Below, piece after piece: positions 1 through 20,000 of a stretch of 20,000 nucleotides of DNA. Below the pieces are notes generated by a model. The model was given only the letters and a program-made list of their open reading frames with translations, had not been told where the DNA came from and searched no databases. Position 1 is the stretch's first letter. Every line of letters begins with the position of its first letter. The stretch comes from Rhizaria sp. SCN 62-66. Its lineage: Eukaryota. Location: assembly GCA_001724265.1 (NCBI GenBank), contig MEDY01000128.1, positions 48,860-68,859 on the forward strand. Reading direction: 5' to 3'. A program made the position numbers and the translations under genes.

Positions 1-453
1 GAGGTCGACTCGCGCATCACGAGCGGCATGGACTGGCGCGACGGACTCGAGTCCCGCGCTGGCGCTGTGCTGGCTGGCGAGAACAAGAACAACGCCGCCC
101 GCGTGGCGCGCCTTGCCGCCGAGGCGCTCATGTCGGGCGCCAGCCAGCTCAAGCTGGGCTTCCTGTCGCGTCTCACCCCCAAGGACGCGGCGCGTCACAG
201 CGTGCTCAAGGTCGAGACGCATGACCCGTCCAAGTTCGCGTCGACGATGCGCATGACTGCGCGCTCCTTCTGGGCGGGCGCGATGCCGCTGCTGCAGGCC
301 GCCGTCGGGCTCGACAACGGCAAGTACATCATGATGCGCGACCCTAACCGCACCATCGTGCGCCTGTACAAGGTGCTCGACACGACGTTCGACGACGAGA
401 CGTGCGTGCTTAAGATCGACTCCGAGGCCCCCATGGCCATGAAGAGCAAGTAA
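1..453 (+). CDS. EIF3D: Eukaryotic translation initiation factor 3 subunit D, C-terminal part (5'-truncated by window edge)
   Basis: Frame is open from base 1 (EVDSRITSGMDWR...). Motifs DWRxxLESRAGAVLAGENKNN, LKLGFLSR...KD..RH.VL and GKYIMMRDPNRTIVRLY match the eIF3d C-terminus as I recall it (DWRQKLDSQRGAVIATELKNN / LKLGYVSR / GKYLILKDPNKQVIRVY). Ends TAA at 451-453, followed by AT-rich sequence. Confidence 0.93.
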   Translation, partial: EVDSRITSGMDWRDGLESRAGAVLAGENKNNAARVARLAAEALMSGASQLKLGFLSRLTPKDAARHSVLKVETHDPSKFASTMRMTARSFWAGAMPLLQAAVGLDNGKYIMMRDPNRTIVRLYKVLDTTFDDETCVLKIDSEAPMAMKSK

Positions 454-904
454 GACAGTGAAGCTTGAGACGGCGAGAGTGAAACAAACGCCACTGCAAA
501 TGCAAAGTAAAACACACATAGTATGTGTTTTACTATGACCGGAGGCGGGGTTGGTTGTTGCGTAGGGACAAAAGCATGTGACAACAAAAAGAAACACAAA
601 TATATTAATGAACAGTGTGCTTTGTCATTGATGATAATAATAATACACAGTTTTAGTTTTATCAGAATACTCGCTTCTAGTTCTTATATACACTACGTCG
701 CTTTGTTTCAGTGCCATTCAACTGTTAGATCAATGTCATTATTATTCACATACTCTGGTTGTTTCAACACATAGTTTGTATTTGTCGTAAATTCTGTTGT
801 GTGCTTGACATAAATGGCCCTTGTTAAGTCCGACGCAGCCATGCACAGCATCAACAATGACCTTGCGCTCACAGTAAACAAAGCTAACGTGGTTATTTTT
901 CACT

Positions 905-2842
905 TCATGTCATGACAGCGTTGTTGTTGCCGCTCCCCGCGTCACTCATCGGGACACCCCCGCTCGCGCCCGCATCCGCCCCCGCGCCGGCAGCAGCAGC
1001 GGCGGCGGCACCGGCGGCGGCGCCGGCCTGGTTGACGCACACGTTGTAATGCGCGGCTGCTGGCCTGCCGCAGCAGCCGCAGCAGCCGCAGCGGGGCGCG
1101 CCCGCCTCGGCGACCATGGGAGGCACACGCACGGTGTCGACGTGGCGCACGCCGCCGCGCACGTTGCGCCGGAAGCGGTCGCGCCCGGTCGCGCTGGACT
1201 GGAAGTGCGCGGCCAGCGCCGCCGCGAGCGCCAGACGCCGCCCGGGCCCCGCGGCGGGCGTCTCCAGCAGCAGGCGCAGCAGCGCGAGCGCAGTGGCCAG
1301 CGGCATGCCCGCGACGTTGACCAGATACGTCTTGAGCGACTTAACGGCGTACGAGGAGCGCACGACGACGGCGTTGCCGAAGTCGGAGCGCAGCAGCGTG
1401 GGCGCCGCGCTCTGCCCGTCGAGCAGCGGCAGGCTCGCAGCCGTCGCGAGGGCACGAGGCCCGCTGCCCGCAACGCCTGAGGCCGCGGTGCCGACTGTGG
1501 TCGAGGCGCCGGTGCGCGCGGCCATGGCCAGCTCGGCCTCGCTGACGGGCGGGAAGTCGATGCTCGCGCCCAGCTCGAGCGCGTCCTTGCGGTGCTCGTA
1601 ATAGTACTTGATGTCGCCAAGCATCTGGGCCGAGACGGCCGCGCGCTGCTGCGGCGTCTCACGGTCCTCCGGCTTGGTTTTGAGCTGCTGGTAGCGCCAC
1701 ACGGGGTCGTGCTCGCGGTCATCGAGGCACAAGTCCCGCAGCGCGCCCATGCGCTCCGCGGCCGCCTCGTCGTCCTCGACCTCGGTGTCCGAGTCGCAGC
1801 AGCCCACGTCGGGCCCGTACATGGGCGGGATCAGCGGGATCGCGGGCGTCAGCGGCGCGTCGAAAGGCAGCAGCCGCGCGCGGTCGCCTGCCGCGAGCTT
1901 AGGGATGATGCACGGCCCGAAGACCTGCGGCCCCGCCAGCGCGTCGAGCTCGTTCGTCTCGCACATGTTGCCCCACTTGGAGCGCAGGTCCATCACCGAG
2001 AACCCACCCAGCCAGGGCGCGAACCGCGCGTCGCGCTTGACGCGGCTGAAAAGCGTGTTGCCGCATTGCGCCACGGTCAGCGCGGCCGTCAGCCCGCGGT
2101 CCGCCATGTCCGTCCCGATCACCGTCACGGCGTCCGTCAGCACGGCCTCATGGTGCGGCGTCCAGTCGCTGCCCTTGAGCGCGGCCGCGCGCTTCCCGCG
2201 CAGCGACGTGAGGAACTTGCCGTGCGCCGTCTCGTCCGCGGTGAGCCGCACAGAGGACGAGCCGAGGCGGCTGTCGCCGATGACGGCCCCCGCAAGCACC
2301 GGGGCCGCCGTCGACAGGCCGCCTACAAGGGGCGCAGCGGCGGCCGCCCCAGCAGGGGTCGCGGGCGCAGCGGCCGCGGGGGCGGCGGTGGGAGCGCTGG
2401 GGGCGGCGGCGGCAGCGGCGGGACTAGAGCTGGAGTTGAGGAGGCGGGCGAGTGCCTCCGCCTCCTGCTCGGCCTCGGCACTAGACGCGGCAGCAGCTGT
2501 GGGCTCGGGCTTCGCGGCGGCGGACTCGAGCTTGACCAGGGCAGCGTCGGCCGTCGCGGTGACCGCGTCCGCGTCGTCGGTCATTGCTGCAGCAGCGGCG
2601 CTATCATTCGCAGCAGCGGAGCCGGGCGCCTAAAACTTGACAGTGACGTCGCCGTCGGCGGCGGCAGCGGGCTGAGAGGCAAGGGCGGCCTTGCGGAGGG
2701 CAAGGCGCTCCTTGAGGGAGAGCATAGCCGACGGCGCGGCAGCAGTCGCCGCGTCGGCAGTGGCAGCGGAGGTGTTGGTGTCGTCGTCGTTCATGGTGTT
2801 GTCGGCAACGGGGGAATCCGCCTTCTCGGTAGGGGGCTGCAT
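905..2842 (-). CDS. Ala-rich protein with a Myb/SANT (telobox-like) domain and C-terminal Cys/His cluster; contains an in-frame TAG at 2632-2630
   Basis: ORFs 2630..3013 and 905..2584 share a frame and are joined by TAG plus 15 sense codons (TVKF*APGSAAANDSAAAAAM). GC-rich coding style runs to ~2840. Start is ATG 2842 or ATG 2794 (aacaccATG context). Stop is TGA at 907-905. Confidence 0.75.
1964..2164 (-). other. Myb/SANT-like domain resembling the telobox class (TRF/TRB-type)
   Basis: WTPHHEAVLTDAV...RDARFAPWLGGFSVMDLRSKWGNM resembles the telobox pattern WTxEE..L..GV...D..F...L..RS.VDLKDKWRNM; divergent. Confidence 0.55.
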
Positions 2843-3448
2843 GCGAGGAGAAAAGCACCAAGAAAAAAGTGCGATGCAAGACGATGTGTTGTTGTGTTGT
2901 GGGTTGGCTCTGAGAGAGACAATTAGAGAGGTACGCGAACGGAGAGAAATTGATAGGAAAAGTGGTGAGTCTAGGGATGTCTGGGTAGAGCCACACAGAT
3001 GAGTTGAACACATGTTGTTTCAGGCACACGCGAAAAATTAGATGGAAAACCAGGAAAAACATAAATTTGTAAGATCAACGACGGAATCAGGCCACACGTG
3101 ATGGATGTAATCGAGAAGTCGAAGGCTGGGCGCGAAGACGAACTCGATCGCGAGCGACCGGAGATTTTTTGCGAACTCGACTGACCAACGTCTCACGACT
3201 GGGAGTTGATCTTTGAGCCGATCTACCTCTGCATTATATCTGTAAACTAGAATTAAACCTCCGCAGTCTAGCACTTAATTGCGGTTTTGTATAGTTATAT
3301 TTAATTGTTTTTTCAAAATCTGCCGTCTTACCTGCCCCCGCTCCCCTCGAATCTTTCCATTCGACTCCCCAACTTGAAATGCCTCGTGCCACCTCCACGC
3401 CGCTCCTTCGTCCCCCGTTCCTTCCACAACGCAGCCCCGCCTGCCACC
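2843..3448. promoter_or_regulatory. Divergent (head-to-head) intergenic region, probable bidirectional promoter and 5' UTRs
   Basis: Lies between the minus-strand gene start (~2842) and the plus-strand ATG at 3449. AT-rich core at ~3230-3320, with pyrimidine-rich leaders on each sense strand. Confidence 0.5.
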
Positions 3449-6049
3449 ATGCGTCTCACTGACGTCATTGGCTGCTCCCCGCCGACCCGCGAGGGCTTAG
3501 CTTATTATACCCCGCCCACAGCCACCACTTCCTCGTCCTCGTCTTCAGAGGCATCTTCAAACTACTCAAGCAACTCCCCGAGTGCCAGCTTCCCCTCACC
3601 CGCAGCCTCGAGCGCCGGCCCCCACGGCTCCTACGCCGCTGAGCTTGCCGCGTTTGCCGCCGCCCCGCTGCACTCGTTCCCGTGCAGCGCGCCCCGCCAC
3701 GCCGGCGCGACCACGGTCACGCTGCCGGCCCTGCTGTGCAGGCCGCTCGTGGCCGTGCCCGCGGGTGCCTCCGTGCTGTTGCTGTGCGCGACCACGCTCG
3801 ACACGCTCGCCGTGCTGCCGGGCCGCAGCGGGCACCAGATTGTCTCGCTCGCCTTCTCGCCCCTTACGCCGCTCCCCCCGCCTCAAACTATGGCCGACAC
3901 TGCTGCGGCTGCAACGGCGACAAAGCCTGAGGCAGCGGATAACGCTGCTCCCCAGCAGCAGACGCACGACGTGCTGCTGTATGCGGGCGAGTCTGGCGTT
4001 GACGCCGGCGTTCTCGTCTTCAGCCTGTCCCTGCTGGGCCCCGCCGTGGCGCTCTACGCGATGCGCCCTCCCTCGCCACAGTCCTTCGTCGCGGCGGCGG
4101 CGGCCGCGGCGGCCAGAGTCGCGCTCTCCCAGCGCGCCAGCTCCAGCAACAGCAGCACTACGACCGCCTCTGCAACTCCTGCGGGAGCGACCCTGGCCGG
4201 CGCAGTCGCCGCCGCCGTGACCGCCGTGGCACACCTAGTGGGCGACGCCGAGGCCGAGTCCGCGGCCGAGTCCGTGGCCGTGGCGGTGCTGCAGCCCGCG
4301 ACCGTGGGCACCGTCGCGCCCTCGCCCTGCGGCCGCTGGTTGCTTGCCGCCAGCAACACCGGCACGGCGCTGTGGGCCCTCGCCACCCCCACCACCACAA
4401 GCACCGCTAACGCGGGCCTGAGCACTGTGATGGAGAGCTCGAGCTCGGGCGCAAGTGTGAGCGCGAATGACGTCGATGCCGGTGCAGTTGCTGTTGCTGG
4501 GGATATGGTGACTGTGAGCAGCGCTGTTGCGTCGATGATTCACTACAATAACAACATCGCCCTCTCGCAGCCACATCATCAGCAGAGGATCAACTCAGAA
4601 CATTGCGAGAGTGAGCGAGCGTGCAAGCGCGAGCGCAAGCGGCGGCAGCGGCAGCGCCGGCGGCAGCAGCGGCAGCGGCTGCGGCAGCTTGTCTGGGACT
4701 GGGCCTCGGCCTCAGTCCTTACTCTGACCCGCCACCCCACGCTGCCGGACGCCGACACCACGCTCGCGCTCGCCGCGGCGGCCGCGCCGGCGGCTGCGGA
4801 GGCTGTCGCGGCATATCTTTCGAGCCCTGGTGATTACGCCGTGAGAAGTGTCAATACCGGTGCGAACACTGACGCCGACGGCAGTGCGCCGTGTTTGCTG
4901 CTAGCCTCGGCGGCGGCGGGGGTCGTGGCCGTGGCGGCCCGCCCGCCGCCGCCGCTGGCGCTGGCATGGTCTCAGTGCGGCAGCTATTACGCTCACAGCC
5001 ACTTGACTGGCGGGGCGAGCGTGGTATCGGTTGCCGAGGTCTCGCCGCGGGCGCTGCTGCTGGCATCCGCTGTACACGGTGACACTGAGGGCAAGAGCAC
5101 AGCAGCTTGTCAGAGCGACGATGATGTGTTAGTGGCGGTTCCCGTTGCTGTCGAGCTACTTACAAGTCTAAGTACCCTCTGGCAGAAGGCGAACCCATAC
5201 GCCCCTGGCTGCTCACAGTCACCCTTAGAGCTTCAGAAGACCCTTACAGAGGCGATCACGCGTGCCGCCGCACTTACATCTGCTGACAACGACAATAAGA
5301 ACAGGAGCAAGAGTAAGGGTGCTAAACGCCAAGATGGTGACGACGATGAGAATGAGAGCGGCACTGTGCTGTCCGCGTCGCTGCTGCTGACTCTGTCTCA
5401 CCCGAACCCCGCAAACCCGATGCCTCTCCTGCATCCTGGCACGAACAGGGCCAAAGCTCAGAGCGACAGTGGCAGTGCTAGAGCCAGTGCGAGTGCGTGT
5501 GCGAGGACGTATGACGAGGTGTCGTTGTCGCTACTGCTGTCTCTCTTGCCAGCCCTACTTCTGCCCCTGACTACTTCATACAGCAATGACCGCAATATCA
5601 GTGGTTGCGGCAGTGGTGGGCTGGCTGTGACCGTGAGCACCCCAGTCAGGCTTGGCTTGCACAAGAACATCTTGATCCCCTCTATCGCTTGGTTGCCGAC
5701 TGCAAACGCACACTCTCCCAGCAACACGGCCACTGACGTGAACAATACCAATGCGAGTGCGTGTGCGAGTGGTAAAGAGCTATGGGCGGGCCCCGAGTGC
5801 TACTTTCTCACCGCCACGGGCGTCATTCTGCTGCTGCGGCCGAAGCTTTTCCCCCCGCTGCACACCATCATCGCCGCAAGCTCGAGCCCAAGCAGCATCA
5901 CGCGCTCAGCCACCGCCCCAGCCACGGCGACCGACGCTGACACGGCGAGGGCGGCTGCGGCAGCGTTCGCCCGCGTGTTTGCAGCAGACCAGGCTGACGT
6001 GCTGTTGCCAACCATGGCGACAGGCTTTGCCGCTGCGTTCAATTCGACG
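3449..6049 (+). CDS. MAPKBP1: WDR62/MAPKBP1-like WD40 protein, exon 1
   Basis: ATG 3449 in gccaccATG Kozak context. MRLTDVIG..., LVAVPAGASVLLL, IVSLAFSP and LLYAGESG..GVLVFSL match the WDR62/MAPKBP1 N-terminus as recalled (LEKVLG / VAYPAGCVVVL / ITALAFSPDG / LVTGESGH..AVRVWDV). Ends at a phase-0 donor ACG|GTACGT. Confidence 0.8.
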
Positions 6050-6199
6050 GTACGTCATTGTAGTCATTCTCTCAGAAATACTAGGATTATTTGACTATAA
6101 TTCATTGAAACGTGCGTTTTATAATTTTGTTTGCATTATTGTTTCATCTTACTCACATCATACCTTGTATCTCCATTGCATTTTAAATCATATGCGTAG
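6050..6199 (+). other. Spliceosomal intron 1 (150 nt, phase 0)
   Basis: GTACGT...GCGTAG and AT-rich; removal joins the 3305..6094 frame to the 6308..7957 frame exactly. Confidence 0.9.
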
Positions 6200-7949
6200 A
6201 TTCTTCCCACTCTCGGTCTGCCTGCAATCACAGCCTCCACTGCTGCCGGCCTCAACTCCACCACAAACGGGCTTGCGTCAGCGACTACCACCAGCGGCAG
6301 CGTCACTTTGCGGCTGACTTGGGAGGTCGAGAAGTGGGTCAGTGCCAAGATCGACCACGGTCTCTACTTACACGCCTCGCAGCTCCCTTACACCTCATAC
6401 CCGCCCCCCTTAGTGCAGTCCCCAGCCCCCGCCGGCGGCCCGCCCCAGTCAAACGCGAGCGCGAGTGCAGGCACGGGGCCCGCGAGTGCGAGCCCTGCTG
6501 GCGCGGCGACCCCTCTGTGTCTACTCACGGTCACGGGCCGCGGCGGCCGCGTGCGCCTCTTCCATACACACACGCTGCGCCACGTCACGGCCATCACCGC
6601 GCTCCCGCCCACGGGCGCCGCCGCGGGCACCGCCGCCGCGGCCGCGGACCTGGCCGGCGCGGCGGCCGCGATCGGCGCCATCGCCACGCGCACCGCGGGC
6701 GCCGACGTGCGCTACTACGACGCCGTCGACAACACGGACCCGAGGTTCCGCCGGCTGCTGCGCAAGCACGCGCAGGAGCAGCAGGAGCTCCTGAACGGCG
6801 CGAGCGGCGGCGGCGGCGCTGCTGCTGGCGACGGTGCGGACTCGCGCGGCGCCATTGGGGGCGTGGCCCCCGTCCGCGGCGGGATCGACTACCGCAGCAG
6901 CGGCCGCTATGTGCGCCGCATGGAGCGCTACGAGGCCAAGATGCGCGCCGCCGGGTTCCCGCACGGCCCGCCGACCCGGGCCAGCTTCGTCACGCTCACG
7001 GTCCCTGCGCCAAAGCTGCCCGTGTGCGTCACACTGCGCCTGTCGGCGGACGGCAGGAGCCTGGCGATGCACTTCGCGGACCGGTCGCTGCTCACGGTTG
7101 CTTTGACGTTTCCGGACGCGGCCTACGCAAACGGCGCGAGTTCCAGCGCGACCGCAAGCGCGAATGCGAGCGGCGCGAGTCTGGGTCACCTGAGTAGTCG
7201 CGTCGGCAGCGGCAGCACGCCACGGGACGCCAAGGGCGCGGCCACCGCCAAGCCCTTTGTCCCCAGCGTCGCCTTCACCGGGTACCGGCCTGCGGTGCGC
7301 GGATCCGTGTCGGCGCTCAGGGTATCGACCGTGTACCCGCACAACCCGGCCGCGGAGTCGATGGCGGGGTTCAACTACACCGCACGGCTGCAGCAGCGCG
7401 CGGCCGCGGCGGACCACCCGCGAGCCCACGCGTACGCGGCCGAGCTGGCGGCCAAGCTCGCCGCGCAGGGCGAGCCGCTGGCGGCGCAGTGCGCGCGCGA
7501 GCAGCGCGGCACGCTGGCGGTGACCGTGGTCGGTACCGAGGGTGTGGTGCGCGTGTTCGCGCTCAGGCCCAGTGGGGCGGGGCACGCCAGCGACTGTGAG
7601 CGCAACTACTTCCCGCGCAGTAAGGAGGAGCGGGACAGCGGGACGTACGACCCGTTTCCGCTCACTAACAAGAGCAAAGCTCGCACTGGCGGTGCTGGCG
7701 GCGCGAAGCCTGAGAGCGACTGTGAGCGCAAGGTGAGCGACTGTGAGCAACTCTCACCATCACTGTTGCAGTCGCAGTCTGAGGCGCGGTTCCGCCGCAG
7801 TGTTGCGCTGGGGGACCGTGAGCAGGCCGAGCTGCGGGACCAGCAGTGGCAGCAGGTCTCGTGGGGGCCCATTGACCCGGTGCCTGTGGACCGCGTGCAC
7901 GCGCTCTTCGCGGTCCGCACCGGCATGCTCAACCAGTACTCGACGCCAG
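6200..7949 (+). CDS. MAPKBP1: WDR62/MAPKBP1-like WD40 protein, exon 2
   Basis: Open from 6200 (ILPTLG...). Motifs VEKWV, GRVRLFHTHTLRHV and LRLSADGRSLAMHFADRSLL parallel family motifs (LDKWV, GTVRLFNPSNLHFL, LTFDP...LSCVYNDHSI). Confidence 0.82.
7589..7748 (+). repeat. Dispersed direct repeat AGCGACTGTGAGC x3 (SDCE peptide)
   Basis: Copies at 7589, 7715 and 7736; the first two share 17 bp. Confidence 0.85.
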
Positions 7950-8101
7950 GTACTTAGACGCGAACACCATTTTCACACTGACACTTCTCATTCTCGATGG
8001 CTTTTTGATTTATGATGATATTTTTGTTCTGGATTATCAATGTCTTTATCTAACATTATCCCTGTGTTTTTGTTCTTTTATTTGATTTGTTATCGTTTTA
8101 G
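7950..8101 (+). other. Spliceosomal intron 2 (152 nt, phase 1)
   Basis: CAG|GTACTT...TTTTAG|G, with CTAAC branch candidate at 8050-8054 and a T-rich tract. Splicing restores the frame into ORF 8257..14454. Confidence 0.92.
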
Positions 8102-11100
8102 GTCCCGCTGCCGTCAAGGGCACTCAGGTTATCACGGCTGCCTCTGCCTCTGCATACGCCGCTGCCACGACCGATGGCAGCAAAGCAGGTGTTTCTAGTT
8201 TTCCCGTCCACGGCGCTCAACATTCAGCCGTTGCCGCTATCGACGGAAGCACTAATGTGCAGCAACTGCAGTCTGCGCCGAAGACGACGTGTCTCGTCGG
8301 CGCTGCGACGCCCGCAGTCTCGTTCTGGCAAAACAGCACTAACGCCGACGACAACGACAGTATTAGCGACATCAGTGACACCGATAGCGGCACCGATTAT
8401 GACGACGAAGACGAAGCTGACAACGCTGGCGGCGTCAGTCTTAAGCGCGAGCGCAAGTTGCTGCAGCAGCAACACAACGACAGGCAAGAGGGCAAGAGCA
8501 ACAGCAATATGAGCTTTAACTGGGACGACGAAGCGACGTACACTGACAATAACGATGAGTCAAAGAGCAACATCTCTCACAAGAATCTCACCAACAGCGC
8601 CAGCAACGCTAGTTTTGTTGGCAATGTTTTGAACTCGATGACCGCGAGCCTCGTCATGCGCGGCGTTGTCACCGGCGGCGCCCGCAGTGCCGTTGACTCC
8701 TCTACCGTGACTGCAGCGAAGCCGGCCGCTGATCACAGCGACATTGTGACGGCGATCGCCGACGGCGACATCGCCAGCGTCCACGGCGGCGTGGCGGCCG
8801 ACGCGGCGTACAACAGCTGGGACGCGCTGCAGCAAGAGGGCGCGCTGGCATGGGCGCTGTGGGGGACCGACGTCGACGCCGTGAGCACCATCACCACGAC
8901 GGTCACCACGCGCACCAACTGCACCGCCATCTCGACGTCGTCGTCCTCACACGCCACCAGCAGCAACAACACCGGTGACAGCACCCAGAAGAGCGACTCT
9001 AGCGGTGGCGGCGCGAGCGGTGCGGGCAGCCAGGTGACCGTGAGCACGCCGACGGCGACGACGACCGTGAGCGAGCGCGACGGGCTCCACGTGCGCACCA
9101 AGGTCGTCACAGGCAACGCCGCGATCGAGAACGACTGGACCACCGCGAACCTGCCCCCCATCACGGACGCGGCCGCTCCGACTCCCAACCCGGCGAGTCA
9201 CACTGGTGCCGGCCGTGGCGGTGCTGCTGCGGCGGCCACGCCCCAGCCTGGGTTTGCGCTGCCGCCGACAGCGCTCACCGCATTAGTGCCTCCCAAAGCT
9301 AAGTCGCAAAGCACCTGCAAGAACAGCAGCGCGAGTGCGAATGCGAAGGGCAGTGATGGCGTCGGCGGGTACGGTGCGGCCGCGCACTGCGTCGCCATGA
9401 TCCAGGCCCTCAGCGACGGCGGGGTCGCGGACCCTTACTCGGCGCCCACTTACTCCGGCACGGCGCCGCACGCGAAGGGCCGCGGCGCGCGCGCGCTGGC
9501 TCCGTTAACCACGCTGCCTGCGGGCGCGAGCGTGCCGCTCGACGGCTCCCGCCATAACAGCATCGCGTTTGCCCACGGCAGCGACTCTAACGCCGGCACC
9601 AGCGACACCGCGTCTGGGTTCAACAGCGGCGCGCAGAGCGTGGGCGTGACCGTGGGCAGCACGCTGGCCGGCGTCGCGGTGGGCGACACCAAGGGCGACG
9701 TGCTGGTCATGGCGGCCGTTGCGCAGAGCCTGTTGCCGGCGGCCGTGTCGGCGCCCGCGGCCGAGCACGCGGTGACCACGACCGCTGGCGCCAGGGCCGC
9801 GGCCGAGGCCGAGGCGCGCACCGCGATTGCCGTCGCTCTCGCGTATGCCCGCGACTTACTCAACAAGAACAAGAACACCAGTGCAGGCAGTACCCGTGAC
9901 ACTCACAGTCTCAACATGGCCGTGCTGGAGCTGCTCGAGCGCGAACCGATGCTGCTGACGACCGGAGTAACTGTGAGCGCCAGCGCCCGCACCGGTGTGC
10001 TCACGGTCACCTCGCCCCACTCCGGCGGCTCCACTATGACTGTGAGCCACCTGTTCTCCGGGGTAACCGTGAGCACCGCGCACGGTGCCACCAAGGCGGC
10101 CCCCATCTGCCCGTACTACAGCTATTATCGGCCGACGCTGGCTCCGACGGCGCCCGCCGCGGTACGGTTGGCGTGCCACGCGCTCGCGCACACGCTTCTG
10201 TTCCCGGTCAAGACGCTGGGCGCGCACGAGGGCGCGGTGACCGCGCTGTCGTTCTTGCCGCCGCCCCCGGCCCCGCTGCCCACGGTCACAACCACAACGA
10301 CGACGACGACTACAACGACGACGACTACAACGACGACGACGACGACGACGACGTCTGGGACGCCAGCCGGCAACCACAGCGTTAGCGGCGTCAGCGGCGT
10401 CAACGAGGGCGGGCTCGTGCCACTGCCTTTCAGCCTCGGCCGCCGCCCCTGCCCCGGGCACTTGCTGACAGCCTCGCAGGACTCGCTGGTGCACGTCATC
10501 GACACGGGCGACCTGTACGGCCCTCCGCTGACCACGCTGCAGCCCGTCGGGCCCCTCGCCACCGTCACCGCGCTGGCCCCGCTCCTACCGCCCTCGAGCG
10601 CGCCGGCCGCGCTACTCAACGCCGGCCCCCGCGTCGTGGCCACGGGGCTGGACGGCAGCGTCACTCTGTGCCACCTGCCGCCCTTCACTGCGCTGCCGCC
10701 GCCCAACAGCGGAATGGCCTACGGTGGCGCGCCCTCTGGGGCGTTCTGCCCCCCGTTCCCGCCCGCCCTGTCGCTCCACACCGCCTCCGCCTCTGCTTCT
10801 GGCACTGGCTCTGGCGCCGGCGCCGGCGCGGGTCCGGGTGTTAGTGACCGCGTGTTCGCAGTGGCGGCACATCCTCTGGGCCGACTCGCGGTCACCGCGG
10901 GCGGCGTCGCGGCGGCCGACACGTGGCAGCTGCCCACGGCCACGGCCTCGGCCGCCGCGGCGAGCACCGGCATGCCCGCCGCGGTGGTCGGCGGCAAACC
11001 CGGCCCGCGCCTGTGGCTGCCGCTGGTCTCGGTCGTTGCCCGGCACGTCCGACGCGAGAACAGGCGCGAGGCGGCTAAGGGGCTGGCGAATAAGGGGTGC

Positions 11101-12692
11101 TTAGAGACGTCGAAGGGCGGGGTTAGGAAGAGCGTTACCAGTGGCCCCGGGACTGCTGCTGGTGACGCTGAGGTCATCACTCTTGACAGCACCGATGACA
11201 GCGACTCTGGCGCTGAGTTCGAGTCTGACGATGACTCTGCTTCCGACACTGATCGTGACAGTGACGACGACGACGGCGACGATGACGACGACGACGACGA
11301 TGACGACGATGATGAGGTCGAGTGGCGCCACGACTACCACACTGCCATTATCGCGCTCAAGCTTGCGCGGGACAACGACCAGCACAATCATCAAGTCAAG
11401 CTCGACAAACTCAACAAAACTAAGGCGAGCGCGACTGAGAAGACGGCCAAGAAGACTCGCATCGGTGACGACGATTACGACGAGTTTGCGTTCGACACAA
11501 GCACTCCGAGAGTCAACGACGCCGTTGCTGAGGCCGATACGGGCGGCAGCTTGACCGTGGTCGAGAGCGAGGCCACCAAGGCCGCCGTCGCCGCGCTGGC
11601 CGCGGTGGTGGCGCAGCGGCCAGCCCGCGCCCGCCCGCAGCCGCTGCTCTGCACGCACGCGCCGTCGCCGCTACACCGTTCGCGGCCGCCGCCCAACCTC
11701 GCCTCGCTCTCACTCCTCGCCAGCGGCGCGGCAGCAGGTGGCGGCGCGGTGACGGCCGCGGCCCGCGCCGCCGCCGCTGTGGCCGTGCCGTGCTGCGCGC
11801 TCACGGTAGCGCTCGACCCGTCGGGCTCGTGCCTGGCCGCGGCGCTCAGCGACGGCCGCGTCCGCCTGCTCGACACGACGACGGGCGCGACGCTCAGCGA
11901 GGCGCCCGCCGTGCACGGGTCACACGTGTCCGCGCTCGAGTTTGCGCCCGACTGCGCCGCGCTGCTCGCGGCGGGCGCGGACGGCGTCGTGGCGCAGTGG
12001 GCCCTCCCGCGCTGGCTGCGGCTGCGGCTGCGCGCCCGGCTCGGCCCGCTGCTGCGCGACGTGCGCGCGCAGGACGGCGCCGCGCTCGTCGCGCGCGTCG
12101 CGGCCGCCGCCGGGGTCTCCACGGCCGCGCTCACGCCTGCGCCGCACGCGAACACCAGCGCTCTCACCAGCCAGTCGGGCAGTAAGTGCGCTAGCGCGAA
12201 GAACGACGAGGATGATAACGACGATTTGATCACTGTTACGCCCGCGATGGCTCGCGCTCTCTGTCTTCCTGCTCACAGCAGCAGCGGGAGCAATGCGACG
12301 ATCACCGCGACCGCGCTGCGGTCTCGCCTGCGCTCTCTGAGCGTAGCCGCGACCGACGCCGACCTGATAGCGCTGCTGCTGCGGCCGGCCAAGGCGCCGC
12401 CGATGCTGTTGGTGCCGCCGCCGCGTGAGCAGCGACTGCCGGCGATGTCGCGGTACTACAAGCAGTGCCTCGACGAGCTGATGCAGATGCAGCGGCAGCA
12501 CCAGCAGCACATGCTTGAGCTAGAGCGGGAGCAGGAGCAGGAGCAGCAGGGGCTAGAGCTGGAGCACAAACAGTCGCAGCTGGTGCTCGAGCCCGAGACT
12601 GAGCCGGACGCTGACGCTGACGCTGACGCTGAGGCAGGTGATGACGCCGAGGCTGAAGCTGCTGACGCTGTTGAAATCGACGTCGATATTGG

Positions 12693-12724
<32 letters not shown>

Positions 12725-15700
12725 AAGCGAGCGACGACAGTCTCGACGGTGCTGACGGCGAAGACAACGATAACGAAGACAAGACCAACACTGGTACCAA
12801 CGGCGTCGCAGTCGACGATGATGATGTCGATATCGACATCTCTTTGTCTGACACTGGCAACGCCAGCAAGGACAGTGTCGCCGTCGATAACAGCAAGGCA
12901 ACTGGCTTCGTTCTTCGTCTCGCTGGTGTCAGCGCTCATGACCAGAGTGTAAGTACTCCGAGCAGGAATCTAAGTACCCCCGGCTCTGCCGTGAGCGGCC
13001 GCAAACCCTCCAGGTGGGCTGCCAACGCGGCGGGACAAGGCGGCGTCCCACTGTTTATTCCGCGCATCAACAACGCCGCTCTGTCCAGCACTTTCACGAA
13101 CAACGACACTGACAACGACAACGATGACAACGGGGTTAGTGGCAGCACGAGCCTGAAGTCTGACGTTGTCGTTAACGCGAAGAAGGCTGACGATAAGAGT
13201 GCGGTTTACAGCGTGAAGTCTGGTAAGACTGCACTGACTGCTGATGCTGATGCGAAGGACGACGCTGTTGTCAGCGGTGACAACGATCTTGGCTACGGAG
13301 ACCCGACGCAGCAGTACAACAACAAGTACACCAACAAGTTTGCGAACATCAAGCTGCACAATAACACCAGCAGCAAGAATAGCACGATCGATAAACACGC
13401 CGACGCCGACGCCGCCGATGACGACGATGATGGCGCGAGCTCGAGCACGAGCGCGTCCTTCCACCTCCGCATCGCTGACGCTGACGACGACGACGATGAC
13501 GGCGACTACGACAACGACGGCGACGATGACGCCCGCGGTCACTTGCGCAGCGGCGGCGTGGCGCGGGTTGGCACGGGCAGGCGCAGAGTCACCAGCGCGT
13601 CGCGACTGCAACGGGCCCCCGTCACCACCACGGCGTCCGCCGCGACCGCAGCCGCAGCCAGTGCGAGTGCGCTGAACAGCAACGCCAGTAGCGTGGACTC
13701 CAGTGGCGCCAGTGCCCGCGTCGTCAACAGCGCCGGCTCTGCTTCGACGACGAGCTCTCGCGACGCCTCCGCCGACGGCGGTGTCAAGCAGAGCGGCCTG
13801 ACTGCGCGGCGGCAGAAGCCCGTGTTGTTCCGCATGGAGTCGCCACTGGCCTCGGCCGCGACGCTGCGCCGCGCGGACCTGGGGCTGCAGCAGGCGCTGG
13901 CCGAGTACAACACCGCCATCACGACCGGCGCTGCGGCGGGCGGGAAATCGGGCCATATCCCCGCCGCGCCTACCGCTGCTGTCGGCGCCGCCCAGCCCGA
14001 CCCTCAGACTCAGCCCGCGCTTGGTAGCGCCGCTGCCGCTAACGCCGCTACCGCTAACGCCGCCGCTGCCGTGAGCGCCTTCGGCAGCGTCGTCAGCGTG
14101 GGCGGCGCCGCCGTGGTGCTGGCGCGGCAGCCGTCTCGTCGCAGCGCGCTGCGCCGCATTGGCTCCAGCCGCGCCGCCACGGGGCCGGTCGTCGCGACTG
14201 CGGCCGATAGCACGGCTGCGACTCAAGCGTTGGCCGCTGCGGCCACCGCGACTGAGGCGCCCAGTAGGACTGAGCCAGCGGCTGCGGCTGCGGCCGCGGC
14301 TGAGGCGGCTCCTGTGGCTCCTGTGGCTGCGGCTGCAGGCATGCCTGGGCTCAAGCGGCAGCCGTCGTTGCGCTCGTCATTCAGTGCTAGTTTCTACAAC
14401 AATCATAACGGCAGTAGTGCACTGAGCAGTTTCAACGCAAACGGAAGCAGCTAGAGCAGCTTTAACACACATAACAACAGCAGCAACACTGCTAGCGATA
14501 CTACGGATTCTTCTGCTACTACGACGGACTCCGCCACTGCAGCCGATGTCGCTGCTGTTGACGATGCTGCTGCGGGTGCTACCCCCGCTGTCGCGCTTGA
14601 TAGCGCTGGCACTGAGTCGAACACTGAGACAAAGGATGCTGATACTGCTGCTGCGACCACAGCGGCTGCGGACGAGATCGAGACGGAGACGAAGACTGAT
14701 GCCCAGACCACTCCCGCGCCCGCGACGGTGACTGCCCCCACGCGCACTGTGCTCAACAGCGCGATCGGTGGCGACAGCAGTGACAGCGACAGCGAACCCA
14801 CCGGCGTCGACCTCAGCAGTCTCATGGCTGCTCGCAACACGGGAGAGAGGAGCGATGCTGAGGCCGGCAGCAGCGACAGCGTTGGCGCCACAGATAAACC
14901 CGAGCCGACGACTGTTGTCATTGACGAAATCAACGACTACAAGAACGCCAACAACGTTCCCACCGGCGACGACATGGACGTCGAGGACGACTACAGCGAG
15001 TTCGAAGAGGAGGCCCTCGAGGGTCCTACGCCGGCCATCACTCCCTCGGCCTCCAACGCCAGCGGTCACCCTCATGGTGCGGTGACACCGCGGAAGCAGC
15101 AGAAACACGCTGCGACGCCCACCGCCGCGCACGGCCGCGGGAGCAGCAGCGCGGCGCACCTCAGAGGCGGCGGCGGCAGCGACAAGTTGGGTGTGCCGCC
15201 GGCGCAGAGTCCTGCCCACGGGCACTCTGCCCAGCACTCTGCTCACGGTCAGTTGAGCCCTGGCAGAGCTGCTAGACGCCAACTTGTCTTTGCTGCGACA
15301 GCGACAGCATCACCGCCTCGAAGCAACACCAGTGACGACGTGAACGACAGTGCGAAGGATAGCAACGCCGTCGCTATGACCGGCTCAAGCACTGCATCTG
15401 CGGCTGCGAGTTTGACTGGGAAGGAGAGTGCCGTGCGCCGCAGCGTTGTCACGCCGCTGCAAGGCACGCGCACTGTCGTTGTCGACTCGATGTTTCCCCC
15501 GCTGGCGCAGTCGCAGTCGCTCTCACAGTCGTTTACGCAATCGCAGCTTTCGCAGTCTCAGTCGTCGATGTCGCAGTCCCAGTCCCAGCTGCAGTCTTTG
15601 TTACAACAACAGCAAGAACAGCAGCTGCTGCTGCTCCAGTCACAACTGTCGCCCGCCGTCACTAGTGCGACCAGCGATGTAACGACTGCCGCTGCTCCTG

Positions 15701-17316
15701 CTGCCGAAAGTGCTGTTAACACTGCTGTTGGTGTTGGGGCTGGAGCTGCAGCGGGCTTGAACACCAACGCTGCTGCCAGCGGCGCCGTTGTGGTTCCTCG
15801 CTTGCCTCTCTCGCCCATCAAGCTCCAGCAACAGCAACTGCAGCAACAGCTGTTACAGCCAGCGCAGTTGCCCCGCAACAGGCCACTTTCTTCACAGCCG
15901 CAGTTCCAGCAACAGCAGCCACAACATCAGACCCAGACCGGCTTCGTGGTGACTGCAAGCCCCAGCTCCCGCCCCCGCAACTCCCCCGCTCACGGCCACT
16001 TCCTCCCAGCCCACGGTCAGTCCCCCGCCCACGGTCAGTCCCCCGCCCACGGTCAGTCCCCCGCCCACGGTCACTTCGCTCGCGGCCTCAGCGCCGTCAG
16101 CAGCCCGAGCTTCGGACGCCAGCCGACTCTGCGCCACTCGGCCAGCCTGAGCAGCACCGGCGCGAGCGGCGGGGGCGTGCCGGTGACCGCGCACGAGGCC
16201 GCGCTGACCGCGCTACAGGCCTCGCTTAAGGCCGCGCTAGACCTGCTCGCCGTCGCCGAGGCCGAGGCTGAGGCTGAGGCCGAGGCCGAGGCTGAGCAGC
16301 AGGAGCAGCAGCCGGACCCGGATGGCTTGGACGCGAACGACAGCTTTGCCAACGACGCCAGCGCGAGCCACGACGGGGGCGACGTGTTTGACCTCCGCAC
16401 CCGCGACGTGGGCCTCACAGGTCGCCCTCTCAGCACCCGGCACAGCGGCGGGCCCGCGGTGCAGCGGTCCGCAAGCGTCTCCGGGCTGGGCAGCCCCTCG
16501 GACGGGCCGACCGCCCCCGCGCTCAGCGCGCGCGAGCGGCTCGCGGCCGTCACGTCGCTCTACCAGGACACGTTCGCGCTGGTCCAGCAAGCGGTCACGG
16601 TCGCGACGGACAAGACGGAGCGCATCATGGTGCTGACCGCGCGCGGCAGCGGCAGCGGCAGCGACAGCAGCCGTGGCAACGGCAAGCGGTTCACCTACTC
16701 GAGTACGAGCAACACGAGCGCGCGCATCACTGGTGGCTTTGATGGCACGACTGCAACCGGCGGTGGCGCCGCTGTCGGTGGTGTTGCACCTCGTCCTGTG
16801 ATTGTGAACGCGAGTCCTCGCATCAGTCCAACAGGCGGCTTACCTTCGTCAGCAGGAGACCCGCATTCTGGTGTTGAGGCGAGTCCCCGCGTGCAATATC
16901 AGGGGCTGAGCGAGATGTTACGCCGCAGCAACAGTGTCACAAATACCAACAACAGTAAGCTACACGAGCTGAACATCAGCGAGTCTGGTGATTTTGCTGT
17001 CAATAATCCTGATGCTGCACCGAATCACACCACTAGTGCACGCTATACCGCTTTTAACGCTGCCGGTAGCGGTGACTTTGCGGGCGAGTTCGGCGCGGTT
17101 TATACTGGCGATTCAGGTGCGCAGAATGTGGACATCGATCCGATGGACGCATTGACAAGCCGCATTGCAGACATGGTGGCGGCCAAGCTTCAAGCACGAC
17201 AACTAAATGGCAGCAATATTACTACTCCGCTGTCAAGCACCCGAAACAGCGCGGGGCCTAACAACAGTGCGTTGATTGGTCACTCGAATCAGACCCCAAA
17301 TCAAAATCAAGGTTAA
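8102..17316 (+). CDS. MAPKBP1: WDR62/MAPKBP1-like WD40 protein, exon 3 (9.2 kb; in-frame TAG at 14452-14454)
   Basis: Contains VAVGDTKGDVLV, AHEGAVTALSF, LLTASQDSLVHVID and ALDPSGSCLAAALSDGRVRLLD...VSALEFAPDCAALLAAGADGVVAQWALP (family: SGDRMG, AHDSEILCL, LASASRDRLIHVLD, DPSGIYIATSCSDK...[20 protein letters not shown]), plus PSRWA. The frame continues 91 sense codons past the TAG into ORF 14728..17316 and ends TAA where AT-rich DNA begins. Spliced CDS is 13,566 nt (~4,521 aa). Confidence 0.8.
10288..10353 (+). repeat. Coding trinucleotide repeat (ACN)22, poly-Thr
   Basis: Mostly ACG with ACT/ACA interruptions; lies between two WD40 motifs. Confidence 0.95.
11263..11313 (+). repeat. Coding (GAY)n poly-Asp tract
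   Basis: GAC/GAT run with a single GGC interruption. Confidence 0.9.
12694..12723 (+). repeat. Perfect (GCT)10 poly-Ala microsatellite
   Basis: Directly visible. Confidence 0.95.
15982..16077 (+). repeat. 18-bp coding minisatellite (PAHGQS)n
   Basis: CCCGCCCACGGTCAGTCC-type units x3 flanked by PAHGHF variants; degenerate copies also at ~15205-15260. Confidence 0.92.
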
Positions 17317-18525
17317 GTGGCTGTTTGCAAAGGGTGATTATGATGCGGTTTATTAACATTGATTAAATATAATCCTACGTCAGAGAAGGTCTACTTGTTA
17401 CGTTAGAAATTTGAATAGTGTTTTAGAATATTTACTCTGGGAGCATCTGTAATACATATGAGCTTACATGTTTTCCTTCGTGAAGATGACAGAGTGATGA
17501 GTGATGTCTAATGATGTGGATATTACTCAGTATCATCTTCATATAATTTTTATTTCATCGTGTCACACGATGATACAATTAGCTTACGATGATACATGTA
17601 GCTCAAATCAACGTTCATCGTGTCAAAGTAGGTTCAAAATAGCATCGATATTGCGACTGTCTGGGCTGTATAATTGCGAGCGAATGCGACTTTTCCCCGT
17701 CGCACTCACTCAGCTTGAATTAACGGTCCCAGGCAGGCAGGTGATGATGCAAAGCGCTCAATTGGTATCTTAATTAGGTGACATGATCGTCTACATTCAT
17801 TTCTGTCACCACGAACACTCTTTGCTGTGCTGGCGATCTACATTTGACAAGAGTGTTGAAACCGCACAAAACCCTAATTACATATTTGTAAAAAGCTATG
17901 GGCAACCAGTCAAACCCGTTAACATTCCATTAGGGGGCGTTATGTAGAAGGTCGGGGCGTTGTGTATAAAATACATAATTATACATAATTGATACAAGAT
18001 AATGGCCATCTACATGATGAAACAGCTATAAAATTGCAATTTTACGATTGAATCCGCTTGTTCATCTGCATACATGAAAACGGACATTTCCGTTATCGTG
18101 CGGTTGTCTTGTGGGGCCTTTTCCTGTTGCTGCCCGGTGTGTCATAATAATTTTCGATATCTTCACTATACATCATACTTAATCCATAAACACTATCACC
18201 ACACAAAATCGCCGTCGTGTTTGTGCGCAAATGGTTAGCAATCTCACATTGTAGTTGCGCACTCTTGACACCCCCGTCCCTTCTGTTGGGGTTCTCAAAA
18301 TATCACAAGTGACTGGTGGTGATGTCATTTCGGAAGCGTCATCGATGAGTGCATGTAGTGGACTATGGCAACGCTAGATTGACAAATGTGACGACTGACA
18401 TCGTAGACTTATTAGTTTCATACGTATTTATTCAACGTAATATCCCACAGCTGCGCTAATTCCTTCCTGCTTCCCTTCTAATTCTCAAGATTTCCAGAAG
18501 GTTCCTTGGCACCGCTCTTGCCACA

Positions 18526-18943
18526 ATGAACCCCTCAACGTCGCTCTCCGCTGAGCTGCAGTCGTCTGATAGCGAACGACTAGGCCTTGCCGCAGACATG
18601 CCCCGCGCATCTTCGCTTGCAAGTCCCAGCTGCTCCGCCGTCCCTCGCCCCCATTTTGGCTCGGTCGACGCCCTTCGCACCGACCGTGACCGTCGGGCGT
18701 CCGCTGTTGCCGTCGACGTCTCTCCGAGTCCTTATCTCCTCGCCTCTAAGCCCCTTCCTATAGCAGACCTCCTTGCCGCCTCGGAGGTCTTTCCCGCACT
18801 GGCTCGCATTGCTGCGGATGATGAGTTGTCGCCCGACGCTCATTCTATCGGCCAGGAAACCTATTCAGATTCGGACAGCTGGGCCTCCGCGACTGGTGGG
18901 GGGAGGGGCATTGCCGCGATACAGCAGCCTGCTAGCACGAGTC
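18526..18943 (+). CDS. Hypothetical coiled-coil protein, exon 1 (Ser/Ala-rich)
   Basis: gccacaATG start, GC rise relative to the spacer, ends at a phase-1 donor C|GTACGT. Confidence 0.7.
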
Positions 18944-19116
18944 GTACGTTATTGTTCGCATTTACATGTTGACTTGCGATGACCGAATCGTCAAATAAAT
19001 AATCAAAGTGACCTGCTATTTTATAACATTTTTTTCTTCAAAGTTACCGTTCTAACTTAGTACTTGTACCTCACCATGTTTGATCTCGCTTGATTTTCTC
19101 CTTCTCTCTTTCATAG
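18944..19116 (+). other. Spliceosomal intron (173 nt, phase 1)
   Basis: GTACGT donor, CTAAC at 19052-19056 and a strong pyrimidine tract TTTTCTCCTTCTCTCTTTCATAG; the phase matches the long downstream frame. Confidence 0.85.
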
Positions 19117-20000
19117 AAATCAACAGAGATCGCGCGTAGCATCAAGAACGTATTGCGACTATTCAGAAGAAAATAGCCAGGGCGAGGTTGCACGTCGCAC
19201 ATCATGAAAGGTAGCTCGAAGTGGCTGATTGCAATCTTCTCTCGACCATTACGACGCTAACACCCCTGGACACGGAAGTTGAACGCGGCCGCGTTGCTGC
19301 TAAGAAGGCGGATGCTGAGCGAGAACTGGCATCCGCTCAAGCTAAGCTTGACAAGGCTAGGGCTGCGTTGGCGAAGGACAGGGCTGATTTGGCAATGGAA
19401 GAAGCTGAACATAAGATGGATGTCGCTAAAGCTCGAGTTGAGGCAAGCAAAGCAAAGCTCGACAAGACATCTAAGTCTGACATTGCGTATGCCGCAGCCA
19501 AAGCCCGGCACAAGACTGACGAAGTCGAGCTCGAAGTGGCCGAGAAGAAGCACTCACTAGCGCAGGCCAAGCACAATGAGGCGGATGCCAGGCTCAAAGT
19601 GGCTGATGCTGAACTCGGCGTTTCTCAAGCTAAATTAACATCTTCGAGCACCCTTGACGGGTCAGCACAAAAAGTTATCGGCGCGGCCGAGAGCAAATTG
19701 TTGGGTGCCAATGAGATGCTTATGTTGGCTAGAAGCGAACAAGGAAAGGCGGCCGGAAATCTAAATGCGGCTGAGACAAAGCTGCATGATGCGAAGGTGC
19801 AACTGAAGAAAACTAATAATGACACATCGCAAACACTTCTGACTCAAGCTCAAGCTAACCTTGCGGCGTTTGTCAAGGGTCAACCACAGATGTCGTGGAA
19901 CCAAGATACGTCCAAAGACTTTATCATTCTGGAGGCACCCTCGATCTTAGACAGTGGTGGCCACGTGGCGCGCTTTCCGTTCAGTGGCAAAGGTCTTGAT
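19117..20000 (+). CDS. Hypothetical coiled-coil protein, exon 2 (3'-truncated; in-frame TAGs at 19137 and 19212); absent from the ORF track
   Basis: My translation: QINRDRA*HQERIATIQKKIARARLHVAHHER*LEVADCNLL...ERELASAQAKLDKARAALAKDRADLAMEEAEHKMDVAKARVEASKAKL...RFPFSGKGLD. Ala/Lys/Glu heptad pattern; no TAA/TGA in frame to the window end. Confidence 0.78.

Follow-up and report, generated by a model that had tools for sequence, protein, structure and literature searches.

In-frame TAG codons in neighbouring genes of an uncultured GC-rich eukaryote point to a probable UAG-only sense code

Do the TAG triplets that interrupt the genes of this DNA end them, or are they read as an amino acid? The stretch analysed here (20,000 nucleotides in full, hereafter the window) comes from an uncultured GC-rich eukaryote of wastewater reactors (contig GC 0.63 overall). 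An earlier note had placed four in-frame TAGs in it, at 2632-2630, 14452-14454, 19137-19139 and 19212-19214, and we found all four where it put them. Overall, we consider it probable (about 0.6) that UAG is a sense codon here and that only UAA and UGA remain stops. Two of the TAGs are robust, one in gene g2 and one in a giant gene, and the two others, both in a further gene, g6, are probable.

Gene ends, introns and stop-codon tallies

Three gene ends are visible in the window. On the plus strand, 1..453 is the 3' part of a gene for eIF3 subunit d (Pfam PF05091 at E 1.5e-36, matching positions 409-532 of a 532-position profile; GC3 of the fragment 0.92), a family assignment confirmed by the protein atlas, and closes with TAA 451-453. 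Gene g2 ends at TGA 907-905 on the minus strand and the giant gene at TAA 17314-17316 on the plus strand. All three were confirmed as previously described, with GC falling at each from GC-rich to AT-rich sequence, and none carries TAG (0 of 3, which is too few to prove that TAG never terminates). Two other apparent frame ends, TGA 6092-6094 and TAG 7955-7957, had to be given up as gene ends, as they lie in AT-rich GT..AG introns; TAG 7955-7957 was thus rejected as a genuine terminator. Because both of these ends are intronic, three apparent genes become a single giant gene of three exons.

This giant gene runs on the plus strand from its first ATG at 3449 through exon 1 (3449..6049), exon 2 (6200..7949) and exon 3 (8102..17316, ending with the TAA given above). 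The putative introns measure 150 nt (6050..6199; GC 0.31, GTACGT..TAG, phase 0) and 152 nt (7950..8101; GC 0.32, GTACTT..TAG, phase 1, with TAG 7955-7957 inside it), and at the second junction base 7949 forms one codon with 8102-8103, after which the frame of 8104 continues. Joined, the three exons divide evenly into codons, giving a whole coding sequence of 13563 nt, or 4521 codons. Exon 2 lacks an ATG for 240 codons, yet its coding score is positive from its first base, 6200, and in exon 3 135 codons score as coding ahead of the first ATG. Contigs of set X4 carry both introns unspliced, as DNA would. Together with the one proposed for g6 below, the three local introns span 150-173 nt, have a GC of 0.31-0.35 and start with GTAC[GT]T. 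The protein itself offers few clues to function: exon 3 gave a weak WD40 signal (PF00400, 29.1 bits vs. a cut-off of 27, near residues 1225-1324 of the exon-3 translation), and all other beta-propeller families searched for in this exon stayed under their cut-offs. Among the first-pass proteins of the window, Pfam found a family for one of seven, and only weak WD40 and NTPase signals were added later.

Across the 5315 confident codons of the window, TAG occurs in frame twice and TAA and TGA never, while the two off-frames of the same DNA contain 204 TGA, 53 TAA and 44 TAG (TGA being the most frequent), i.e., ~0.028 stops per codon (301 in 2 x 5315 codons). The earlier note had held that TAA or TGA as frequent in frame as TAG would speak for pseudogenes or errors, and the tally is 0 TAA and 0 TGA vs. 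2 TAG. Its remark that none of the interruptions is TAA or TGA is right as a count but less telling than it seems, since 66-69% of single-base nonsense changes under the GC3-rich codon usage of the window yield TAG, which makes "all interruptions are TAG" weak evidence. In the same vein, A-ending codons are scarce compared to their G-ending partners (CAA 33 vs. CAG 150; GAA 15 vs. GAG 153), and a sense TAA, if used, would be expected less than once in 5315 codons anyway given the GC3 bias. The density of in-frame TAG is 2-4 per about 5600 codons, and no frameshift was found in the 4521 + 645 codons of the giant gene and g2. The 20-kb window contains no tRNA gene detectable by ARAGORN and no match to an Rfam family.

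The TAG sites and their surroundings

In the giant gene, TAG 14452-14454 (plus strand, exon 3) lies inside coding sequence. It falls in a Ser/Asn-rich tandem unit, with 2122 open codons upstream and 953 downstream in one frame, and a 953-codon open frame is beyond chance because off-frame stops occur at the rate given above. All ten of the 30-codon windows covering 14092-14902 are positive in the gene frame only, and the 128 codons from this TAG to the next ATG have a coding score of 0.60. Of the 70 GT..AG spans around it that would keep the frame, none is rich in AT and none has the 5' splice motif seen locally.

The second robust site, TAG 2632-2630, is codon 71 of g2 (905..2842, minus strand; 645 codons from ATG 2842-2840 to its TGA) and is likewise inside coding sequence, in a low-complexity linker with a conserved N-terminal motif on one side and the conserved protein body on the other. 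This gene belongs to a rare family for which cluster look-ups yielded no informative name: six proteins match it at E<=0.001 among 1.84 billion representatives, two of them the window's own pieces, leaving four. One homologue, P0006 (500 aa, uninterrupted, 47% identical to g2), has LSLQEKLAARKAALA near its N-terminus where the g2 segment upstream of the TAG has LSLKERLALRKAALA, and HMMER aligns g2 query residues 40-428 as a single stretch spanning the TAG. With composition taken into account, the match of the N-terminal motif is of moderate significance only (52 of 2000 shuffles reached its score), and in the g2/P0006 alignment, the sole cross-species alignment, the TAG stands opposite a gap in the low-complexity linker.

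Codon usage is more direct. The 70 codons upstream of the g2 TAG score 0.52-0.54 in frame vs. -0.55 to -0.88 off frame. The value from a model trained on the giant gene alone is 0.52, and 0.5 was reached by none of 102 off-frame and none of 153 antisense windows of g2. In all 20-codon windows around the site, the gene frame scores positive and both alternative frames negative, and the signal also extends across the 15 codons from the TAG to Met87 (ATG 2584). The claim that coding continues in frame past each TAG is thus borne out on both sides of 2632-2630 and 14452-14454. None of the 49 frame-keeping GT..AG spans around the g2 TAG resembles the three local introns, and the only AT-rich frame-keeping span at either robust site is 18 nt long (2647-2630). 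The base right after the TAG differs between these two sites (G and A). In the protein database, g2 appears as two split pieces, each from six contigs, one of 203 kb among them: P0007, a separate 70-aa ORF, and P0005 (559 aa), which begins at Met87; a fused form of the two was not found there.

For TAGs 19137 and 19212, the frame depends on a splice. Gene g6 (plus strand) would consist of a first exon at 18526..18943, with a weak coding score of 0.02 vs. -0.47 and -0.85 in the other frames, an intron at 18944..19116 (173 nt, GC 0.35, GTACGT...pyrimidine tract...CATAG, phase 1) and a second exon at 19117..20000, which is a coiled-coil region, continues beyond the window and includes both 19137-19139 and 19212-19214. 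Splicing out 18944-19116 leads the frame into the long downstream frame starting at 19215, and conditional on this splice both TAGs are probably in frame, although the 24 codons between them have no coding signal in any frame. A short internal repeat pairs TAG 19212 with GAG and AGG, which supports the second g6 TAG only. The homologue P0011 is 58% identical over 266 columns, in an alignment that begins just 10 residues past TAG 19212, and in homologues of the family a part resembling a P-loop NTPase follows. With an alternative acceptor at 19220-19221, both TAGs would fall in the intron and the frame would still be kept. Variant contigs of high depth are also numerous over the g6 region, in the way expected of a repeated family.

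Assembly error was rejected as the source of the TAGs because independent contigs of different studies agree on them. Contigs of set X1 span all four without a difference, and those of set X3, from a different study, span TAGs 2630 and 14452, again with 0 differences. More specifically, TAG 2632-2630 is unchanged in X1 rec 2, X3 rec 9 and L001, a JGI metagenome contig that is 100% identical over 955-3947 and lies wholly within the window, and TAG 14452-14454 is unchanged in X1 rec 4 and X3 rec 15. Among the eight pieces listed for the polyA-RNA contigs (X5), none lies over a TAG or an intron junction, and none of the 15 joints listed is an intron joint, which amounts to no evidence against splicing or against TAG in the mRNA. 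Metagenome scans returned no relative with the eIF3d fragment and L001 only with the g2/P0006 alignment, while scans of genome contigs and viral contigs recovered no more DNA of this organism.

Readings of the in-frame TAGs

Considering all of this evidence, the UAG-only sense code proposed by the earlier note is the best-supported reading of the window: TAGs stand in frame without any frameshift and without in-frame TAA or TGA, independent assemblies agree on them, and the visible genes end in TAA, TGA and TAA. The proposal is weakened by the small number of sites, two robust and at most four in 20 kb, and by their position: the sequence around every one of them is low-complexity or coiled-coil, and no TAG coincides with a conserved residue of an alignment. 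With such a code, UAG would be translated as an amino acid and UAA and UGA would end genes; a tRNA with anticodon CUA would presumably read UAG, and the release factor eRF1 would be one without UAG recognition. In internal repeats, one TAG has CTG (Leu) as its counterpart and another has GAG or AGG (Glu or Arg); as these two repeat-based hints disagree, naming the amino acid was dropped.

Under a standard code with the TAGs as true stops, g2 would start at Met87 and the 70-codon frame ahead of it would be either an upstream ORF or what was once the N-terminus, a recent nonsense mutation would have cut the giant protein at codon 3567, and g6 would be either mis-modelled or a dead copy of a multi-copy family. 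Gene callers have built exactly these models (P0005 from Met87, P0007 separate), most nonsense point changes in this codon usage lead to TAG, truncation may be tolerated in the disordered low-complexity sequence where every site lies, and the variant contigs at g6 fit a repeated family. However, this explanation requires independent nonsense events in two to three neighbouring genes, each fixed across the contigs of several studies, and it has to accommodate reading frames free of frameshifts, a full coding signal over the 953 codons past TAG 14452 and the 15 codons from TAG 2632 to Met87, and a pre-TAG segment of g2 that retains a motif in common with a homologue only 47% identical; we regard it as unlikely. 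Ambiguity of UAG, which would be a stop at some gene ends and efficiently read through internally (by context-dependent termination or widespread programmed readthrough), seems likewise unlikely, and if anything slightly more so. Just three gene ends are visible, in-frame TAG is rare (2 in 5315 codons), and codes with stop/sense ambiguity occur in other eukaryotes, all of which would fit, but no gene of the window ends in TAG, and the two robust sites do not share the following base.

Alternatively, RNA editing, or introns that are very short or unconventional, could remove or alter the TAGs ahead of translation. The 18-nt GT..AG span at 2647-2630, other frame-keeping spans near the sites, and the longer g6 intron ending at 19221, which would take out both TAGs with the frame intact, could be read in this way. 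Yet the three recognisable introns are of a consistent size, composition and 5' motif, with no such span at TAG 14452 or 2632, all four TAGs have one and the same frame before and after them, a continuity that introns would not have to keep, and the coding score is high up to and across the sites, leaving removal improbable. Even more improbable in our view is a coupled reassignment in which UAA and UAG are both sense and UGA is the sole stop, in-frame TAA being too rare to appear in a GC3-rich genome. The lack of in-frame TAA is compatible with this scenario because A-ending partner codons are rare, and the next in-frame TGA follows 5 codons after the eIF3d TAA and 7 codons after that of the giant gene (chance ~0.136 each, from the window's non-coding DNA). 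Still, the only two in-frame TAAs, at two of three gene ends, sit exactly where coding composition ends, and a sense TAA used less than once per 5000 codons, yet confined to the very end of two of the three genes, is far less likely than a downstream TGA by chance.

Known codes and the position of this lineage

UAA and UAG are usually reassigned together in nuclear codes, so codes that separate the two are rare, and a UAG-only sense code here would be a further, rare case of a kind already known. The organism's proteins are almost without relatives in public data (the best eIF3d match among longer proteins, a single one, is 34% identical, and the g2 family has the four relatives mentioned above). 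A contig with a GC of 0.63 and AT-rich introns of 150-173 nt looks unlike a ciliate, and a ciliate origin was set aside on composition and intron size. It is quite possible that the UAG-only sense code arose independently outside the ciliates, in a GC-rich and deeply divergent lineage found repeatedly in wastewater and bioreactor communities.

Iotanema spirale and the rhizarian exLh, which the earlier note had cited as uncoupled cases, are indeed such, but its list was incomplete: PMC11687900 also has Scotinosphaera (UAG=Ser), Protocruzia tuzeti and a number of phyllopharyngean ciliates (Leu, Gln), in all of which, as would be the case here, UAG is decoded apart from UAA, and also one ciliate with UAA=Lys and UAG=Glu. 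In Iotanema spirale (Fornicata), according to PMC5304391, UAG encodes Gln and is used sparingly, with UAA and UGA as stops. The window resembles it in having UAG alone in frame and, at its three visible gene ends, UAA or UGA, and differs in the extent of the evidence, four sites in three genes here vs. a systematic analysis of 3064 transcriptome contigs there. For exLh (Sainouroidea), the same study reports UAG=Leu, with 384 in-frame UAGs in 71 genes and terminators that are exclusively UAA (56) or UGA (15). With exLh our organism would share UAG as the only reassigned stop, and the TAG paired with CTG (Leu) in a tandem unit would fit; in contrast, in-frame UAG is far sparser here (2-4 in about 5600 codons), and another TAG pairs with GAG or AGG. 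Coupled codes in which UAR is read as Gln, listed in PMC11687900 for ulvophytes, Hexamita, Streblomastix and Amoeboaphelidium, also have in-frame TAG in nuclear genes, as seen here, but differ from the window, where TAA closes two genes and is absent from the reading frames. No report of a wastewater eukaryote with a UAG-only sense code was found in the papers searched.

If true, this reading would provide another natural experiment on stop-codon capture, with the arrival of a tRNA(CUA), an eRF1 losing UAG and low initial use of the codon, and a GC-rich case still making little use of UAG would look like capture at an early stage. At a more practical level, standard-code gene calling already cuts genes of this organism at TAG (P0007 and P0005), and because such callers split its genes in this way, the proteome of the organism in public databases is fragmented.

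Source of the DNA and gene models

An eIF3 subunit d fragment encoded at the start of the window (its C-terminal 150 residues, plus strand, 1-453; Pfam PF05091, E 1.5e-36) identifies this sequence as eukaryotic nuclear DNA. GC content is 0.63 over the whole 20 kb, with GC-rich stretches (0.6-0.85) alternating with AT-rich ones (0.30-0.45). Words sampled from bases 10001-20000 were recovered in contigs of four metagenome runs (fractions of 0.92 for X1, 0.78 for X2, 0.78 for X3 and 0.64 for X4), and since X1-X3 are labelled bioreactor and wastewater (X4 carries no label), the organism is taken to be uncultured. Its proteins are very isolated among known proteins: a protein search returned one longer relative of the eIF3d fragment, at 34% identity, and the minus-strand gene g2 matched 6 of 1.84 billion representative proteins, including its own two pieces.

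Judging by sequence, three AT-rich plus-strand segments are predicted introns: 6050-6199 (150 nt, GC 0.31, GTACGT..TAG) and 7950-8101 (152 nt, GC 0.32, GTACTT..TAG) in a giant gene, and 18944-19116 (173 nt, GC 0.35, GTACGT..CATAG) in g6, a partial gene running from 18526 past the window end. Reading frames join exactly over the first two, and exons 2 and 3 lack an ATG for 240 and 135 codons, respectively, with a coding score from the first base in both, so that three apparent genes are probably one, whose predicted CDS (3449-6049, 6200-7949 and 8102-17313) joins into 13563 nt, or exactly 4521 codons. In this gene model the frame ends TGA 6092-6094 and TAG 7955-7957 are intronic, which matters for the latter because it would otherwise be a TAG terminator contradicting a sense reading of UAG. 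The giant protein (3449-17316) is mostly Ala/Ser/Thr-rich and of low complexity, including a run of 24 Thr; a family search found no family for exons 1 and 2, and a WD40 signal is weak (PF00400, 29.1 bits vs. a cut-off of 27).

In-frame TAG codons

The earlier note had drawn its case for UAG as a sense codon from four in-frame TAGs in three genes (2632-2630, 14452-14454, 19137-19139 and 19212-19214). All four are present in the window, and independent contigs establish them as real in DNA: X1 contigs cover every one, X3 contigs, from another study, cover those at 2630 and 14452 (records 9 and 15), in each case with no differences, and L001, a JGI metagenome contig, is 100% identical to 955-3947. 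Across 5315 confident codons, in-frame stops amount to two TAGs, with TAA and TGA at zero. Off frame, TGA is commonest (204, vs. 53 TAA and 44 TAG), and non-coding or shifted sequence should thus show mostly TGA interruptions. Continuation of coding past the TAGs is borne out by codon-usage scores at 14452 and 2632; the TAGs at 19137 and 19212 depend on a predicted splice.

TAG 14452-14454 in the giant gene has 2122 open codons upstream and 953 downstream in one frame, which is not chance given an off-frame stop rate of 301 per 10630 codons. The gene frame is positive and the other two negative in 10 of 10 30-codon windows (14092-14902, codon-usage score), and the 128 codons from the TAG to the next ATG have a coding score of 0.60, making a new gene start there impossible. 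This TAG pairs with CTG (Leu) in a Ser/Asn-rich tandem unit.

TAG 2632-2630 is codon 71 of the 645-codon g2 frame (2842-905, minus strand). Under a codon model trained on the giant gene alone, the 70 codons before it score 0.52 in frame vs. -0.55 and -0.88 off frame; this is the level of the best in-frame windows in the remaining g2, and a score of at least 0.5 was reached by 0 of 102 off-frame and 0 of 153 antisense windows. The upstream segment contains LSLKERLALRKAALA, and P0006, an uninterrupted 500-aa homologue 47% identical to g2 in the body, contains LSLQEKLAARKAALA nine residues from its own start, a motif match that alone is modest given the Ala-rich composition (score reached by 52 of 2000 shuffles). 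HMMER aligned query 40-428 as a single stretch spanning the TAG, which lies opposite a gap in the g2/P0006 alignment. In the protein database g2 is split between P0007, of 70 aa, and P0005, which starts at Met87 and has 559 aa, with six contigs for each; the fused form was not found in either protein-database search. The g2 family (905-2842; P0006, P0008, P0009 and P0010) is rare, with four relatives among the 1.84 billion representative proteins and no Pfam match, and shares the motifs PHHEA, RRDARF, PPMYGPD.G.CDSD.E, YY.HR and LKSLKTYL.

The two TAGs of g6 are weaker cases. They would be in frame if intron 18944-19116 is spliced as predicted, its phase-1 junction then opening into the long frame from 19215 onwards. 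Three observations count against these TAGs: coding signal is lacking between 19137 and 19212 (24 codons), the alignment of P0011 (a database homologue, 58% identical) starts only 10 residues past TAG 19212, and an acceptor read from the sequence at 19220-19221, lacking a pyrimidine tract, would drop both TAGs with the frame kept. In its favor, TAG 19212 opens a unit that recurs twice downstream (16-nt match starting at the second base of the TAG; partner codons GAG and AGG). Many short variant-letter contigs from X1-X4 cover 18010-19600 at depths far above those of the organism's contigs (e.g., 1310 vs. about 30-43 in X1), which suggests a repeated element or multi-copy gene family around g6. 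In the g6 family (19215-20000; P0011 and P0012), a coiled-coil precedes the conserved motif ARFPFSGKG and an NTPase-like part with a P-loop (GPPGTGKS); Pfam matches to AAA_16 and nSTAND_NTPase5 all fall under the cut-offs. Short metagenome contigs carry several close variants of it.

Decoding of UAG and stop codons

Taken together, we consider it probable (roughly 0.6) that UAG encodes an amino acid here, UAA and UGA remaining as the stop codons. The earlier note argued from the absence of interruptions other than TAG, but this is weak against nonsense mutation, because TAG is the product of 66-69% of single-base nonsense changes under such GC3-rich codon usage. However, a standard code in which the TAGs are real stops in decaying genes is doubtful, given zero frameshifts in over 5100 codons, a coding signal that carries on past the TAGs, and events repeated in neighboring genes and fixed across samples. 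Ambiguous decoding of UAG, or readthrough, appears unlikely. Removal at the RNA level, by introns or editing, is quite unlikely: frame-keeping GT..AG spans with the local 5' motif number 0 of 70 around TAG 14452 and 0 of 49 around TAG 2632, and the sole AT-rich frame-keeping span around these TAGs is 18 nt vs. 150-173 nt for local introns. The listed contigs of X5 (a polyA-RNA run) lie outside the TAG sites.

The gene ends reported previously (TAA 451-453, TGA 907-905 and TAA 17314-17316) were recovered, each at a GC drop, these being three ends only. Coupled reassignment of UAA and UAG is highly improbable. Downstream of each TAA lies a TGA in the same frame, five (451-468) and seven (17314-17337) codons on, which may be a back-up stop or a coincidence (in non-coding DNA of the window, the chance is about 0.136 for each). 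The two TGAs briefly suggested TGA as the only stop, an idea rejected since sense TAA at <1/5000 codons is not expected solely in the last codons of two of three genes.

Related codes and polyA RNA

The uncoupled cases cited in the earlier note are both described in PMC5304391: the sainouroid rhizarian exLh, in which UAG=Leu (71 genes with a total of 384 UAGs in frame) and only UAA or UGA serves as terminator, and Iotanema spirale, in which UAG=Gln and the codon is scarce. Entries in PMC11687900 extend that list to Scotinosphaera (UAG=Ser), Protocruzia tuzeti and several phyllopharyngean ciliates, alongside one ciliate with UAA=Lys and UAG=Glu. Among the cases in these sources, Iotanema is nearest to the window's pattern in its sparing UAG use. 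The pattern would represent the same kind of code and, if true, a further case of a known, rare UAG-only sense code. Follow-up would be worthwhile, as the organism's contigs and polyA RNA are already in public runs.

One X5 contig matches eIF3d exon 148-431 with 15 differences in 284 bases, which suggests expression of a related strain or species in the activated sludge sampled. Other polyA-RNA contigs are identical to AT-rich non-coding DNA at 2980-3257, between the divergent starts of g2 and the giant gene, and at 17435-17678, 3' of the giant gene's stop, and could represent untranslated regions or DNA carried into the RNA library.

Follow-up and report, generated by a model that had tools for sequence, protein, structure and literature searches.

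The window, by which we mean the whole 20,000-nucleotide stretch of DNA analyzed here, is eukaryotic and consists of coding stretches of ~65–78% GC that are interrupted by short segments of 30–45% GC. Its beginning (positions 1–453, plus strand) holds the 3′ end of a gene for eIF3 subunit D, which terminates with TAA and matches the Pfam family eIF-3_zeta (E = 1.5e-36). When compared with PDB, this fragment retrieves eIF3d chains with E values of ~1e-28 to 1e-29, the best of which we take to be metazoan, and, much more weakly (E = 3e-6), a chain of entry 7ase described as “subunit 7-like protein, putative,” which is presumably trypanosomatid. A protein search with the same fragment returned a single relative (34% identity), and only generic eIF3d clusters were found in the Atlas; the lineage appears to be sparsely sampled. 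In its bulk statistics, the window is similar to a heterotrophic flagellate described as having ~70% GC and fewer than two introns per gene, in an account that makes no mention of UAG (PMC6972860).

Downstream, on the plus strand, three apparent ORFs are, judging from the sequence, one predicted three-exon gene of 4,521 codons. Exon 1 (3449–6049), whose start codon is a predicted one, is an ORF that joins exon 2 (6200–7949) in frame. Exon 2 is delimited by coding score and in-frame splicing, the coding score returning at ~6200, where no ATG is present, and exon 3 (8102–17316) ends with TAA. The two segments that separate the exons look like spliceosomal GT-AG introns of one gene. Putative intron 1 (6050–6199) comprises 150 nt with a GC content of 0.31 and reads GTACGT...GCGTAG, and putative intron 2 (7950–8101) comprises 152 nt with a GC content of 0.32 and reads GTACTT...TTTTAG. 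The unspliced frame meets stops inside both of these segments, and the TAG at 7955–7957 falls within putative intron 2. Splicing, in turn, leaves one open frame, i.e., a CDS of 13,566 nt that ends with TAA and contains one internal stop only, a TAG at codon 3568 (14452–14454, plus strand, exon 3).

The product of this giant gene has a high content of Ala, Ser, and Thr, contains long homopolymer runs and is largely disordered. Exon 3 carries a match to Pfam WD40 (PF00400), which scores 31.5 bits against a cutoff of 27 on the segment 8104–14451 and 29.1 bits on P0001. A single WD40 repeat region was detected, and the named beta-propeller families all remained under their cutoffs. No relatives spanning the TAG of the giant protein were found among 7,999 scored candidates, where the one match with E ≤ 0.001 was a generic WD40 protein.

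We found that the coding signal continues across the TAG. The region 13897–15157 was scored in intervals of forty codons by a codon-usage log-likelihood, for the training of which we had used sequence from elsewhere in the window; the gene frame was positive in 22 of 22 such intervals, ranging from +6.9 to +41.9 bits, and the other two frames were negative in all of them. As the preliminary description had stated, 91 sense codons lead from the TAG in frame into an ORF of 862 codons. The former occupy positions 14455–14727, and the latter is listed from a GTG (14728–17316). The 953 codons between the TAG and the TAA at 17316 hold no further stop or frameshift. A listing of ORFs under the standard code does give two separate entries, 8257–14454 and 14728–17316, as would be expected if the TAG were a true terminator and 14455–17316 belonged to a separate downstream gene. 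We regard such an arrangement as scarcely credible, since both ORFs share one frame and are bridged by the 91 stop-free codons with full coding score, the first in-frame ATG is situated as far as 124 codons 3′ of the TAG, the AT-rich gap that follows real stops is missing, and a peptide repeat (see below) straddles the TAG. The restart of the ORF at GTG 14728, in the same frame as 8257–14454, is an artefact of ORF calling.

Base composition around the TAG points in the same direction. The lowest GC content of any 100 nt near it is 0.47, compared to 0.31 and 0.32 in the two intron-like gaps, which bears out the earlier claim that no AT-rich spacer follows the TAG. Likewise, the 150 nt located 3′ of the in-frame TAGs have a GC content of 0.56 (14452–14454) and 0.72 (a second in-frame TAG at 2632–2630), against 0.33–0.43 for the three real stops. 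The notion that an AT-rich spacer marks a gene boundary was only half right: two such spacers in the window are the putative introns of the giant gene.

We also considered an intron placed over the TAG at 14452–14454 and rejected it. Seventy frame-preserving GT..AG pairs span this TAG, none of them (0 of 70) with the GTAC 5′ site that both putative introns show. Four start with GTA, and GC content within the set is nowhere below 0.44, vs. 0.31–0.32 in the putative introns, so that no spanning pair resembles the latter. A long-standing pseudogene is a poor fit as well. The coding score, the lack of an intron-like pair, the synonymous divergence of the repeat described below and the single open spliced frame uphold the view that the TAG falls within a single exon of one gene.

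The second in-frame TAG (2632–2630, minus strand) interrupts the neighboring gene at codon 71, in the context KF-TAG-AP. The gene occupies positions 905–2842 of the minus strand and comprises 645 codons with a TGA end; it was delimited by coding score and by similarity to P0008, with which it shares 46–47% identity. The coding score equals +20.9 to +41.8 bits in 13 of 13 intervals from 2893 to 2173, that is, on both sides of the TAG, and because it is positive from ~2893, the start was assigned to the ATG at 2842. The gene is stored as two proteins split at the TAG, P0010 (70 aa, ending at the TAG) and P0007 (559 aa, starting at the next ATG, 2584), a division that reflects standard-code gene calling and nothing more. 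We examined 41 candidate GT..AG pairs for an intron over this TAG and rejected it, none of them being like the 150/152-nt introns. One in-frame GT..AG pair of 18 nt (2647–2630, minus strand) ends exactly at the TAG.

P0008 (500 aa) is the only clear orthologue of the minus-strand gene product. Its N-terminal motif matches residues upstream of the TAG with 12 of 15 positions identical, a level of identity that was reached in none of 2,000 shuffles (the segment score was reached in 17). HMMER aligns residues 40–428 of the query with residues 9–380 of P0008 as a single stretch across the TAG. With composition-adjusted BLASTP, the match of the N-terminal motif was not significant (E = 45 for the reported part). 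When 1.84 billion representatives were searched with the 645-residue protein, six matches reached E ≤ 0.001, including its own two pieces, P0007 and P0010. No relatives of P0007 turned up when genome contigs of bacteria and archaea were scanned.

The TAG of the giant gene is embedded in a short peptide repeat. Unit 1 (14407–14436), NGSSALSSFN, is encoded by 10 codons (AAC GGC AGT AGT GCA CTG AGC AGT TTC AAC) and followed by GCA, whereas unit 2 (14440–14466), NGSS-TAG-SSFN, has nine (AAC GGA AGC AGC TAG AGC AGC TTT AAC), one less than unit 1. The wording of 14407–14466 in the preliminary description, which read NGSSALSSFN followed by NGSS, a stop and SSFN, proved exact in both sequence and frame. 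Both units lie in the frame of ORF 8257–14454 and are spaced by 33 nt. A third, degenerate unit, FNTHNNSSNTAS, is located at 14461–14496; its codon register was read by eye, with two direct repeats, D1 (spacing 66) and D2 (spacing 30), as a guide. Tandem Repeats Finder did not report the 33-nt repeat, and a MAFFT alignment of the three units, which is not codon-aware, was left out.

The peptide repeat is beyond chance, as a split repeat of 4+4 residues appeared only nine times when the surrounding 60 residues were shuffled 20,000 times with their composition preserved. Units 1 and 2 have eight codons (24 nt) in common, in which there are five differences, all five at third positions and synonymous; two of these fall within the four codons 3′ of the TAG. 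The probability that five differences among 24 sites are all located on the eight third positions is 56/42504 (~0.0013). As the two units diverge only synonymously, it is the peptide and not the DNA that is conserved, which implies selection at the protein level on both sides of the UAG. A TAG flanked on both sides by such constraint is very likely decoded or read through.

Since the TAG lies mid-way in the continuous coding sequence of a giant gene, this GC-rich eukaryote probably reads TAG as an amino acid. We consider it likely that the TAG at 14452–14454 is not a gene end, and that UAG serves here, as well as at the second site, as a rare sense or readthrough codon, with UAA and UGA as the terminators. 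According to this proposal, the ribosome would insert an amino acid at UAG 14452–14454 and run on for 953 codons to the TAA at 17316. Decoding could be carried out by a dedicated tRNA(CUA) or proceed through tolerated near-cognate readthrough, and would take place in the same way at the second UAG, in the neighboring minus-strand gene. With respect to programmed readthrough, the context 3′ of the two TAGs is not of the leaky type: they are followed by A (AGCAGC) and G (GCGCCC), respectively, and a purine at +4 favors termination. Nor do the RNA folds around the TAGs, described below, point to a stimulatory structure. Neither tRNA genes nor Rfam matches were found in the 20-kb window.

In-frame UAG is sparse in the window. 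The three defined CDS, 5,316 codons in all, contain two TAGs in frame (0.04%) and no TAA or TGA, while the gene ends, of which there are three only, consist of two TAA, one TGA and no TAG. Of the features of UAG sense codes, UAG within otherwise intact genes was observed at two sites, with coding signal on both sides, and widespread use of the codon was not (2 of 5,316 codons). A frequency of 0.04% is less suggestive of a settled reassignment than of a codon that is rare, recent or read inefficiently. Both in-frame UAGs reside in disordered, low-complexity and poorly conserved segments.

The same extreme rarity of in-frame UAG would also be in line with the two TAGs being nonsense alleles or assembly or base-call errors, in which case the giant protein would break off at residue 3,567, and ATG 2584 would be the start of the minus-strand gene. 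Truncation or restart might be tolerated in the disordered regions where both TAGs are found, and the stored protein calls do take TAG as a stop. Furthermore, TAG is the commonest expected product of nonsense mutation: with the codon usage observed here, 66% of the opportunity for nonsense in a single step leads to TAG. A random pair of nonsense changes would thus consist of two TAGs 44% of the time, and the TAG-only pattern is not diagnostic. Yet, this explanation demands two independent and very recent nonsense changes within 20 kb, each in a different one of the three genes defined here. The 953 codons past the first TAG retain full coding signal with no decay, in the second gene, the conserved N-terminal motif is encoded upstream of the TAG, and the long ORFs are free of the frameshift errors expected from a poor assembly. 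Taken together, we find nonsense alleles or errors unlikely.

Another route to an uninterrupted protein would be the removal or change of UAG in the RNA, either by A-to-I editing, which would turn UAG into UGG (Trp), or by an unusual in-frame micro-intron. Restorative UAG-to-UGG editing of this kind is described for filamentous ascomycetes, in which pseudogene-looking genes with a premature UAG encode full-length proteins thanks to it; in these fungi, edited sites preferentially have U at −1, and UAG/UAA stops are frequent targets (PMC4817773, PMC11156358). The 18-nt in-frame GT..AG pair that ends at the second TAG (2647–2630) could be seen as such a micro-intron. However, ascomycete editing needs hairpin-loop sites and is not known from outside that fungal group. 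The 81-nt RNA folds around the two TAGs were unremarkable in comparison with shuffles (z = 0.10 and 0.83), with no outstanding hairpin at either site. Moreover, with so few relatives of eIF3d and of the 645-residue protein, the organism does not belong to the well-sampled ascomycetes, and the 70 and 41 pairs that span the two TAGs do not resemble the 150/152-nt introns with a GC content of 0.31–0.32. An RNA-level origin of the pattern therefore strikes us as highly improbable, and we return to a UAG that is decoded or read through at the ribosome.

As for the residue that a decoded UAG would specify, the preliminary description had taken the repeat as a hint at Leu, on the grounds that TAG occupies the position of CTG directly before SSFN. 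This is true of one gap placement, whereas the other pairs TAG with GCA (Ala). Because unit 1 has 10 codons and unit 2 has nine, TAG stands opposite GCA-CTG and aligns equally well with Ala or Leu; GCA has none of three bases in common with TAG, and CTG one of three. In the third unit, AAC ACT (Asn-Thr) is found at the place of Ala-Leu of unit 1, so the column opposite TAG varies and is not conserved. CTG is, in addition, two substitutions away from TAG, TTG being the only Leu codon within one step. Given the gap ambiguity, the Asn-Thr of the third unit and the distance of CTG, the repeat does not support the assignment of UAG to Leu. The second TAG contributes no residue information either, as it aligns to nothing residue-informative in P0008. 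Neither of the two UAGs, the only such sites, lies within an alignable conserved column, and the segments around them are of low complexity.

Among the codons from which TAG can arise in one step, the commonest in the training CDS is CAG, with 141 occurrences; GAG comes next with 122, AAG has 93 and TCG 90, followed by TAC/TAT (68), TTG (36), and TGG (28). UAG can be decoded by near-cognate tRNAs, and there is precedent for a UAG-only reassignment to Glu. Based on UAG-only precedents, mutational access and near-cognate decoding, we would place Gln first, followed by Leu, Glu, and Tyr. Within the decoded-UAG explanation, the particular case of UAG read as Leu by a tRNA-Leu(CUA) seems quite unlikely to us. 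It is favored by the gap placement that sets TAG opposite CTG and by nuclear precedents, i.e., the rhizarian exLh (PMC5304391) and three phyllopharyngean ciliate genomes (PMC11687900). It is weakened by the alternative placement and the third repeat unit, which give Ala and Asn-Thr, by the two substitutions that separate CTG from TAG and the modest use of TTG (36 vs. 141 for CAG and 122 for GAG), as well as by a second site that carries no residue information.

When we searched the literature for GC-rich non-ciliates whose code has UAG in frame, known cases alone came up, which is no proof of the present one being unpublished. We suggest tentatively, with slightly less than even confidence, that a rare-sense UAG combined with UAA and UGA terminators may constitute an undescribed nuclear code of a GC-rich, intron-poor eukaryote, in which the residue could be Leu. 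UAG-only nuclear codes are few (the sources cited below report exLh, Iotanema, and some ciliates), and each case bears on how stop codons are captured. If our reading is true, a UAG that is rare, confined to unconstrained segments and never used as a terminator would look like an early or ambiguous stage of stop-codon capture. In practical terms, and whichever explanation applies, annotation under the standard code will cut genes of this genome at UAG, as happened with P0010 and P0007.

The closest comparison is offered by the rhizarian exLh, in which UAG encodes Leu and 384 in-frame UAGs were counted in 71 genes (Panek et al., 2017; PMC5304391). As in exLh, for which the predicted mechanism is a tRNA(CUA), UAG alone occurs in frame in our window. 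In contrast to exLh, where the UAGs are concentrated at conserved Leu columns, we found two in 5,316 codons, located in disordered segments and devoid of a Leu signal. The same source presents Iotanema spirale as an example of UAG assigned to Gln with UAA as the dominant stop, the assignment being backed by many conserved columns with a conditional probability of about 1 (PMC5304391). Our locus resembles Iotanema in that a change limited to UAG is proposed outside ciliates and that Gln is the leading guess, and differs from it in that the window offers no conserved columns.

In phyllopharyngean ciliates, UAG stands for either Leu or Gln, and Leu suppressor tRNAs were predicted in three genomes; these cases were found by mining genomes that had been annotated under another code (McGowan et al., 2024; PMC11687900). 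The likeness to our case lies in the fact that UAG alone is changed and UAA is kept as a stop. Unlike these ciliates, in which UAG is widespread and suppressor tRNAs were identified, our organism is a non-ciliate of high GC content that makes sparse use of UAG, and no tRNA was seen in the window.

Finally, in Amoebophrya sp. ex Karlodinium veneficum, stop codons are ambiguous, appearing in frame in roughly every second gene model while also serving normal termination, and models with in-frame stops could not be predicted by an annotator that relied on the standard code (PMC12005148). That system differs from ours in that the ambiguity extends to all three stop codons and the genome is rich in AT, whereas here UAG only is affected and coding GC is ~70%. 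What Amoebophrya and the present locus have in common is the sparse in-frame use of stop codons.

The three long open reading frames of the giant gene, a putative WD40 gene on the plus strand, are separated by AT-rich gaps at 6050-6199 and 7950-8101 (plus strand), which we infer to be introns, with the borders GTACGT..TAG and GTACTT..TAG, respectively. Removal of both gaps joins the three frames into one in-frame gene of 4,521 codons. Judged from the sequence, the TAG at 7955-7957, the apparent end of the middle frame, falls within the second of these putative introns. When TAG is read through, long ORFs of up to 678 codons also appear antisense to the giant gene, at 9856-13956 on the minus strand. 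We rejected them as genes and regard them as a by-product of high GC; since several of them include TAG, raw ORF lists would inflate the count of in-frame TAGs.

The giant gene also contains homopolymer and short-period coding repeats at four places: a run of 22 consecutive Thr codons (10288-10353), a run of 12 Asp codons (11278-11313), a run of 10 Ala codons, all GCT (12694-12723), and about five copies of an SPAHGQ repeat with an 18-nt unit (15982-16073). The gene is followed by about 2 kb of 31-49% GC (17317-19200), far longer than the other non-coding gaps of the window. When this stretch was scored with a codon model trained on the window's own coding sequence, none of its frames looked convincingly coding. 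Further downstream, an open-ended ORF (19395-20000) of lower GC (about 0.48-0.55) scores as coding in its own frame; its product is rich in Lys, Ala and Glu and coiled-coil-like, with no significant Pfam match.

Besides the in-frame TAG of the giant gene at 14452-14454, a second one lies at 2630-2632 in the neighbouring minus-strand gene (905-2842). The product of this gene has no Pfam match and, by sequence searches, appears to belong to a very small family: among 1.84 billion representatives, six matches were found at E≤0.001, including the window's own two pieces. These are the entries P0010 (70 aa) and P0007 (559 aa), as which the gene is stored in the protein collection, with the break at the TAG. 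The TAG is also the exact 3' end of an in-frame GT..AG stretch of 18 nt (2630-2647, minus strand; GTCACT...TTTTAG), which, if micro-introns exist in this organism, would take out the second TAG; we consider this arrangement probably coincidental. Conserved motifs of the family include PPMYGPD.G.CDSDTEVED and KSLKTYL, and the N-terminal motif upstream of the TAG is also present in the clear orthologue P0008.

Follow-up and report, generated by a model that had tools for sequence, protein, structure and literature searches.

Nuclear genetic codes in which UAG alone has changed meaning are known from very few lineages. Two of them are described in PMC5304391: Rhizaria sp. exLh, in which UAG specifies leucine, and Iotanema spirale, in which it specifies glutamine. 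By the codon usage given there, I. spirale has few in-frame UAG codons, and those of exLh are rarest in highly expressed genes. A different fate of premature UAG codons is found in fungi, where restorative A-to-I editing corrects them in the RNA; PMC10776026 describes the repair of premature stops in 71 Fusarium pseudogenes.

The 20,000-nt stretch of DNA analysed here, which we call the window, resembles exLh and I. spirale, as characterised in PMC5304391, in that UAG is the only stop found in frame. UAA and UGA serve as terminators in those two organisms, and the few terminators visible here, three in all, are TAA or TGA. The resemblance is limited in several ways. The passages on exLh in PMC5304391 count 384 in-frame UAG codons in 71 genes, whereas the window has 4 in about 5,750 codons. 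The argument made there for exLh and I. spirale is based on hyperconserved alignment columns, a matching tRNA gene and an analysis of eRF1, whereas the case made here draws on gene sequences, codon usage and paralogues. Finally, unlike in those two organisms, the genome here is 65–73% GC and no one amino acid is found at TAG. We propose, with a probability of about one half, that TAG is translated in this organism as a rare sense codon or a suppressed codon. The wider proposal, that the organism represents a new lineage with a UAG-only nuclear code change, rare, perhaps ambiguous and possibly at an early, low-usage stage, is one that we hold with the same even confidence.

The window is a eukaryotic contig with exons of 65–73% GC and AT-rich introns and spacers. 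Its DNA is found in metagenomes from bioreactors, wastewater and activated sludge, 9 of the 11 listed runs, from 6 studies, carrying part of it; the source is an uncultured, GC-rich, intron-poor wastewater eukaryote. The sole conserved gene in the window is the end of the gene for eIF3 subunit D (eIF3d), whose C-terminal 150 codons lie at positions 1–453 of the forward strand (Pfam E-value 1.5e-36). It terminates with TAA, and there is no in-frame TAG over the 150 codons. A tRNA search found no tRNA genes in the window, and an Rfam search of the window gave no matches.

At the other end of the window, on the forward strand, lies a gene belonging to a repeated family. Exon 1 extends from an ATG at 18526 to 18943, that is, 139 codons plus one base, and encodes a predicted disordered N-terminus that is shared with three paralogues. 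It is followed by a 173-nt intron in the style of the host introns (18944–19116, GTACGT...TTCATAG, 35% GC), with a CTAAC about 70 nt before the acceptor. Exon 2 (19117–20000) continues past the window end and encodes a coiled coil and then a P-loop NTPase, as seen in the ORFs of L001 and P0011. The sequence-only reading had placed a phase-1 donor and a pyrimidine-tract acceptor at this intron, and both are borne out: the GT of GTACGT is at 18944–18945, which leaves a single base of a split codon at the end of exon 1 (18943), and the 20 nt preceding the AG at 19115–19116 are 95% pyrimidine. This AG is also the first usable one downstream of the CTAAC near 19043. Among the 22 GT sites of exon 1 only one, the GTACGT at 18944, is host-like, and the same hexamer opens the window intron at 6050–6199. 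The window's three introns measure 150–173 nt and are 31–35% GC. The codon score of exon 1 is +0.24 in frame versus −0.22 and −0.48 out of frame. Its ATG is common to three paralogous ORFs (54–67% identity), with the frame kept through several in-frame indels, and one exon 1 paralogue retains the same read-through tail past the donor.

The predicted junction of 18943 to 19117 is thus supported by sequence comparisons, and we accept it. The polyA metatranscriptome X5 is the sole RNA run with part of the window. None of its 8 listed pieces lies on 18944–19214 or on any TAG, no joint from 18943 is among the 15 listed out of 55, and the bin 19025–19225 has a depth of 2.38 that is tied to no listed piece. 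It had been argued that neither TAG of exon 2 would serve as an acceptor, and we agree: a phase-0 donor would be needed, none that is host-like is present, and the sequence upstream of the TAGs is 40–45% pyrimidine. A second intron starting from the GT at 19136 was also considered and rejected, since its donor would be of phase 2, and every acceptor of that phase beyond 19214 would remove conserved coiled coil.

In the accepted frame, exon 2 contains TAG at 19137–19139 and again at 19212–19214, both on the forward strand and in one frame (codon starts at positions divisible by 3). Translation gives INRDRA-stop-HQERIATIQKKIARARLHVAHHER-stop-LEVAD, as had been claimed, and the run of about 260 stop-free codons said to follow counts 262 to the window end. 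The spliced model reads QQPASTSQINRDRA-stop-HQE at the first TAG, and its residues 147 and 172 are its only stops. The hydrophobic heptad positions listed in the sequence-only reading are present across the TAGs with spacings of 7 and 3–4, and both TAGs fall at surface positions, c for the first and g for the second. DNA contigs from runs X1, X3 and X4, of three studies, cover 19048–19469, 19048–19470 and 19048–19375 with no differing letters; the TAGs are therefore real and are not sequencing errors. The 32-codon stretch containing both TAGs has 2 stops versus 1.7 expected in random sequence of the same composition, so by itself it does not look open, and its coding status derives from the paralogues and not from the window's own sequence. 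Scored by codon usage, it reaches −0.21 bits per codon under the host table and +0.15 under that of the family. About 99% of the 31-codon windows elsewhere in the ORF score higher, although among the three frames its own remains the best. The score, together with two TAGs 25 codons apart, looks like local decay.

Three paralogues, compared at these sites as proteins only, are open across the stretch. In the protein alignment, P0002 and P0024 both have Trp at the first TAG and His at the second, and P0025 (52% identity) has Arg and Lys. Relative to P0025, the heptad core is identical at 6 of 9 positions, and other positions at 9 of 26. Since the core is better kept than the surface, the coiled coil appears to be under protein-level selection, and the core conservation and the three open paralogues together argue that the stretch was ancestrally coding. 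An internal 16-nt repeat has Glu and Arg codons at the spot matching the second TAG. The comparison of paralogues that the sequence-only reading had called for thus yields an open coiled coil at the TAG sites but no common amino acid. In the P0003 and P0004 lineages, ORF calls share a GTG start located two codons beyond the site of the second TAG, which fits a putative shared stop there, judging from the ORF starts.

Beyond the second TAG the gene is open for a long distance. L001 represents the same locus: it matches the window without a difference for 2,159 bases, continues for 1,069 bases past the window end, and has no stop in the 618 codons that follow the second TAG. P0011, the same locus in another assembly, is a 767-aa ORF from the GTG two codons past the second TAG. 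A search for further pseudogene lesions, of the kind that would have spoken against the sequence-only reading, found none in exon 1, in the intron signals or in the 767 codons after the second TAG. Two side observations concern the distal part of the gene. The ORF calls of P0001, P0011 and P0012 end at ...LLLQITAS, about 130 residues before the ends of P0009 and P0005, and this end could be a stop, an intron or a true end. In addition, L001 differs over 2160–3228 from P0001, the window's own protein (97% identity), and matches P0012 near its 3' end; either the assembly is chimeric here or conversion between gene copies has taken place.

The predicted protein has three parts: three long N-terminal helices, a P-loop NTPase and a poorly modelled C-terminus. 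The structure model has a pTM of 0.61, with pLDDT below 50 for the C-terminal 130 residues. The Walker A sequence GPPGTGKS and the sequence VYLFDPDE are almost invariant in 11 sequences. The best PDB matches, RuvB, CED-4, Cdc6, NLRC4 and RFC, are weak (E-values of 1e-3 to 1e-2), and the modelled NTPase fold is at most weakly AAA+/STAND-like. None of Crinkler (PF20147), RHSP (PF07999) and RHS_N of Pfam was matched at E-values up to 0.1 or 1, and no family reached its cut-off with the L001 ORF, P0011, P0005, P0009, P0010, P0007 or exon 1 as queries. The nearest Atlas clusters are labelled Crinkler or RHS, or are unnamed fungal clusters, with feature scores of 0.95–0.96 and structure TM of 0.45–0.51; this nearness is a lead, not membership. 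We regard the gene as a member of a multi-copy family that encodes a P-loop NTPase, N-terminally coiled-coil and remotely Crinkler/RHS-like. Like the Crinkler/RHS-type (CR) proteins, as far as these are described in PMC5289972, the family is multi-copy in a microbial eukaryote and has a P-loop NTPase core; unlike the CR proteins of that description, it is without a ubiquitin-like header, its N-terminus being a disordered exon and three long helices. The C-terminal restriction-endonuclease-like domain of CR proteins would fall in the part of low pLDDT.

The family is repeated, with summed contig depth rising 6- to 50-fold over parts of 17819–18823 and 19427–19627, and its GC3 is 0.54 versus 0.77 in host genes, a difference for which neither RIP nor CpG depletion left a signature. 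The family gene (window 18526–20000 and L001) could be of foreign or mobile origin. Upstream of it, at 17819–18421, lies a high-copy non-coding element with a summed depth in X1 of 200–1,955 versus about 35 in the adjacent sequence. A short core unit within it is suggested by loose ends at 18140 and 18266, and the element could be mobile or could represent a homogenised promoter. A metagenome scan for DNA of the paralogues found L001 only, and viral scans found none. The sole match to the family in a genome scan, L002, was rejected as a spurious coiled-coil match, and with the N-terminal 110 residues as query none of 864 candidates reached an E-value of 0.01.

Taken by itself, this gene upholds the gene model of the sequence-only reading, through the splice sites and the paralogues, and neither demonstrates nor excludes the translated TAGs that the reading implied. 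What strengthens the translated-TAG reading are in-frame TAGs in two neighbouring host genes, which that reading had not mentioned.

The first of these is a giant host gene of 4,522 codons on the forward strand (3449–17316), ending in TAA. Its exons are 3449–6049, 6200–7949 and 8102–17316, separated by introns at 6050–6199 (GTACGT...GCGTAG) and 7950–8101 (GTACTT...TTTTAG), and the joined CDS of 13,566 nt is in frame. Poly-Q, SPAHGQ and EA repeats make the protein mostly low-complexity, and a single WD40 match was obtained. The gene joins three long ORFs and is broken up by prokaryote-type standard gene calls, and all 8 of the ORF pieces used for exact look-ups were absent from the collection. 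The sole internal stop is a TAG at 14452–14454, residue 3568, seen with 0 differences in contigs of three runs. The in-frame codon score is +0.47 before this TAG and +0.82 after it, where 953 open codons follow. The 123 codons from the TAG to the next ATG score +0.82 in frame versus −0.72 and −0.79 off frame; with this score ahead of the next ATG, and with no AT-rich spacer, the possibility of two genes abutting at 14452 was rejected. The TAG lies within a motif NGSS-x-SSFN: at 14410–14466 the motif NGSS(AL)SSFN is found twice, with codons that differ at almost every position, and the first copy has Ala-Leu where the TAG stands. Past the TAA of the giant gene, in an AT-rich stretch, a polyA-RNA contig matches 17435–17678 with 0 differences, and this segment is probably the 3' UTR of the gene.

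The second, host gene 2, has 646 codons on the reverse strand (905–2842), is Ala/Thr/Asp-rich and ends in TGA; its ATG is at 2842, where GC rises from about 0.45 to 0.70. The TAG is codon 71 (2630–2632, reverse strand). In-frame codon scores are +0.91 upstream of it and +0.52 to +0.61 downstream, with 574 open codons following. The ORF calls on both sides of this TAG have exact matches in 6 contigs of several origins, and their clusters include no longer allele. Around the two host TAGs the off-frame scores lie between −0.27 and −1.15; for comparison, the score is +0.15 for a UTR-like stretch and −0.06 for intergenic DNA. There are no frameshifts in the 4,522 + 646 host codons. Introns over the host TAGs were considered and rejected for want of a host-like donor (best 4 of 6 at 14452 and 5 of 6 at 2632–2630). 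There are 196 in-frame GT..AG pairs over the TAG at 14452 and 96 over that at 2632–2630, and the best six pairs for each TAG are 52–70% GC versus 31–35% in the real introns.

In all, three of the four genes in the window have in-frame stops, 4 TAG, 0 TAA and 0 TGA in about 5,750 codons. The terminators seen, three only, are TAA, TGA and TAA, and the only other TAG bounding a long ORF, at 7955, is within an intron. That the in-frame stops in three of four genes are all TAG argues for a translated TAG, as do the strong in-frame codon usage on both sides of both host TAGs, the fixation of the host TAGs across studies together with the lack of frameshifts, and the intact exon 1 and 767 open codons that flank the TAGs of the family gene. 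The putative shared stop of the P0003 and P0004 lineages and the precedent of UAG-only reassignment in PMC5304391 point the same way. TAG is present in the DNA, the best splice sites put it in frame, paralogues are coding over the stretch, and two unrelated neighbouring genes show the same anomaly; translation is what we infer. TAG would then be no reliable stop: it would be a sense codon in rare use, or one that is suppressed efficiently, with termination at TAA and TGA. The family gene would be intact, with exon 1 (18526–18943) spliced to 19117, and the ribosome would pass both TAGs on the surface of the N-terminal coiled coil and continue into the NTPase.

The frequency of TAG bears on what kind of change this might be. 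In 5,316 codons of host genes, 2 TAGs are seen versus 41.7 expected, which makes TAG about 20 times rarer than composition predicts. This rarity makes an old, efficient reassignment unlikely and fits a rare or ambiguous codon. No one amino acid aligns with TAG: Trp, Trp and Arg or His, His and Lys are found in the paralogues, and Glu and Arg or Ala-Leu in the internal repeats. Because the sites are variable surface or low-complexity positions, they provide a weak test for a single amino acid. Other points also count against translation of TAG. The family stretch looks decayed, and the window contains no tRNA gene. All the TAG-bearing genes are low-complexity or multi-copy, and the 150 codons of eIF3d are without TAG. 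Finally, TAG is the commonest product of random nonsense mutation, accounting for 67% of such changes in host genes and 50% in those of the family.

This last point favours the strongest alternative, that the organism uses the standard code. The family copy would then carry two nonsense codons, as a young pseudogene or a shortened gene, and the host TAGs would be unrelated recent lesions in a clonal lineage. The product would either be a peptide that stops after about 146 residues or lack its N-terminal part, with translation starting from, for example, the ATG at 19396. Crinkler and RHS families include many pseudogenes. The present family resembles such pseudogene-rich effector/RHS families in having many copies, some truncated or frame-shifted, and a conserved repeated upstream element. 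Several copies are visibly damaged: the tail of P0004 leaves the family frame, the ORF of P0009 starts mid-domain on 4 contigs, and the C-terminal tail of P0002 is the reverse complement of the upstream repeat element. The earlier ends of P0001, P0011 and P0012 relative to P0009 and P0005, the ordinary and differing residues of the paralogues at both TAG sites, and the random stop density and unusually low codon score of the TAG stretch would also be expected of lesions. Unlike in those families, however, only two TAGs are found as lesions in the readable part of this copy, and single-copy neighbours are affected as well. The family gene shows no damage in exon 1, at either splice site or over at least 767 codons downstream. 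Each host TAG is embedded in a region of strong coding signal, followed by 953 open codons in the giant gene and 574 in host gene 2, and nonsense codons would be needed in three of four genes within 20 kb with no frameshift anywhere. No signature of RIP or CpG decay is seen that could account for a burst of mutation: in the family ORF, TpA/ApT is 0.61–0.69, (CpA+TpG)/(ApC+GpT) is 1.28–1.57 and the observed/expected CpG ratio is 0.93, so that RIP or methylation decay was rejected. The standard code would call for nonsense codons in three neighbouring genes out of four, two of the three being single-copy, each followed by a long intact frame, all fixed in samples from several studies and none accompanied by a frameshift. 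We judge this unlikely, while considering the standard code the most serious competitor of a translated TAG.

Much less probable is that the TAGs of the family gene are absent from the mature mRNA, exon 1 being joined to a distal AG at 19221 or 19278. Both AGs suit the phase-1 donor and keep the frame, a CTAAC at 19257–19261 is about 18 nt upstream of the AG at 19278, and stops seem to recur in the TAG stretch of several paralogues, judging from the ORF starts. However, the sequence upstream of 19221 and 19278 is 40–50% pyrimidine versus 95% at 19116, which is also the nearest usable AG downstream of the CTAAC near 19043, and the TAG stretch is read as protein in three paralogues. A distal acceptor would also leave the TAGs at 14452 and 2632–2630 unexplained, since no host-like intron fits there. 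That premature UAG is corrected in the RNA, in the manner of the restorative editing of sexual-stage fungi, is more doubtful still: the genes are otherwise intact and broken by UAG, like the fungal targets in the account of PMC10776026, and two of three paralogues have Trp at the first TAG site, but, unlike in the fungal case as presented there, Trp in paralogues is confined to one TAG site, the remaining sites having His/Lys or no Trp, the density (three of four genes) is far above that case, and none of the X5 RNA contigs listed is over a TAG. Other explanations are given an equally slight chance.

If the alternative of lesions is right, the window holds one damaged copy of a repeated family and two unexplained nonsense codons, and is of little interest. 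Standard-code gene calling cuts the organism's genes at every TAG, as in the existing ORF calls. The assemblies already include contigs of 54–203 kb from the organism, so that a reassignment is testable on public data; those of 203, 170, 91, 81, 68 and 54 kb carry P0001, P0021, P0012, P0011, P0008 and P0010, respectively. If TAG is translated, a GC-rich lineage with in-frame UAG 20 times rarer than its composition would give is a candidate for the ambiguous intermediate of codon reassignment, a state that is seldom observed.
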